Shown here: in pieces, positions 1 to 39,460 of the stretch | Layout of the letters: every line of letters starts with the position of its first letter | How positions within the stretch are numbered: the stretch's first letter is position 1 | UHGV virus genome: UHGV-0212541 | DNA: 39,460 bases | Reading direction: 5' to 3' (one strand) | Source: a virus | Notes under the pieces: generated by a model | What the model was told of the DNA's origin: nothing | The model's database searches: none | What the model saw: the letters and a program-made list of their open reading frames with translations, nothing else | Translations under genes and position numbers: made by a program

Positions 1-348
1 ATGACAGCTTTTGACAGGCTTAAATCACTTTGTGATAGTCAAGGCATTTCAGTAAATGATTTAGAAGAAAAGCTAGAAATTGGTAAAAATTCACTTTATT
101 CTTGGAAAAAGAATATACCCAAAGGAACTAATTTAATAAAAGTTGCTGACTATTTCCATGTTTCAACAGATTACTTACTAGGTCGCACAGATGATCCCAA
201 CATAAGTGTTGCATCAGAGAAAAGAAAACTAACTGTTGAAGAAGCTTTAGCATCTGTAATGAGCAGTGACGGAAAACCACTCACCGATAATGATAGGCAG
301 ATACTTACCGAATTAATAGAAGCGTATATTGAAAAAAAATATAAGTAG
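1..348 (+). CDS. XRE-family HTH repressor (ImmR/CI-like), 115 aa
   Basis: HTH-like N-terminus (GISVNDLEEKLEIGKNSLYSWKK); short, with no S24 peptidase domain; directly followed by an ImmA-like peptidase; ATG at window position 1; RBS supplied by the window end (GGAGG+9 nt) if circular. Confidence 0.8.
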   Translation: MTAFDRLKSLCDSQGISVNDLEEKLEIGKNSLYSWKKNIPKGTNLIKVADYFHVSTDYLLGRTDDPNISVASEKRKLTVEEALASVMSSDGKPLTDNDRQILTELIEAYIEKKYK

Positions 349-771
349 GTGAGTCGGTTGGACAGTCAAATTGAAATGATGCTTAATGAGCTAGGTGTCA
401 AGGTAGAAGAGCGTGAAAACCTTGATGCCGATGGCCATTATGTTGCTTGTATGAATACCATAGTAATAAAAGCTAATTTATCTAAGTATAGAAGACAAAG
501 AACCTTATTACATGAATTAGGACACGCTTCTAAACATCATGATAATTATTTTTTATATAACTTAGCATTCTCTCTACATTCAAAAATGGAATATGAGGCT
601 GATCGCTTCATGATTGAAAAATTATTAGATAGATATATTGCAAAGTCTGAATTAGAACCACACAATATCAATTACATGAAATTTATAGAAGATAATAATT
701 TAAGCGTTCGCTTCGAACCACTTGTGAAAGAATTATTAAAAGCTCGCATCTATTGTTATGCAGCCCTCTAA
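349..771 (+). CDS. ImmA/IrrE-family zinc metallopeptidase (anti-repressor protease)
   Basis: HEXXH motif (LLHELGHASKHH); classic position immediately downstream of the XRE repressor; start codon uncertain (GTG 349 or ATG ~376). Confidence 0.75.
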   Translation: MSRLDSQIEMMLNELGVKVEERENLDADGHYVACMNTIVIKANLSKYRRQRTLLHELGHASKHHDNYFLYNLAFSLHSKMEYEADRFMIEKLLDRYIAKSELEPHNINYMKFIEDNNLSVRFEPLVKELLKARIYCYAAL

Positions 772-824
772 AATTTTTTAAGCAAAAAAAGAACATACGT
801 TCAAAAATAGAAAGGTGAACAAAA

Positions 825-1136
825 ATGATATATACAGAATTCAAAGAATGGTTAGAAAAAAACACAATCGGATACGAAACATTTATCATCAAAGCTACTA
901 ATTATCAAATTGAAAAAAACAAAAATAGACCCCCAAAAAAACGCTGGGATGATAAGAAAATAGATAAAGCTGTATTAGAAATGTGGAAACAAGTCGTGAC
1001 TAACTTGTATCAAACAATTCGTAAAGAAAAAGGAGTTCCATTAATTAACGGGAAGGAAATATGGCTTGAATTTATAGAGGAACAAGGACTGATCGAATTT
1101 TTCAATGATAGCATGGCAGAATTAGAATTTGAATAG
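825..1136 (+). CDS. hypothetical protein, 103 aa, between ImmA and integrase
   Basis: ORF with AGGTG-like RBS (aaaggtgaacaaaaATG); no recognisable motif. Confidence 0.5.
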   Translation: MIYTEFKEWLEKNTIGYETFIIKATNYQIEKNKNRPPKKRWDDKKIDKAVLEMWKQVVTNLYQTIRKEKGVPLINGKEIWLEFIEEQGLIEFFNDSMAELEFE

Positions 1137-1147
1137 GGGTAATATTG

Positions 1148-2296
1148 ATGGCAATGATAAAACAATATAAAAAGAAAAATGGCGAAAAAGCATGGTACTT
1201 TAAAACTTATCTCGGTATTGATCCGCTAACAGGAAAGAAAAAATATACTACTAAAAGAGGATTTAGGACACAAAAAGAAGCAAAAACAGCACTTTCTAGG
1301 TTAGAACTAGAATTACAAAAAACAGGAATGCCCACAAGTACAAATACTACTTTCAAAGAAGCAGCAGAATTATGGCTAGAAAGCTATAAAAAAACTGTAA
1401 AAGAAAGTTCATATTCAAGGACTAAAATAATCTTTAACAAACATATATATCCCAAATTTGGAAATATTAAGCTTTCTAAAATTAATACGGCATATTGTCA
1501 AAAGGTAGTAAATGATTGGAGTGAAAAAGGAACTTCAAAGCAATACCCTCTTTTCATCAACTATATGAACAAAGTTTTTAAGTATGCTATAAATATTGGT
1601 TTAACATCTGATAATCCAACATTAAATTTAATTATTCCAAAGCCACAAATTAAAACAGAAAAGAAATTAAAATTATACACAAAAGAACAGTTGGAATCAT
1701 TTCTAAATGAAGTATCTCAAGAACAGAATCCATATTTTAAAAACAGAGACTATACGCTCTTTAGACTATTAGCATTCAGCGGATGTAGAATCGGCGAAAT
1801 ATTAGCACTCACTTGGGACAATATTAATTTTAAAACAAATGAAATGGCCATTAAAAAAACTGTAGCTCGTTCAGACAAATATTATATATCTGAAACTCCT
1901 AAAACCAAAAAATCAAATCGAATAATTTATTTGGATGAAAAAACTATAAAGCAACTAAAATTTTGGAAGCTCGAACAAAGAAAGTACTTATTTCAATTAG
2001 GATTTACCAAAGCTAATTTTTTGTTTACCAATGACGAAAATAATTTCACAATTAATCAAGCAGTGGCAGAGAGATACAATATATATCGTCAGCGTGCCGG
2101 CTTACCTTATATCGGTCTACATGGTTTTAGACATACACATGCATCAATGCTATATGAGGCTGGTGCAGATCACAAAGAAGTTCAAGAAAGAATGGGCCAT
2201 GCAAATATAAAAACTACTATGGACACATATACACACATTACTAACAGCAAAAAAGAAGAAACAACACAAAAACTAACAAATTATATTAACTTCTAA
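1148..2296 (+). CDS. int: tyrosine site-specific integrase (phage integrase family)
   Basis: C-terminal catalytic signature HGFRHTHASMLYEAGADHKEVQERMGHANIKTTMDTYTH (R..HxxR..Y); N-terminal SAM-like/core-binding region; alternative TTG start at 1145. Confidence 0.95.
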   Translation: MAMIKQYKKKNGEKAWYFKTYLGIDPLTGKKKYTTKRGFRTQKEAKTALSRLELELQKTGMPTSTNTTFKEAAELWLESYKKTVKESSYSRTKIIFNKHIYPKFGNIKLSKINTAYCQKVVNDWSEKGTSKQYPLFINYMNKVFKYAINIGLTSDNPTLNLIIPKPQIKTEKKLKLYTKEQLESFLNEVSQEQNPYFKNRDYTLFRLLAFSGCRIGEILALTWDNINFKTNEMAIKKTVARSDKYYISETPKTKKSNRIIYLDEKTIKQLKFWKLEQRKYLFQLGFTKANFLFTNDENNFTINQAVAERYNIYRQRAGLPYIGLHGFRHTHASMLYEAGADHKEVQERMGHANIKTTMDTYTHITNSKKEETTQKLTNYINF

Positions 2297-2298
2297 GA

Positions 2299-2322
2299 AA
2301 GTATGGTCAAAAGTATGGTCAA
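2299..2322. repeat. tandem direct repeat, 2x AAGTATGGTCAA (12-bp period), immediately 3' of int
   Basis: read directly: gtatggtcaa at 2301-2310 and 2313-2322. Confidence 0.8.
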
Positions 2323-2525
2323 AAAAGATCCTATAATTAACAAAAAAACTCCATCCCTTGTCACACAAGAGATAGAGCAGTTTATTTATTAAGCTTCTTG
2401 AGCTACTGGATAAACAGACACTTCAAATGTACTGTTTCCTGATAAGCTCTCAATACTTCTGAACCCATGATATTAGTGCTTTTCTTCTATTATTAAATAT
2501 CTTGGAATTTTCTATTCTTTCTAAA

Positions 2526-2547
2526 AAGTATGGTCAAAGTATGGTCA
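2526..2547. repeat. second tandem pair of GTATGGTCA(A), 11-bp period, overlapping a TGaTAGAAT extended -10-like element for the downstream gene
   Basis: gtatggtcaa 2528-2537 and gtatggtca 2539-2547; same 9-mer as 2301-2322, about 225 bp away. Confidence 0.8.
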
Positions 2548-2600
2548 CTATTGATAGAATATTAATAGTAGTAGAAAGCTGATACCTAGGAGGAACTAAT

Positions 2601-3395
2601 GTGAGTAAACAATGTGCAAAGTGCGGAAGTAAAATTGGCTTAACTTCATATAAAATCAAAGATAAACAAATTGTTTGCGGCAATTGTATGAAAAAAGCTG
2701 GTTACGGTATGACTACTCCTTATAAAATAATAAGATCTTTGAATTTAGAAGATTTAGATAAGGATTCATCAGAAAAAAGAAAATTAAACATATCTGATTA
2801 TACTACACAAAACAATCATGATATAGGTAATGATAGAATGAGAACTACTGAAGAGATGGTAGAATTTTGTCTTAAATACGGCTACGGTAAAGGAATGACT
2901 AAAAAATGGACAACTCATCATTTTAACTTAATATCAGATCAACTTAACAGTGACGAATACGTAATCTTCTGCTTTGTAGGATTGCATAACTATATCTCGT
3001 CAACTAAACATGACAATAATTATGCCTACGCATTAACTAATAAACGTTTAATTGTAGCTCAACAAAAAATGATAGGCAATAATGTACAAAGTATTATATT
3101 AGACAATTTAAATAATATTAGTAAAAAAAGGGGAATACTGTTGGGGACATTAACTATTGATACTCTTGGTAAAGTATTGAATGTTGCAGTTGATAAAGAT
3201 ACTGTTGATAGGATAAGTGATTCTTTAAACGAAATTATTTATAATTTAAAAAGAAGAAATATTTCTGCTACAAATTCCAATACATCAACAATTTCCTCAG
3301 CTTCAGAAATAAGAAAATATAAAGAACTATTGGATGACGGAATCATTACAGAAGAAGAATTTAATAAAAAGAAACAAGAATTATTAGATTTATAA
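2601..3395 (+). CDS. zinc-ribbon / bacterial PH-like / SHOCT-domain protein, 264 aa, function unknown
   Basis: N-terminal CxxC..CxxC (CAKCGSK...VCGNC); C-terminal SHOCT-like tail (EIRKYKELLDDGIITEEEFNKKKQELLDL); GTG start with GGAGG RBS 8 nt upstream. Confidence 0.65.
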   Translation: MSKQCAKCGSKIGLTSYKIKDKQIVCGNCMKKAGYGMTTPYKIIRSLNLEDLDKDSSEKRKLNISDYTTQNNHDIGNDRMRTTEEMVEFCLKYGYGKGMTKKWTTHHFNLISDQLNSDEYVIFCFVGLHNYISSTKHDNNYAYALTNKRLIVAQQKMIGNNVQSIILDNLNNISKKRGILLGTLTIDTLGKVLNVAVDKDTVDRISDSLNEIIYNLKRRNISATNSNTSTISSASEIRKYKELLDDGIITEEEFNKKKQELLDL

Positions 3396-3479
3396 TATCT
3401 ATCAAAAAAGATGAGCATTTAATTTAGCTCATCTTTTTCTATTTACAACACAAACATTTGTTCGTATACTCTTTTTGAG

Positions 3480-3791
3480 GTGAACATTATGTTGATGGAA
3501 GGAAAAACACAATTATGGTTTAAATTTGATCCTTCGAATAGATTTGTCAAAGATTTTTATAAGGTGTGGGATTCAGAAGTTTTCTTTTTAGCAATCGAAG
3601 ATAGCTTATTAATCAATCTCTACTATTCTAATAAGAACTACTTTAAAATTCCTGCTGCGAAAACGAGAATGAAGAAGGATGTATACTTTTTGTTTGATGT
3701 GGTGACTGACGTGCCGGACGATCGAAGCGATCATCGGTGTTATGACTATATAAAGTATACTTTCGTTGATCCAGAAAGGTATAAAGATTAA
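3480..3791 (+). CDS. hypothetical protein, 103 aa
   Basis: ORF downstream of 2601-3395 on the same strand; no recognised motif; start uncertain. Confidence 0.45.
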   Translation: MNIMLMEGKTQLWFKFDPSNRFVKDFYKVWDSEVFFLAIEDSLLINLYYSNKNYFKIPAAKTRMKKDVYFLFDVVTDVPDDRSDHRCYDYIKYTFVDPERYKD

Positions 3792-3795
3792 AGTA

Positions 3796-3815
3796 GGCTA
3801 CCTAAAAAGGTAGCC
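3796..3815 (+). terminator. stem-loop (GGCTACC-taaaaa-GGTAGCC) after the 3480-3791 ORF; weak terminator, no clean U-run
   Basis: inverted repeat read directly. Confidence 0.4.
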
Positions 3816-4020
3816 CGGAACGGATTTTATCACCATACTTATGAAAGGAGATATTTTTAAGTTGGTATTAAGATTGTGTAATATGATGATATCTATATTT
3901 TATAGTATCAGTGCTATAAAATCAAAAATAAGTCACTAATTAACTACCACTCCAATTGTAAGCCTTTTTTCTCACTTTTTTTCAAAAATATGGTATGCTT
4001 TTTAATGGCTTCAAATATAA

Positions 4021-4081
4021 AAGAGTTTAAAGCGTAACACACTTATGGGGGAGTGGTTTTTGGGGAACGCTTTAAACTCTT
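4021..4081. repeat. perfect 14-bp inverted repeat (AAGAGTTTAAAGCG ... CGCTTTAAACTCTT) around a 33-nt G-rich loop; candidate sRNA or terminator hairpin
   Basis: read directly; followed by a T-rich stretch (CTTTATTATTAT). Confidence 0.6.
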
Positions 4082-4204
4082 CTTTATTATTATCTCACAA
4101 TATAACCCGAATGTCTTTCTATTTAAAAATCAAAGTAAAACTTTTCAAATATACAGAAGTATAACTATGTGAAACATCCTTTCATTAATCCATAAAAGGA
4201 TACA

Positions 4205-4229
4205 TAAAAAAGCCACTCATTTGAGTGGC
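4205..4229 (-). terminator. rho-independent terminator on the minus strand (GCCACTCA-ttt-GAGTGGC plus U-run), about 75 nt 3' of the tRNA-like segment
   Basis: 8-bp stem followed on the minus strand by TTTTTT (plus-strand AAAAAA 4206-4211). Confidence 0.7.
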
Positions 4230-4304
4230 AATGAAGAAAAGCTTTAGCTTGTATAATACTCTTCAAAAAATTCTAACACAGAACGATTCAATTGGCTACA
4301 TTAA

Positions 4305-4346
4305 TGTACCCTGTAGGACTCGAGCCTACGACCTACGCGTTACGAG
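4305..4346 (-). other. partial tRNA-like segment: anticodon loop (CU-CGU-AA), variable loop, T-arm (GTAGG-CTCGAGT-CCTAC), acceptor 3' strand (AGGGTAC) and discriminator A; 5' half absent. Candidate att core or relic
   Basis: minus-strand read CTCGTAACGCGTAGGTCGTAGGCTCGAGTCCTACAGGGTACA folds as tRNA positions 32-73 with anticodon CGU (Thr); no matching 5' acceptor strand nearby. Confidence 0.6.
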
Positions 4347-4448
4347 TTAGATTCTATAATATATTTAACGATTAAAAACGAACAAGAGTATTGTTTTTAT
4401 AAGGTTTTATCTTTTAAATGATAACTAGTGAAACTAGCTGAAATAAAA

Positions 4449-4469
4449 TTCTGCCACCTTTTCTGCCAC
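4449..4469. repeat. tandem direct repeat, 2x TTCTGCCAC (12-bp period), about 100 bp from the tRNA-like segment; possible integrase arm-type or regulator site
   Basis: read directly. Confidence 0.6.
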
Positions 4470-4686
4470 TAAAATTACCAAAAAGATTTGTTATCTAACA
4501 ATAAGACAGTTCTATCTACCAAATAAAACTATGTATGCCCCCTCAAATAAATGAGTGGGCTATTTTTTATAACGTCAAATAGAACAGATGGTCGAGGAAC
4601 GGAAAAAATAATTAAATAATTTGATTATTTTTTCAAAATGCTTTACTAAAGTCTATTTCCATTGATATACTGTAAGAGAGCAAAAT

Positions 4687-4726
4687 TTGACTTTCATTAT
4701 TTTATGAAGTACAATGTGAAAGTTTC
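4687..4726 (+). promoter_or_regulatory. sigma70-like promoter TTGACT-17-TACAAT with palindrome TGAAAgTTTCA over the predicted +1 (candidate auto-operator) for the two-gene moron
   Basis: -35 at 4687-4692, -10 at 4710-4715, palindrome 4716-4726; strong RBS AGGAGG before ATG 4761. Confidence 0.6.
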
Positions 4727-4760
4727 AAACTAAATATAGTCCATTTAGGAGGTCATAAAA

Positions 4761-4940
4761 ATGCGTCTAAATTTAGAGCAGAATCCATCCATTTTTGTTG
4801 CAAATTCTACAGAAATGAAGAGAATTACTTCAGTCGCATCAAATAAAAAGAAAACATTTCTATCAGAAAAAGATTACAATAAAAGTGTAGAATCTGCAAA
4901 AAAAGCTTTTAATAATCTAGCATTTGAATTATCACGATGA
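4761..4940 (+). CDS. 59-aa small protein, candidate antitoxin/partner of the downstream GNAT (below the 60-aa ORF-track cutoff)
   Basis: ATG 4761 with AGGAGG 8 nt upstream; stop TGA overlaps the GNAT ATG (ATGA at 4937-4940); lysine-rich; N-terminal MRLNLE weakly recalls the RHH/DUF1778 antitoxin beta-strand. Confidence 0.5.
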   Translation: MRLNLEQNPSIFVANSTEMKRITSVASNKKKTFLSEKDYNKSVESAKKAFNNLAFELSR

Positions 4941-5512
4941 CAATTAAGAGCTGTGCATACAATGCATATATAGACACACAAAAAATAAAGGGTTTTTATT
5001 GTGAAAATGAACGTATCAACAAATTTTTTCATGAAGAAGCCGAAGAATTAGAAAAATGTGGTGCTGGAAATACAATAATCTATTATGAAGATTCAACTGG
5101 TGAAATATTCGGATTTTACACCCTATCGCTTCGTCCTTTAAATATTACAGAGCTAAAAAAGTATGATAGATTTAATAAAAAATTCTTAAGTGACTTTGCT
5201 AATTCATTCGAAATAGAAGAATTCCCTGCTCTCGAAATTATGAGATTGGGAGTAAGTTATGATCATAGACTTAAACGTATAGGCGCTTCTATAATTTATG
5301 ATATTTATAAGCAAGTTATTGAATTGCAAATTTACTATAATCTGCCAATAAACGTTATCTTTATAGAAGCTTTATATGAAGTTACTGAATTTTATGAGAA
5401 ACTAGGGTTTGAGTTCATTAAATATTCTGATGAAGAACATCGTCTCGAAAAATATCCTATGTTGATCAACACAAAAAAAATAATTGACATCGTATATCCA
5501 GAATCAAAATAA
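4937..5512 (+). CDS. GNAT-family N-acetyltransferase, 191 aa (candidate GNAT-type toxin or other acyltransferase)
   Basis: motif A-like IMRLGVSYDHRLKRIGASIIYDIY and motif B-like FIEALYEVTEFYEKLGFEF; translationally coupled to the upstream 59-aa ORF. Confidence 0.75.
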   Translation: MTIKSCAYNAYIDTQKIKGFYCENERINKFFHEEAEELEKCGAGNTIIYYEDSTGEIFGFYTLSLRPLNITELKKYDRFNKKFLSDFANSFEIEEFPALEIMRLGVSYDHRLKRIGASIIYDIYKQVIELQIYYNLPINVIFIEALYEVTEFYEKLGFEFIKYSDEEHRLEKYPMLINTKKIIDIVYPESK

Positions 5513-5524
5513 TTTCTATGTAAT

Positions 5525-5549
5525 GCCCCTCAACGAGGGGCTATTTTTT
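5525..5549 (+). terminator. rho-independent terminator (GCCCCTC-aac-GAGGGGC plus TTTTTT) ending the GNAT operon; abuts the convergent lysin stop
   Basis: 8-bp GC stem with a 6-T run. Confidence 0.8.
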
Positions 5550-6567
5550 ATCGTTTCGGAATATTTAAATACCAGCGTTTATCATGAAAATCTTGTGCTC
5601 CGCCTTTAGTGTTCCCTTCTGGATCATTCGTTGCACGCATCATGACATAGACTTTCTTATTAGGGAAGTTGCGCATATTGAAAGATACATGATAACCAAC
5701 ATTTCCAGAAGTATTATAAGCTTGATTTACATCTGGTCTATAAATTCCATCAGCTCTTACTCGAGCTAATTCTTTCCCAGTATTGTAATCCATAATGAAA
5801 ATATACTCGTATTTATAGTTAGCAATGTGCCATCCAGCTACATGCAAGTTTGCGTTTTCGATTTCTCCGAACTGATCAATGTGGGCGTAATTTGTTCCAT
5901 CTGTTAGTGTAGGATTTGCAGCACCTGCTCTAGTTGGATCAATGACTGGTTTATCATCTGAAGTAGTTGGATTTTCATCGGTAAATCCATGAGCTAAATC
6001 ATATGCTAATTTTTCTTTACTTACGCCCATTTCAGAAAGATAACCGTAAGGATCTGTATGATCACCCCAAATATTTTGTGTTACCCATAAATGTGATTTG
6101 ATTCCTGGTTGGTTATAAGGAGTGTCTAATGTTAATGGAATACCATATTTCATTGCTGAATCTCTTGCCAATTCAACATATGCTTTATAGTTCTTTTCAA
6201 AAGTTGCTTTATCATGTGTGTGTTGTAACTCAATCTGCACAGGACTATTGGCATTAGCATATGAACCAGCACCATACTGTACATAACCAGGTTGTCCAAC
6301 TTGGTAAACAATTCCACCGTCTCCCACAATATAAGCAGTATAAGCACTAGTCCATGAACGTTGCATATATTGCGCTTCATTGCGTCCTGTTGCTGTTTCA
6401 TTAGCCGTTTCATGCAGTAAAATATACTGATTATTTGCTACTTGTGAGCTACCTTCATTTGCGCCCAAATTAAATTCATTGTTGATAGTATAGGCAAATC
6501 CGTTAATTGGCAATAAAAAAAGAGCCGTTAACAGGCTCATCGCAGTAATAGTAATTTTCTTTTTCAT
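5548..6567 (-). CDS. endolysin with N-terminal Sec signal peptide; N-acetylmuramoyl-L-alanine amidase-like catalytic region plus C-terminal wall-binding region
   Basis: MKKKITITAMSLLTALFLLPINGFA signal peptide; YILLHETANE...AYIVGDGG amidase_2-like segments; last gene of the lysis cassette, after the holin. Confidence 0.8.
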   Translation of the reverse strand: MKKKITITAMSLLTALFLLPINGFAYTINNEFNLGANEGSSQVANNQYILLHETANETATGRNEAQYMQRSWTSAYTAYIVGDGGIVYQVGQPGYVQYGAGSYANANSPVQIELQHTHDKATFEKNYKAYVELARDSAMKYGIPLTLDTPYNQPGIKSHLWVTQNIWGDHTDPYGYLSEMGVSKEKLAYDLAHGFTDENPTTSDDKPVIDPTRAGAANPTLTDGTNYAHIDQFGEIENANLHVAGWHIANYKYEYIFIMDYNTGKELARVRADGIYRPDVNQAYNTSGNVGYHVSFNMRNFPNKKVYVMMRATNDPEGNTKGGAQDFHDKRWYLNIPKR

Positions 6568-6577
6568 TTGTTTCCTC

Positions 6578-6775
6578 CTATTTTTTCAAATTATAAGCCG
6601 ACACGCCAGTGATAACGCCTAAAAATGTTGCTACTGCATTGATAGTGAGTACTGTCATATCTGTTCCATTCCATCCATATGCTTTCCCTAACGTTGCTAC
6701 TAATACAGATGCAGCTGGCAATACTGTTAAAACTGTCCATTTTATGACTTGATAATACTTATCGAGTAAAATCAT
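6578..6775 (-). CDS. holin, 65 aa, two TM segments
   Basis: small, two hydrophobic helices, charged C-terminus (NLKK); immediately upstream of the lysin. Confidence 0.75.
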   Translation of the reverse strand: MILLDKYYQVIKWTVLTVLPAASVLVATLGKAYGWNGTDMTVLTINAVATFLGVITGVSAYNLKK

Positions 6776-6797
6776 TTCTTCTTAACTCCTTTCTTTT

Positions 6798-7091
6798 TTA
6801 CCGAGATCTTTCTCTAAATAAAGTTTTAATTTGTTGCGTGTGTTCTACCAATTTTTCTGCATGTGTGTCTAACCTTTCATCATGTTTCTTTAGTTCTTCA
6901 TGAATAGTAATGCGATCAGATTTGCTTGCTTCTAAATCTTTAGTCAATAAATCTAAATTTCGGCTTACTTTTGAAAGAGTCTCAGTAATTTTCGAGAAAG
7001 ATGCAGTAATTGGTTTTATTACTAATAAAATCAAAGAAACAATAGCGGTTATTGATCCTGCTATCGCTCCCCATTCTCCTAAATTAATCAT
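6798..7091 (-). CDS. membrane-anchored coiled-coil lysis-associated protein (XhlA-like position; N-terminal TM)
   Basis: N-terminal TM (WGAIAGSITAIVSLILLVI) plus a coiled-coil tail; sits upstream of the holin as in PBSX-like cassettes; topology differs from B. subtilis XhlA, so the assignment is uncertain. Confidence 0.5.
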   Translation of the reverse strand: MINLGEWGAIAGSITAIVSLILLVIKPITASFSKITETLSKVSRNLDLLTKDLEASKSDRITIHEELKKHDERLDTHAEKLVEHTQQIKTLFRERSR

Positions 7092-7128
7092 GTGACAACT
7101 CCTTGAATCAAAATAAAAAGCACATCAA

Positions 7129-7266
7129 TTAAGATGCGCTTTCTTCATTATTAATAATTTTTCCTGCTTCTTCGTCTGTAATGCATAGTGGAACGAATTG
7201 TCGAACTTGGTCAGCAGTAAAACAATTCCAGTCATACATCATCTTGATATCATCATAAGAATACAT
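7129..7266 (-). CDS. XkdX-like small phage protein, 45 aa (below ORF-track cutoff)
   Basis: ATG with GGAGG RBS (GGAGGAAAATAATATG); MYSYDDIKMMYDWNCFTADQVRQFVPLCITDEEAGKI matches the XkdX pattern (Y..G.YT.EDV..FV..G.IT.EE). Confidence 0.5.
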   Translation of the reverse strand: MYSYDDIKMMYDWNCFTADQVRQFVPLCITDEEAGKIINNEESAS

Positions 7267-7267
7267 A

Positions 7268-7675
7268 TTATTTTCCTCCGTCAAGTTGTTCTTTGATAGT
7301 AGCAATATCTTTTGTGTTTTGAAGGGATGTCAGCATGGTTTTCGAATTAATTTCTGCTAGTCCTTCTGCTTTTGTAGTAAGCTCTTCATTTGCTTTTTTC
7401 AATGCAGCATTATCTACCTGTAAACCTATAGATAAATTTTCTAGTAGTTCTAATTTTTTTGAATAATCTTGTGTAACTGCTTCTTCCCACTTATTTTCAG
7501 TGAAGTTAAAAAATTGCGACTGTTGTCTTCTTCCGAAACCTTCATCCGTTTCATCTTCCTTCTTTTCAAACAAAATAGGTGGAACTTCGACAAATGGTAA
7601 AGATGTTGGAAAGTTATCTTCTACTTGATGTTCTTCATATCCCATTGGATACAATACTTTATAAATTGTTTTCAT
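7268..7675 (-). CDS. hypothetical phage protein (XkdW-like position), 135 aa
   Basis: ORF in the tail-fibre/lysis junction. Confidence 0.45.
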   Translation of the reverse strand: MKTIYKVLYPMGYEEHQVEDNFPTSLPFVEVPPILFEKKEDETDEGFGRRQQSQFFNFTENKWEEAVTQDYSKKLELLENLSIGLQVDNAALKKANEELTTKAEGLAEINSKTMLTSLQNTKDIATIKEQLDGGK

Positions 7676-7702
7676 TTTACTCTTCCTCCAATTAGTAATC
7701 TG

Positions 7703-8227
7703 TTAAGCCGGCCAAGGATCTTGAGTGATCCACATGCCTGAAATATATGAACTACCTGAACCTGATTTGGCTTGTATGATGCTACTTTGATCAATGAATG
7801 CACGTGCATCCGCTGGCTGACTTGCATTTCTAACTAGTGAAAGCGCGGTTTGCGCTGGATAGCCTTGATCACGTTTGAAACCGTCCGGGATTTTTAAAAT
7901 CCAACGAGTTTCTGAACCTTCGGGCCATGTGCCACATTTAAAATTAAAAGTAAGAAATACGATGTTTCCGATTCTGATTATTTTTCCATTCACATCAGTT
8001 ACGTTTGTTGTATCACTTCGATCAGCTAGTGTGATAGCTCGCTCGATCATACCTGCCTGCACAGGCAATCCATTAAATTGCAATCCGTCTTTAAAATTTT
8101 TCGTTCCTAAGACCGTTTCATTACCTGTGGCTTTTACTAAAACACCCTCCACACCATCAATTCCTTTGGCATGAGTTTTCAAATATTTAGCAACTCCGTC
8201 TTCTTTTAATTGCACAATATCAGCCAT
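7703..8227 (-). CDS. tail fibre / receptor-binding-like protein, 174 aa
   Basis: position in the distal tail cluster; beta-rich composition. Confidence 0.45.
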   Translation of the reverse strand: MADIVQLKEDGVAKYLKTHAKGIDGVEGVLVKATGNETVLGTKNFKDGLQFNGLPVQAGMIERAITLADRSDTTNVTDVNGKIIRIGNIVFLTFNFKCGTWPEGSETRWILKIPDGFKRDQGYPAQTALSLVRNASQPADARAFIDQSSIIQAKSGSGSSYISGMWITQDPWPA

Positions 8228-8595
8228 TAAACCGTCCCCACTTTCTCAAATGTAATATTGGCCAATCCATCGAGTTTCACTTTATCTTCTTTGGACATCA
8301 AACCATTTGCTGTCGTCGTAGCCACTGCTGTCGTTGTTGCATTGGCTCCAGGATCACCTTTGTCCCCTTTATCACCTTTTGGCAATACAAAATTAAACTT
8401 TGCTGCATTTGCAGTACCAGCATTTGTGACACTAGCTGTTGTACCACTCGTTACTGTTCCTACAGTAATTGTGGCAGCCTGTCCAGGGTCTCCTTTATCT
8501 CCCTTGATAGTTTCGGGTTTACCCTCAACAGCATCCCAATGGGTTTGAGGGTAAACCTGAACATCATTCTGTTTTACTTTTACAATATCTGTCAT
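8227..8595 (-). CDS. collagen-like repeat (GDKGDPG) tail fibre protein
   Basis: KGDKGDPG and GDKGDKGDPG Gly-X-Y repeats. Confidence 0.6.
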   Translation of the reverse strand: MTDIVKVKQNDVQVYPQTHWDAVEGKPETIKGDKGDPGQAATITVGTVTSGTTASVTNAGTANAAKFNFVLPKGDKGDKGDPGANATTTAVATTTANGLMSKEDKVKLDGLANITFEKVGTV

Positions 8596-8599
8596 TTGT

Positions 8600-9388
8600 C
8601 TATACCTCCCCTACTTTTTCAAACGATACATTTGGTATTTTGGAATCTGTATAAGCTTGTGCATTTTGATAAGCTTCACTCATTTTTTGATCAACATATT
8701 CTTGAGTGACGCCGCCACCTTCTCCACCACCTGTTGCAGAGATTACTCCTGTGTTTGAAATACTGATATTAGCTCCGGCAGTATAGTTGAATTGCTTATC
8801 GGCCGATAAAACATCATCAGTCATCGTTAAACCTTCACCGACACGAATACCACCTTTTACAAATTCGGAGGCAGTGGGTAAAACGTAAAAACCAGTCACT
8901 TCTGCATTTATTTTTCCATCTTCATCAATAGTGATGTTTTCTCCTGCAGTATAGTTTTTCAGTGAATCGAGTTTTTCTTTTAACTCCAGCGAAAAATTGA
9001 CATCAGATTGTCTGACTGCAGAGACTTTTCCTGTCTCATCAATCGTCAATAATTCACCAATTTTTATGCCACCCAAACGGTCGATAGTGGCAACTGGCAA
9101 CACGTAGTCACCTTCTCCACTGTTTAAAATTTTTTGATACATTTCTGACGTGATAATGCCGTCATCTTCTTCACTTGCATAGGGTAATTCTGTGAGAACA
9201 TTCTCTAATCCCAAATCTTCTTTAGTAATGACGACGGCTCCAATTTTGCCATTAACAGATAAAACTGTTGCTTCTCCTGCTATTATTTCTTCTAACCCAA
9301 GAACTGCGGAAGCATGTGTGATTGGAAAGAATTGGCGTTGTACACCTGTTTTTTCATCCGTTTCCATCATTCGTTTAGTTTTAGCCAT
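8600..9388 (-). CDS. tail fibre/baseplate structural protein, 262 aa
   Basis: position; Gly-rich C-terminus. Confidence 0.45.
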   Translation of the reverse strand: MAKTKRMMETDEKTGVQRQFFPITHASAVLGLEEIIAGEATVLSVNGKIGAVVITKEDLGLENVLTELPYASEEDDGIITSEMYQKILNSGEGDYVLPVATIDRLGGIKIGELLTIDETGKVSAVRQSDVNFSLELKEKLDSLKNYTAGENITIDEDGKINAEVTGFYVLPTASEFVKGGIRVGEGLTMTDDVLSADKQFNYTAGANISISNTGVISATGGGEGGGVTQEYVDQKMSEAYQNAQAYTDSKIPNVSFEKVGEV

Positions 9389-10296
9389 TAGATCACCCCA
9401 ACTTTCTCAAGAGTGAACACATTTTGCTTTGGATCATCAACGGTTGCGATGATCAAGGCTCCTTCTTCAATCGGGAATTCTACAGTTCCAACTTTTTCAA
9501 CTTCATGATTATCTGAAAAGAGATCATCCTGCAAAATATCAGTCACTTCAATCTCCCCGTATTCAATCGTGAAAAGCGTTGCTCGTAATTTCTGATATAG
9601 ATAATCCATATCTGCCAGCAAGCGCTCTGAAATAGACGCATGACGAACTCCTTGAATATCAACACGTGCATCCATTAATTCGGCTAACATTACTCCACCT
9701 GGATCGATAGACTTCAAAATATCTTTGATTGATTCAAACCATTTTAAATAATCGGTTTCTTGTCCTTCTCTCCATGCCTCAAATGTATTTTGTTGGTCTT
9801 GTCGCCATTGTTCAAATTCCTTTTTACGTGCATTCATCCAATCTGTGAAGTCACCTTTGTTTTCATTGATAAAAGCTGACATATCCGCAATTAAATCTTC
9901 GACTGTCTGCCAATACGATCCCATTTCACCCTCTGTTTTTGAGACAGCTTTAATCACAAAATAAGAGAAATCTTGCGTCGTAGCAATTAACTCATCATCT
10001 TTATAAATGATAAAATCTGCTGTTTGGCGATGTAGGCATTGCATCGAATATTGATCAAATGTGTACTGAATTTTTCCTTTTTTTGCATCAATGACTTTAG
10101 TACCTAATTGAACTGGGTATTTGTCTCCGACAACTGATTCAAAATAGACTTTACAACCAGTTAGATCATAGGGCATTCCATTTTCAGTGATGGTTGCTTC
10201 CATAACTTCTGAATTCTTATTACCTTGCCGTACCTGAATCATACCGACATAGTTATAAGGTTCAGTTGTGCTGAGTACTACGTTCCACTTTGCCAT
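9388..10296 (-). CDS. baseplate/tail structural protein, 302 aa
   Basis: position between the CHAP protein and the fibres. Confidence 0.45.
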   Translation of the reverse strand: MAKWNVVLSTTEPYNYVGMIQVRQGNKNSEVMEATITENGMPYDLTGCKVYFESVVGDKYPVQLGTKVIDAKKGKIQYTFDQYSMQCLHRQTADFIIYKDDELIATTQDFSYFVIKAVSKTEGEMGSYWQTVEDLIADMSAFINENKGDFTDWMNARKKEFEQWRQDQQNTFEAWREGQETDYLKWFESIKDILKSIDPGGVMLAELMDARVDIQGVRHASISERLLADMDYLYQKLRATLFTIEYGEIEVTDILQDDLFSDNHEVEKVGTVEFPIEEGALIIATVDDPKQNVFTLEKVGVI

Positions 10297-10825
10297 TAAT
10301 TACCACTCCTTTCTCAAAATCAGGTGGGATACAAATAGAGGCTATCTGACCAGATCCGAAGAATTCACGATCATATTCCGCCACAATTCCACCTGATTCT
10401 GCATTTTGTTCGTAGGTTTGAATACGCCCATTTTCCAGGCCTTTGATTACACCTGTGTGGCCGTAATATTCATGGCTTTCAAATGTATCACTGATTTTTG
10501 CGTTTCTTTCCCAATTGATAATTGAGCCAACAACTAGCTGGTCATACTCAGGATGAGCGATGACCGTCCATAAATACAATGACCATGGATAGGCTCGTCC
10601 AATTTCAGCAGCGGAAAATACATTGCCATGACGTACTTTGATCTCATATTTAGTCCCCGCCCCCATGTCAGGTCCAATCATCACACCGGCATATTCCGCA
10701 GATAATGCATAACATTGATGATTTCCGATAGGTTGATTCAATAAACTTTTCAAATGATTTAATCCTTTTTCTTCGATCACAAAATCACCTCTATTTCTTC
10801 GCTCTGGCGAGACAAACATCGCCAC
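10262..10825 (-). CDS. CHAP-domain peptidoglycan hydrolase (virion-associated)
   Basis: Cys motif NHQCYALSAEYAG and His motif YYGHTGVI. Confidence 0.55.
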   Translation of the reverse strand: MAMFVSPERRNRGDFVIEEKGLNHLKSLLNQPIGNHQCYALSAEYAGVMIGPDMGAGTKYEIKVRHGNVFSAAEIGRAYPWSLYLWTVIAHPEYDQLVVGSIINWERNAKISDTFESHEYYGHTGVIKGLENGRIQTYEQNAESGGIVAEYDREFFGSGQIASICIPPDFEKGVVINGKVERSTQHN

Positions 10826-13688
10826 CGTTTAATAAATATCCGAAGGACCAATCGACGCGACCGATACCTACACCATTGGAATTCATGCCGCCCATTTCAA
10901 CGATAGACGTGCTATATCCCTTCCAATCCTCTGCTAAAATAGCAGTGTGTCCATCATTACCAGCACCGGCTCCTTGGTTGACAATAATGATATCCCCGGC
11001 TTTCGCTTCATTTGGTGATATTTCAGTAAGATACTGACGTGGCCCTCTTGCATCTGCAGCCATTGAACCTGTGTACCACAGAGTCCCACGTGTTGCGGTT
11101 TTATATCCCGCTTTTGTCAAAGCTAACCAAACAAAAGAAGAACAGTCAGCATACCCATTACGATCAGGATTCTCGACGCTACCAAAATTCCAACGTAACG
11201 GTTGCGAGTAATGGAAATAACCCATCAAGCTTTTGGCTGTACTGAGAATACTGCCGGCAGATGGGATTTGAAGATCTTTGAATTTGTTATACCAATTAAC
11301 TGCCCATCCTTGTCTTTCTGGATGAGTTGTGGCTGGTCTTTCATAGTTTCGTTCAAATGTATAAGCAGCTGCTGCTGGATCAGTCATTGCTTTAAATCCA
11401 GAAACACTTGCCGGTTGAACAATTCCTAACCATTGACCGTTATACATTGTCCAATCTAATAACTTTCCTTGAGCTGACATTGTTCGATAATCTTCTGTAA
11501 TTCCTGCAGCTCTCATCAGGTTTTGAACATAAGTCCTGCCATCCCATGTTGCTGGAGGAACCAAAGGATATGCCGAACCATCCCATTGAACGATTCCATA
11601 AGCTGGTCCGCCGACTTGTGCAATATCTGGATTCATTGCAGCGCCGGCTTCTCCTTGAACATTTCCAAGGATCCCAGCAATGGATGCTTTGGAATACCCT
11701 CTAGAAAGAAGCATGACCCATAATTCCCAAGCAAATTTGTCTGCTTGACTGGTAACCTCTGGTGGGTACATGCCATTCCAACTACCGCCATCATTATTTC
11801 CACTTCCACCTTGTCCAGGGAATACTTCTTGTCCGTTAATTGTGAGTTTTCCGCGAATATTGACATTTTTCATAAATTCCGCATCACCAAAGGCATTTAG
11901 CTTTTCCTGTAGGTTTAAACTTCCAAATAATATAGAAGTTCCATTCCCAAGTATTACCCAACCTTTTCCTTCTTTTGGTGAAATGAGAATATATTTTCCA
12001 TCGCCGTTTGTTCGTATGACTAACGAATTATCTTCTAACGGTGTAGGAGTGGATGCGCCAGGAAAAGGATTGCCTGCAGAATCAGTAGTACCGATTGTGC
12101 CGATGGATTCTTTGGTGTTCCAAAACTCCATCCCTTTTTTGGTTAATTCCATGATTTTTTTGTTGCTGTTCACAATTTGTAAAGCTCCTTTTACTAACTT
12201 GAGCTGATCACCAACAGCGTTAAATGAAGTTTCAAAAATATCTGCTCTAATACGTCCAGACTGGATATAATTTGCATTAAAGTTTCCATCAATCGTCCAT
12301 GCTGTTTTAAAATTTGCCTCATTGAATTTTCCATCAATAAATCCGATTCCTTCCGAATTGGCTACAAGAAAATGATTAGAAGTTTCAATGCTATCCCCAT
12401 TCATCCAAACCATCTGATATGGTTGACGACTTTCTCCTTTACCAGTATCCCAAGGGTTCATCATAATAATTGATCCACCCTTTGCCCCACGGATGATATC
12501 CGATTGCCATTTAGAAACTTCGGTAGACTCATAAAAGGTCATCTTCTTCTCGTCAAGGGTCTGTATGGCAGTTTGAGTATTTGAAGCTTGACGTGTTGAT
12601 GAAGTATTTAAATTATCACCTAAACCAGTTTCGACTTTCCCTGTTAATCGATCAATCTTCACACTGAAAATTCTAGTCTCGTAATGATAGCCGCGGTCAT
12701 CACGATGAATACGTATAATATTACCTAAACTATCTGCTCCGAAAATAGTTGCTTTAAATTGAACTAGCGGACGTGAACAGTTAACCAATTCTTGATAGGT
12801 AAGCTGAATTAGCTCAACAGGATCTTCGCAGTCTTCGAATATAATTACCTTCTCACGCTTACGACGTTTTCCGTTTTTAGTAGGTATACCATATTTTTCA
12901 GTCATCTCAGGGATTTCCAAATATATCTGGCCAGTAGGCTTGTTTAACGGATCCCCTTTTGATTTGGACCAGTATACTTGATCAAACTCAATACGACGAC
13001 CATAACCATCTCCAACCTCTTCACCACGGCCGCGGCCGATTAGAGAAGTATAGATGTTACTTCGATCTACTTCTTTTTCAATTGTCAAGGCTTTATCACC
13101 GTACTCATATCGCTCATTACTGTATTCGCCAATCTGCTTGTAAACTTCTATCCATTTATCTGTGATTCCTTCTCCACTTAGATTGCACCTAAAAACAATC
13201 TCGCATCCTAACGTTTGTAGATTTTTTAAGGCTTCACGGATACTACAGTAGTAAAAAGTCATAGAAACCGCTGGCAGAGTTGAATCTAAATGACCAACTC
13301 GCCACTCACCTAATGTAAAATCTATGACTCTCTGGATGGTTTTCTGAAAAAACTCGTTAGCCGGACGAATATCATTAATGATATAAGCATCCAATTCATC
13401 AGGCCCAAAATTAATCCCAGTGAATATCAACAATGAACCCGGATCAGCAATTCCGATAATTTTATACATAGAAAAAGACGACTCGCTTTCACGAACCGCC
13501 ATATAAGCTGACTCTTTAATTTCGTTATCAAACTCCATGCTAACTGCTAACTTATCATTAATTAACTCATCTTTACTTGGTGTAATTTCCTTTTCTTGAA
13601 CTACCGAAAAAAGTCTGTCTTCCCCTACTATTTTTATAAGCTTTTGGCTATCGTCGAAAAAATAAACATCTTTGTCCATTACAGCCAC
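10791..13688 (-). CDS. tail-associated lysin / tail tip protein (Tal) with lysozyme-like and C-terminal NlpC/P60 domains
   Basis: 965 aa after Dit; ILGNVQGEAGAAMNP...GIVQW lysozyme-like segment; C-terminal DCSSFVW ... DGHTAI NlpC/P60-type Cys/His. Confidence 0.75.
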   Translation of the reverse strand: MAVMDKDVYFFDDSQKLIKIVGEDRLFSVVQEKEITPSKDELINDKLAVSMEFDNEIKESAYMAVRESESSFSMYKIIGIADPGSLLIFTGINFGPDELDAYIINDIRPANEFFQKTIQRVIDFTLGEWRVGHLDSTLPAVSMTFYYCSIREALKNLQTLGCEIVFRCNLSGEGITDKWIEVYKQIGEYSNERYEYGDKALTIEKEVDRSNIYTSLIGRGRGEEVGDGYGRRIEFDQVYWSKSKGDPLNKPTGQIYLEIPEMTEKYGIPTKNGKRRKREKVIIFEDCEDPVELIQLTYQELVNCSRPLVQFKATIFGADSLGNIIRIHRDDRGYHYETRIFSVKIDRLTGKVETGLGDNLNTSSTRQASNTQTAIQTLDEKKMTFYESTEVSKWQSDIIRGAKGGSIIMMNPWDTGKGESRQPYQMVWMNGDSIETSNHFLVANSEGIGFIDGKFNEANFKTAWTIDGNFNANYIQSGRIRADIFETSFNAVGDQLKLVKGALQIVNSNKKIMELTKKGMEFWNTKESIGTIGTTDSAGNPFPGASTPTPLEDNSLVIRTNGDGKYILISPKEGKGWVILGNGTSILFGSLNLQEKLNAFGDAEFMKNVNIRGKLTINGQEVFPGQGGSGNNDGGSWNGMYPPEVTSQADKFAWELWVMLLSRGYSKASIAGILGNVQGEAGAAMNPDIAQVGGPAYGIVQWDGSAYPLVPPATWDGRTYVQNLMRAAGITEDYRTMSAQGKLLDWTMYNGQWLGIVQPASVSGFKAMTDPAAAAYTFERNYERPATTHPERQGWAVNWYNKFKDLQIPSAGSILSTAKSLMGYFHYSQPLRWNFGSVENPDRNGYADCSSFVWLALTKAGYKTATRGTLWYTGSMAADARGPRQYLTEISPNEAKAGDIIIVNQGAGAGNDGHTAILAEDWKGYSTSIVEMGGMNSNGVGIGRVDWSFGYLLNGGDVCLARAKK

Positions 13689-14464
13689 ACCCCTCTATAT
13701 CGTATTAAGGGAGTGCCATTATCACACTTAACTAGATCACCGGTTCTAACCATAAAGTTTTTAAATGAGCTGGTAAGATCAAGAATTCTCGTTTTATTCA
13801 CTCCATTTACAAAAACTTTTCCCTCAGCTATGTCCATCTCGATAAAGTCACCTTTTTTTATCATTGAGTTAGTCACACTAATATTTTGACGGCCATTTGT
13901 AATTCTTAAGCTCCCATCATTATTAGCCTTTAAACTAATTGAAATCGGAGCTACTTCATACGGAAGATATTCTGAGACTATGCCGTTTGTTTCAAATATA
14001 CGTGTATATTTTCTGGGATCAGAACAGATTATAGAGAAACTAGATATTACACTATGAACGTTTCCTGGAATATTATCACAGGTCTGATACCTTCCGTAAT
14101 AATACATATCCAACTCATCGTTAAAGTGAATTTCTACATCTTTATCCCTGTAAAGCAGCCTCATCAATTTATTAAAGCTTCGTTGAAATTCAATAGGATT
14201 CTTTTCTTCTAATTTAAAATGTATAGTTAAAATCCTCTCTGGAAGTCTTTGAGAACTAATACTAACACCTATGCTCACCGTTTCACTCTCAATCTCTAAA
14301 GAAACCATTTCTCTACCTTCCACATACAAGGTCTGGTACCCTTCTATATAATTCTCGATAAACTTACCATCATAATTCAATGCAGATGTCGGTATCCATG
14401 TTTTCTGACTGTCGTTTTTAACCGTGTCTCTGAATTCATACATTGGATTATGCCACTCCATCAT
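13679..14464 (-). CDS. distal tail protein (Dit)
   Basis: 261 aa immediately after the tape measure protein. Confidence 0.65.
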   Translation of the reverse strand: MMEWHNPMYEFRDTVKNDSQKTWIPTSALNYDGKFIENYIEGYQTLYVEGREMVSLEIESETVSIGVSISSQRLPERILTIHFKLEEKNPIEFQRSFNKLMRLLYRDKDVEIHFNDELDMYYYGRYQTCDNIPGNVHSVISSFSIICSDPRKYTRIFETNGIVSEYLPYEVAPISISLKANNDGSLRITNGRQNISVTNSMIKKGDFIEMDIAEGKVFVNGVNKTRILDLTSSFKNFMVRTGDLVKCDNGTPLIRYRGVWL

Positions 14465-14478
14465 ATTTCCCTCACTTT

Positions 14479-17400
14479 CTAGAACAATAAATTAATATCC
14501 GCCTCTTTACCTTGAATGTTTGAAATATCCTCAACAAACGCTTCAAACACTTGATTTCCTAAGCGAATATTGAAAACTGCAGGACGTTTATTTTTGCCGT
14601 AGTTAACACTATGCTCTATTTGTGTTGTGAAATTTCTATTTGCATTTTTTAAATTCGCTGAAAGATCAATATCAGGTGTACGAGTAAAACTATCTGCAAT
14701 CATATTAGCCATGTTTCCTACATTGCTTTGGACACTGGCAAAGCCATTAGTTAAACCTGCGTTTAGTCCATTCATGATTGCTTGCCCAGCCGGGATTAAC
14801 AATTTTCTATCGTATCGAATAGGTCCTTTGTGTTCCCTAATCCAGTCACCAATACCTCCAACAAAATCTTGGACTCTTTTCCATTTTTCTTTCAGTCCAT
14901 CAAATAAGCTGTCCATGATTGCTTTACCAGCTTCCCAAAGGTTAATATCTTTAATTTTATTAAACCAACGCTTCACCTTATCAACCGTGTCACTAACAGC
15001 ATTTACTAAATTATCCCATGCCTCTTGAGCACCACTCACTAAATTGTTGAAAGTATCTATAGTGCCTTGTTTTAGGTTTTTCCAACCTTGAATAACGTTA
15101 TCTTTGGTTCCAGTAATTAAATCACCAATCCAAGATTTGAATGAAGTCCAAATATCTTTAGCACCTTGAACCGTATTGTTAAATAAATCTATCGTTCCTT
15201 GCTTTAAGCTGTTCCAATTTTTTATAAGAGTTTGCACGATATTATTAACCGTTTGGAAAAACCATTGTTTTAGATTATTCCAAAGTTCAATTGCACCATA
15301 TTTTGTATCAATCCAAGTTTGAATTATGGAGAATTTTAGATTTATCCACATTTGAATTGCACTGTATTTAATATCAATCCATAAATTAGTAAAAAATAGT
15401 TTCAAATCAATCCAAATCATAGTCGCTTGGTAAACTACTTCATTCCAAATATTAGAAATACTTTGTATGAATCCAGTCCATAAACTAACGGCACTGTTTA
15501 CTATTGCACCGATATATTCCGTAAATATATTTTTTACAGATGTCCAAATATTTACCACTGATTGGATAAGCGTGTTCCAGATTAGATCTAAATCCTCTTT
15601 CATTTGTTCGAAGTCACCAGTAATTAAATCTATAATAAACAGTAGCGGCGCAGCTATTAAAGACTTAATGATTTCCCAAGTATTTACTATTATGTTTTTA
15701 ACCTCAGCAAATATACTCGTTATTGCTTTCACTATATTAGAGAACACGTCTGAAAAGCTACTTACAAATGGACCAATATATTTTAGTATAAAATCAAAAC
15801 CAGATTTGATTTTACTTGTAATTGTTTTCCATGCAGTAGATATAGTATTTTTAAACCCTTCCCATTTTTCACCAGCACTTGAAACTAAATCATCAATAAC
15901 TGATATGACACCTTCTTTTAAACTATTCCACATCTCTGAAGCAGAGTTTGCAATACTGGACCATAAATTTGAAAAGAACTCTTTTGTTCCAGTCCATTTA
16001 TTTTTGATCCAATCTGCCGCTTTCCCAGGCGCTTCTTGAATTGTAGTCCAAACATTGTCTGCGCCTTCTTTAATGGACTTCCATAAATTGTTAAACCATT
16101 CTCCTGTAGATTTCCATGCGTTCTGAATCCATTCTACTGCCGAGCTTACAGCAGACTTGATTCCCTCCCATAAGCCAATCCAAAAGTTTCTAAAATCTTC
16201 ACTCGTATTCCAAAGATAGATGAAACCTACAACAAGTAGTGCTACCGCAGCTATAACCAATCCGACTGGACTGGTAAGAAAACCTATGGCGGAACCTAAT
16301 TTCTTGAACAAAGAGATTCCGTTACCTAATACACCTAACCCCACTTTCATGGTTTGAAACGCTTTAACCAGCATTCCTAATGCATACAATACTGGCCCAA
16401 TTGCAATGACGATTGCTCCTATGGCCACTACTAATTTTTGAGTTGATTCTGGAGCACTTACAAATTTTTCTACTAAGCCGGATATGGCATCTGCTACTTT
16501 TTTGATGGATGGTGCTAGAATCTTTTGAATTACAATAGCTGCTGACTCAAAAGCTCCAAACATTTGCTCGATGGAAGAATTCATATTATCTTGCATGGTC
16601 CGAGCCATATCGTCAGCTGCACCATCAGAATCTTTCAGAGATTTTGTTAATTTGCCCAATGAATCAGGTCCTTTATCAATCAAAGCCATCATCCCTGATA
16701 ATGATTCTTGCCCATATAGTGTTACTAAAGCATTTTGTTGTTGTTCAGGCGTCAGGCCTTCAAAAGCTTTTTTAAGTAATTCTACTTGAGTTTTTAAAGG
16801 TTTCATTTTACCGTCAGCATCATAAAACGAAACACCTAAATTATCCATTGTATCTTGCATAGCCTTTGTTGGCCTTGCTAACCTAGACAATGCTCCTCGC
16901 AACGTTGTACCTGCTTGAGAACCCTTAATACCTGCGTCACTCATAATACCAATAGCTGCTGCAGTTTCTTCCAAAGAAATACCCATTGAATTGGCTACAG
17001 GAGCAACATACTTCAATGCCTCTCCCATGTCTCCAACTTCAGCATTGGTATCCGCAGCAGCACGAGCAAATACATCAGCGACATGTCCTGCTTCACTTGC
17101 TTCTAAACCAAATCCTCTCAAAGCAGTAGCAGTATTTTCAGAAGCTAGAGCCACATCCCCTCCAGATACAGCTGCTAAGTCTAAAAGACCCGGCATTGCT
17201 TTCATGATTTCTTGTGCGCTAAATCCAGCAGAAGCTAAGTTTTCCATTCCAGCAGCTGATTCTTTTGCGCTAAAAGCAGTTTTTGCTCCTAGATCAATCG
17301 CTTGCTGTTTCATCTGTTCGAATGTGTCGCCAGTTGCTCCCGATATAGCTTTTACACGACTCATTTGTGCTTCAAAGTCACCACCAACTTTAGCAGCTGC

Positions 17401-17598
17401 TACGCCTACTCCTATAAGAGGTGTGGTAATATACTTTGTCATTGCGGCACCAGTACTTTGCATCACTTTACCAACAGCGGTTGTCATACTATTTGAATTC
17501 TTTTCAAAAGTTTTAACAGCATCTTGTGCATCTTTAAAAGTCTTCACAAATCCACTATCTGTAGCTTTTAATAAAGCTTCAACAGAAAATTGTTCCAT
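14479..17598 (-). CDS. tail tape measure protein
   Basis: 1039 aa; Ala/Gly-rich N-terminus, TM segments, tandem W/N-rich internal repeats (NLKQGTID...). Confidence 0.9.
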   Translation of the reverse strand: MEQFSVEALLKATDSGFVKTFKDAQDAVKTFEKNSNSMTTAVGKVMQSTGAAMTKYITTPLIGVGVAAAKVGGDFEAQMSRVKAISGATGDTFEQMKQQAIDLGAKTAFSAKESAAGMENLASAGFSAQEIMKAMPGLLDLAAVSGGDVALASENTATALRGFGLEASEAGHVADVFARAAADTNAEVGDMGEALKYVAPVANSMGISLEETAAAIGIMSDAGIKGSQAGTTLRGALSRLARPTKAMQDTMDNLGVSFYDADGKMKPLKTQVELLKKAFEGLTPEQQQNALVTLYGQESLSGMMALIDKGPDSLGKLTKSLKDSDGAADDMARTMQDNMNSSIEQMFGAFESAAIVIQKILAPSIKKVADAISGLVEKFVSAPESTQKLVVAIGAIVIAIGPVLYALGMLVKAFQTMKVGLGVLGNGISLFKKLGSAIGFLTSPVGLVIAAVALLVVGFIYLWNTSEDFRNFWIGLWEGIKSAVSSAVEWIQNAWKSTGEWFNNLWKSIKEGADNVWTTIQEAPGKAADWIKNKWTGTKEFFSNLWSSIANSASEMWNSLKEGVISVIDDLVSSAGEKWEGFKNTISTAWKTITSKIKSGFDFILKYIGPFVSSFSDVFSNIVKAITSIFAEVKNIIVNTWEIIKSLIAAPLLFIIDLITGDFEQMKEDLDLIWNTLIQSVVNIWTSVKNIFTEYIGAIVNSAVSLWTGFIQSISNIWNEVVYQATMIWIDLKLFFTNLWIDIKYSAIQMWINLKFSIIQTWIDTKYGAIELWNNLKQWFFQTVNNIVQTLIKNWNSLKQGTIDLFNNTVQGAKDIWTSFKSWIGDLITGTKDNVIQGWKNLKQGTIDTFNNLVSGAQEAWDNLVNAVSDTVDKVKRWFNKIKDINLWEAGKAIMDSLFDGLKEKWKRVQDFVGGIGDWIREHKGPIRYDRKLLIPAGQAIMNGLNAGLTNGFASVQSNVGNMANMIADSFTRTPDIDLSANLKNANRNFTTQIEHSVNYGKNKRPAVFNIRLGNQVFEAFVEDISNIQGKEADINLLF

Positions 17599-17614
17599 GA
17601 TTTTCCTCCTTTCC

Positions 17615-17908
17615 TCAAGAGTTAGCTTTAGTTAGTAAGCTTTGGAATTTTTTATCTTGTTTTGAAAGTTCGGAAACTCCCATGATCGAATCTTCGATTT
17701 TTTGATAATTGAAGAATTCTTCAAAGGATCGATATACAGGAACTGTCTTTTTGCCTACTTTTTTCTCCGCTTGAACTTGCTGATTTGCCCACGCTAATTC
17801 GTGAATCAACTTTTCTTTGTCAAGCCAAGATAACTGGGCTGCAGTCATACGAATGTTGTATTCATATAAAGTCATTCTTTCGATATCTGAGATATTGGTC
17901 ATTCCCAA
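17615..17908 (-). CDS. tail assembly chaperone, T-like part (-1 frame relative to the upstream G-like ORF)
   Basis: position between the major tail protein and the tape measure; frame open upstream across the G stop. Confidence 0.55.
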   Translation of the reverse strand: MGMTNISDIERMTLYEYNIRMTAAQLSWLDKEKLIHELAWANQQVQAEKKVGKKTVPVYRSFEEFFNYQKIEDSIMGVSELSKQDKKFQSLLTKANS

Positions 17909-17955
17909 ATATCGAAAAGAATTGATAAGAATTTGTTCGTATGCAAGTGCAGAAT

Positions 17956-18324
17956 CTATTCCGCTTGTTGTTTTTCCGCTTCTTTCAATTTCTGATTCAG
18001 GTTTCGAACTGCTAACTTTCCCGCATTCGACTCAGCCAATTCTTTTAGGACTTCATCAAACAATTTTTCGATGTCTTTAACTTCATCGATGTAATCATCC
18101 ATTTCATCCAACGTAATAGTTTCTTCTTCTGTTCTATTTGCTATTTCTAAGACTCGTGACAACGTGTTGACATTATAAGAACGTAATTCCGGTAAGACTT
18201 TTGCTGAGAGTCCCATTCCGAATTCCATATTTCCATCGATGAAAGGCATCACTTTGTCTAATTCACGTACAAATTTAGTGCCAAATTTAAACGAATATTC
18301 TTTACCTTTAATTTTTAATTTCAA
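17956..18324 (-). CDS. tail assembly chaperone (gpG-like)
   Basis: acidic 122-aa protein between the major tail protein and the tape measure. Confidence 0.6.
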   Translation of the reverse strand: MKLKIKGKEYSFKFGTKFVRELDKVMPFIDGNMEFGMGLSAKVLPELRSYNVNTLSRVLEIANRTEEETITLDEMDDYIDEVKDIEKLFDEVLKELAESNAGKLAVRNLNQKLKEAEKQQAE

Positions 18325-18377
18325 TGTTTTTCATCCTCCTAAAATAAAAAAATAAAAAAGAGAGTATCTAAGCCCTC

Positions 18378-18929
18378 TTATGCTCCTGTCGAAGTTGCTT
18401 TCACGGTATCTTTGAATGCATATTGAACAACATCGGCTTGATCTTCTGTCAAGGTTGCATAACCATCTTGACCAACACCATTTACTGCAAATGATAAACT
18501 TAATTCAACGTTATCCTCTGCAGCAGCCGATGGAGTAAATTCAGACACATATGCTTGGTAATAAGTAGCTTTGTACTTATTTGCATCATCATCTGTGCCC
18601 TGTTCTGCTTTGTTGATTTCCCAAATTTCAATGATATCGCCATTTAATAAGGCTTGTTTCATTTCATCTACATGAGAATCGCCTTTGGCAACTATTGAAG
18701 TAGCCGAAAAATCATATTCAACTGGGCTTAAACTTTGAACGTTTCCGTCTTTTGTCACTGTAGAGTCTGAATCTCTTGATAAACCATTTTCGTGTTCTGT
18801 TTGAAATGCCATTTTCCAAGCAGCTTCCTGAGTTTCTTTTTTCAATAAGCGATAAAGCAAAATGACATCAATACCTTTTAATGCTTCCATGTTCTTCCTC
18901 CTATCTAATTCTAAATTCAAGTGTGACAA
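18378..18929 (-). CDS. major tail protein
   Basis: 183 aa, position, Ig-like beta-rich composition. Confidence 0.65.
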
Positions 18930-19296
18930 CCGCCCGTTTTAGCGGTGTATTCGTTGTTGTATCATCCATCACTTGAATTCCACTTGCTTGATAATTCAAA
19001 GCCCAATAATAGCCTTCTGTGGCTTCTATTAATCTAGCTTCATTAAAAAGAGCAGATGCCATGTCGGACACCTGCTTTCTTTTTTTCTGTAATCCCCAGA
19101 CGGATAAAACTACAATCACAGTACCTTTAATATCAGTTTTATTCGCTTCGTGAATCGTTTGAGTGTTCTCAAATTCCACAAAAGGATAACCAACATTATC
19201 TAAAGGTTTGTAATCATATGTTTTGTATCCTAGTTTTTCTTGGGATATTTTAAAAAGTTCATCAAAAACCGACTGATCTCTTGTCTTAATCATCAT
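18901..19296 (-). CDS. tail completion / tail terminator-like protein
   Basis: position in the head-tail joining set. Confidence 0.5.
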
Positions 19297-19652
19297 TTCA
19301 CCAAGGCTTTCATTTCAGCCATAAATTTGACTTTTTGATAATTAAAAGCTAGTCTAACATAAGGCTGGGCCGACATAAAGCGAGTTCCATATTCTACATA
19401 AGGAGCATAGTCTGCTGTCGGTCCTACAATACCAGTTAAACCAGCTTCTAAAAGATTCATGTTTATTGATCTTCGTAAGTAACCTGTATCCACTGGCGCA
19501 CCTTTTTGCATTCGTTCAGTCATTTCAGCAGTATTACTTTTCACGACTTTTTGAACGTCATTAAGCGTTGCTGCTTTTTTCAGATGTCGCATCAGCTGAT
19601 CGATTCCTCTATATTCAAGTTGTGCCTTCATCAAGAACCACCTCTTGCACAA
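19293..19652 (-). CDS. HK97 gp10-like tail component
   Basis: [12 protein letters not shown] motif typical of the gp10 family. Confidence 0.55.
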
Positions 19653-19941
19653 TTAAACTATTTCTATATGCTGGATTTCTAGCTGTTTTTTGTTGCCAAG
19701 TCTTTCCTTCAATCTCGATATAGTCAAATGTAGGGATAGAAAAAAGAGGCTGCGTCCTAATGACCTTCGCCCCTTCTTCCACACTACCAAAAATAGTCAC
19801 ACTTCTATCAGTGCCAATATCTGTCATGTTTGCCTCTGTTCTTGTTCTTTCTGGTTTTCCTTCAACCCACTCACCGAGATCTGGATCATATTTAGAGTCA
19901 GATGAACGTTTAACAAATATAATTTCATCTGTAAATCTCAT
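19615..19941 (-). CDS. head-tail adaptor / head closure protein
   Basis: about 108 aa, position. Confidence 0.55.
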   Translation of the reverse strand: MRFTDEIIFVKRSSDSKYDPDLGEWVEGKPERTRTEANMTDIGTDRSVTIFGSVEEGAKVIRTQPLFSIPTFDYIEIEGKTWQQKTARNPAYRNSLIVQEVVLDEGTT

Positions 19942-20267
19942 ATAAATTTAAACCTCCCTCGCTTTGGCTTGTACAACTCTTCCTGATCTTTACGCTTAAA
20001 TTCGTCAATCTCATTTTGATACTCTGAAAAATCCGAATCAGGAAAAGCCATAGATAAACCTTCTTGAGAATATGACTGCATACCTTCTTGACCAATTCTA
20101 TTGAATCTTTTCAACGATACTTCATATACAACTGTTTCAAATTCTTTAGGAACTTCTTGCGTATTTAACAAGGTTTTCATACGCTCATTCGTTCTTCGCT
20201 CAATAACTTCAAGCTTTTCATCTATTGTTCCTTTAAGAAGTTTTTTAATATCATCTGCAATCATCAT
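19938..20267 (-). CDS. head-tail connector (gp6-like) protein
   Basis: position immediately after the capsid genes. Confidence 0.5.
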   Translation of the reverse strand: MMIADDIKKLLKGTIDEKLEVIERRTNERMKTLLNTQEVPKEFETVVYEVSLKRFNRIGQEGMQSYSQEGLSMAFPDSDFSEYQNEIDEFKRKDQEELYKPKRGRFKFI

Positions 20268-20278
20268 ATTTTTACTTC

Positions 20279-20542
20279 CTAACTAGCAGGTTGACCTGTC
20301 ACATTGATTGAAGTAGTGAATTCTCCAGAAGTAAATGTGAATGTTGCTGACCCTTCTGCTGCAATCGTTCCATCAAAATCACCATTTTCATTTTTGGTCA
20401 CTGTTGCGATAGCTCCATCACTTGAAGTTGCTGTAGTAGCTGCAACAACAGCAGCTGCATCGCTAGCATCTGCAGGCACAGCTGAAATAGTAAATGTTTT
20501 AGTATCGCCTACTTTACCGGTCCATGTCTTTTGATTTGGCAC
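20279..20542 (-). CDS. Ig-like (Big_2-like) domain protein, possible head decoration
   Basis: Ala/Thr-rich beta pattern after the major capsid protein. Confidence 0.4.
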   Translation of the reverse strand: MPNQKTWTGKVGDTKTFTISAVPADASDAAAVVAATTATSSDGAIATVTKNENGDFDGTIAAEGSATFTFTSGEFTTSINVTGQPAS

Positions 20543-20559
20543 AATACCGGTAGCAGGCG

Positions 20560-21483
20560 TTACGCTTTTGGGGAAATCTTCCCAAATGCTTCATCTTTTA
20601 CAATCATAAATCCAACATCCATTGTTGCACGCAAAGCAATCAGTTCTTGCTCAAACAAGTTAACTGGGGTTCCATCTTCATTAGTTAAAGTAGACAATTG
20701 GGCTTCTTCAGAAATCTTAAATGAAATATTATATGGGATTCCATAAAACATGTAATTAAAGTCTCCAGCGTAAAGAGTTCCTTTATCTAAAGACTTAAGG
20801 TCTACTACTGGTAATCCGTCAATTGTATTAGCAGAGCGATCATAAATAAACTCAACATTTGACCCGACTGTTTGAGCTGCAGAACGTAATTCTGTACGAT
20901 TTTTTCGGTTTGAAATAAACGCATTAGGTTCAAATTCATTTTCTGCTAATTTGTCTTCTAAGGCTAGGATATTATCATAAGTCAATCCGCCTTCAACCAC
21001 ATTCCCCGCACTAATAACTGATTCGTCTAGTGACTGAGGAAATGGGTTTTCTTTATTTAATAAGGCAGCTGCATCAAATTTTTTATAGAAAGCTTCAGCA
21101 ATTTTTGGCTGCATCTCCTCAAAGAAATCTGATAATTTATAATTTAAATATTCACGAGAAACTGGAAGAATGACACCGAGTTTTTTTGCAGTCATCGTAG
21201 CTTGCATCCATTTAGGTTTAGACGTTTTAATTTTTTCACCTTCACCCACCCAGTATGCGCCTGGTCCTTCTGCAAAGTATTCAAATTTCTTTTCTTTGTC
21301 AGTCATTTCTTCGTATTTTGCTAACTGCATGATCTTAGAATTTTCCATAACTTCACTCAAAATGAGCGTATTATATTTATCAGGAATTTTTCCCTCTTTC
21401 GTTTCATATACCAAGACATTATCTGGATCCCATGTTTGAGCAAACATTTGCAAGTTCATTGGTAAAAGTTGTTTCTTTTTCAT
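20560..21483 (-). CDS. major capsid protein (80alpha gp47-like), N-terminal L27-like leader
   Basis: ILSEVMENSKIMQLAKYE, LGVILPVSREYLNY, FFEEMQPKIAEAFYKKFD, DGTPVNLFEQELIALRATM match 80alpha capsid protein as I recall it; N-terminus MKKKQLLPMNLQMFA. Confidence 0.9.
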   Translation of the reverse strand: MKKKQLLPMNLQMFAQTWDPDNVLVYETKEGKIPDKYNTLILSEVMENSKIMQLAKYEEMTDKEKKFEYFAEGPGAYWVGEGEKIKTSKPKWMQATMTAKKLGVILPVSREYLNYKLSDFFEEMQPKIAEAFYKKFDAAALLNKENPFPQSLDESVISAGNVVEGGLTYDNILALEDKLAENEFEPNAFISNRKNRTELRSAAQTVGSNVEFIYDRSANTIDGLPVVDLKSLDKGTLYAGDFNYMFYGIPYNISFKISEEAQLSTLTNEDGTPVNLFEQELIALRATMDVGFMIVKDEAFGKISPKA

Positions 21484-21495
21484 TAAGTTTTCCTC

Positions 21496-22098
21496 CTATT
21501 TGATAATTCGATTTTTAGCAGCTAGTTTAGCCACTGTTTCTTTAGTATTTTTCGATGCTGTAAATTGTCCACCTTCATTTGGTGGTGTTTGTCTTGCATT
21601 TTCTCTCTTAATCAAAGAAGCAAAGTTAGTGATGACTGCTACAGCTTGTTTTGTGGCATCTGCATCATCAGAAACAATCAGACCAAGTAAATCATCATCG
21701 TGTGGTAAATTTGCATCTGTCAGCATTTTAGAAGCTTCTTTCGTCATTTCAGATAGTGCCTGTCCACGCTTTAATTCAGCGATTTCAGCTTCTTTTTGTT
21801 CCAACTCATGCTGTAGTTTTTCTTCCGCATTCATTTTTGCCAGCTTTTTAGCTTCTTCTTTTTTTGCTTCTAGTTCTTTTTCCCACGCTGCTTTTGCTTT
21901 ATTCGTCTCAGCAGCGATCATTTTCGCTACTTCATCACGAGAAAATGTTTTGCCAGTATTGTTTTCTTCTTTTGCTTTGGTCGGTGTCTCTTGTGAGCCA
22001 GCTGGTAGGTTTCCTTGTTGTCCCTCATCACCAGATCCATCATCTCCTGGTTCAGAAAAAAATTGTAAGTTCATTGGCATAAATAAACGTTTTTTCAT
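21496..22098 (-). CDS. scaffolding protein, N-terminal L27-like leader
   Basis: MKKRLFMPMNLQFFSEPGDD N-terminus, acidic region, then a coiled coil; immediately upstream of the capsid gene. Confidence 0.85.
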   Translation of the reverse strand: MKKRLFMPMNLQFFSEPGDDGSGDEGQQGNLPAGSQETPTKAKEENNTGKTFSRDEVAKMIAAETNKAKAAWEKELEAKKEEAKKLAKMNAEEKLQHELEQKEAEIAELKRGQALSEMTKEASKMLTDANLPHDDDLLGLIVSDDADATKQAVAVITNFASLIKRENARQTPPNEGGQFTASKNTKETVAKLAAKNRIIK

Positions 22099-22113
22099 GA
22101 TTAATCCTCCACG

Positions 22114-22150
22114 GTTACGCCGTTACCCGATAAATTTAACCAGTTACGCC
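22114..22150. repeat. 2x GTTACGCC (GGCGTAAC on the minus strand) 29 bp apart in the GC-rich leader of the scaffold gene
   Basis: read directly at 22114-22121 and 22143-22150. Confidence 0.6.
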
Positions 22151-22202
22151 GGTCAGACGGAACAGCTCAATATTTAATGCCCCGAGCAGTAGAGGGCAAA
22201 AT

Positions 22203-22235
22203 AAAAAGCCGTTACGATTTTGTAAACGGCTTTTT
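22203..22235. terminator. bidirectional intrinsic terminator (AAAAA-GCCGTT..AACGGC-TTTTT) inside the late operon between the 73-aa ORF and the scaffold gene
   Basis: 6-bp GC stem flanked by an A-run and a T-run. Confidence 0.6.
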
Positions 22236-22267
22236 ATTTACAAATTAGTTGCGCGTTTTTCTTAGTT

Positions 22268-22489
22268 TCACTTGACGAGCTGTTCATTCATTTGCTTGAG
22301 CTTTTCATTGTCTTCCAGTGTATCGTGAACTAACTTGAGAGTGGTTTTTTGATCGATAACAAAATCCCAATTATCTTTAGCATTCCTCAGAAAAATCATG
22401 TTTTCTATCAGTTGTCTTCCCTCTGGTAAAAAACCTGCTTTTTCCAACACTTCTAAAATCTCTTGTACGCTTTCTTTCATTTTGAACAC
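22268..22489 (-). CDS. hypothetical protein, 73 aa
   Basis: ORF between the minor head protein and the scaffold. Confidence 0.5.
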   Translation of the reverse strand: MFKMKESVQEILEVLEKAGFLPEGRQLIENMIFLRNAKDNWDFVIDQKTTLKLVHDTLEDNEKLKQMNEQLVK

Positions 22490-22587
22490 TCCTTTTTTAA
22501 TTATTAAAGAGAGGATTTCTCTTTATATAATTAATATAGCACTCATCGCTTTTTTGTTTACATATTTATCTAATCTATAAAAAATAT

Positions 22588-23496
22588 CTAAATTACTGGC
22601 GCTGTACTGCATCGACAAAATGGATGCATGTTAGGAGCGTTACTTCCTGGCTGCATATCGGCAACATCAAAAACTTGATTATTTAACGGTATACATAGTT
22701 TGCACGCCGTTGGTTCTGCTATATAGATGTACTGGGTAATCCCTGCATCTCTGTAACTTCGTTCTTGGATCCCTACCTGAACTCTAGTCGTTTCAGTCAC
22801 CATCAAACGTTGAGTGTTGAACTTAGTGTTTTCTCGTCCTTCAGCTGTTAAATATTCTGCCAATTTAGATGCAAGTTGCTTGGGATTTTTCCCCATCGTT
22901 ATACTTCTGACTAACAACCTATCTAATTCTGATTTCAATTCAGATTGATACATCCATAAGCGATCACTAAAAGACACGTCATCACTCAAAAAGGAGCTGT
23001 TTATTACTAGTTCTATCAGCTTTGCATATCCACTTGAAGCAATAGTCATTTCTAAAATGCCGGCTTGTCTCTTCAATTCAGCTAAACCAGCTTTTGTTAA
23101 TTCATTCGAAAAGTACTTATCCAATTCATTAAACAGTGAAATCAGTTCAAGTCCGATATTAGCTTTTAAGAGCTCTAATCTATTTACACGCATCGTAAGA
23201 TTGTATAGCTTTAATTCTTGGTTTGCTGTAGGAGAAAAATCTTTCTCTTTAACGTACTTCTTTGCTTTGCGAGCGAATGCTTTGACGTCCATTTCACTAG
23301 CACGCTTCATCGCTTCGCTACGAGTGATTTTCTGACCATTGGAAAAACTATCCCACTGCGCGTCTATTTCTTTTTGTATCGCATCTTGCGCGTATTGCAT
23401 GCGACTTTTAATTTCTGCCATGCGCTTTTTATCATCTTTAATTTGTTGCTTTTGCCATTCTTTTTCCCGTTTGATCCAATATTCTTGGGAGTTCAT
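22588..23496 (-). CDS. minor head protein (SPP1 gp7 / Mu F-like head morphogenesis)
   Basis: C-terminal YIYIAEPTACKLCIPLNNQVFDVADMQPGSNAPNMHPFCRCS signature. Confidence 0.85.
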   Translation of the reverse strand: MNSQEYWIKREKEWQKQQIKDDKKRMAEIKSRMQYAQDAIQKEIDAQWDSFSNGQKITRSEAMKRASEMDVKAFARKAKKYVKEKDFSPTANQELKLYNLTMRVNRLELLKANIGLELISLFNELDKYFSNELTKAGLAELKRQAGILEMTIASSGYAKLIELVINSSFLSDDVSFSDRLWMYQSELKSELDRLLVRSITMGKNPKQLASKLAEYLTAEGRENTKFNTQRLMVTETTRVQVGIQERSYRDAGITQYIYIAEPTACKLCIPLNNQVFDVADMQPGSNAPNMHPFCRCSTAPVI

Positions 23497-23500
23497 TTAA

Positions 23501-25000
23501 TCACTCCCCTGTTTCATCTTTTTTGTTGCTAATTACTTCTTCACCATCTGAATCAAAAATACCAGTCTGCTTTTGCGTTTCTTTATTTACTCGTTTCAAC
23601 TCTGCCTGTACATCTGGAACAAAAGAAGCGAGTCCTAAGATCGTCTCTTGACTGAGTTCAGCTCCAGCATCAACCAAAGATTTCAACTCTTCCAGAATGG
23701 CTTTAGGTAGATTAGGCGTAAATATTACACGTAAGCCTTTCAAATCGGAGTTATCCATTTCAGAAATACTTGATTTTAGGCTAAATAAAAGACGATAACG
23801 CCGCATAAGACCTTTTTTGAATAGCCTTTGCTTTGTTGCCGTCATTTGTTCAAATCCAAATAATTTATATTTCATTGCTTCTCCTGATTGCACTCCGGAA
23901 AAATTGTCATCAGTAAGATCAGGAACCATTGAGATTTCGTGGATATCCTTGCGCACTCTGTCTTTGTATGCTTCTACACCGTTCACATCATATTGTTTGT
24001 AAATATATCCTGCAGTCACACTTGTTTTATTACCGTTCACATCAGTTCCAGACTCAAGCAAAAGCATATTCGCTTCTTTCTGCTTGATGGCGTCCTCTGT
24101 GGATAGTCCTGCTGCTTCAATATCACCACTAATAACTAGAAGAGCATCGTTTAGATCAGTCATATAGTTGGCGGTATCAGACTGCCCTGCATCGTATAGA
24201 TCAATCAAAGATAGTACATCTTCATACAAGCCCATCCGAAAACGATTAGGAGAATACTCTGTAATAGGTACCTCTTTATATTCATGCGGTTCATCCTGGG
24301 GATTTTTTAACTCAATTGCTGTTAGTGTCGTCTCATCATAAGTGATACTTTTTTCTTTTGTGTATACGATTGGTTGAATGTACTGTTTATCAGCATCCTT
24401 GTTGAATCTTGTCTTAGGATACCGTACAGCCAAAATAGGCTCTCGTTTTACTGTAGTATCATATACAACAAACGTTTCAAATACATTAGCCAAATCAACA
24501 TAATCTGTATCATCTGAATCTCGATAGATAATCTCATAGGCTCTCCCATACTTATCCATATCAAGCCAGAGTTCAGCATTTAACCCATCTATGTCATTAT
24601 TAGTATTAAACTCTTCGATTTCTTTTTGTTGATTTGTGTCCTCAATTTGCACTTTTATAGGATTGCCTGTGTTGTACCCAACATCAAACGTACAAAGAAC
24701 TTTTCCAAAGTTATGTGCTGATCGATGATCCGCTTTTTCCTTTTCTCTACGTCTACGGTTATCCATGATATTTGTATTTCTAGCTTTGTAATAATCATCT
24801 AATACACTTAGCCTTTTTACCTGATATTCATGATGATGTTTTATCATTGCTGCTAAAGTATCTAAATCGTTAAGTAAATCTTCTGCTGAGCTAAACCTAT
24901 AGTGAAGATTGGAATCTACGCTAAACTTTACATAATTTGTGTTCACGTCGTTCGAATAATGTATATCAGCACCGTATTCAAATTCGTTTACCTTATCCAT
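23501..25000 (-). CDS. portal protein (SPP1 gp6-like)
   Basis: 499 aa, between the terminase and the head genes; acidic C-terminus. Confidence 0.9.
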   Translation of the reverse strand: MDKVNEFEYGADIHYSNDVNTNYVKFSVDSNLHYRFSSAEDLLNDLDTLAAMIKHHHEYQVKRLSVLDDYYKARNTNIMDNRRRREKEKADHRSAHNFGKVLCTFDVGYNTGNPIKVQIEDTNQQKEIEEFNTNNDIDGLNAELWLDMDKYGRAYEIIYRDSDDTDYVDLANVFETFVVYDTTVKREPILAVRYPKTRFNKDADKQYIQPIVYTKEKSITYDETTLTAIELKNPQDEPHEYKEVPITEYSPNRFRMGLYEDVLSLIDLYDAGQSDTANYMTDLNDALLVISGDIEAAGLSTEDAIKQKEANMLLLESGTDVNGNKTSVTAGYIYKQYDVNGVEAYKDRVRKDIHEISMVPDLTDDNFSGVQSGEAMKYKLFGFEQMTATKQRLFKKGLMRRYRLLFSLKSSISEMDNSDLKGLRVIFTPNLPKAILEELKSLVDAGAELSQETILGLASFVPDVQAELKRVNKETQKQTGIFDSDGEEVISNKKDETGE

Positions 25001-25012
25001 TTCTCACACTCC

Positions 25013-26320
25013 TTAAAACATTCTTCTGATTTTGTTCCGCTGCTCTTTAGTAACGGTTGATTTCTTTTTGGCCCACATGTCTTCGTTGAAGGCGTATCTT
25101 GTCGCATCAATCGTATGGTTATCTTTATCCTCTAACCTTGGCTTAGGATTTCCATCACGATCTGTTTGATAGTCGATGTTCTCGAATTCCTTAGCAATAT
25201 TCGGAGTGCGTAGTGGATCAATACAAATAAAAGCCAAATCATCTAGCCACTGTTCACCGTACTCAACAGAATCAGGTCCTTTTTTCACGCCTTTTATTCC
25301 TTTCATGCCATGTTCATTAACTAATTCAGCATTACTCTTTGGCTCTGCGCTATCTGAAAATATCTCCTCATTTTGGTAACCTTTAGATTTAGCTTTGTTT
25401 GCAAATTCTCTATTGCTGATCTTCACGCCGTAAATTTCATCGATTGCATAAATACCGTTTTTCTTTTTGTCATAATGCCATCTGACGAACGCTAAAGGAT
25501 CCGTTGCATATCCATAGTCCAAACCGTTGCGGATGTTATCAAAGTTAGAGATCATTTCATCTGTAATAGAACCTTTCTTAACTTGTAGATTATCAAAAGG
25601 TACAACTCCTGACCCCACAGCTTTACCATCATATTCCCACTCAGCCCTTATTGGATTCCTTGCTCTAGTTGCCTCAACTTCTTTCAGAAATTCCTTAGAG
25701 ATGAATGGATTATCCCGATAGGTCGAGTGATGAATAAAAGTGTTGTCTGGTTGAAAAGAAGTCTCATATTTTTTATTTACCCAAGATTGTTTTCTCTTAG
25801 GTGGATTGTAGCTGTAAAAAAACTTATAAAAAAGACCATCATCTAATTCTCCACGTAAAAGGGAGTTCGTGATAGTCGTGACTTCATCTTCTGTTTTAAA
25901 TTCTGCTAATTCTTCAATCCAACCTATAGCAAATGGAAACTTGCTATCTTTTAAAGACTTGATTCGTTCTGGGTTTTGAGCACCACGAAATATCATATAA
26001 TTCCCTCTTGGAAGATAAGTAATTTTAAGTGGTGACTTATTAAACTTAAATAGGCGCGATACTCCCTGCTTCTCAATTGCCCATTTCATTTGTTCGTAAA
26101 TAGATTGCTCAAGTGTATTATCAACATAACGTATACCTACAGCATTCACTGCATATCTCATAAGTAACTGAGTAACGATATGCGCTATATCTGATGATTT
26201 TCCTGAACCCCGGCCACCTTTACAAACTATATTAAGAATGTCTTGATTTAAAGTCGCTCTCCATACTGAATGAAACTTCGGCGGAAGAAATTCAGATAGT
26301 TTTTTAGCCATCATCATCAC
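25013..26320 (-). CDS. terminase large subunit (PBSX XtmB-like)
   Basis: Walker A KGGRGSGKS; nuclease half; overlaps terS. Confidence 0.9.
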   Translation of the reverse strand: MMMMAKKLSEFLPPKFHSVWRATLNQDILNIVCKGGRGSGKSSDIAHIVTQLLMRYAVNAVGIRYVDNTLEQSIYEQMKWAIEKQGVSRLFKFNKSPLKITYLPRGNYMIFRGAQNPERIKSLKDSKFPFAIGWIEELAEFKTEDEVTTITNSLLRGELDDGLFYKFFYSYNPPKRKQSWVNKKYETSFQPDNTFIHHSTYRDNPFISKEFLKEVEATRARNPIRAEWEYDGKAVGSGVVPFDNLQVKKGSITDEMISNFDNIRNGLDYGYATDPLAFVRWHYDKKKNGIYAIDEIYGVKISNREFANKAKSKGYQNEEIFSDSAEPKSNAELVNEHGMKGIKGVKKGPDSVEYGEQWLDDLAFICIDPLRTPNIAKEFENIDYQTDRDGNPKPRLEDKDNHTIDATRYAFNEDMWAKKKSTVTKEQRNKIRRMF

Positions 26321-26759
26321 TACTTATATCATCAATGAAAGTAGGTATTTCAGAAATTTCAACTTTCTGCTTATCTACAAATGCTGCGTTTATTTTATAA
26401 TAATGCTCAAGTGCTTGGTTACGTTCTTTGAAACCTGCTGAATATTCACTCACTTCACGTTCTATGATTTCGTTTGTATAAGGATCTCTCTTAACAACTT
26501 CAAAGCGTTGTGGTTCTCCTTTTGCAATAGAAGCAGTAATAGCCAAAGCTTCTTCCATTGTTAAATGCCTCTTAGTTTGAACTTCTTTTAGCTTCTCTTG
26601 AATGTAGTCGGATACTTTTCCACCTTTTTCCACCAATTTTTCTTGTGCGTTCTTAGCGTAGTTTTCTTTATAGCCAGCTTTCAGTGCTGACTGATAAGCA
26701 TTGCCTGTGATGATGTACTCATCAGCAAAGGCTTGTTGCTTAGGATTCAACTTACTCAT
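26304..26759 (-). CDS. terminase small subunit
   Basis: MSKLNPKQQAFADEYIITGNAYQSALKAGY HTH-like N-terminus typical of TerS. Confidence 0.8.
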   Translation of the reverse strand: MSKLNPKQQAFADEYIITGNAYQSALKAGYKENYAKNAQEKLVEKGGKVSDYIQEKLKEVQTKRHLTMEEALAITASIAKGEPQRFEVVKRDPYTNEIIEREVSEYSAGFKERNQALEHYYKINAAFVDKQKVEISEIPTFIDDISSDDDG

Positions 26760-26784
26760 TTTCCATCACCACCTTTGTTATATG

Positions 26785-27009
26785 TTAATGATATTTTTTT
26801 ATATTTGTCTGTATGTTCTGCTCACTAAAATATCCATGGCCACAGTAACGAAGATTGTACTTATCAACCTCTTTCGGTGTAGCTTCTCTGGTCATTTCAA
26901 CAATGGAGTATTTCTTTTTAATCTGGACTGATTGGACAACTCTAATTGGATCATCTGCGTTTGGTTGCGGATATTTATTTGATAATGATACATACCAGTA
27001 GTTTCTCAT
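26785..27009 (-). CDS. hypothetical protein, 74 aa (start MRNYWYV)
   Basis: AGGAGG 8 nt upstream of ATG 27009; immediately 3' of a terminator. Confidence 0.5.
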   Translation of the reverse strand: MRNYWYVSLSNKYPQPNADDPIRVVQSVQIKKKYSIVEMTREATPKEVDKYNLRYCGHGYFSEQNIQTNIKKYH

Positions 27010-27029
27010 TATGCAGCCTCCTTTACGCA

Positions 27030-27057
27030 AAATAAAAAGACCACTCAAAGAGTGATC
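27030..27057 (-). terminator. intrinsic terminator on the minus strand (GATCACTC-ttt-GAGTGGTC plus TTTTTATTTT) inside the late gene cluster, just upstream of the 74-aa ORF and terS
   Basis: 8-bp stem with 1 mismatch, followed by a U-run on the minus strand. Confidence 0.6.
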
Positions 27058-27059
27058 TC

Positions 27060-27270
27060 ATATGTAATAGCAACCTACACACAGGCGGTTATCCTGTTCC
27101 TCCCTAGGGCTCGCACCACACGAGTTCATACCCCCCTCGGTTGCTTAAAGTCACTGGAGTGGAATCGCACCACTCACGTACTAGTCCTTTCTAGTTTTGT
27201 ACAAGGTCCCGATAGTGCGCCATACGCTTCCTACCTCCACCTTTGCGTCTTCTATTTCCGCCACAGTGAC
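27060..27270 (-). ncRNA. GC-rich (about 55% versus 35% background) structured non-coding island; candidate cis-regulatory RNA or sRNA ending at the 27030-27057 terminator
   Basis: no plausible ORF on either strand; internal hairpin GAGTGG-tgcgatt-CCACTC; repeated GGTGCGA; 6-bp long-range pair GCAACC...GGTTGC; palindrome CCCTAGGG. Confidence 0.4.
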
Positions 27271-27279
27271 AAATTAATA

Positions 27280-27307
27280 TTGTGAAAATAAATACTAAGC
27301 GTATAAT
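27280..27307 (+). promoter_or_regulatory. sigma70-like promoter TTGTGA-16-TATAAT driving the oppositely oriented DUF1508 gene
   Basis: -35 at 27280-27285, -10 at 27302-27307. Confidence 0.55.
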
Positions 27308-27346
27308 TTTAGTTATCAGCGAGTGGTCCGCTGAAATAAATTATAG

Positions 27347-27538
27347 GTGGTGAAAAATTTGTACTTTGTTATAAGAGAAGCAACTAATGGCCAATATTAC
27401 TTCGTTATTAAGTCCGATAACAATGAAGTAGTAGCAACTAGCGAAACATACTTGACTAAATATTCCGCTGAACAAACCATTAATTCTATAAAAAACGGAA
27501 TCACCAAAGACTCTCAAGTTATCGATATGACTAAATAA
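27347..27538 (+). CDS. DUF1508 (YegP-like) small protein, 63 aa, opposite orientation to the prophage late genes
   Basis: YFVIREATNGQYYFVIKSDNNEVVATSETYLTKYSAEQTINSIK fits the DUF1508 pattern; start GTG 27347 or TTG 27359 (GGTGGTG RBS). Confidence 0.6.
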   Translation: MVKNLYFVIREATNGQYYFVIKSDNNEVVATSETYLTKYSAEQTINSIKNGITKDSQVIDMTK

Positions 27539-27944
27539 GACGACTAACTTCATTTGCTAGGGAGTTCATTTCAGCTGCTTTTTCTACCAAAGCAGTTGAG
27601 ATACTTTCTAGCTTTTCTGATTTAACAGAATTAAATACTGGCGTCTTGATACTAATCGATACATCTTGACGAGGATCAGGACTCGTTGCTCTATTTTTTT
27701 GCACCACTGATCTGTACTTTTCTACTGAATGATACTCAATTACTTGTTCTAAATGTTTTTTGTACTCTTTACATACAGCTTCTTTTTGGGTCAATTCTAA
27801 ACGTTGTTGCTCAATAATATCAATCAACCGTTCCCGATCCATACCTTGATACTTTATTTGTTCGACTTGGTCACTAGCCTTGTTGAGCAGTTCTTTTAGT
27901 TCAGTCAAATCTAATTTGACAGTTGCTTTGATTTCTTTATCCAT
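27531..27944 (-). CDS. coiled-coil protein, first ORF of the late leader transcript (start MDKEIK)
   Basis: GGAGG RBS before ATG 27944; the ORF-track N-terminal extension is unlikely to be translated. Confidence 0.5.
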   Translation of the reverse strand: MDKEIKATVKLDLTELKELLNKASDQVEQIKYQGMDRERLIDIIEQQRLELTQKEAVCKEYKKHLEQVIEYHSVEKYRSVVQKNRATSPDPRQDVSISIKTPVFNSVKSEKLESISTALVEKAAEMNSLANEVSRLI

Positions 27945-27972
27945 TCGTTTTTCCTCCAATACATAAATTAAT

Positions 27973-28057
27973 AGACAGCAACGGATGATAGATAATAAGA
28001 ACAATTTAGAAGGAGTTAAAATTCACATCCTTATTCTTAATATTTCCGCTGCTGTCT
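27973..28057 (-). other. 13-bp long-range inverted repeat (AGACAGCAACGGA / TCCGCTGCTGTCT; G-U-containing perfect stem in the minus-strand RNA) in the late leader
   Basis: read directly; pairs perfectly only in the minus-strand transcript. Confidence 0.45.
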
Positions 28058-28146
28058 ATCGAAGCTTAATTGTGAAACAATAATAAAACGATGTTCCTTT
28101 TATTATTATTTTGTCTCAGACCTATCACTAATCTTTCGACACTACC

Positions 28147-28202
28147 ATAATATCACGTTAAAACGCTCAAAAACCCTACACTATCCCTACAAAAACCCTA
28201 CA
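28147..28202 (-). promoter_or_regulatory. candidate late promoter: 3x TGTAGGG direct repeats at exact 11-bp phase, then extended -10 TGaTATTAT; 4 nt downstream of the arpU-like stop
   Basis: plus-strand CCCTACA at 28174, 28185, 28196; minus-strand TG+TATTAT at 28147-28155; no -35. Confidence 0.55.
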
Positions 28203-28205
28203 AAA

Positions 28206-28625
28206 TCAACGATACTGAACTAATACGCCTTTTTTGTATGCTTCTGCAAATTCGATCAGCGCGATAGATTTCAGCTTCTCTACATTCTTTTCACCGTATC
28301 CTCGTATCAATTGCCCTATTTCATAATTAGAGTGCTTGTTTACGTCACAGAAGCTGTAGTAGAGTATCTGACGGCTAATCAGACTAAGAGCCATCAAAGC
28401 CGCTAGAATCGCATCTCTCTCCGCTTCTATATCCATCATCTGAATGATCGCGTCTTCTGCCTTATTGCCATGCTTTGGTGCCTTCGGCATATCCGTAATA
28501 ATCGGCGACTTAATATCTATCAAAGAGCGACCTGCCATCCGCTCCAAACGCCGAAAGTTCTTCAGCACATCTCTCGCATTGCATCTTGTCTGTTTGAAAT
28601 CTACCTCTCGTAACAATTGCATCAA
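28206..28625 (-). CDS. ArpU-family phage late transcriptional regulator
   Basis: 139 aa; sigma region-4-like HTH C-terminus; N-terminal FKQTRCNARDVLKNFRRLERMAG pattern typical of ArpU-like proteins; last gene before the packaging cluster. Confidence 0.7.
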   Translation of the reverse strand: MMQLLREVDFKQTRCNARDVLKNFRRLERMAGRSLIDIKSPIITDMPKAPKHGNKAEDAIIQMMDIEAERDAILAALMALSLISRQILYYSFCDVNKHSNYEIGQLIRGYGEKNVEKLKSIALIEFAEAYKKGVLVQYR

Positions 28626-28697
28626 GTCAAACCGCTCCTTTATGTGATATAATAAACTTGTCTGTTTTATTATATTAGTCGGAGCGATCCGGCTTTT

Positions 28698-28994
28698 TTA
28701 TTTGTCATTGATTAGTTCCATATCCACCAATCGAGCCACTGCTAAATTCTCTTTGCTTTTAGCTGTCCATTTGTCACATTCCATCGTGTTTTCAATACGA
28801 ATGATTGCTGAGTGATTATAGAGATGCTCTACATATCCACGAAACGGATAGATGAACTCCTCTGCTTCGCAGCGAACCATGTCACCGACTTTGAATTTTG
28901 GTTTCTTACGTGTTTTAGGGTTCTTTGTCGGCATATCTAGCATTAAACCGCCGATACCGTGGCTGCTGGAGTAAAATCCGTCTTTTAGTTTCAT
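28698..28994 (-). CDS. hypothetical early protein, 98 aa
   Basis: ORF in the co-directional early operon. Confidence 0.45.
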   Translation of the reverse strand: MKLKDGFYSSSHGIGGLMLDMPTKNPKTRKKPKFKVGDMVRCEAEEFIYPFRGYVEHLYNHSAIIRIENTMECDKWTAKSKENLAVARLVDMELINDK

Positions 28995-29206
28995 TCTTTT
29001 TCCTCCGTCGTTACCGTGATTTTTTTCAGACTCACTTCATGATCTGTATACTCATGAATCAATTCGATTAAATCTTTTACATAAACGTAATTACCACTCA
29101 TGTTTTTAATGACATTTCCACCGCCCAAACTTAGCGACCCATCAACATTCAACCCTCTCACATAACCATTTTCAGAATCAATTGCGTAGTATGTTTCTTC
29201 TTTCAT
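28991..29206 (-). CDS. hypothetical early protein, 71 aa
   Basis: overlapping ORF chain in the early operon. Confidence 0.4.
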   Translation of the reverse strand: MKEETYYAIDSENGYVRGLNVDGSLSLGGGNVIKNMSGNYVYVKDLIELIHEYTDHEVSLKKITVTTEEKE

Positions 29207-29412
29207 TCCACTTCCTCCTCATGATCGACAGTGACCAGTTCATATACTTGCGTTAATCCACCAAGTCGTCGTGAAACTTGGTTAGCTTCTTCGAGATTAT
29301 CAAACCATCTTGCACTTTGGAGTATGTCTACAATGAATAATGTGTTAGCCCCTATAGAGCGTTCATCACTTCTATAAAATTTATTCCCGAACTTTACTAC
29401 ATAAATCTTCAT
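29203..29412 (-). CDS. small early protein, paralog of the 31948-32157 ORF (start MKIYVVKFGNKFYR)
   Basis: shares the MK[IF]YV[VI]KFG..FYR...WF pattern with the 31948-32157 ORF. Confidence 0.5.
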   Translation of the reverse strand: MKIYVVKFGNKFYRSDERSIGANTLFIVDILQSARWFDNLEEANQVSRRLGGLTQVYELVTVDHEEEVE

Positions 29413-29453
29413 TCTTTTTCCTCCATGCTCCGTTGTCTGGTGTTCATTGTCAA

Positions 29454-29699
29454 TCAACTCCCTAATCTGAAAGTGTCGTTTATACTTGATCGAAATCCTT
29501 TCAAGTGGTTCTCTACCACAGAATCAGTCACGTTAAAACGATCAATTAATACAGGAGCTGCCATATCTTTCAAATAACTTTGTCTGATGACTAATTCAGT
29601 ACTTTCAGGAAGTTTTTTATTAACCTCCCGACCATTAATAATTGACTGGACGTCTGCTTCACTTAGTGCTATTTCGTATTTCATTATGCTTCCTCCCAC
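29454..29699 (-). CDS. hypothetical early protein, about 76-81 aa
   Basis: ORF chain; start at M1 or M6. Confidence 0.4.
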   Translation of the reverse strand: MGGSIMKYEIALSEADVQSIINGREVNKKLPESTELVIRQSYLKDMAAPVLIDRFNVTDSVVENHLKGFRSSINDTFRLGS

Positions 29700-29884
29700 T
29701 TCAAAACAACATCGCCTTCTTGTTCAATGGTATCTAACCAAACGTGCTCGTGATCACTCATAATGACATATCGGAGCGGATAGCCCATCTCATCAAATTG
29801 AATAACGTTAGAACGATAAACTATATGTCGAGGCTTTTTATTTGAATGTCGTAAAAGCCCTTGTATCATATTTCTTAGTTTCAT
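29684..29884 (-). CDS. hypothetical early protein, 66 aa
   Basis: ORF chain. Confidence 0.4.
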   Translation of the reverse strand: MKLRNMIQGLLRHSNKKPRHIVYRSNVIQFDEMGYPLRYVIMSDHEHVWLDTIEQEGDVVLKWEEA

Positions 29885-29914
29885 TCCGCTTCCTCCTCTT
29901 TAGCTGTCAATTAC

Positions 29915-30109
29915 TTACTCGCAAGTCACTAAAATGGCTACTTCATCGATAAAGTTTCCATCTTCGTCTTCCATTCCTTGCTGAATGCTAATGTCGGTAA
30001 TCTGCTTAAAAAATCCGTTGTCATAGCCTTGTGCGTTTATCACTACTTCGACGTCTCCGAAAACCTCTTTGAGACTATTAATTTTATTTACTACTTCCGA
30101 TGCGTCCAT
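29915..30109 (-). CDS. hypothetical acidic early protein, 64 aa
   Basis: ORF chain. Confidence 0.4.
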   Translation of the reverse strand: MDASEVVNKINSLKEVFGDVEVVINAQGYDNGFFKQITDISIQQGMEDEDGNFIDEVAILVTCE

Positions 30110-30177
30110 GACTACACCCCTTTCCAGTTAAAAATCTCTGTCGTTAATAGACTACTGTTCAAAGTATTCATCTTCAC

Positions 30178-30468
30178 TCATCCTTCCGCCACCTCTTTCA
30201 TTTCCAAATAAATTTGCCACACTTCTTCTGGATTCGAAGACATCCATGAAGAAGCATCAAAATACTCACCAGTCGCAAAATATCCATCTTCGAATGCAAT
30301 CTCAAAAAATCTGATCATGTTCATAACATTCTGCTTTTCGCTATCAGTGGCGACCCAATACATTGAACGTTCACCGCTATCTATATGAATCTTTATTAAT
30401 TCTCTAACCTTAACGAGTTTTCTTTCTAGCAGAAAACCATCGATCAAAGTTTTTATTTTTTTGATCAT
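30178..30468 (-). CDS. hypothetical early protein (start MIKKIKTL)
   Basis: ORF; start trimmed to avoid overlap with the upstream gene. Confidence 0.4.
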   Translation of the reverse strand: MIKKIKTLIDGFLLERKLVKVRELIKIHIDSGERSMYWVATDSEKQNVMNMIRFFEIAFEDGYFATGEYFDASSWMSSNPEEVWQIYLEMKEVAEG

Positions 30469-30478
30469 CCGATTGAAC

Positions 30479-31138
30479 CTACACTTTCTCGACTGGCACA
30501 GCAAACGGCCAGTAGTTTTCATCTGCTGATTTAATCGTAAGTTCATCTAATTTTGCGACAAAACCTTTTCTAGGTTCTTTTGTAGGAAATATTCTAGTTT
30601 CATCACTTGTGATCTCATAATGTAGATACACATACTCTGTTTTAAGCCCCGCTGCCTCTTCATCCCAAACTTCATATGGTAGTCTCACATAATACAACGG
30701 CTCTTTCTCGACCTCGTAGCCGTCTATCCAAGCACGAGCAAACGTTTCTTGATTATCTTCAATCCATCTATCAGCCTTGCTATACTCAACACCGTAGAGG
30801 TTCCACGGCTTGAATGAAATAGCTAGACTATCGCCTTTCTTTTTAGCGTATTCTATCCATTCCGCCACAAACTTCGGCACCACTGGTTTCTGATGTTCAC
30901 CAGTCTTACCAAATACAGCATTATCTAAAGTGTTTCTCAAGCTTTGTGCCGATTCAGGATAAGCCTCAGCTACCTTATTCCAAGCTTGTTCGTCTGTAAT
31001 TTTTGATTCATTTAGTCTTTTCACCAACTTTAAAGATACTTCATAAGCGCCGTACCTTCCTTGACCATGCTCATCCATAACGTTCTCATAACTCTTTACA
31101 TATTTAGCTAATTCATCAATCAATTCTTGTTTATTCAT
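30479..31138 (-). CDS. DUF1642-like phage protein, 219 aa
   Basis: KPVVPKFVAEWIEYAKK motif reminiscent of DUF1642. Confidence 0.5.
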   Translation of the reverse strand: MNKQELIDELAKYVKSYENVMDEHGQGRYGAYEVSLKLVKRLNESKITDEQAWNKVAEAYPESAQSLRNTLDNAVFGKTGEHQKPVVPKFVAEWIEYAKKKGDSLAISFKPWNLYGVEYSKADRWIEDNQETFARAWIDGYEVEKEPLYYVRLPYEVWDEEAAGLKTEYVYLHYEITSDETRIFPTKEPRKGFVAKLDELTIKSADENYWPFAVPVEKV

Positions 31139-31162
31139 CGCTGTTCCTCCTTCATTTTATGT

Positions 31163-31351
31163 CTAAGAATACTTAGCTATAAGCTTAGCCATTTCTGCAG
31201 TAGCTTCTTTTTTTGTGCTAAAAACAGCAGGCGATGGCGGTTCCCATTGATAATGCCTAGCTCCATTGACTTTCTGCCAACCACCAAGAATGCTATTTTT
31301 ATATTCGATCATCCATCCACCATATGGATGTCGGGTTAATCTCCATTGCAT
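31163..31351 (-). CDS. hypothetical early protein (start MQWRL)
   Basis: ORF; alternative longer start overlaps YopX. Confidence 0.35.
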   Translation of the reverse strand: MQWRLTRHPYGGWMIEYKNSILGGWQKVNGARHYQWEPPSPAVFSTKKEATAEMAKLIAKYS

Positions 31352-31355
31352 TTTC

Positions 31356-31781
31356 CTAGCTCCTCTCCAATAACTCGCTGTTCTCGTATATATTTCCGAT
31401 GACTTCGTACATGTATTCTTCAAACAGTTCTGTGTTAAAAATTCGATACTCTAAGTCTTCATCAACAGTTGCACAAACTAGTCCCGAATGTCCTATTGAA
31501 TTTTTGACAATACAAACTTTATTATCTAAGTAATCGAATCCATTTAGCACGCTAACTGATACTACATCTCCCTCAAATATCTCCACACCATTCTTATCTT
31601 TCAGTCCTGTGGATTGCATGAGCTCGTATTTGTCTATCATTCCCCACATGCCACCGCCTAAATTTACAAGCGGAGCAATAAAGCCTGTTTCATCGTCTAT
31701 TGTCCAATCCACACTTTTATCATTATGCGGATAGTACATTTCATTTTCTTCTTTTGAATACGCTCGAAATCTCGGTATCAT
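31356..31781 (-). CDS. YopX-family protein
   Basis: MIPRFRAYSKEENEMYY ... VIGNIYENSELLE signature; ATGA coupling to the upstream ORF. Confidence 0.7.
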   Translation of the reverse strand: MIPRFRAYSKEENEMYYPHNDKSVDWTIDDETGFIAPLVNLGGGMWGMIDKYELMQSTGLKDKNGVEIFEGDVVSVSVLNGFDYLDNKVCIVKNSIGHSGLVCATVDEDLEYRIFNTELFEEYMYEVIGNIYENSELLERS

Positions 31782-31990
31782 TTGCTGTCCTCCTTCTGTA
31801 ACTCGCCGTAAATTGAACATCTGCGTCTAATTGCTTTTACTCTGCGTTCATTTTCGATTGTGGGCCGAATTTCGTATGTTCTTTTTGCCATTTTCAATTG
31901 ATTTCTAGCACCTCTTAATGCATCTGAATAGATTTCTTTTGGCATCATCATCTGCTTTTCTCCATATTTTCCAATCCCAATACACTGCAT
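31778..31990 (-). CDS. hypothetical early protein, 70 aa
   Basis: ORF chain. Confidence 0.4.
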   Translation of the reverse strand: MQCIGIGKYGEKQMMMPKEIYSDALRGARNQLKMAKRTYEIRPTIENERRVKAIRRRCSIYGELQKEDSK

Positions 31991-32157
31991 TCTTTAACTT
32001 CACCACCGAATTTTTCCGCAGTTTCCCTCGCATTTCCATAGCTATGGAACCACTGAGAATCTTGTAATAGAGGGGTTAAATTCAATGAAGCAACATTCAT
32101 AAATTGATTATCTTTCCTATAAAAATATTGACCAAACTTAATTACATAAAATTTCAT
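31948..32157 (-). CDS. small early protein, paralog of the 29203-29412 ORF (MKFYVIKFGQYFYR)
   Basis: paralogous pattern to the 29203-29412 ORF. Confidence 0.5.
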   Translation of the reverse strand: MKFYVIKFGQYFYRKDNQFMNVASLNLTPLLQDSQWFHSYGNARETAEKFGGEVKECSVLGLENMEKSR

Positions 32158-32168
32158 TTGCTGTCCTC

Positions 32169-32762
32169 CTATTTAATCAAGTCCAAGTCATAAACCGTAT
32201 AGTCACATCGATAAACAAATAAATATTTTCCATCGACTAAAAAGCCAGTACTTTTAGGAACATCTGTTTTATAAAGAGACACGTTGTTGCCTGCATATGT
32301 TGCTAAAGGAGTTCCGTTTTGGCTTCTAATGAGAATCATTTTTTGTTTGCCAGTGAAGGAATTTCTAAAATCATTGATCATTGAATTTACAATAGGGACA
32401 CCGCGTTGCATGTTTTGAATATCAACTTTCTTCGCATATTCATCAAAAACATTAGTTAAACCACGTTCAGCGATAATCATTGATGAACCAACATGATGTA
32501 GTTCTTTGTCACCTATCGTCACTTGAATTACTGACGAATCTTTACTTTCTGAATCTGTGTCAAATGTGGAATCACGTTCAATCATGATTGATTTGCCCAC
32601 AACTTTATCTATCAGTTGGCTTCCTTCGTCATACGTTTGTATGGTCATTTCTAACCCTTTGAAGCTTTCTTCAAATCCTTTGAAAAACATGCTTAAATCT
32701 TGGCATCCTGCCAAAATAAATACTAATGATACTGTTAATAACACTGTTAATTTCTTTTTCAC
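32169..32762 (-). CDS. lipoprotein (lipobox LAGC), 197 aa; candidate superinfection-exclusion or surface moron
   Basis: MKKKLTVLLTVSLVFILAGCQD signal peptide with lipobox; GTG start coupled to the upstream gene with a GGAGG RBS. Confidence 0.6.
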   Translation of the reverse strand: MKKKLTVLLTVSLVFILAGCQDLSMFFKGFEESFKGLEMTIQTYDEGSQLIDKVVGKSIMIERDSTFDTDSESKDSSVIQVTIGDKELHHVGSSMIIAERGLTNVFDEYAKKVDIQNMQRGVPIVNSMINDFRNSFTGKQKMILIRSQNGTPLATYAGNNVSLYKTDVPKSTGFLVDGKYLFVYRCDYTVYDLDLIK

Positions 32763-33053
32763 TTACTGTTCCTCCTCAATCTCACATGCCTGTTCAAACT
32801 GTCTAGTGATGTTTTCTAACGCTTTTTTGTACTCGATAATACTTTTTATCGTTCTTTCTTCACTTAACACGTAATCGCGTTGTATCGCCTTTAAACACGA
32901 TGAGACAGTTTGGAAGTACCCGATATCTGCTCGTGATTCTTCTTTTGCTTCTGTGTAGCGGATATTTCCTTCCTCATCTCGTCTTACCTTCGATAGGACA
33001 ATGTTTCTAGAATCACTGGTAATTCGATAATCTTCGATTTTCATGTCTAGCAT
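32763..33053 (-). CDS. hypothetical early protein, 96 aa
   Basis: ORF chain. Confidence 0.4.
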   Translation of the reverse strand: MLDMKIEDYRITSDSRNIVLSKVRRDEEGNIRYTEAKEESRADIGYFQTVSSCLKAIQRDYVLSEERTIKSIIEYKKALENITRQFEQACEIEEEQ

Positions 33054-33358
33054 TTTTTCTCCTCCACATACTTAAACTGTCGTCCTTTTGAATCAATCCA
33101 TAAGCTCCTAGCTCTATCCCAAATAATGTTTTTGCTCAGACCAGTAATTTCAGATAACTGTTCAGCAGTACCTGTTACTAAAATTCGGTCACCATGCCAA
33201 ATTGCAATTTTTCTCGGCGTTTTCCGTTTAGGCTTTTCAGCCCACATTGATTTACCGATCTTTTGAACTTCTGCAACTAATTCTTTGTCTTCTTGCCAAG
33301 ATTCTGACTTGGTTAATTCAGCAATTCGTTTCATTGCTGCTTTCTTATCCACGATCAT
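33047..33358 (-). CDS. putative DNA-binding protein (HTH-like GTAEQLSEITGLSKNIIWDRARS)
   Basis: HTH-like segment. Confidence 0.45.
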   Translation of the reverse strand: MIVDKKAAMKRIAELTKSESWQEDKELVAEVQKIGKSMWAEKPKRKTPRKIAIWHGDRILVTGTAEQLSEITGLSKNIIWDRARSLWIDSKGRQFKYVEEKKC

Positions 33359-33516
33359 TCCTCCAATCCACGAATTTCCCTTCTTAAATTCTCAATGTGT
33401 AAATCGATTGCCTTCCTCGCCGTTTCATTGACCATTACTGCCTTTGTCCGTTCCAGATCGTCAATTTCACGTTGAATGCTTCGAATACGCATTTGAATCA
33501 CTTCTTCTGTTGTCAT
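33355..33516 (-). CDS. small coiled-coil protein, 53 aa (below ORF-track cutoff)
   Basis: ATG with GAGGTGG RBS; stop overlaps the next ATG (ATGA). Confidence 0.4.
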   Translation of the reverse strand: MTTEEVIQMRIRSIQREIDDLERTKAVMVNETARKAIDLHIENLRREIRGLEE

Positions 33517-33530
33517 GATGGACCACCTCT

Positions 33531-33890
33531 TTAAAAACGCTCTTCCTTGAACGTATTCCGATATTTTTTAGCTAATATCAACGGCACTTGATATTGATGA
33601 CAGAACAACTTTGCCTTGATCTTAAAGTCTTTTGTCTGCATTCCTTTGACATCTACGACTTTGATTAGTTTGCCGTTTTTATAAAATGTGAAGTCAGGAA
33701 TATACTCGATCTTGCGATACTTCTTTCCATCTAGTTCAAATTTCGGCATCAGCTCAAATCTTTCCTGAAGTTTTACTTTCCAGCCGTTCGCTTCCGCTTG
33801 CCACAAGGCTAGATCGTAATACTCTGCTTCCGCGATAGAATCAAACTTGATACCTCGATGAACAGTTTTCTTATTACGGTATTTATTCAT
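33531..33890 (-). CDS. DUF1064-like protein (putative nuclease/resolvase-like)
   Basis: MNKYRNKKTVHRGIKFDSIAEAEYYDLAL pattern typical of DUF1064. Confidence 0.55.
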   Translation of the reverse strand: MNKYRNKKTVHRGIKFDSIAEAEYYDLALWQAEANGWKVKLQERFELMPKFELDGKKYRKIEYIPDFTFYKNGKLIKVVDVKGMQTKDFKIKAKLFCHQYQVPLILAKKYRNTFKEERF

Positions 33891-34780
33891 GTGATACTAC
33901 CTTTCACTGGTTTTATGCGCTTGTCTGCTGTTTGTTGGAATTTCAGCGCATAACCTTCTGAATTCTTAAATATCCTAGAAACAATTCTTTCGCCGTAGGC
34001 TTCTCTTAGTTCAGGACCAGATAAGTTTGTTGTGATGATAGTTGCCTTGTTCTGTCTGGCTTCTAAGAGCGTGTTTAACGTGTTGTTTGTAAACTGCCTA
34101 CTATTTGATACCCCACTACCTAATTCAGCTCCAATATCGTCAAAAACCACCAAATCAGTTGTTTTAATATCGGCTATAAGCGATCCTTCAATTTCTTTTC
34201 TCAGTTCAGCATTGTTATAAGAAAACTTTATTTGCTCTAATAACTCTTGATAGCTTATAAAAAGTATTTTCTTGTCATAATTTGAGCGCTCAAGTATTTC
34301 CCAAGCTGTAGCCATTGATAAGTGGCTTTTTCCGCTTCCTGATTTCCCTGATAGAATGAAATGTGCAGGATGGTTCAGTAGGACATCATTTACATAGCTT
34401 TTAGCTCTTTCTAAAGCAATTTTCGTTTCTTGGTCCACTACGTGATAATTCTCCATTTTGCATTTAAACAAAGTTTTATCTGTTAATACCGAACCATTTT
34501 GAAAAAAACTCAATGCTCGTGCTTTTAAGCTGTCGTTATATATCCGTTCGGTCTGTATATCCTCTTTCACACGTAACGCTTTATAACCACAACTCATGCA
34601 TGTTGGTTTACAACGTTCTGAACCATCCTTATTTTTAGCTCGCCAACTATACAAAGGTTCGCTACATTCTGGACATTTTCCGCTTTGCACTAATACTCTT
34701 CTTATTAGCTTCTCCATAGCGTTTGCTAGGCTTTCCATGTGATGCATCTCCTTTTTAAATTGGCAAGTCGTCATATTCAC
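33887..34780 (-). CDS. DnaC/DnaI-like helicase loader (IstB-like AAA+ ATPase) with N-terminal zinc finger
   Basis: Walker A GKSGSGKSHL, Walker B LVVFDDIG, N-terminal CPEC..C..C cluster. Confidence 0.8.
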   Translation of the reverse strand: MNMTTCQFKKEMHHMESLANAMEKLIRRVLVQSGKCPECSEPLYSWRAKNKDGSERCKPTCMSCGYKALRVKEDIQTERIYNDSLKARALSFFQNGSVLTDKTLFKCKMENYHVVDQETKIALERAKSYVNDVLLNHPAHFILSGKSGSGKSHLSMATAWEILERSNYDKKILFISYQELLEQIKFSYNNAELRKEIEGSLIADIKTTDLVVFDDIGAELGSGVSNSRQFTNNTLNTLLEARQNKATIITTNLSGPELREAYGERIVSRIFKNSEGYALKFQQTADKRIKPVKGSIT

Positions 34781-35582
34781 TAGGATTGCTGTACTGTAGT
34801 TTTTGACTTTGCTTTTTATGATTCTTCTTATCTGCTTTGATTTCGAATTTGAGCTTCTCGAATTTTTCTCTCAATTTCTTAGCACTTCTAATATTTCCAA
34901 ACCAAAATTCATTTGTAGGTAGCCAATTGATCACATACTCAATCGCTTCTATAGACGCTTTATCTCTTTCTTCCATCAACCTGATTGTGTCTGCCCATTT
35001 TTCGATATCTACTTTGTTCATTTCTTTTGGAAAATCTTCAGTTAAATTACTTTGCAATTTTTTAGCAAGGCGTAAGTGTTCGTCAGAATACTTACCTTTC
35101 TTTTCTTCTTTATCTATATCTTTCTCTATCTCTATCTCTAACTCTGGTGTAGTTTTGTCTGGACATTTGTCCGACACTTGTCCTCCAGTTATTAAATTCC
35201 GTTTTGCCTCTTCTATTTTCTTTCTGTATTCTCTTTTTCTATCTGCTTCAGTTGAGGATTTTCCAATGAAACTTTGTATATCAGACATATAAATTGCTCC
35301 GTTATCTAATACGTCAATAAGCTGCAAATCACGGAAAATTTGTACCGCTTTTTCTACGACTCCTACAGAATGTCTTGTAATAGTTGCGAGCATTGTAGAG
35401 TTAAATGGAATCCTGTCATTAAACATCAACTTACCTTCGTGTTTTAGACTTCTTAAATAAAGTTTGAGAAGAATATTAGAATAAATATAGCCATCTGGCA
35501 TACTTTCTAAGAGAACCATCTCGTCACTATCGAAAAAATTCTCTTTTAGTTTTAAATAGTAGTAGCGTTTGTTGTCAGACAA
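34755..35582 (-). CDS. phage replisome organizer (DnaD-like N-terminal domain)
   Basis: YYYLKLKENFFDSDEMVLLESMPDGYIYSNILLKLYLRSLK matches the replisome-organizer N-terminal pattern. Confidence 0.75.
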   Translation of the reverse strand: MSDNKRYYYLKLKENFFDSDEMVLLESMPDGYIYSNILLKLYLRSLKHEGKLMFNDRIPFNSTMLATITRHSVGVVEKAVQIFRDLQLIDVLDNGAIYMSDIQSFIGKSSTEADRKREYRKKIEEAKRNLITGGQVSDKCPDKTTPELEIEIEKDIDKEEKKGKYSDEHLRLAKKLQSNLTEDFPKEMNKVDIEKWADTIRLMEERDKASIEAIEYVINWLPTNEFWFGNIRSAKKLREKFEKLKFEIKADKKNHKKQSQKLQYSNPSEYDDLPI

Positions 35583-35588
35583 TATTTT

Positions 35589-36275
35589 TTACCCTCCTAT
35601 TCTAAGTTTCTTAATTGTTCCCTGGTTTAACTTGATTCCTTTGATTTGATATTTATTTTTGAAATTGATCACACCTATTTTGTGCTTCTCTGTGTGATGG
35701 ATTCTGCAGAGTGCTGCAAATGTGTACTCTGAATGATCAACTTCCTTGCGCTTCCGTCTTCCTAGCGCTTTATCAAAGTGATCGATGTCAGCTCCTGTTT
35801 TGCCACAGATGCAGCAGACTCTTTTTGTGATGCATTTGTAGAAGTAATACTCTTGATTCGCTGGTAAAATCTCATAACCTTCCTTAAAAGGAATATGATG
35901 TTCAAAGATGAAATCTAAGATGATATTTGCTAAGACGTTAGCATCACTCACAGTTGTATTCGATTCGTCTTTGAGGCTGATTTTGCGCCCTGTGACACCT
36001 TCAAAACGAAAGTAGAAGAATTCCTTCCAGAAGTCCGTTGGCATGCCTGTATCGATGAAAATATCGCCTATGAGTGCATAGATGAAGTTTCGTTGCTGTA
36101 CGGTAAATCGACGTGGATCAATAAAACGAATTTCAATGACTCGATCGCCATCGTAGCCGTCATACATCGTCTTTAGTCGATCAATGTTCACTTCTTCATT
36201 GATCGTTGCCCCTATGTCTTTTCCTTTGAACTTTTTCAGAACTGCTGAATATGAATCGATTAATGGTTTAAACAC
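35589..36275 (-). CDS. DUF968-like protein with C-terminal Cys/His (HNH-like) cluster
   Basis: CCICGKTGADIDHFD ... CRIHHTEKH. Confidence 0.4.
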   Translation of the reverse strand: MFKPLIDSYSAVLKKFKGKDIGATINEEVNIDRLKTMYDGYDGDRVIEIRFIDPRRFTVQQRNFIYALIGDIFIDTGMPTDFWKEFFYFRFEGVTGRKISLKDESNTTVSDANVLANIILDFIFEHHIPFKEGYEILPANQEYYFYKCITKRVCCICGKTGADIDHFDKALGRRKRKEVDHSEYTFAALCRIHHTEKHKIGVINFKNKYQIKGIKLNQGTIKKLRIGG

Positions 36276-36280
36276 TCATA

Positions 36281-37012
36281 TCACTTCTCTTTTGTTTCTT
36301 CTCTGTACTGATCTTCAAGCCAATTAACGCCTCGTTTTAGAATGCCCAAGTCTCTCTTGGTCCATTTACTGTCATCAGCGGTTATAGAAGCTACATCAGT
36401 CAATGCAACAATTGCTTCATCAATTGATTTTTCGTACTTGTTAGCAATCAGTTGTAAAGCATCCAAGAATAGCTTTTTGCTTCTTTCGCTAGCTGGTTCA
36501 AGCATCGAGACGTCTTCTGGCATATCTTCGCCAGCAAAGATATATAGCCCTAGCCCAAACATCGCTAGATTTTTTACAAGACAGCGCATGATCGTTTTGT
36601 TGATATCAAACATAGTTGCTGCTTCACACGTACGATCAATATAGTTTCCTGTCCAATTTTTATCTTTATATTCTTTGACTTTGTATGTGTATGGTTCATC
36701 TTTCATCGCCTTATTCGAACTATCCATGACAGGTAACCACATTTCACGTTTGATACCATTAACTGTGATATTGGTAAAAACCATGTAACCTGTTTTCTTA
36801 TCAAAGATATAAGGCAGATGTGTTTCTGGATCATGATAGATTTCATAATCTACTGCCTCACACACTTTGCTAACTTCTGCCCAAGCCCATGCCCACGAAA
36901 GATAAGTGAGGTTATTTCGTTTCTCAGTAACACCTTTCACATTTATTTTGTATAAGCTATTAAAAAGCGTATTATCACTTCTATTTTTCAAAGGTTGTTC
37001 CTTTTCACTCAT
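36281..37012 (-). CDS. Rad52-like single-strand annealing protein (Sak-like)
   Basis: LTYLSWAWAWAEV region reminiscent of phage Sak/Rad52-family proteins; position in the replication/recombination module; start at MSEKEQ. Confidence 0.55.
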   Translation of the reverse strand: MSEKEQPLKNRSDNTLFNSLYKINVKGVTEKRNNLTYLSWAWAWAEVSKVCEAVDYEIYHDPETHLPYIFDKKTGYMVFTNITVNGIKREMWLPVMDSSNKAMKDEPYTYKVKEYKDKNWTGNYIDRTCEAATMFDINKTIMRCLVKNLAMFGLGLYIFAGEDMPEDVSMLEPASERSKKLFLDALQLIANKYEKSIDEAIVALTDVASITADDSKWTKRDLGILKRGVNWLEDQYREETKEK

Positions 37013-37346
37013 CAAATTCTGCCTCCAACTCTGCAATGAATTTTTTGCCTGGTCCGTAATAAGAGATATCAATCAAGTTATCCCTTTCGTACTCTTCTAG
37101 CGCATCAATCAAGCCATCTTCGATGACATAGATGTATTCAGGTTTTCTGGACTGCTTCGATAAATGGATAAGATAGACATGATCCCAAATACTCACAAAA
37201 TTTCCCAAATCGTCTTGATCACATGCTAGTTCTTCATTCGTCAAAAGATTTCGTCTGATTTTTCGATTATTTGTTTCCTTGATATTCGATTTGCCCAAAC
37301 TAGGATCAGCCAAATATTGATCTAGAGTGGAAAGTTCATTTTCCAT
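37005..37346 (-). CDS. hypothetical acidic early protein, 113 aa
   Basis: ORF chain. Confidence 0.45.
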   Translation of the reverse strand: MENELSTLDQYLADPSLGKSNIKETNNRKIRRNLLTNEELACDQDDLGNFVSIWDHVYLIHLSKQSRKPEYIYVIEDGLIDALEEYERDNLIDISYYGPGKKFIAELEAEFDE

Positions 37347-37405
37347 ATGTTAAAATCTCCTTAGTTATGATTTTTTTGAGTGACTCATTGCTTTGGTCGG
37401 CTGAG

Positions 37406-37534
37406 TCACTTTTTTATTTGTTGCCATGCTTTTTGCTTTTCGATATGTTGCTTGCTTAAAATAATAGGGCGGTTATTGGTCCACCAATTATCAGCAATCA
37501 CTTTACCGATTTTTAGCGCTTCTTCTCGTGCCAT
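37406..37534 (-). CDS. possible 42-aa ORF (MAREEALK...)
   Basis: ATG with AAAGGAG RBS; tiny. Confidence 0.3.
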   Translation of the reverse strand: MAREEALKIGKVIADNWWTNNRPIILSKQHIEKQKAWQQIKK

Positions 37535-37676
37535 AGTTGCTCCTTTCTTTTGAATCAAGCAGATTGATTAAAACCATCAATGCTGCGAACAAACTTCCCC
37601 CGATAATACTTTGGTGTGCTACTATCACTAATAGCCCTAGGATGAATCCTATAAAAAGTGTGTCTGTCTTCTTCAT
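37503..37676 (-). CDS. possible 57-aa membrane peptide (MKKTDTLFIGFILGLLVIVA...)
   Basis: ATGA-coupled to the upstream ORF; one TM segment. Confidence 0.35.
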   Translation of the reverse strand: MKKTDTLFIGFILGLLVIVAHQSIIGGSLFAALMVLINLLDSKERSNYGTRRSAKNR

Positions 37677-37861
37677 AATCTGATCTCCCTATTTTTTATT
37701 TCTAGCATTCTCAAATCCTCAAGTTCAGAAGCAATTAGTTCAGCTTGTCTATCTGATAGCTCATCGGCTTTTCTAAGCGCGGCACGATCATCTTGTAATT
37801 GTTTCCTGCGTTGTTTAATCAAACCGAGAATTTGATGTTCTTGTTGCAATGTGTAGGACAT
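37673..37861 (-). CDS. hypothetical coiled-coil protein, 62 aa
   Basis: ORF chain. Confidence 0.4.
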   Translation of the reverse strand: MSYTLQQEHQILGLIKQRRKQLQDDRAALRKADELSDRQAELIASELEDLRMLEIKNREIRL

Positions 37862-37881
37862 AAAATCATTCTCCTTTGCCT

Positions 37882-38166
37882 TTAGAACTCAAAGTTTTCT
37901 TTCAAAAATCTTTGGAGTTCCGATCGTTCAATTCTGATGTCTAACTTGCTCCACTGCTGTGTTTTTAAGCCTAGGTTTATCCAATGTGTTAATTTGTCAT
38001 CACCAATTCCTAAAACTTTTCTTACCTCTGATTTGTTTGGATATGGAGGCAGCTCTACTGATTTGTTCATAAGGTGTAATCGTTCGTCCAATGAATTAAG
38101 CACAGCATTCGTAATCTGTGTAGTTAATTCTGAAACTACTAAATTATCTGGAATTGTTATTTGCAT
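37882..38166 (-). CDS. HTH DNA-binding protein (excisionase-like)
   Basis: SEVRKVLGIGDDKLTHWINLGLK HTH-like segment. Confidence 0.4.
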   Translation of the reverse strand: MQITIPDNLVVSELTTQITNAVLNSLDERLHLMNKSVELPPYPNKSEVRKVLGIGDDKLTHWINLGLKTQQWSKLDIRIERSELQRFLKENFEF

Positions 38167-38356
38167 AATTTTTCTCCTTTTCTAATTCTGCTAGCACTGC
38201 CTCAATTGGCTTGATTTGTTTATCTGGCTTTCTACGTCCGTTCATAATATCCGACATGTACGCTGTTGAAATATTAATCTTTTTAGCTAACCAAGCTTGA
38301 CTCTTGTCATGCGTAGCTAACGCCACACGTACTTTTAAAATGAAGTCCTGCGACAT
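38144..38356 (-). CDS. Cro-like XRE HTH regulator, 70 aa
   Basis: QAWLAKKINISTAYMSDIMNGRRKP HTH. Confidence 0.7.
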   Translation of the reverse strand: MSQDFILKVRVALATHDKSQAWLAKKINISTAYMSDIMNGRRKPDKQIKPIEAVLAELEKEKNYANNNSR

Positions 38357-38358
38357 AA

Positions 38359-39135
38359 CTATCTCTCCTCTAATAGATCAATTTCTGGAATATATCCTTC
38401 TTTTTTTAGCAACTCATAAATGAACAAACGCCCTTTTTGAGTCCATTTTGTATTCATCACAACTTTGATTCCCCCGTCAGTTTTAGGAATCTCTGTTGTA
38501 TGAGATTTTGTATATCCTTGTCTCATATGTTTCTTACATAATAACCATTGATTGCCTACTTTTTTCTGAATACCTAGTTTATGAAGTAGTTTATTCATCT
38601 GTTGCGGAGACATCCCATAATCTGCTGCAATCTGACTAATTGTTACTGAATCTGTAGAAGATAATATGCTATCTAAATATGAGATTTTGGGTTCGTATTC
38701 TGCAATCTTTTGTTCTGCGATTAATCTTCCAGTACGTTCTTCTTTCAATTTAGTTGCTAATTGAATGATTGTATCTGGATTAAGCAAAGCTTCTTCTACT
38801 TTTTCTGGAGTTAGATAACCTCCATGTTTTCTAATTGCTGGCAACACTTCGCTAGTCACCCAACGTTTAAATTTCTTAGCATTTGGTTGTTTGCTTCCTA
38901 AAATTAAGGAGTACAAACCTGATTCGTTAATAATTGTTAACCCTCTAGGCGATTCAAAAGTACCGTTTTGGTAGTTTTGCCGATCTTCTACATCGACGTG
39001 TCTGTTAATATCTCTACTACCATTTTGGTACCCTAGAACTTTAGCCACATCTTTTCCAACAAAAAATGGTTCATCATGTATTGTTACTGTTCTTACTTCA
39101 TGTTGTTCAAAGTTAAAAATTTGCGGTGTATTCAT
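38359..39135 (-). CDS. antirepressor (Bro-N domain plus KilA-C/ANT C-terminal domain)
   Basis: N-terminal FNFEQHEVRTVTIHDEPFFVGKDVAKVLGY Bro-N pattern; first gene downstream of the early promoter. Confidence 0.8.
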   Translation of the reverse strand: MNTPQIFNFEQHEVRTVTIHDEPFFVGKDVAKVLGYQNGSRDINRHVDVEDRQNYQNGTFESPRGLTIINESGLYSLILGSKQPNAKKFKRWVTSEVLPAIRKHGGYLTPEKVEEALLNPDTIIQLATKLKEERTGRLIAEQKIAEYEPKISYLDSILSSTDSVTISQIAADYGMSPQQMNKLLHKLGIQKKVGNQWLLCKKHMRQGYTKSHTTEIPKTDGGIKVVMNTKWTQKGRLFIYELLKKEGYIPEIDLLEER

Positions 39136-39180
39136 TTTTGTTCATTCCTTTCTTTGATATAGTTCATTTAATTATTTGTA

Positions 39181-39197
39181 AGCTAATAAAATTAGCT
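39181..39197. promoter_or_regulatory. operator O1: perfect palindrome AGCTAAT-AAA-ATTAGCT
   Basis: read directly; 9 bp upstream of the -35 of the plus-strand promoter. Confidence 0.65.
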
Positions 39198-39205
39198 AAT
39201 TTTTG

Positions 39206-39234
39206 TTGACTTTTTTTAAAACTAGATTTAAAAT
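39206..39234 (+). promoter_or_regulatory. sigma70-like promoter TTGACT-17-TAAAAT pointing rightward to the repressor gene (across the window junction)
   Basis: consensus match by eye. Confidence 0.5.
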
Positions 39235-39328
39235 TAAATCACAGTTAAATAAGCACAGAATTACCTTGTAAATTAGCATTCTAAGTTTGCCGACCTCGAA
39301 TTTGTTTATTTTATAAGGTGTCTTTCTT

Positions 39329-39345
39329 ATTGCTTGTTAGCTTAT
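39329..39345. promoter_or_regulatory. operator O3: AGCTTAT-TAA-ATTAGCT (1 mismatch to O1), about 20 bp downstream of the early promoter -10
   Basis: read directly; an ATTAGC half-site also at 39263-39268. Confidence 0.55.
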
Positions 39346-39364
39346 TAAATTAGCTTACGAATAC

Positions 39365-39393
39365 AGTATATTAAAACTAGTTTTAATTGTCAA
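39365..39393 (-). promoter_or_regulatory. early lytic promoter (minus strand) TTGACA-17-TATACT
   Basis: perfect -35, 5/6 -10; drives ant/cro leftward. Confidence 0.6.
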
Positions 39394-39460
39394 GCCGAAA
39401 AAAGCATTTTTTTAGCTCTAGTTTTAATACTCTTCGTTAGCGAAACGGAGGAAACTTGAT

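Follow-up and report, generated by a model that had tools for sequence, protein, structure and literature searches.

The 39,460-nucleotide window analysed here (UHGV-0212541) represents an Enterococcus-type temperate phage and carries, adjoining its lysin gene, a two-gene cassette in which the gene for a small basic protein precedes and overlaps the gene for a GNAT acetyltransferase. We see about an even chance that it is a self-contained, prophage-expressed cargo cassette of the toxin-antitoxin (TA) type, with a toxin of the GNAT kind and a novel partner. The original prediction had proposed the pair as a candidate GNAT/RHH-type TA module or acetyltransferase-based defence module; of this, the toxin-type GNAT and the coupled, conserved pair are upheld, and the RHH/DUF1778 antitoxin and the palindromic operator are not. 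Judged from the sequences and structure models, action of the pair as a TA system is plausible but unproven.

The downstream gene (4937-5512, + strand) encodes a 191-aa protein that appears to be a distant member of the type II TA GNAT toxin lineage of ItaT, TacT and AtaT, an assignment supported by sequence profiles and a structure model alike. The protein matches PHROG 1758, a phage ‘acetyltransferase’ family, at E 1.8e-28, with residues 7-183 aligned to positions 13-182 of the 184-position profile. When the single sequence was searched against the PDB, its only GNAT matches were ItaT (7byy), TacT (7f36, 7ak8, 5fvj) and GmvT (9ilr), at E values from 1.4e-3 to 0.08; the profile of 59 family sequences recovered 16 TA toxin chains, belonging to ItaT, TacT, AtaT, KacT and GmvT, at 1e-26 to 5e-21, the next GNAT following at 1e-7. 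The AF2 model of the enzyme (pLDDT 91.5) leads to the same place in Foldseek, where the top 38 PDB matches are all type II GNAT toxins (TMq 0.65-0.81), other GNATs score about 0.5 and the best viral GNAT structure reaches a TM of about 0.55. The family match suggested at the outset is therefore borne out by profile and by Foldseek, and the enzyme groups with none of the aminoglycoside, streptothricin or Rim-type acetyltransferases. Its gene is under purifying selection (dN/dS 0.07).

Conserved in the enzyme are the catalytic Tyr and a key Gly of the acetyl-CoA loop. Y153, invariant in the 59 family sequences, aligns with ItaT Y150 and corresponds to the catalytic general-acid Tyr of ItaT (Y150), TacT (Y140), AtaT (Y144) and KacT (Y145), and G116, conserved in at least 90% of the family, aligns with ItaT G115; mutation of Y150 or G115 lowers ItaT toxicity, and the G115D mutant is inactive (PMC7367177). 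The strings first quoted as motifs A and B do include the acetyl-CoA loop, R111-L-K-R114-I-G116, and Y153. Compared with Q/R-x-x-G-x-G/A, the loop fits at positions 1 and 6, whereas Arg replaces Gly at position 4, a position filled by K, H or R in several family members.

The closest known system in both sequence (E 1.4e-3) and structure (TMq 0.81) is ItaT/ItaR of E. coli (7BYY; PMC7367177), with an alignment that spans the N-terminal F-x-C motif to the C-terminus at an identity of only about 18%. As in the pair here, the enzyme gene and a small gene upstream of it overlap, and the catalytic Tyr and the loop Gly are kept. Unlike ItaT, however, the GNAT here is acidic, has an 11-residue insert after beta3 and carries the Arg at loop position 4; moreover, the pair resides in a Firmicute phage rather than on a proteobacterial chromosome, and its 59-aa basic partner shows no DUF1778/RHH signal. 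TacAT, AtaRT, KacAT and GmvAT share with it the GNAT subfamily, on the profile evidence above, as well as the overlapping bicistron with the small gene first, and they too are found on mobile elements.

The pair recurs as a unit. At all 12 phage-type loci examined, an ORF for a basic protein of 49-60 aa lies upstream of the GNAT, its end falling -14 to +8 nt relative to the GNAT start codon, and this holds for homologous or analogous ORFs down to 20-30% GNAT identity, so that the expected co-conservation in other prophages is observed. The GNAT family numbers 819 representatives. Carriers of the pair are temperate phages of the four Firmicute genera Enterococcus, Listeria, Streptococcus and Latilactobacillus together with metagenome contigs, and include Listeria phage A118 (gp26/gp27), streptococcal Javan phages, Latilactobacillus phage TMW 1.1397 P1 and other Enterococcus prophage contigs. 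A co-directional, near-overlapping and co-inherited gene pair, the generic trait of type II TA systems, is thus present. The trait of the ‘true TA clade’, an adjacent DUF1778 or DUF4065 antitoxin gene, is absent, with no PF08681 in the upstream ORF. In favour of a toxin-type enzyme, all seven non-phage GNAT relatives whose context was checked adjoin a DUF1778/TacA1 gene. In a neighbor-joining tree the phage-type GNATs stand apart from these seven DUF1778-linked ones with a bootstrap of only 50/100. Locus searches with a narrower alignment returned just two identical viral contigs and no genome match, and those with the Latilactobacillus query returned no match.

Charge bears on what the enzyme might act upon. 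The GNAT here has a pI of 5.07 and a net charge of -8; the GNAT is acidic in 11 of the 12 pairs (pI 4.6-6.0) and the partner basic in all of them, which weakens a simple tRNA-binding toxin model. As a way to tell these pairs cleanly from canonical ones, this charge inversion works only partly: among the seven DUF1778-linked relatives five GNATs are basic but two are mildly acidic, and charge is for this reason not decisive. In helix alpha1 of ItaT, K46 and K47 have been proposed to contact tRNA (PMC7367177); by alignment they correspond to E36 and E37 here, and R42 to H32, while K29, K40 and K81 here occupy the positions of ItaT K39, R50 and K80.

Let us suppose, then, that the toxin fold has been retained with a changed substrate, and that the protein is a non-toxic acetyltransferase carried as lysogenic-conversion or counter-defence cargo rather than as half of a TA system. 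Candidate substrates would include small molecules, defence proteins and basic proteins of host or phage; the small basic protein would be a specificity or regulatory subunit, or the substrate itself. We regard this scenario as unlikely, though it carries real weight. One GNAT, AcrVA5, acetylates Cas12a and so inactivates it, and the A118 pair directly adjoins the AcrIIA1-3 anti-CRISPR genes. The acidity of the enzymes beside uniformly basic partners, the replacement of the two proposed tRNA-contacting lysines of alpha1 and the atypical acetyl-CoA loop with R114 for Gly fit such a change of substrate, an option that Bikmetov et al. (PMC9177977) raise for GNATs outside the DUF1778 clade. On the other hand, all close relatives of known function, by sequence or structure, are aminoacyl-tRNA-acetylating toxins, and a tight, coupled two-gene architecture typifies TA modules. 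Around the substrate groove, several basic residues have been kept or added, namely K29, K40, K81 and the insert of 11 residues, which contains K/R, and the mild acidity of two of the seven DUF1778-linked GNATs tempers the argument from charge.

We return to the reading of the pair as a TA-type cassette and to the nature of the partner. The small gene (4761-4940, + strand) encodes 59 aa (pI 9.9, net charge +5), a member of a new family of basic proteins of 49-60 aa, and its TGA stop overlaps the ATG of the GNAT gene; because the latter has no Shine-Dalgarno sequence of its own, it is probably translationally coupled to the small ORF. The small protein had been predicted to be an RHH/DUF1778 antitoxin, and on this point our searches give no encouragement. 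It has no match in Pfam, PDB, PHROG or PADLOC. Eight small ORFs of the family searched against Pfam gave no match at E up to 10, PF08681 included, and a PDB profile search with the family, again at E up to 10, retrieved no antitoxin chain (AtaR, KacA, TacA). In hhalign the family scores E 0.07-0.1 against DUF1778, the same as shuffled controls. The AF2 monomer model, built on an alignment of three sequences and of low confidence overall (pLDDT 69.6), contains no strand-helix-helix arrangement of the RHH type; residues 1-33 are of low confidence, and a C-terminal helix is predicted at residues 36-58 (mean pLDDT 78, 93 and 87 for residues 31-40, 41-50 and 51-59). Nor did we detect a DNA-binding domain in this protein.

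Canonical antitoxins have 88-99 aa and combine an RHH DNA-binding domain with a C-terminal neutralising segment (PF08681), neither of which is detectable here, and by its length alone a 59-aa protein is too short to hold an RHH domain together with a neutralising segment of canonical size. Autoregulation through an antitoxin DNA-binding domain, and with it conditional cooperativity, is consequently not expected. A short partner without the RHH domain is nevertheless mechanistically plausible in light of PDB entries 6gtq, 7ak9 and 9ils, in which C-terminal antitoxin fragments of only 36-46 aa were crystallised bound to GNAT toxins. We therefore also asked about the neutralising segment by itself, with its motif L-s-e-x-w...N-P-P-x-P-N. 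An HMM of the C-terminal segment made from eight DUF1778 proteins ranks the small ORFs no higher than background fragments of random ORFs (best E 8.1), and since the hhalign score of 12.2 hardly differs from the shuffled maximum of 12.0, we rejected as unproven the idea of a ‘mini-TacA’ homologous to the C-terminal neutralising half of DUF1778. By eye, the small proteins resemble the DUF1778 neutralising segment in having a hydrophobic strand, S/D-x-K-E-F and then N-P; given the ranking by the segment HMM, this resemblance is unproven.

The roles might also be reversed, the small basic protein being the toxin and the GNAT the antitoxin, acting by binding or by lysine acetylation. A precedent is the yjhX-yjhQ (TopAI) pair of E. 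coli, where a GNAT encoded downstream counteracts the small toxin encoded ahead of it. The order of the genes, a small basic protein followed by a GNAT, is the same here, the charges of the two proteins are complementary, and the conservation of the GNAT catalytic residues indicates that enzyme activity matters. We consider this arrangement improbable, as the upstream coupled gene of type II systems is usually the antitoxin, the nearest relatives of the GNAT are toxins and not antitoxins, and the Pfam search with the eight small ORFs, having matched no family, also finds no YjhX-type toxin family among them. That the small ORF is a chance frame or mere leader in front of a solitary GNAT, as its shortness, missing database family and low-confidence structure might suggest, is effectively refuted by its dN/dS of 0.09 at dS about 1.2, its strong and correctly spaced RBS and its presence at every one of the 12 loci. 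On these sequence grounds it is a real gene under purifying selection, translated-looking and co-conserved, as had been anticipated. A 70-aa ‘read-through’ form of the small protein (P0005) is an artefact of the gene caller, which translated the TGA as Trp; at the DNA level the TGA is identical.

Under the TA-type reading, we envisage the following course of events. The downstream gene would yield an active acetyl-CoA-dependent N-acetyltransferase of the same descent as ItaT, TacT, AtaT, KacT and GmvT, which the coupled 59-aa basic protein would bind and restrain, its C-terminal amphipathic helix probably contacting the acidic enzyme. Depletion of the partner, perhaps because a superinfecting phage shuts off transcription or because the prophage is lost, would leave the enzyme free to acetylate its target. 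By homology this target would be the alpha-amino group of charged tRNAs, the consequence a stop of translation and the outcome abortive infection or prophage addiction. The neutralising contact between the proteins, the toxicity of the enzyme, tRNA as its target and the biological role of the pair are all inferred. PADLOC-DB 2.0, searched with both proteins at E up to 1, gave no match to a defence system, and an Rfam scan of 3700-5700 gave no credible RNA family, so that an RNA antitoxin is without support.

In Proteobacteria, GNAT toxins have been characterised in detail and play a part in persistence and in keeping plasmids stable. Firmicutes have been reported to lack them almost entirely (PMC9177977). 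Extending our findings beyond the present locus, we tentatively propose that Firmicute temperate phages possess their own branch of the tRNA-acetylating toxin fold, in which RHH/DUF1778 proteins are replaced by basic proteins of 50-60 aa without a DNA-binding domain, and which would act as a constitutively expressed prophage immunity or addiction module or else, in view of the acidic enzyme and its basic partner, would acetylate a new, non-tRNA target. Bikmetov et al. 2022 (PMC9177977) noted acetyltransferases that share ancestry with GNAT toxins and are preceded by divergent short ORFs without DNA-binding domains, and suggested that GNATs outside the ‘true TA clade’ may have other functions. 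The pattern we see matches those TA-like loci, which are mentioned there in passing with hosts, partners and functions unnamed; A118 gp26/gp27 and the PHROG 1758 family of Firmicute temperate phages are not described in that paper, and our literature search turned up no functional work on A118 gp26/gp27 or on any Firmicute phage GNAT TA system. The homologous A118 pair (NC_003216) consists of proteins of 58 aa and 199 aa whose genes overlap by 14 nt, directly after the endolysin gene, and its depositors annotated a putative promoter and terminators; its GNAT is 25% identical to the one here (E 2e-11). The A118 pair lies on the late-gene strand, in contrast to the pair here, which lies on the opposite strand.

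A sister lineage of the toxin enzyme thus appears as a recurrent cargo of Firmicute temperate phages, always with a previously undescribed small basic partner, and either outcome, a tRNA toxin or a new target, would if true fill the reported gap in Firmicutes and define a new class of antitoxin or partner. A working TA or abortive-infection module would mean a new antitoxin class and phage-borne arrest of translation in clinically relevant hosts. If the enzyme is not toxic, a toxin fold would have been re-used for another acetylation, at a locus that in Listeria phages also hosts anti-CRISPRs.

Lastly, we consider the expression signals and the genomic setting of the cassette, which the original prediction had described as a self-contained unit in the accessory slot between lysin and att; the promoter-like site, RBS, both ORFs, the ATGA overlap and the terminator were all found in the sequence where it had placed them. 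A sigma-70-type promoter-like site occupies 4687..4715 on the + strand (TTGACT at 4687-4692, a 17-nt spacer and TACAAT at 4710-4715), matches 10 of 12 consensus positions and ends 45 nt before the ATG of the small ORF. As the surrounding 3-kb region contains 21 such sites against 15.8 expected, a single match is unremarkable; the site is, however, identical in close relatives, and in 8/9 related loci a comparable motif precedes the small ORF by 31-56 nt, which favours the promoter claimed for the pair. The 11-bp palindrome TGAAAGTTTCA (4717-4727), which follows the -10 hexamer, had been taken for an autoregulatory operator. We find no support for this role: one such palindrome was found against 0.30 expected, at least one arises in 26 of 100 shuffles, and the related loci contain no conserved comparable repeat. 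The AGGAGG RBS (4747-4752, + strand), read from the sequence, stands 8 nt before the ATG at 4761, and the small ORFs of homologous loci are likewise preceded by an RBS.

Downstream, an intrinsic terminator (5525..5551, + strand) separates the stop codons of the GNAT gene and the convergent lysin gene, with a stem at 5525-5541 (7 bp, 6 of them G-C, with a 3-nt loop) followed by a T-run. Terminators of this class are enriched in the region (5 found, 1.4 expected), and in 7/11 family loci the GNAT gene is followed by a comparable hairpin plus T-run, in agreement with the clean terminator reported earlier. The lysin, recognised by its Amidase_2 match, is encoded at 5548-6567 on the strand opposite to the pair. 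The cassette sits between an att-like tRNA fragment and the lysin gene, in a variable cargo slot. We examined the cargo in the same slot of the 94%-identical sister phage vB_ElaS_B1578 as a possible related GNAT module and rejected it for lack of similarity; that cargo is unrelated. The cassette is also found in other contexts: its left edge falls at 4530..4570 (+ strand), and homology with two independent contexts (L006, L011) begins at 4530. Within this edge, at about 4537-4560 (+ strand), we read directly from the sequence a terminator-like hairpin with one mismatch and a T-run, a structure not flagged by the automated promoter and terminator scan of the 3-kb region; it would shield the cassette from upstream transcription. 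An AT-rich inverted repeat with 16-nt arms that are 94% complementary occupies 4602..4634, about 55-85 nt upstream of the -35 hexamer.

The 191-aa protein encoded beside the lysin (4937-5512, + strand) is closest, by profile and by fold, to the type II GNAT toxins that acetylate aminoacyl-tRNA, and the 59-aa protein encoded directly before it (4761-4940, + strand) shows no sign of being the RHH/DUF1778 antitoxin usually paired with them; the original prediction of a GNAT toxin/RHH(DUF1778) pair was thus supported as to the lineage of the enzyme and not supported for its partner. Pfam gave the enzyme only a sub-threshold match (Acetyltransf_7, E 0.003), and PHROG 1758, ‘acetyltransferase’, matched it over the full length at E 1.8e-28. 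When the single sequence was searched against PDB sequences, the sole GNAT matches were ItaT (7byy), TacT (7f36, 7ak8, 5fvj) and GmvT (9ilr), at E 1.4e-3 to 0.08. Among 1.84 billion representative proteins it had 819 relatives at E <=1e-3 and 63 at E <=1e-10, and a profile of the closest relatives (59 sequences) matched 16 type II GNAT toxin chains (AtaT, AtaT2, GmvT, TacT1-3, KacT and ItaT) at E 1e-26 to 5e-21, the next GNAT being glucosamine-phosphate N-acetyltransferase at 1e-7. AlphaFold2 modelled the enzyme confidently (pLDDT 91.5), and the best 38 Foldseek matches to this model in the PDB were all type II GNAT toxins, headed by ItaT with a TMq of 0.81, with unrelated GNATs at ~0.5 and predicted viral GNAT structures at ~0.55 at most. 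The enzyme did not group with acetyltransferases of the aminoglycoside, streptothricin or Rim type, the outcome named beforehand as speaking against a toxin. Y153, invariant in the family, aligns with ItaT Y150, the general acid, and G116, at least 90% conserved, aligns with G115 of ItaT, where the substitution G115D abolishes activity (PMC7367177); an N-terminal F20-x-C22 motif is also conserved.

We give roughly an even chance to a scenario in which the cassette is a toxin-antitoxin (TA)-like module expressed from the prophage. The GNAT would then be catalytically active, an N-acetyltransferase of the toxin lineage that uses acetyl-CoA, and would be restrained through direct binding by its basic, co-translated partner; once released, it might acetylate charged tRNAs and so stop translation, perhaps with abortive infection or prophage addiction as the outcome.

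The relatives outside phages are, judging from their gene neighbourhoods, canonical TA toxins: all seven distant relatives with a readable neighbourhood (four metagenome proteins and three on plasmids of Citrobacter, Xenorhabdus and Gloeothece) lie immediately 3' of a TacA1/DUF1778 gene, and the plasmid collection gave no Firmicute match. Five of these seven are basic (pI 8.4-9.8), whereas 11 of the 12 pairs have an acidic phage-type GNAT (pI 4.6-6.0), that of the window having a pI of 5.07 and a net charge of -8. Of the basic residues proposed for tRNA binding in ItaT (PMC7367177), K39, R50 and K80 correspond to K29, K40 and K81 of the window protein, but K46 and K47 to E36 and E37, and its acetyl-CoA loop reads R-x-x-R-x-G in place of the Q/R-x-x-G-x-G/A of type II GNAT toxins. 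These differences are not decisive, because two canonical relatives are also mildly acidic, and we keep open that the phage-type GNAT may have a substrate other than tRNA. A re-purposed, non-toxic acetyltransferase, with the small protein as partner subunit or substrate, is a possibility to which we assign a distinctly smaller share; the acidic charge and altered residues agree with it, and the close relatives with a known function, all aminoacyl-tRNA-acetylating toxins, speak against it. Bikmetov et al. (2022, PMC9177977) found that DUF1778-linked GNATs form a ‘true TA clade’, and that some acetyltransferases outside it occupy TA-like bicistronic loci whose upstream short ORFs are divergent and lack DNA-binding domains; these enzymes either have partner antitoxins yet to be identified or serve other functions. 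The phage family agrees with this description and supplies an actual example of it, located in temperate phages of Firmicutes. We found no functional study of gp26/gp27, the homologous pair of Listeria phage A118, or of any such phage module in the literature.

Nothing in our searches linked the small protein to RHH/DUF1778 antitoxins. It had no significant match in Pfam, NCBIfam, PHROG or PADLOC; eight members of its family, searched at E up to 10, gave no match to PF08681 or to DNA-binding families; no antitoxin chain came up when the PDB was searched by profile; profile-profile comparison with DUF1778 sequences scored 12.2, no better than the column-shuffled control maximum of 12.0; and an HMM of the DUF1778 neutralising segment could not tell the small ORFs apart from random fragments of ORFs. 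In its AlphaFold2 model, built from 3 sequences only (pLDDT 69.6), confidence is fairly good for a C-terminal helix (residues 36-58, block means 78-93) and low across the N-terminal half, and no strand-helix-helix is seen. The small proteins form a loose family of their own, basic in all pairs (pI 9.5-10.2), with N-terminal hydrophobic, beta-like stretches followed by D/N-x-x-K-E-F/Y. Since the DUF1778 partner, a defining feature, was sought and not found, the cassette is outside the DUF1778-GNAT family, although it may function like those systems all the same. The small protein could also be imagined as the toxin of a reversed pair, which we consider improbable; the toxin kinship of the GNAT argues for the opposite arrangement.

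The pair is conserved as a pair, as the original prediction had proposed to check: a 49-60-aa ORF immediately precedes the GNAT (176-203 aa) in 12 of 12 phage-type loci, its stop falling between 14 nt inside the GNAT start and 8 nt before it. These comprise the window; metagenome contigs L031, L004, L005, L035 and L036; IMG/VR viral contig L024; Listeria phages A118, LP-LmcIH1-9 and vB_LmoS_293; Latilactobacillus phage TMW 1.1397 P1; and Streptococcus phage Javan126. Wherever flanking sequence suffices, the pair is 3' of the endolysin. Compared with one homolog whose GNAT is 66% identical to that of the window, the small ORF has a dN/dS of 0.09 (dS ~1.2) and the GNAT one of 0.07; both genes are real and constrained, and the idea of a spurious small ORF, whatever its lack of database matches, is effectively refuted. 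A 70-aa version of it (cluster P0005, from metagenome gene callers at L006-L009) is an annotation artefact in which TGA was read as Trp; the DNA there has the same TGA stop.

Every feature listed in the original prediction was found in place. On the + strand, a promoter-like site read in the sequence (TTGACT-17-TACAAT, 4687-4715) precedes AGGAGG (4747-4752), which is spaced 8 nt from the ATG at 4761; the TGA of the small ORF overlaps the GNAT ATG, and a G+C-rich hairpin with a T-run (5525-5551) follows, the Amidase_2 lysin (5548-6567, - strand) being convergent. The GNAT gene lacks its own Shine-Dalgarno sequence, which fits putative translational coupling. The promoter match taken alone is unremarkable, with 21 such sites against 15.8 expected within 3 kb; a similar motif recurs 31-56 nt 5' of the small ORF in 8 of the 9 loci whose sequence reaches far enough, 7 of 11 related loci have a hairpin with T-run 3' of the GNAT, and the depositors' annotation of A118 includes a putative promoter and terminators surrounding gp26/gp27. 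The palindrome TGAAAGTTTCA (11 bp, 4717-4727), proposed as an autoregulatory operator, is at chance level (1 occurrence against 0.30 expected; at least one in 26 of 100 shuffles). Within the cassette, 5' of the promoter-like site, a near-perfect AT-rich inverted repeat (4602-4634; 16-nt arms, 1-nt spacer) could bind a regulator.

The window appears to be the whole genome of a temperate siphophage, ~39.5 kb long and opened at the repressor gene (1-348, + strand), which is followed on the + strand by ImmA (349-771) and integrase (1145-2296); from 5548 on, the - strand carries the lysis, structural and early genes. Its closest records are Enterococcus phages, vB_ElaS_B1578 being 94% identical across the integrase-to-lysin region. 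The 3' part of a tRNA-Met, T-arm to acceptor end (~4305-4333, - strand), has one mismatch to the full tRNA annotated in B1578, with identity extending ~17 nt downstream (4288-4345); ARAGORN found no complete tRNA in the window. The fragment is probably the attP/att core, in which case the cassette, located between att and lysin as originally placed, would lie at the extreme end of the prophage once integrated. The cassette is mobile relative to its surroundings, since contexts L006 and L011 share with the window only 4530-5617 and onward, and the same slot of B1578 (4708-6413) holds three unrelated genes (260, 145 and 169 aa) with neither Pfam match nor GNAT-family similarity, the 145-aa product annotated ‘SecB-like chaperone’; their presence in so similar a phage marks the slot as a point of cargo exchange.

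Several neighbouring observations deserve record. In A118 (2790-4835) the pair directly adjoins, convergently, the anti-CRISPR genes AcrIIA1, AcrIIA2 and AcrIIA3, so that in Listeria phages the GNAT pair shares their counter-defence/cargo neighbourhood. In Javan126 an intact 178-aa GNAT ORF (2947-3483) is absent from the GenBank annotation, which carries a 56-aa C-terminal piece instead; the 49-aa upstream ORF is annotated, and the pair lies between the lysin and a streptodornase/paratox virulence region. Gut metagenome contigs L028 (2369-3780) and L029 encode an acidic 179-aa GNAT relative (P0162) without an upstream small ORF; next come a protein of 145 aa and one of the SecB family (PF02556, E 2.8e-7), a layout reminiscent of toxin-antitoxin-chaperone systems. 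The window has two more cargo genes, placed between integrase and the att-like site, for a 264-aa DUF4428 zinc-ribbon/bacterial PH (bPH)/SHOCT protein (2601-3395, + strand; PHROG 888) and a 103-aa DUF5960 protein (3480-3791, + strand; PHROG 16386), neither with a PADLOC match. Between the latter and the tRNA fragment, a long non-coding inverted repeat (4010-4092) can form a hairpin; its one Rfam match, to a miRNA family, is sub-threshold (26 bits, where the gathering score is 95) and meaningless as identity. Records named Acinetobacter phage D2SVT and Listeria phage LM 4-11-1 / 4-14-1 (PQ554527.1, OR846730.1, OR848098.1) are 92-96% identical to the window phage over several kb, in D2SVT across the integrase-to-lysin region, and their host labels look doubtful, perhaps through contamination or mis-assignment.

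What the first reader, a model, noticed from the sequence alone, without database searches (positions are those of the whole stretch)
27030..27307. GC-rich structured non-coding island ending in an intrinsic terminator, between the ArpU-like regulator and terS
About 200 nt at 27070-27268 are roughly 55% GC in a 35% GC genome and have no credible ORF on either strand.

The island contains a tRNA T-arm-like hairpin (GAGTGG-TGCGATT-CCACTC), two copies of GGTGCGA 54 nt apart, a CCCTAGGG palindrome, and a long-range GCAACC/GGTTGC pairing.

On the minus strand, which is the late-gene strand, it ends in a stem plus U-run terminator at 27030-27057. The AGGAGG RBS of the 74-aa ORF and terS follow only 12 nt later, so there is no room for a promoter.

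Either late transcription must read through this terminator, or the island is a discrete RNA. It could be a cis-acting antitermination or processing element, a packaging-associated RNA, or an sRNA. I cannot place it in any ncRNA family I know.
Basis: seen in the sequence. Interest (0 to 1): 0.65.

Follow-up and report, generated by a model that had tools for sequence, protein, structure and literature searches.

The report
Phage tRNA-like modular RNA cassette
The GC-rich island is a previously undescribed non-coding RNA cassette of Enterococcus prophages, whose first part is a leucine-tRNA look-alike with its anticodon arm swapped for a variable insert; it may show phages using a tRNA frame to make exchangeable small RNAs.

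Summary
Window 27270-27027 (minus strand) is the most GC-rich 200 nt of the window (53% vs 36%), non-coding, and ends in an intrinsic terminator 5 nt before the first late RBS.

It is a two-module RNA. Module 1 (27270-27150) derives from a class II tRNA (tRNA-Leu type). It keeps the acceptor stem, 3-bp D arm, variable-arm hairpin and T arm, but the anticodon arm is replaced by a 41-nt extension. Module 2 (27145-27069) is the GCAACC/GGTTGC-framed, G-rich domain.

I found the same architecture in more than 130 prophage loci from about 20 Enterococcus species and one Lacticaseibacillus. It always lies downstream of arpU and is co-oriented with it. These loci carry at least 20 unrelated inserts in the same tRNA frame, optional true tRNAs (Lys, Ile), and compensatory changes in the stems. 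Rfam 15 and ARAGORN at default settings do not recognise it.

A 98%-identical phage has the same late leader and terminator but a protein gene in place of the island. The island is therefore accessory cargo, not the late-operon antiterminator.

Most likely RNase P and RNase Z cut it out of the late transcript as discrete RNAs. What those RNAs do is unknown.

The parts
27150..27270 (-). Module 1: class II tRNA (tRNA-Leu-type) derived tRNA-like RNA, 121 nt. Its parts are the acceptor stem (27270-27264 with 27156-27150), U8-G9, D arm, replaced anticodon arm, variable-arm hairpin and T arm.
   Evidence: The unconstrained MFE is the cloverleaf. The 5' 26 nt match the acceptor and D arm of genuine tRNA-Leu picked up by the same pattern. 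A relative's copy (L153) scores 29.2 bits on Rfam tRNA. The frame is 97% paired over 41 variants.
27245..27261 (-). D arm: 3-bp stem GCG/CGC with 11-nt loop GAAATAGAAGA. The 3-bp stem and large loop are as in class II tRNAs.
   Evidence: The stem is invariant in 41 variants. D-loop class partitions with T-loop position 55: GGG loops go with U55, xTAGAAGA loops with G55.
27203..27243 (-). Payload: a 41-nt irregular hairpin standing where the anticodon arm should be (AAGGU...ACCUU closing stem). There is no 7-nt anticodon loop.
   Evidence: One inner pair changes on both sides (GC to UG) and two change between GC and GU within the payload family. At least 20 unrelated payload families of 18-172 nt occupy this position in other loci.
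27180..27195 (-). Variable-arm-like hairpin ACUAG-AAAGGA-CUAGU
27157..27175 (-). T arm: 6-bp stem GAGUGG/CCACUC with 7-nt loop UGCGAUU. This is one pair longer than in genuine tRNAs.
   Evidence: Four of the six pairs show changes on both sides across variants (GAGTGG/CCACTC, GCAAGG/CCTTGC, GCAATG/CATTGC, GCCGGG/CCCGAC).
27146..27149 (-). Discriminator position U and trailer UUA. No CCA is encoded. Putative RNase Z site.
   Evidence: Position 74 is U in 74 of 75 unique copies and CCA is never present. Cytidines after the discriminator inhibit RNase Z (PMC7479834). Processing itself is an inference.
27069..27145 (-). Module 2: framed G-rich domain. In order: P1 AGCAACC/GGUUGCU; junction GAG; an inner hairpin CUCGU-GUGGU-GCGAG; a G-rich stretch containing GGGAGGA; P2 ACAGG-AUAACCG-CCUGU (27097-27081); and junction GUGUA (27080-27076).
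   Evidence: 56 variants share P1 and the junctions but have different interiors. About 10 different P2 hairpin sequences end exactly 2 nt before GTAGGTTGC. 47 of 55 independently found copies have module 1's motif within 900 nt upstream.
27060..27068 (-). Linker box AUUACAUAU. In other loci (A/U)UACAUA flanks an extra optional cassette, so it is a likely recombination or processing joint.
27027..27059 (-). Intrinsic terminator: GAGAUCACUC-UUU-GAGUGGUCUU followed by UUUAUUUU.
   Evidence: It is conserved in nearly all loci with loop-only variation. It is also present after a protein-coding cargo in vB_ElaS_B1578 and 4995_1.
26785..27024 (-). Context: RBS AAAGGAGG (27024-27017) and the first late small ORF (74 aa, ATG 27009), followed by terS (26304-26759) and terL (25013-26320).
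   Evidence: Terminase_2, Terminase_3.
28147..28202 (-). Context: ArpU-dependent late promoter. Three TGTAGGG boxes with 11-nt period (28202-28196, 28191-28185, 28180-28174), then the extended -10 TGaTATTAT (28155-28147).
   Evidence: ArpU is identified by TIGR01637, 131 bits. The layout is the one shown experimentally for phiFL2A (PMC3753634).
27960..28140 (-). Context: conserved late leader. In relatives such as L008 the tRNA-like module follows it directly. In the window, a 137-aa ORF (27531-27944, minus strand) and the DUF1508 gene (27347-27538, + strand) are inserted between them.
   Evidence: An ArpU homologue lies upstream and co-oriented in 55 of 55 loci, most often about 245 nt before G1.

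Best explanation
The island is an accessory non-coding RNA cassette, an 'RNA moron'. It sits in the cargo slot between the ArpU-dependent late promoter with its leader and the first late genes of Enterococcus temperate phages.

It is transcribed on the late strand as part of the late transcript. It consists of independently folding modules:
- a class II tRNA (tRNA-Leu-type) frame whose anticodon arm is replaced by a variable payload;
- in other phages, optional true or degenerate tRNAs and other cassettes;
- a second frame (GCAACC...GGUUGC) holding a G-rich interior;
- an intrinsic terminator.

Proposed mechanism:
1. Host RNase P cuts at U|G1 (27271/27270).
2. RNase Z cuts after the discriminator (27149).
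3. This releases a stable tRNA-shaped RNA that carries the payload, which would receive CCA.
4. It leaves module 2 plus the terminator hairpin (about 27148-27027, roughly 120 nt) as a separate sRNA-like molecule.
5. The polymerases that read through the terminator make the late mRNA.

What is shown: the architecture, the tRNA ancestry, conservation, base-pair covariation, the modular exchange, the dispensability, and the fixed position and orientation relative to arpU and terS.

What is inferred: transcription from P_late, RNase P/Z processing and stability.

What is speculative: what the released RNAs do. My preferred guess is host-directed accessory functions, such as counter-defence against tRNA-targeting immunity or interference with tRNA- or ribosome-binding factors. 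The reasons are that the locus behaves like an accessory-gene hotspot and that some copies carry tRNA-Lys(UUU) or tRNA-Ile with odd anticodon loops.
For: tRNA ancestry:
- The pattern TGTCNCTGTGGCGGAA-N5-9-ACGC, outside Enterococcus-type loci, picks up genuine tRNA-Leu(UAA/UAG) and one tRNA-Ser. These are class II tRNAs.
- The Rfam tRNA model scores 29.2 bits on the L153 copy.

Structure:
- The unconstrained MFE of the window copy is the cloverleaf, and the modules fold independently.
- The frame is 97% paired over 41 variants. Four of six T-stem pairs change on both sides, and no shuffle of 500 reaches the observed covariation score.
- D-loop class and T-loop position 55 partition perfectly across 50 payload contexts.
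- About 10 different P2 hairpins sit at a fixed position in module 2.

Modularity and distribution:
- 40 unique elements of 196-805 nt were found from one 3' motif.
- At least 20 unrelated payload families sit in the same frame, and the MFE keeps the frame in 28 of 37.
- 47 of 55 module-2 loci have module 1 upstream.
- About 20 Enterococcus species and one Lacticaseibacillus carry it.

Context:
- ArpU boxes and an extended -10 lie upstream (PMC3753634).
- An ArpU homologue is co-oriented upstream in 55 of 55 loci.

Accessory nature:
- vB_ElaS_B1578 is 97.9% identical in the structural genes. It has the same leader and terminator, but a 313-aa protein gene in place of the island.

Processing signals:
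- Position -1 is U in 56 of 75 unique copies, position 74 is U in 74 of 75, and CCA is never encoded.
- RNase Z cleaves CCA-less pre-tRNAs in Lactobacillales right after the discriminator and is inhibited by C at 74 (PMC8549757, PMC7479834).
Against: - There is no expression or end-mapping data. Processing and stability are inferences.
- The MFE z-score on the RNA strand is unremarkable (-1.09; 26 of 200 shuffles fold as well). The opposite strand gives -2.85. The strand call therefore rests on tRNA homology, terminator orientation and G-U pairs (for example 8 G-U at acceptor pair 4:69).
- The frame deviates from functional tRNAs. The T stem is 6 bp, the discriminator is U where I recall bacterial LeuRS needing A73 (my own knowledge), and the T loop here is UGCGAUU.
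- Neither ARAGORN at default settings nor Rfam calls the window copy.
- Acceptor pair 4:69 is mismatched (A-C) in some copies, and some loci carry broken copies with ORFs inserted (L027, L106, L098). That is also what decay would produce.
- The sequences are closely related and were partly selected by requiring pairing, so the covariation counts are inflated.
- No own promoter was found.
- Antisense targets were looked for only within the window, where none was found.
Confidence: 0.6

Rival explanations
1. Cis-regulatory leader. The structured RNA controls read-through of its own terminator, by attenuation, a riboswitch, or a put/EAR-type processive antitermination RNA, and so gates late-gene expression.
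For: It lies between the ArpU late promoter and the late genes. It ends in a strong terminator 5 nt before the RBS, with no room for a promoter. Every late transcript must pass it.
Against: The interior is cassette-like and hypervariable. No alternative pairing with the terminator is conserved; the GAGTGG/CCACTC match to the T arm exists only in one T-arm version. No riboswitch, T-box or other cis-regulatory family is hit in Rfam. The same leader and terminator occur with a protein gene instead of the RNA in vB_ElaS_B1578 and 4995_1, one of them 98% identical in its late genes. Embedded true tRNAs make little sense in an attenuator.
Confidence: 0.12
2. Decaying tRNA island. The modules are pseudogenised phage tRNA genes and hitch-hiking junk with no present function, kept only by linkage.
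For: True tRNAs (Lys, Ile) occur in the same slot. Degenerate Lys-like tRNAs are present. There are broken copies with inserted ORFs or an HNH gene (L027, L106, L098). Some copies have an A-C mismatch at acceptor pair 4:69. Default tRNA finders fail on it.
Against: The frame keeps pairing through compensatory changes, and D-loop/T-loop classes stay matched across about 20 species and at least 20 payloads. All copies share the same non-tRNA features: a 6-bp T stem, U74, and the payload always at the anticodon position. This points to selection on a derived form, not random decay. The payloads are themselves well folded and G-rich in a 36% GC genome.
Confidence: 0.13
3. DNA-level element: a pac/cos site, a recombination hotspot or a protein-binding site next to terS. 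The apparent RNA structure would be incidental.
For: It lies immediately upstream of the packaging genes. Conserved short linker boxes (UACAUA, the GCAACCGAG frame) flank the exchanged cassettes, so recombination clearly acts here.
Against: Compensatory changes include G-U pairs that would be A-C on the other strand. The strand-specific tRNA homology and terminator point to RNA. The island is absent from a 98%-identical phage with the same terminase genes, so it cannot be the packaging site.
Confidence: 0.03
4. Structural or packaging-motor RNA, analogous to phi29 pRNA, or a cage-forming RNA like GOLLD or ROOL.
For: It is late-expressed, lies next to terS, terL and portal, and is multi-domain. 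GOLLD and ROOL are also phage-borne, lie near tRNAs and are of unknown function (PMC12286853).
Against: No Rfam hit to pRNA, GOLLD or ROOL, even at E<=10 in the window or E<=0.5 on long relatives. It is dispensable between near-identical phages. Its size (about 200 nt here) and modular variability do not fit a fixed assembly component.
Confidence: 0.04

Closest known systems
Class II tRNA (tRNA-Leu; Rfam RF00005)
   Same: The 7-bp acceptor stem GUCRCUG/CAGYGAC and U8-G9 match. The 3-bp D stem with a GGCGGAA..GGUAGACGC-type loop is near-identical to genuine tRNA-Leu. It also has a long variable-arm hairpin, a T arm with a T-loop-like 7-mer, and no encoded CCA, as in many Lactobacillales tRNA genes (PMC8549757).
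   Different: It has no anticodon stem-loop; an 18-172-nt payload stands in its place. The T stem is 6 bp rather than 5. The discriminator is U. The T loop is UGCGAUU in the window copy. It is not called by ARAGORN at default settings or by RF00005 at E<=10.
Engineered 'tRNA scaffold' chimeras for expressing recombinant RNA in bacteria (Ponchon and Dardel; recalled from my own knowledge)
   Same: The design is the same: an RNA of interest is grafted in place of the anticodon arm of a tRNA, so that the chimera is processed and stabilised like a tRNA.
   Different: This one is natural, phage-borne, built on a class II frame and embedded in a late-operon leader. Processing and stability have not been demonstrated.
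GOLLD and ROOL RNAs
   Same: They are phage- or prophage-encoded structured RNAs of unknown function in Lactobacillales and other bacteria. They often lie at tRNA islands, and tRNAs are sometimes embedded in a variable linker (PMC12286853, PMC5737381).
   Different: There is no sequence or structure match to their covariance models. This element is much smaller, built from exchangeable cassettes, and begins with a tRNA-derived frame.
tRNA-like processing signals: plant mitochondrial t-elements, mitochondrial tRNA punctuation, MALAT1 mascRNA, and the 3'ETS-leuZ sRNA of E. coli
   Same: A tRNA or tRNA-like fold inside a longer transcript recruits RNase P and RNase Z (or RNase E) to define RNA ends (PMC1920247). 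In 3'ETS-leuZ, the trailer between a tRNA-Leu and the terminator is itself a functional sRNA (my own knowledge).
   Different: Those examples are in organelles, eukaryotes or enterobacterial chromosomes. None carries a payload in the anticodon position or sits in a phage late leader.
Phage tRNAs that evade tRNA-targeting defence systems
   Same: Some copies of this cassette carry tRNA-Lys(UUU) or tRNA-Ile with unusual anticodon loops. Phage tRNAs are known to rescue infection from retron, PARIS and Septu nucleases; Septu cuts the variable loop of the class II tRNA-Tyr (PMC11555353, PMC13096335).
   Different: The window copy has no decodable tRNA. A decoy role for the tRNA-like frame is only a hypothesis.
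Lambda PR'-6S RNA-tR' with Q antitermination, and phage morons (my own knowledge)
   Same: A short terminated RNA lies between the late promoter and the late genes. The cargo is bounded by a terminator and inserted between genes that are adjacent in relatives.
   Different: No Q-like antiterminator or qut site has been identified. I found no promoter of the cassette's own. The cargo is RNA rather than protein.

Membership tests
tRNA (canonical; RF00005 / ARAGORN) | 7-bp acceptor stem closing a cloverleaf, with U8 | tested here: met
   GUCACUG/CAGUGAC at 27270-27264 with 27156-27150, followed by U8-G9. It appears in the MFE and is 96.5% paired over 41 variants.
tRNA (canonical; RF00005 / ARAGORN) | D arm and T arm able to form the elbow (G18 G19 with psi55 C56) | tested here: inconclusive
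   Both arms are present. Relatives have GGG with UUCGAUU. The window copy has AUAGAAGA with UGCGAUU. The two classes partition perfectly, but the 3D interaction cannot be tested with these tools.
tRNA (canonical; RF00005 / ARAGORN) | Anticodon stem with a 7-nt loop carrying an anticodon | tested here: not met
   It is replaced by a 41-nt irregular hairpin at 27243-27203.
tRNA (canonical; RF00005 / ARAGORN) | 5-bp T stem (12-bp acceptor/T stack) | tested here: not met
   The T stem is 6 bp in all phage copies, against 5 bp in the genuine tRNA-Leu found with the same pattern.
tRNA (canonical; RF00005 / ARAGORN) | Detected by curated tRNA models at their thresholds | tested here: not met
   ARAGORN finds 0 genes in the window. 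There is no RF00005 hit at E<=10 in 26900-27450. Only the L153 relative reaches 29.2 bits, against a gathering score of 29.
tRNA (canonical; RF00005 / ARAGORN) | CCA end and aminoacylation | not testable with these tools
   CCA is not encoded. The discriminator is U and position 74 is U.
tmRNA | tRNA-like domain plus a tag-peptide reading frame and pseudoknots | tested here: not met
   The ARAGORN tmRNA search found nothing, and there is no Rfam tmRNA hit.
GOLLD / ROOL / phi29 pRNA | Match to the family covariance model | tested here: not met
   No hit in the window, in EH-TP1, in 8 long relatives at E<=0.5, or in 18 genome loci.
Riboswitch / T-box / attenuator | A conserved sensor domain with mutually exclusive terminator and antiterminator pairings | tested here: not met
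   No Rfam family is hit. The interior is hypervariable. The terminator is conserved with protein cargo as well.
Intrinsic (Rho-independent) terminator | GC-containing hairpin directly followed by a U-run | tested here: met
   Stem 27059-27037 with 10 pairs and a 3-nt loop, then UUUAUUUU. It is conserved across loci.
Moron (accessory cassette) | Present or absent between genes that are adjacent in related phages, and bounded by a terminator | tested here: met
   Slot content differs between the window and vB_ElaS_B1578, which is 97.9% identical in its late genes. In L008 the slot holds the RNA alone.
Moron (accessory cassette) | Own sigma-70 promoter | tested here: not met
   No minus-strand promoter-like site lies upstream of 27270. 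The only one nearby is on the + strand.

The most novel reading that the evidence does not exclude
Enterococcal temperate phages use a natural 'tRNA scaffold' system. A class II tRNA frame, together with a second GCAACC/GGUUGC frame, displays exchangeable RNA payloads. Host tRNA enzymes mature these payloads, which are swapped between phages by cassette recombination. They act as RNA-only counter-defence or host-takeover effectors, for example as decoys for tRNA-targeting nucleases or as SD-like sponges. This would be an RNA analogue of protein accessory-gene hotspots.
Probability: 0.2. Interest if true: 0.85.

Novelty: new variant of a known kind. Interest (0 to 1): 0.72.

Why it matters
If this is right, it adds a new and fairly widespread class of phage non-coding RNA that current annotation misses. 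Rfam 15, ARAGORN and the deposited phage records all leave it blank.

It would be a natural counterpart of the engineered tRNA scaffold. It would also show that phage accessory (moron, counter-defence) hotspots can carry RNA cargo as well as protein cargo.

It gives a concrete, testable entry point with defined cleavage sites and at least 20 natural payload variants. These can be used to ask what tRNA mimics do during infection of Gram-positive pathogens such as E. faecium.

Separately, the conserved terminator between P_late and the late genes raises an untested question: how do ArpU-type late operons get past it?

Tried and rejected
- **Rfam 15.** At gathering score on the whole window and at E<=10 on 26900-27450, only chance-level hits appeared: Ref1C at 20 bits on the other strand and ctRNA_pND324 at 19 bits over the terminator.
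- **ARAGORN at default settings.** Nothing found.
- **MFE z-scores.** They were not informative: -1.09 on the RNA strand and -2.85 on the opposite strand.
- **Deposited phage genomes.** Only EH-TP1 carries the island, unannotated. Other hits cover just the terminator.
- **Antisense targets inside the window.** No match beyond chance.
- **A promoter of the island's own.** None on the minus strand. The conserved TTTCACAA upstream is explained as the -35 (TTGTGA) of the divergent + strand promoter.
- **Antiterminator pairing between the T arm (CCACTC) and the terminator (GAGTGG).** It exists only for one T-arm version, so I rejected it.
- **Actinomycetota and Halorubrum hits of the 5' pattern.** These are chance matches inside protein-coding genes. 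The Saccharibacteria hits are genuine tRNA-Leu.
- **The 77-aa + strand ORF.** No Pfam match.
- **Literature searches.** Searches for a tRNA-like RNA in Enterococcus prophages or late operons found nothing describing this element.
- **ARAGORN at lowered thresholds.** It calls many copies as intron-bearing tRNAs but also gives much junk, including 20 spurious calls on the window copy. I use it only as weak support.
Full report
**1. The observation**

On the minus (late-gene) strand the window reads, from 27270 downwards: GTCACTG TG GCG-GAAATAGAAGA-CGC ... GAGTGG-TGCGATT-CCACTC CAGTGAC TTTA AGCAACC GAG ... ACAGG-ATAACCG-CCTGT GTGTA GGTTGCT ATTACATAT, then GAGATCACTC-TTT-GAGTGGTCTT TTTATTTT. A further 5 nt lead to AAAGGAGG and, 7 nt later, to the ATG of a 74-aa ORF. 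terS and terL follow.

GC of 27070-27268 is 53.3% against 36.1% for the window, and no other 200-nt window reaches it. The terminator is picked up by the consensus scan. The only mechanical ORF (77 aa, + strand) has no Pfam match.

**2. Related sequences show a modular element**

Enterococcus phage EH-TP1 shares the 5' end (GTCGCTGTGGCGGAAAGGGTAGACGC) and the 3' end (CTGTGTGTAGATTGCTAGTACATACGAGATCACTCTTCGAGTGG plus Ts). It has about 600 nt between them instead of about 200, including a true tRNA-Lys(UUU). Nothing is annotated there.

- A scan of viral contigs with the 3' motif gave 57 loci. 46 of them also have the 5' motif, giving 40 unique elements of 196-805 nt.
- A scan with the frame of the second module gave 112 loci.
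- A scan of one genome per species with the 5' motif found the element in about 20 Enterococcus species and in Lacticaseibacillus suibinensis.
- The order is constant: module 1 comes first, then 0-5 optional cassettes, usually then the GCAACC...GGTTGC module, sometimes one more cassette flanked by UACAUA boxes, and then the same terminator. 5-12 nt later comes an RBS and a variable small ORF. The optional cassettes include true tRNA-Lys or tRNA-Ile, degenerate tRNAs and others.

**3. Module 1 is derived from a class II tRNA**

- Outside the Enterococcus-type loci, the 5' pattern picks up genuine tRNA-Leu(UAA/UAG) and one tRNA-Ser. The remaining hits are chance matches inside coding genes.
- The unconstrained MFE of 27270-27150 is a class II cloverleaf. 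It has a 7-bp acceptor stem, U8-G9, a 3-bp D stem with a large loop, an arm at the anticodon position, a variable-arm hairpin and a T arm stacked on the acceptor.
- The Rfam tRNA model reaches 29.2 bits on a relative's copy with its 62-nt insertion (L153).
- With a lowered threshold and introns allowed, ARAGORN calls the largest family tRNA-Leu(UAA) with a 26-nt insertion, spanning exactly G1 to the discriminator.

It is not a working tRNA of the usual kind. There is no anticodon loop. The T stem has 6 pairs in every copy, against 5 in genuine tRNA-Leu. The discriminator is U. Default tRNA finders do not call it.

**4. Evidence that RNA structure is under selection**

- Over 41 distinct frames, 97% of cells are paired. 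Four of six T-stem pairs change on both sides (GAGTGG/CCACTC, GCAAGG/CCTTGC, GCAATG/CATTGC, GCCGGG/CCCGAC). Acceptor pair 4:69 occurs as A-U, G-C and G-U. No shuffle of 500 reaches the observed covariation, and sliding the partners destroys pairing.
- D-loop and T-loop types go together. AAGGG-type D loops occur only with U55 T loops. xUAGAAGA D loops occur only with G55 T loops. This holds across about 50 payload contexts, as expected if the elbow contact is maintained.
- At least 20 unrelated payload families, 18-172 nt long, occupy the anticodon position. In 28 of 37 variants the unconstrained MFE still forms the acceptor and T arms.
- In module 2, 56 variants keep P1 and the junctions (GAG ... 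GUGUA) with at least 10 different interiors. About 10 different hairpin sequences end exactly 2 nt before GTAGGTTGC. The P1 pair changes to GCAATC/GATTGC in EH-TP1.
- The two modules co-occur. 47 of 55 loci found through module 2 have module 1's 11-mer within 900 nt upstream, against 0.0004 expected by chance.

Caveats: the sequences are closely related. Part of the module 1 set was selected by requiring pairing. The MFE z-score on the RNA strand is not significant (-1.09), while the opposite strand scores -2.85. The strand assignment therefore rests on the tRNA homology, the terminator and the G-U pairs.

**5. Genomic context**

The 139-aa protein at 28625-28206 is ArpU (TIGR01637, 131 bits). 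Directly after its stop codon come three TGTAGGG boxes with an 11-nt period and an extended -10 (TGaTATTAT). This is the layout shown experimentally to be the ArpU-dependent late promoter of phiFL2A (PMC3753634).

A conserved leader of about 190 nt follows. In relatives such as L008 the tRNA-like module starts right at the end of that leader. In the window, a 137-aa ORF and the opposite-strand DUF1508 gene are inserted first.

An ArpU homologue lies upstream and co-oriented in all 55 loci where tblastn finds one, most often about 245 nt before G1. The island therefore sits in a cargo slot inside the 5' part of the late transcript.

**6. The island is accessory, and the terminator belongs to the slot**

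Phage vB_ElaS_B1578 is 97.9% identical to the window over the structural genes. It has the same ArpU boxes, leader and terminator, but a 313-aa protein gene in place of the RNA island. Phage 4995_1 is similar.

This argues against the island being required for late-gene read-through (the cis-regulatory reading) or for packaging. How late transcription passes the terminator remains unexplained and was not tested.

**7. How it most likely works**

The elements a bacterial RNase P and RNase Z need are all there: an acceptor/T-arm stack with an elbow. In 75 unique copies from loci not found through the 5' pattern, position -1 is U in 56, position 74 is U in 74, and CCA is never encoded.

RNase Z matures CCA-less tRNAs in Lactobacillales by cutting right after the discriminator, and cytidines at that place inhibit it (PMC8549757, PMC7479834).

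I therefore infer four things:
- The late transcript is cut at U|G 27270 and after 27149.
- This releases a tRNA-shaped RNA carrying the payload.
- Module 2 plus the terminator hairpin is left as an sRNA-like molecule of about 120 nt with an exposed G-rich (GGGAGGA) strand.
- Read-through polymerases make the late mRNA.

This works like the engineered tRNA scaffold, and like the tRNA-like processing signals of organelles (PMC1920247) or the 3'ETS-leuZ sRNA. It is not a member of any of these.

The function of the released RNAs is unknown. Three features point to an accessory, host-directed role, possibly counter-defence: the cassette-like diversification, the neighbourhood of variable morons, and the occasional tRNA-Lys(UUU) or odd tRNA-Ile cargo. 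Phage tRNAs are known to defeat tRNA-cleaving immunity (PMC11555353, PMC13096335). No data here test this.

**8. Novelty**

- No Rfam 15 family matches the window or any relative, except for the embedded true tRNAs.
- The only deposited phage record with the island leaves it unannotated.
- Four full-text searches found no description.
- tRNA-like RNAs and phage RNAs at tRNA islands (GOLLD, ROOL; PMC12286853) are known kinds. The class II tRNA frame with an exchangeable payload in the late-operon leader is a new variant.

**9. Verdict**

The finding is real and more interesting than a generic structured leader. Confidence is high (about 0.9) that it is a conserved, tRNA-derived, modular ncRNA cassette. 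It is moderate (about 0.6) that it is processed into discrete RNAs by tRNA enzymes. It is low (about 0.2) for any specific effector function.

Noticed in passing
window 28147-28202 (minus strand): Three TGTAGGG direct repeats with an 11-nt period start 4 nt after the arpU stop codon and are followed by an extended -10 (TGaTATTAT). This is the ArpU box layout described for phiFL2A and probably marks the late promoter.
   Followed up: partly
window 27280-27345 (+ strand); same segment in more than 20 loci: A portable divergent promoter (TTGTGA-16-TATAAT) plus a 5'UTR hairpin (TCAGCGAGTGGTCCGCTGA) is nearly identical across loci but drives unrelated opposite-strand genes, here DUF1508. Sub-threshold Rfam Ref1C (Enterococcus sRNA 1C) hits fall on it: 20 bits here and 33 bits in L034, against a gathering score of 90.
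   Followed up: partly
window 27027-27059; L229 1501-1531; L230 1501-1542: The same strong terminator is kept just before the first late RBS whether the slot holds RNA or a protein gene. How ArpU-driven late transcription passes it is unexplained; the conserved ~190-nt late leader at 28140-27960 is a candidate.
   Followed up: no
PQ554527.1 (hit H11): 'Acinetobacter phage D2SVT' is 97% identical over about 18 kb to this Enterococcus phage and to vB_ElaS_B1578. The host label of that record looks doubtful.
   Followed up: no
L072 4416-4488, L097 6505-6577, L116 5073-5145, L096 2265-2338 and 2633-2705: True tRNAs embedded in the island in other species have unusual anticodon loops. ARAGORN calls tRNA-Ile(AAU), where the loop reads UGAAUAG with G at position 33, tRNA-Ile(UAU), and one 'tRNA-???'.
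   Followed up: no
L141 1958-2271; L027 (element offset about 95-600); L106; L119 1419-1711: The same slot or its close neighbourhood holds other cargo. L141 has a type I toxin-antitoxin pair (Rfam rli28 and RatA hits). L027 has an HNH endonuclease ORF inserted into a broken module 1. L106 has an amidase-like ORF. L119 has a group II intron nearby.
   Followed up: no
L004, L019, L023, L028, L029 and others, upstream of the island: An alternative upstream context has a co-oriented 27-aa hydrophobic ORF (MIPLIISIFALCLNVYMIGFKNGQNKK) ending 30 nt before the tRNA-like start.
   Followed up: no
window 27098-27138 and module 2 of 56 variants: The single-stranded interior of module 2 is rich in spaced GG runs and GGAGG-like (Shine-Dalgarno-like) motifs. 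It could be an anti-SD mimic, a two-tier G-quadruplex or a protein site.
   Followed up: no
payloads of L008/L013/L153 and L008/L034 families: Short motifs recur in otherwise unrelated payloads. AGGTCAAT appears in three contexts. CGTCGAGGG(A/T)A appears in the 56-nt and 172-nt payloads.
   Followed up: no

Follow-up and report, generated by a model that had tools for sequence, protein, structure and literature searches.

Immediately downstream of an arpU-like gene in UHGV virus genome UHGV-0212541, three copies of the heptamer TGTAGGG are followed by an extended -10 element, which raises the question of whether these repeats are the recognition site of the protein encoded just before them and form, together with the -10 element, an activator-dependent promoter for the late genes. 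We refer to the whole 39,460-nt stretch analysed here as the window. On its minus strand, the order of elements is TGA-ttt-TGTAGGG-tttt-TGTAGGG-atag-TGTAGGG-18 nt-TGATATTAT, where TGA (28208-28206) is the stop codon of arpU. The promoter-distal heptamer (repeat 1) lies at 28196..28202, the second (repeat 2) at 28185..28191 and the promoter-proximal one (repeat 3) at 28174..28180, all on the minus strand, corresponding to predicted positions -62 to -56, -51 to -45 and -40 to -34, respectively, relative to the transcription start predicted below. The repeat starts follow an exact period of 11 bp, repeat 1 begins at the fourth base past the arpU stop codon, and the linkers on the same strand are ttt after the stop codon, tttt after repeat 1 and atag after repeat 2. 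An 18-nt spacer (28156..28173, minus strand), fixed in length and variable in sequence, leads to the extended -10 element TGATATTAT (28147..28155, minus strand), which consists of TG (28155-28154), one base and the hexamer TATTAT (28152-28147). This hexamer matches TATAAT at five of six positions and lies 21 nt downstream of repeat 3. The layout is thus as the initial annotation had described it (three TGTAGGG copies in exact 11-bp phase, 18 nt, and an extended -10), the sequence agreeing in each detail. Its remark that no -35 hexamer is present was borne out as well, GTTTTT, GGTTTT and GGGTTT being found 16, 17 and 18 nt upstream of TATTAT. Since a promoter without a -35 element is missed by a consensus scan, the fact that such a scan of the window did not call the ArpU box is uninformative rather than negative.

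A single copy of TGTAGGG is unremarkable in a sequence of this length, as four copies are observed in the window versus 1.97 expected, and the sole copy outside the box is a single one on the plus strand, at 19729. By chance, 0.01 tandem pairs with a spacing of 11 bp are expected; this site alone in the window has two such pairs, which overlap, even when two mismatches are allowed. The initial annotation had suggested looking for TGTAGGG clusters elsewhere; we found no second cluster above background in the window with three mismatches permitted, and the box is present in 80 close relatives. The layout of the ArpU box is far above chance, and there is one such box in the window.

The gene preceding the box, arpU (28206..28625, minus strand; stop codon TGA at 28206-28208), is a late-gene transcriptional regulator gene whose product has 139 aa if translated from TTG at 28625, or 138 aa from ATG at 28622. 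The protein matches TIGR01637 phage_arpU with 131.2 bits (cutoff 43.1) over residues 5-135 of 139, and phrog_248 'transcriptional activator' with an E-value of 1.8e-40, and these sequence matches mark it as an unambiguous member of the ArpU family (Ltr superfamily, family I). It has zero matches in Pfam, with none to Sigma70_r2. In the AlphaFold model of the protein (pLDDT 79), the C-terminal domain is helical, and the N-terminal 50 residues are modelled as two short helices and a low-confidence linker. Nearly all PDB structures that were found to resemble the model are of sigma region 4 (6onu_H, 3hug, 1ku3), with which the C-terminal domain superposes at an rmsd of 1.6-2.2 A over 57-67 residues, at Foldseek probabilities of 0.97-0.99 but with weak E-values of 0.4-2; the best sequence match in the PDB found by hmmsearch is the sigma-4 region of SigL, which is marginal (E = 0.4). 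Sigma region 4 is the domain that binds the -35 element. The C-terminal region of ArpU is accordingly modelled as a sigma-region-4-like helix-turn-helix, subject to the weak E-values of these matches. We also considered whether ArpU could be a complete sigma factor and rejected this, as region 2 is absent and the sigma match covers only about residues 55-130 (regions 3.2-4).

By both DNA and protein searches, the ArpU box was found in Enterococcus prophages of the E. faecium / durans / hirae group. Our close-relative set comprises 80 viral contigs of the TGTAGGG class, with ArpU proteins 96-100% identical. Neither the heptamers nor the TG and the -10 hexamer vary across this set, except that the final base of repeat 3 is changed on rare occasions. 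Variation is seen in the stop codon, which is either TGA or TAA, in the final base of the second linker, at five positions of the spacer and at position -5. The initial annotation had placed the site just downstream of the regulator's own gene, in the manner of ArpU/RinA-type regulators, and the same repeat layout indeed follows arpU at each enterococcal ArpU locus examined. One locus (L076) has four repeats, and at two apparent exceptions (L095 and L096) the full box is displaced behind one inserted ORF. No clear repeat box was seen at the distant ArpU-like loci L110-L113 and L128. The spacer is 18 nt long in every heptamer class inspected.

The sequence of the heptamer covaries with the presumed recognition helix of ArpU over at least seven classes. 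The heptamer TGTAGGG is paired with the presumed recognition helix GYGEKNVEKLKSxAL (EKNVEKLK), TTGGCGG with GYSERS[IV]QRMKSEAL (ERSIQRMK), and (T)ATGTGG with GYSVRTIEDYKATAL (VRTIEDYK). ArpU-like proteins of Enterococcus, Streptococcus, Aerococcaceae and Atopostipes are accompanied by other repeats, likewise at an 11-bp phase, and in some distant ArpU-like loci the first repeat overlaps the stop codon. Natural chimeras indicate which part of the protein the heptamer follows. Compared with the window ArpU, the chimera at L094-L096 is identical at 92/93 of residues 1-93 and at 21/46 of residues 94-139, and has the heptamer TTGGCGG; conversely, the chimera at L093 is identical at 76/93 and 42/46 residues in the same two parts and has TGTAGGG, as has locus L106, where the counts are 52/93 and 31/46. 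In these alignments, the heptamer tracks the C-terminal 46 residues of ArpU, not the N-terminal 93; in the literature on homologues of the regulator, too, specificity resides in the C-terminal region. At the DNA level, the window and L094 are near-identical up to about codon 93 and again from TGATATTAT on, and they differ in between, over a block of about 190 bp that takes in the codons for the C-terminal part of ArpU along with the repeats and the 18-nt spacer. As the block swap is confined to the C-terminal codons, the repeats and the spacer, the helix and its site have been exchanged as one cassette. Such an exchangeable cassette, about 190 bp long, would run from ~46 codons before the end of arpU through the three heptamers to the end of the 18-nt spacer, and it would keep every recognition helix physically joined to its own binding site.

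What follows the box is far less constant. At least 20 different first genes were found downstream of the same box and leader in related phages, and homology among 82 loci is lost shortly ahead of the first late ORF, 230-260 nt past the stop codon. Judging from these comparisons, the repeats travel with ArpU rather than with the packaging genes. This bears on the possibility that the repeats serve another DNA transaction, as a terminase pac/cos site or as replication iterons, or that they arose by chance or slippage. Phased direct repeats near terS are typical of some pac sites and of iterons. However, the repeats covary with the C-terminal domain of ArpU, while the downstream packaging genes exchange freely; homologous repeats are bound by ArpU in vitro (PMC3753634); and the expectation for a tandem pair given above argues against chance. 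We therefore rejected a pac site or iterons, since the repeats track ArpU rather than the downstream genes, and we consider any of these origins of the repeats extremely unlikely.

The system in which these homologous repeats were characterised is that of phage phiFL2A, where three 7-nt direct repeats are located right after arpU (Quiles-Puchalt et al. 2013, NAR 41:7260, PMC3753634). When the repeats were replaced, ArpU-dependent expression of a terS-blaZ fusion was abolished; binding of ArpU in EMSA was lost once at least two repeats were mutated; and deletion and complementation demonstrated that ArpU is needed for late transcription and particle production (PMC3753634). The statement in the initial annotation that no such site had been characterised for this family is thus incorrect, the site of phiFL2A ArpU, which is 66% identical to the window ArpU, having been characterised in 2013 (PMC3753634). 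The sequence of the phiFL2A site is TAA-ttt-TGGCGG-tttt-TTGGCGG-aaag-TTGGCGG-18 nt-TGCTAATAT. It resembles the window in that the genus and the protein family are the same, the repeats are 11 bp apart starting 3 nt past the arpU stop codon, an 18-nt spacer is followed by TGnTAnnAT, and the leader opens with ..TCGAAAG.. in both. It differs from the window in the heptamer (TTGGCGG versus TGTAGGG), in the recognition helix (ERSIQRMK versus EKNVEKLK), and in having a leader of about 800 bp with a tRNA-Arg gene, the start reported by the authors being 118 bp upstream of terS. We did not find the exact TGTAGGG box in the literature searched; TGTAGGG is a further specificity of the kind of site that was shown in 2013 in the same protein family and the same genus.

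More distantly related regulators offer a wider comparison. Repeats that are both needed and bound by the regulator have been reported for the phiFL2A, phi29/80alpha and phi55 boxes (PMC3753634), and for the phi13 box (PMC13123087). RinA of 80alpha and phi11 (Ferrer et al. 2011, PMC3152322) and LtrC of phi13, which acts at promoter P23 (Virol J 2026, PMC13123087), belong to other protein families; nevertheless, these staphylococcal Ltr systems resemble the window in having direct repeats at or just past the stop codon of the regulator gene that are needed for activation, and 80alpha also resembles it in the core TATTAT-GA-TAGTGT. The repeats themselves are unlike those of the window, being 2 x 7 nt in 80alpha, and 3.5 x 18 bp within the coding sequence in phi13, where, moreover, the spacing from the repeats to the -10 is about 30 nt. 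In Lactococcus phage TP901-1, Alt binds direct repeats from -76 to -32 at the promoter of the late cluster, as cited in PMC3152322 and PMC13123087. As described in these citing papers, Alt is similar to the window system in being a late activator acting on direct repeats upstream of a late-cluster promoter, and dissimilar in that its four repeats are imperfect and reach further upstream.

Whether the -10 element next to the repeats belongs to the regulated promoter is a separate question, for which the distance between the two is informative. An automated search placed the -10 hexamer 21 nt from the proximal heptamer in 15 loci. At L008, L101, L105, L108, L109 and L131, the distance is 20-21 nt by eye, with a register shift of 1-2 nt or an alternative hexamer, and in the RinA phage 80alpha the gap is 20-21 nt, also by eye and depending on the heptamer register; the remaining eight surveyed loci showed other distances or gave no call. 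A TGnTAnnAT-type element is present at an equal distance in the TTGGCGG class, in other classes and in the RinA phage 80alpha. From this survey, a heptamer-to-hexamer gap of 21 nt appears to be kept across heptamer classes and genera at most ArpU loci, and the conserved TGnTAnnAT is what would suit the host sigma-A. Experimental evidence on this point comes from phi13, where the repeats span -107 to -42 and mutating the repeat-adjacent -10 (-15 to -5) abolishes the promoter (PMC13123087). As the -10 beside the repeats is essential there, the repeat-adjacent layout is functional in the superfamily.

The start site of phi13, TSS23, was taken from an earlier mapping by its authors (PMC13123087). 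From the coordinates in that paper (repeat end at -42, TATA box at -15 to -5), we derived the phi13 +1 as the G of TATAAT-tgctgt-G. Its homologous counterparts are, in 80alpha, the G of TATTAT-gatagt-G and, in the window, G28140. By homology with TSS23, we therefore predict transcription in the window to start at 28140 on the minus strand, the G of TATTAT-ggtagt-G, 7 nt past the -10 hexamer. A second conserved hexamer, TAnTRT, 2 nt past the -10, spans -4 to +2 on the phi13 calibration.

This prediction has to be weighed against the published 5' ends, which are located much closer to terS. By 5' RACE, the end in phiFL2A was mapped to a position 118 bp before terS and some 640 bp past the repeats (PMC3753634), and the ends in other phages were mapped upstream of terS by 28 bp (phi55) and by 23 bp (phi11 and 80alpha) (PMC3753634, PMC3152322). 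More than 155 bp separate the RinA-dependent start from the region to which RinA binds, a distance that the authors found puzzling, and the 80alpha start was mapped on RNA depleted of 5'-monophosphate ends (PMC3152322). If these distant ends are true starts, the adjacent -10 is not the regulated promoter: ArpU would bind the heptamers, the regulated promoter would lie far downstream near terS, and the adjacent TGATATTAT would be incidental. The four mapped ends, and the removal of 5'-monophosphate ends from the 80alpha RNA, are in line with such an arrangement. However, on inspection of the phiFL2A sequence, we found that the RACE end is the G at L005 2668 (terS ATG at 2786), and that a tRNA-Arg gene occupies L005 2592-2666 (ARAGORN; Rfam tRNA). 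The RACE end is thus 2 nt past the discriminator base of tRNA-Arg, where an RNase Z cut would fall, and it has no -10 before it, the upstream sequence being tRNA-Arg itself. The published phiFL2A start hence looks like a tRNA processing end, and tRNA-Arg is probably co-transcribed from the promoter beside the repeats, some 640 nt upstream. In phiEf11, phiFL1A, phiFL3A and SEsuP-1, too, the equivalent leaders have tRNA genes. A promoter near terS is also at odds with the -10 at a constant 21 nt over classes and genera and invariant in relatives, as an incidental sequence is unlikely to be; with the distance of about 1.4 kb between the box and terS in the window, an interval that contains unrelated accessory genes, not the same ones in each phage; and with the essential repeat-adjacent -10 of phi13. 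On balance, we consider a regulated promoter near terS highly unlikely. The placement of the promoter beside the repeats in the initial annotation, a prediction as far as the ArpU family is concerned, is in agreement with the phi13 LtrC result (PMC13123087) and disagrees with the 5' RACE end of phiFL2A. Text searches of the papers on genome-wide 5'-end maps of enterococci (PMC4408782, PMC7724050) yielded no discussion of prophage late promoters.

Transcription from G28140 would first produce a predicted structured 5' leader (27945..28139, minus strand) with an A/U hairpin (28075-28112) and a compound hairpin (27971-28060). The fold has an energy of -53.6 kcal/mol with z = -4.89, and 0/200 shuffles were as stable. 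The compound hairpin is 90 nt long, and its 13-bp outer stem is kept among relatives through changes between G.U, A-U and G-C pairs, double compensatory changes being seen in two pairs only; these exchanges are consistent with an RNA structure formed on this strand. An Rfam search of 27800-28300 at a permissive threshold returned only a meaningless snoRNA match (E = 0.33). The 3' end of the leader is a mosaic junction immediately 5' of the first ORF of the late unit (27531..27944, minus strand; 137 aa), which matches phrog_35027 (E = 2.4e-89) and occupies a hypervariable accessory slot. Downstream of the ArpU box, the order on the same strand is two small ORFs, a noncoding stretch, a phrog_1202 gene, terS (26304-26759, minus strand; Pfam Terminase_2), terL (25013-26320, minus strand; Pfam Terminase_3 and Terminase_3C) and portal (23501-25000, minus strand; Pfam SPP1_portal). 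The latter three genes are expected to be driven by the ArpU-box promoter.

A tRNA-like element (27150-27270) is located in the noncoding DNA that separates the accessory ORFs from terS. Its acceptor stem, D-arm and T-arm are constant, and a hypervariable insert of 0 to ~110 nt replaces the anticodon arm; neither ARAGORN nor Rfam recognises the element. The element occurs in 52/138 loci and in at least 120 IMG/VR contigs. Throughout the 138-locus set it is on the strand of arpU and the late genes, and in the 41 IMG/VR contigs with both the element and an ArpU gene, ArpU is always upstream on the same strand. Elements of this kind are recurrent in the leaders of these phages.

The interval between the box and the late genes has another recurrent feature, namely, intrinsic terminators between the repeat-adjacent -10 and the late genes, which we found in three Ltr families: GAGGTgaataACCTC-CTCTTTTTT in the leader of phiFL2A, GGGTTGGCT..AGCCAATCC-TTTTTT in that of 80alpha, and CTCTCAC..GTGAGGG-TTTTTATTTTT in that of phi13, at about +23 to +52. 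Both L010 and the window have a terminator of the form GAGATCACTC..GAGTGGTCTT-TTTATTTTG ahead of terS; that of the window, at 27059-27028, immediately precedes the phrog_1202 gene and terS and is the first canonical terminator there. Their presence suggests another role for ArpU, which might act partly or mainly as a promoter-specific antiterminator similar to lambda Q, or might protect RNA polymerase against terminators in some other way, a role that could coexist with activation of initiation. ArpU at the box would then be loaded onto the polymerase starting from the adjacent -10, and the terminators before terS would be read through. Published reporter data agree with this in one respect: read-through from an upstream Pcad promoter fails to reach the reporter in the absence of the regulator (PMC3753634, PMC3152322), which points to a working terminator in that interval, and since the repeats start only 3 nt past the stop codon, this terminator must sit downstream of the promoter. 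A sigma-4-like fold could also plausibly sit on the beta-flap beside the RNA exit channel, by our reasoning. However, the reporter data are explained equally well if the late promoter is very strong and the terminator leaky, ArpU has no similarity to any Q family, and the leader of the window (28139-27945) contains no canonical terminator. The literature searched yielded nothing that links RinA or ArpU to antitermination.

In the ArpU system as in that of lambda Q (PR', tR'), the regulator is encoded just upstream of its own late-promoter site, terminators are located between the promoter and the late genes, and a single promoter serves the late cluster. Unlike lambda Q, ArpU has no Q-like fold and its promoter has no sigma-dependent pause element downstream of +1, and the binding sites differ, being upstream of -34 for ArpU and between -35 and -10 for lambda Q. 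The second -10-like hexamer was considered as a Q-type sigma-dependent pause element and rejected, since at -4 to +2 it is the start region rather than a downstream pause site. An antiterminator role of ArpU, whether in the general form or by way of loading at the adjacent -10, therefore seems unlikely to us, and that ArpU-type regulators also confer read-through, which neither a pause element nor a Q-like fold supports, is at best about as improbable. A broader version is distinctly improbable, in which throughout the Ltr superfamily (ArpU, RinA and LtrC) the regulated promoter is always the box-adjacent -10, the distant 5' ends result from processing, and the regulator is a Q-like antiterminator; as the terminators lie downstream of the promoter, the sigma-4-like regulator would in that case also have to allow read-through. 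If true, this would be a case of Q-like antitermination, specific to one promoter, by an unrelated fold in phages of Gram-positive bacteria.

Our preferred reading remains that of an activator-dependent late promoter. That the TGTAGGG repeats are the ArpU recognition site, and with the extended -10 element constitute such a promoter, is strongly supported. The recognition site had been anticipated in the initial annotation, and it is in line with the covariation of the heptamer with the C-terminal region of ArpU and with the binding of the homologous phiFL2A repeats (PMC3753634). The activator dependence, also proposed there, accords with the missing -35, with a -10 and heptamers that are near-invariant in the 80 relatives, and with the requirement for the repeats in phiFL2A (PMC3753634). 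In the model that we propose for this Enterococcus prophage, and that we hold as a whole to be very probable, several ArpU molecules would bind the three TGTAGGG copies head to tail through their C-terminal sigma-region-4-like helix-turn-helix. With heptamer centres near -59, -48 and -37, ArpU would stand in for the missing -35 element, and would recruit or stabilise the host sigma-A RNA polymerase on the extended -10 element TGATATTAT. Transcripts would begin near G28140, continue past the structured leader and cover the accessory, packaging, head, tail and lysis genes. Of this model, the start site, the oligomeric mode of binding and the contact of ArpU with RNA polymerase are inferred.

The geometry of this site has a parallel in bacterial regulation. 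In the pho box of PhoB and the sites of other class II activators, direct repeats with a period of 11 bp, made up of a 7-bp core and a 4-bp linker, substitute for the -35 element. PhoB itself, a response regulator of the winged-helix type, binds head to tail beside a good -10. ArpU, in contrast, has a sigma-region-4-like helix-turn-helix instead of a winged helix, and is a phage protein without a receiver domain. Membership of ArpU in the PhoB/OmpR family was rejected, as its fold is sigma-4-like; the resemblance is one of DNA-site geometry only.

The basic picture established in 2011-2013 is unchanged by the present findings. What goes beyond the literature searched are computational inferences: the map of heptamers and helices, the cassette, the 21-nt geometry (20-21 nt in 80alpha), the coincidence with the tRNA 3' end and the recurrent terminators. 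The 21-nt geometry and the tRNA coincidence hint at a resolution of the authors' own puzzle of a binding site hundreds of base pairs from the start. The helix/heptamer pairs may amount to a small specificity code for a sigma-4-like helix-turn-helix, and, located as they are on a swappable cassette, these pairs (with TGTAGGG, TTGGCGG, TATGTGG and other heptamers) would represent a natural orthogonal set of activators and promoters. For the prophage itself, the ArpU box would be the single switch for its packaging, structural and lysis genes, and hence the place to check when the ability of the prophage to form particles or transduce DNA in strains of the Enterococcus faecium group is considered.

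The ArpU proteins of three compared loci (L094-L096) are natural chimeras, in which the N-terminal 93 residues match the window protein (28206-28625) at 92 of 93 positions, and the C-terminal 46 residues are of the type found in phage phiFL2A, as are the heptamers and the spacer that accompany them. Judged by sequence comparison, these loci and the window together delimit a putative cassette of about 190 bp that would carry the specificity and be exchanged as a unit, with conserved coding sequence at one border and the -10 element and the leader at the other. A close relative, L076 (IMGVR_UViG_2875034908_000001), carries four heptamers rather than three after the arpU stop codon, in the order TGTAGGG, TATAGGG, TGTAGGG and TGTAGGG, with the 11-bp phase unchanged, and therefore the repeat number is not strictly fixed.

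We also observed a hairpin, AGCCGGATCGCTCCGACT, lying between an A-run and a T-run just upstream of arpU (window 28677-28694, plus strand), which reads as a terminator on the plus strand only. Just after the arpU-like genes of two other loci (L111 and L112) lies an almost identical element, with ..TTATTATATCA.AA.GGAG.. behind it. This hairpin may be part of a control region for arpU itself. Separately, several public records with other host labels match this Enterococcus arpU (PQ554527.1, OR846730.1, OR848098.1, NZ_JBFBHQ010000083.1 and the protein P0037). The DNA of three phage records ('Acinetobacter phage D2SVT', 'Listeria phage LM 4-11-1' and 'LM 4-14-1') is 94-95% identical to arpU, a Streptomyces angustmyceticus contig encodes a protein 90% identical to the window ArpU, and a protein labeled 'Escherichia coli' is 73% identical to it. 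Probably, the host labels of these records are wrong or the samples were contaminated.

Downstream of the predicted promoter, the late leader folds strongly (z = -4.9), and a search of Rfam with it returned no match. The 13-bp outer stem of its 90-nt compound hairpin (window 27971-28060, minus strand) survives G.U, A-U and G-C changes, and related phages have a GC hairpin (GGGAGgaaatCTCCC) in place of the leader A/U hairpin (window 28075-28112, minus strand) while retaining the downstream ATCGTTTTA. The structure could mark a site of processing, or act as an attenuator or stabilizer. Directly 3' of the leader hairpin lies a mosaic hot spot (window 27341-27971 and the equivalent region of loci L001-L089), where at least 20 unrelated first genes, differing between phages, stand behind the same ArpU box and leader. 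These include genes for proteins of about 300 aa and a ParA-like ATPase; the slot of locus L093 holds an rli28-like sRNA with matches to RatA/BsrG-type toxin-antitoxin RNAs, and that of the window holds a 137-aa phrog_35027 ORF and a 70-aa ORF, for which no family match was found.

Between this slot and terS, we identified an unannotated tRNA-like element (window 27150-27270, minus strand), called by neither ARAGORN nor Rfam, with a second stem domain beside it (window 27069-27145, minus strand). Its sequence layout in the window is GTCACTG-TGGCGGAAATAGAAGACGC-[68-nt insert]-GAGTGGTGCGATTCCACTC-CAGTGAC. Its constant parts are the acceptor stem, a D-arm of tRNA-Leu/Ser-like type and the T-arm, and the anticodon and variable arms are replaced by a hypervariable region, which measures 0 to ~110 nt among 37 variants. 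The GTCACTGTGGYGGAA motif of the element occurs in 52 of the 138 compared loci, on the late-gene strand every time. At least 120 IMG/VR contigs carry it as well, 41 of which have an ArpU gene upstream on the same strand and 0 an opposite-strand one. The element might act as a signal for RNase P/Z processing, as a tRNA-scaffolded RNA or as a decoy against tRNA-targeting defences. In phiFL2A (L005, GQ478084.1), the published 5' end lies 2 nt past the tRNA-Arg gene (2592-2668 for the region containing both) and therefore resembles a product of RNase Z cleavage more than a primary start.

Canonical intrinsic terminators located 3' of the repeat-adjacent -10 and 5' of terS occur in the ArpU, RinA and LtrC systems. 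We found them in the window beside the tRNA-like element (27028-27059, minus strand), in phiFL2A (L005 2165-2188), in another compared locus (L010 2428-2458), in the RinA phage 80alpha (L137 1537-1565) and in the LtrC phage phi13 (L138 4089-4118). Late transcription must read through these terminators.
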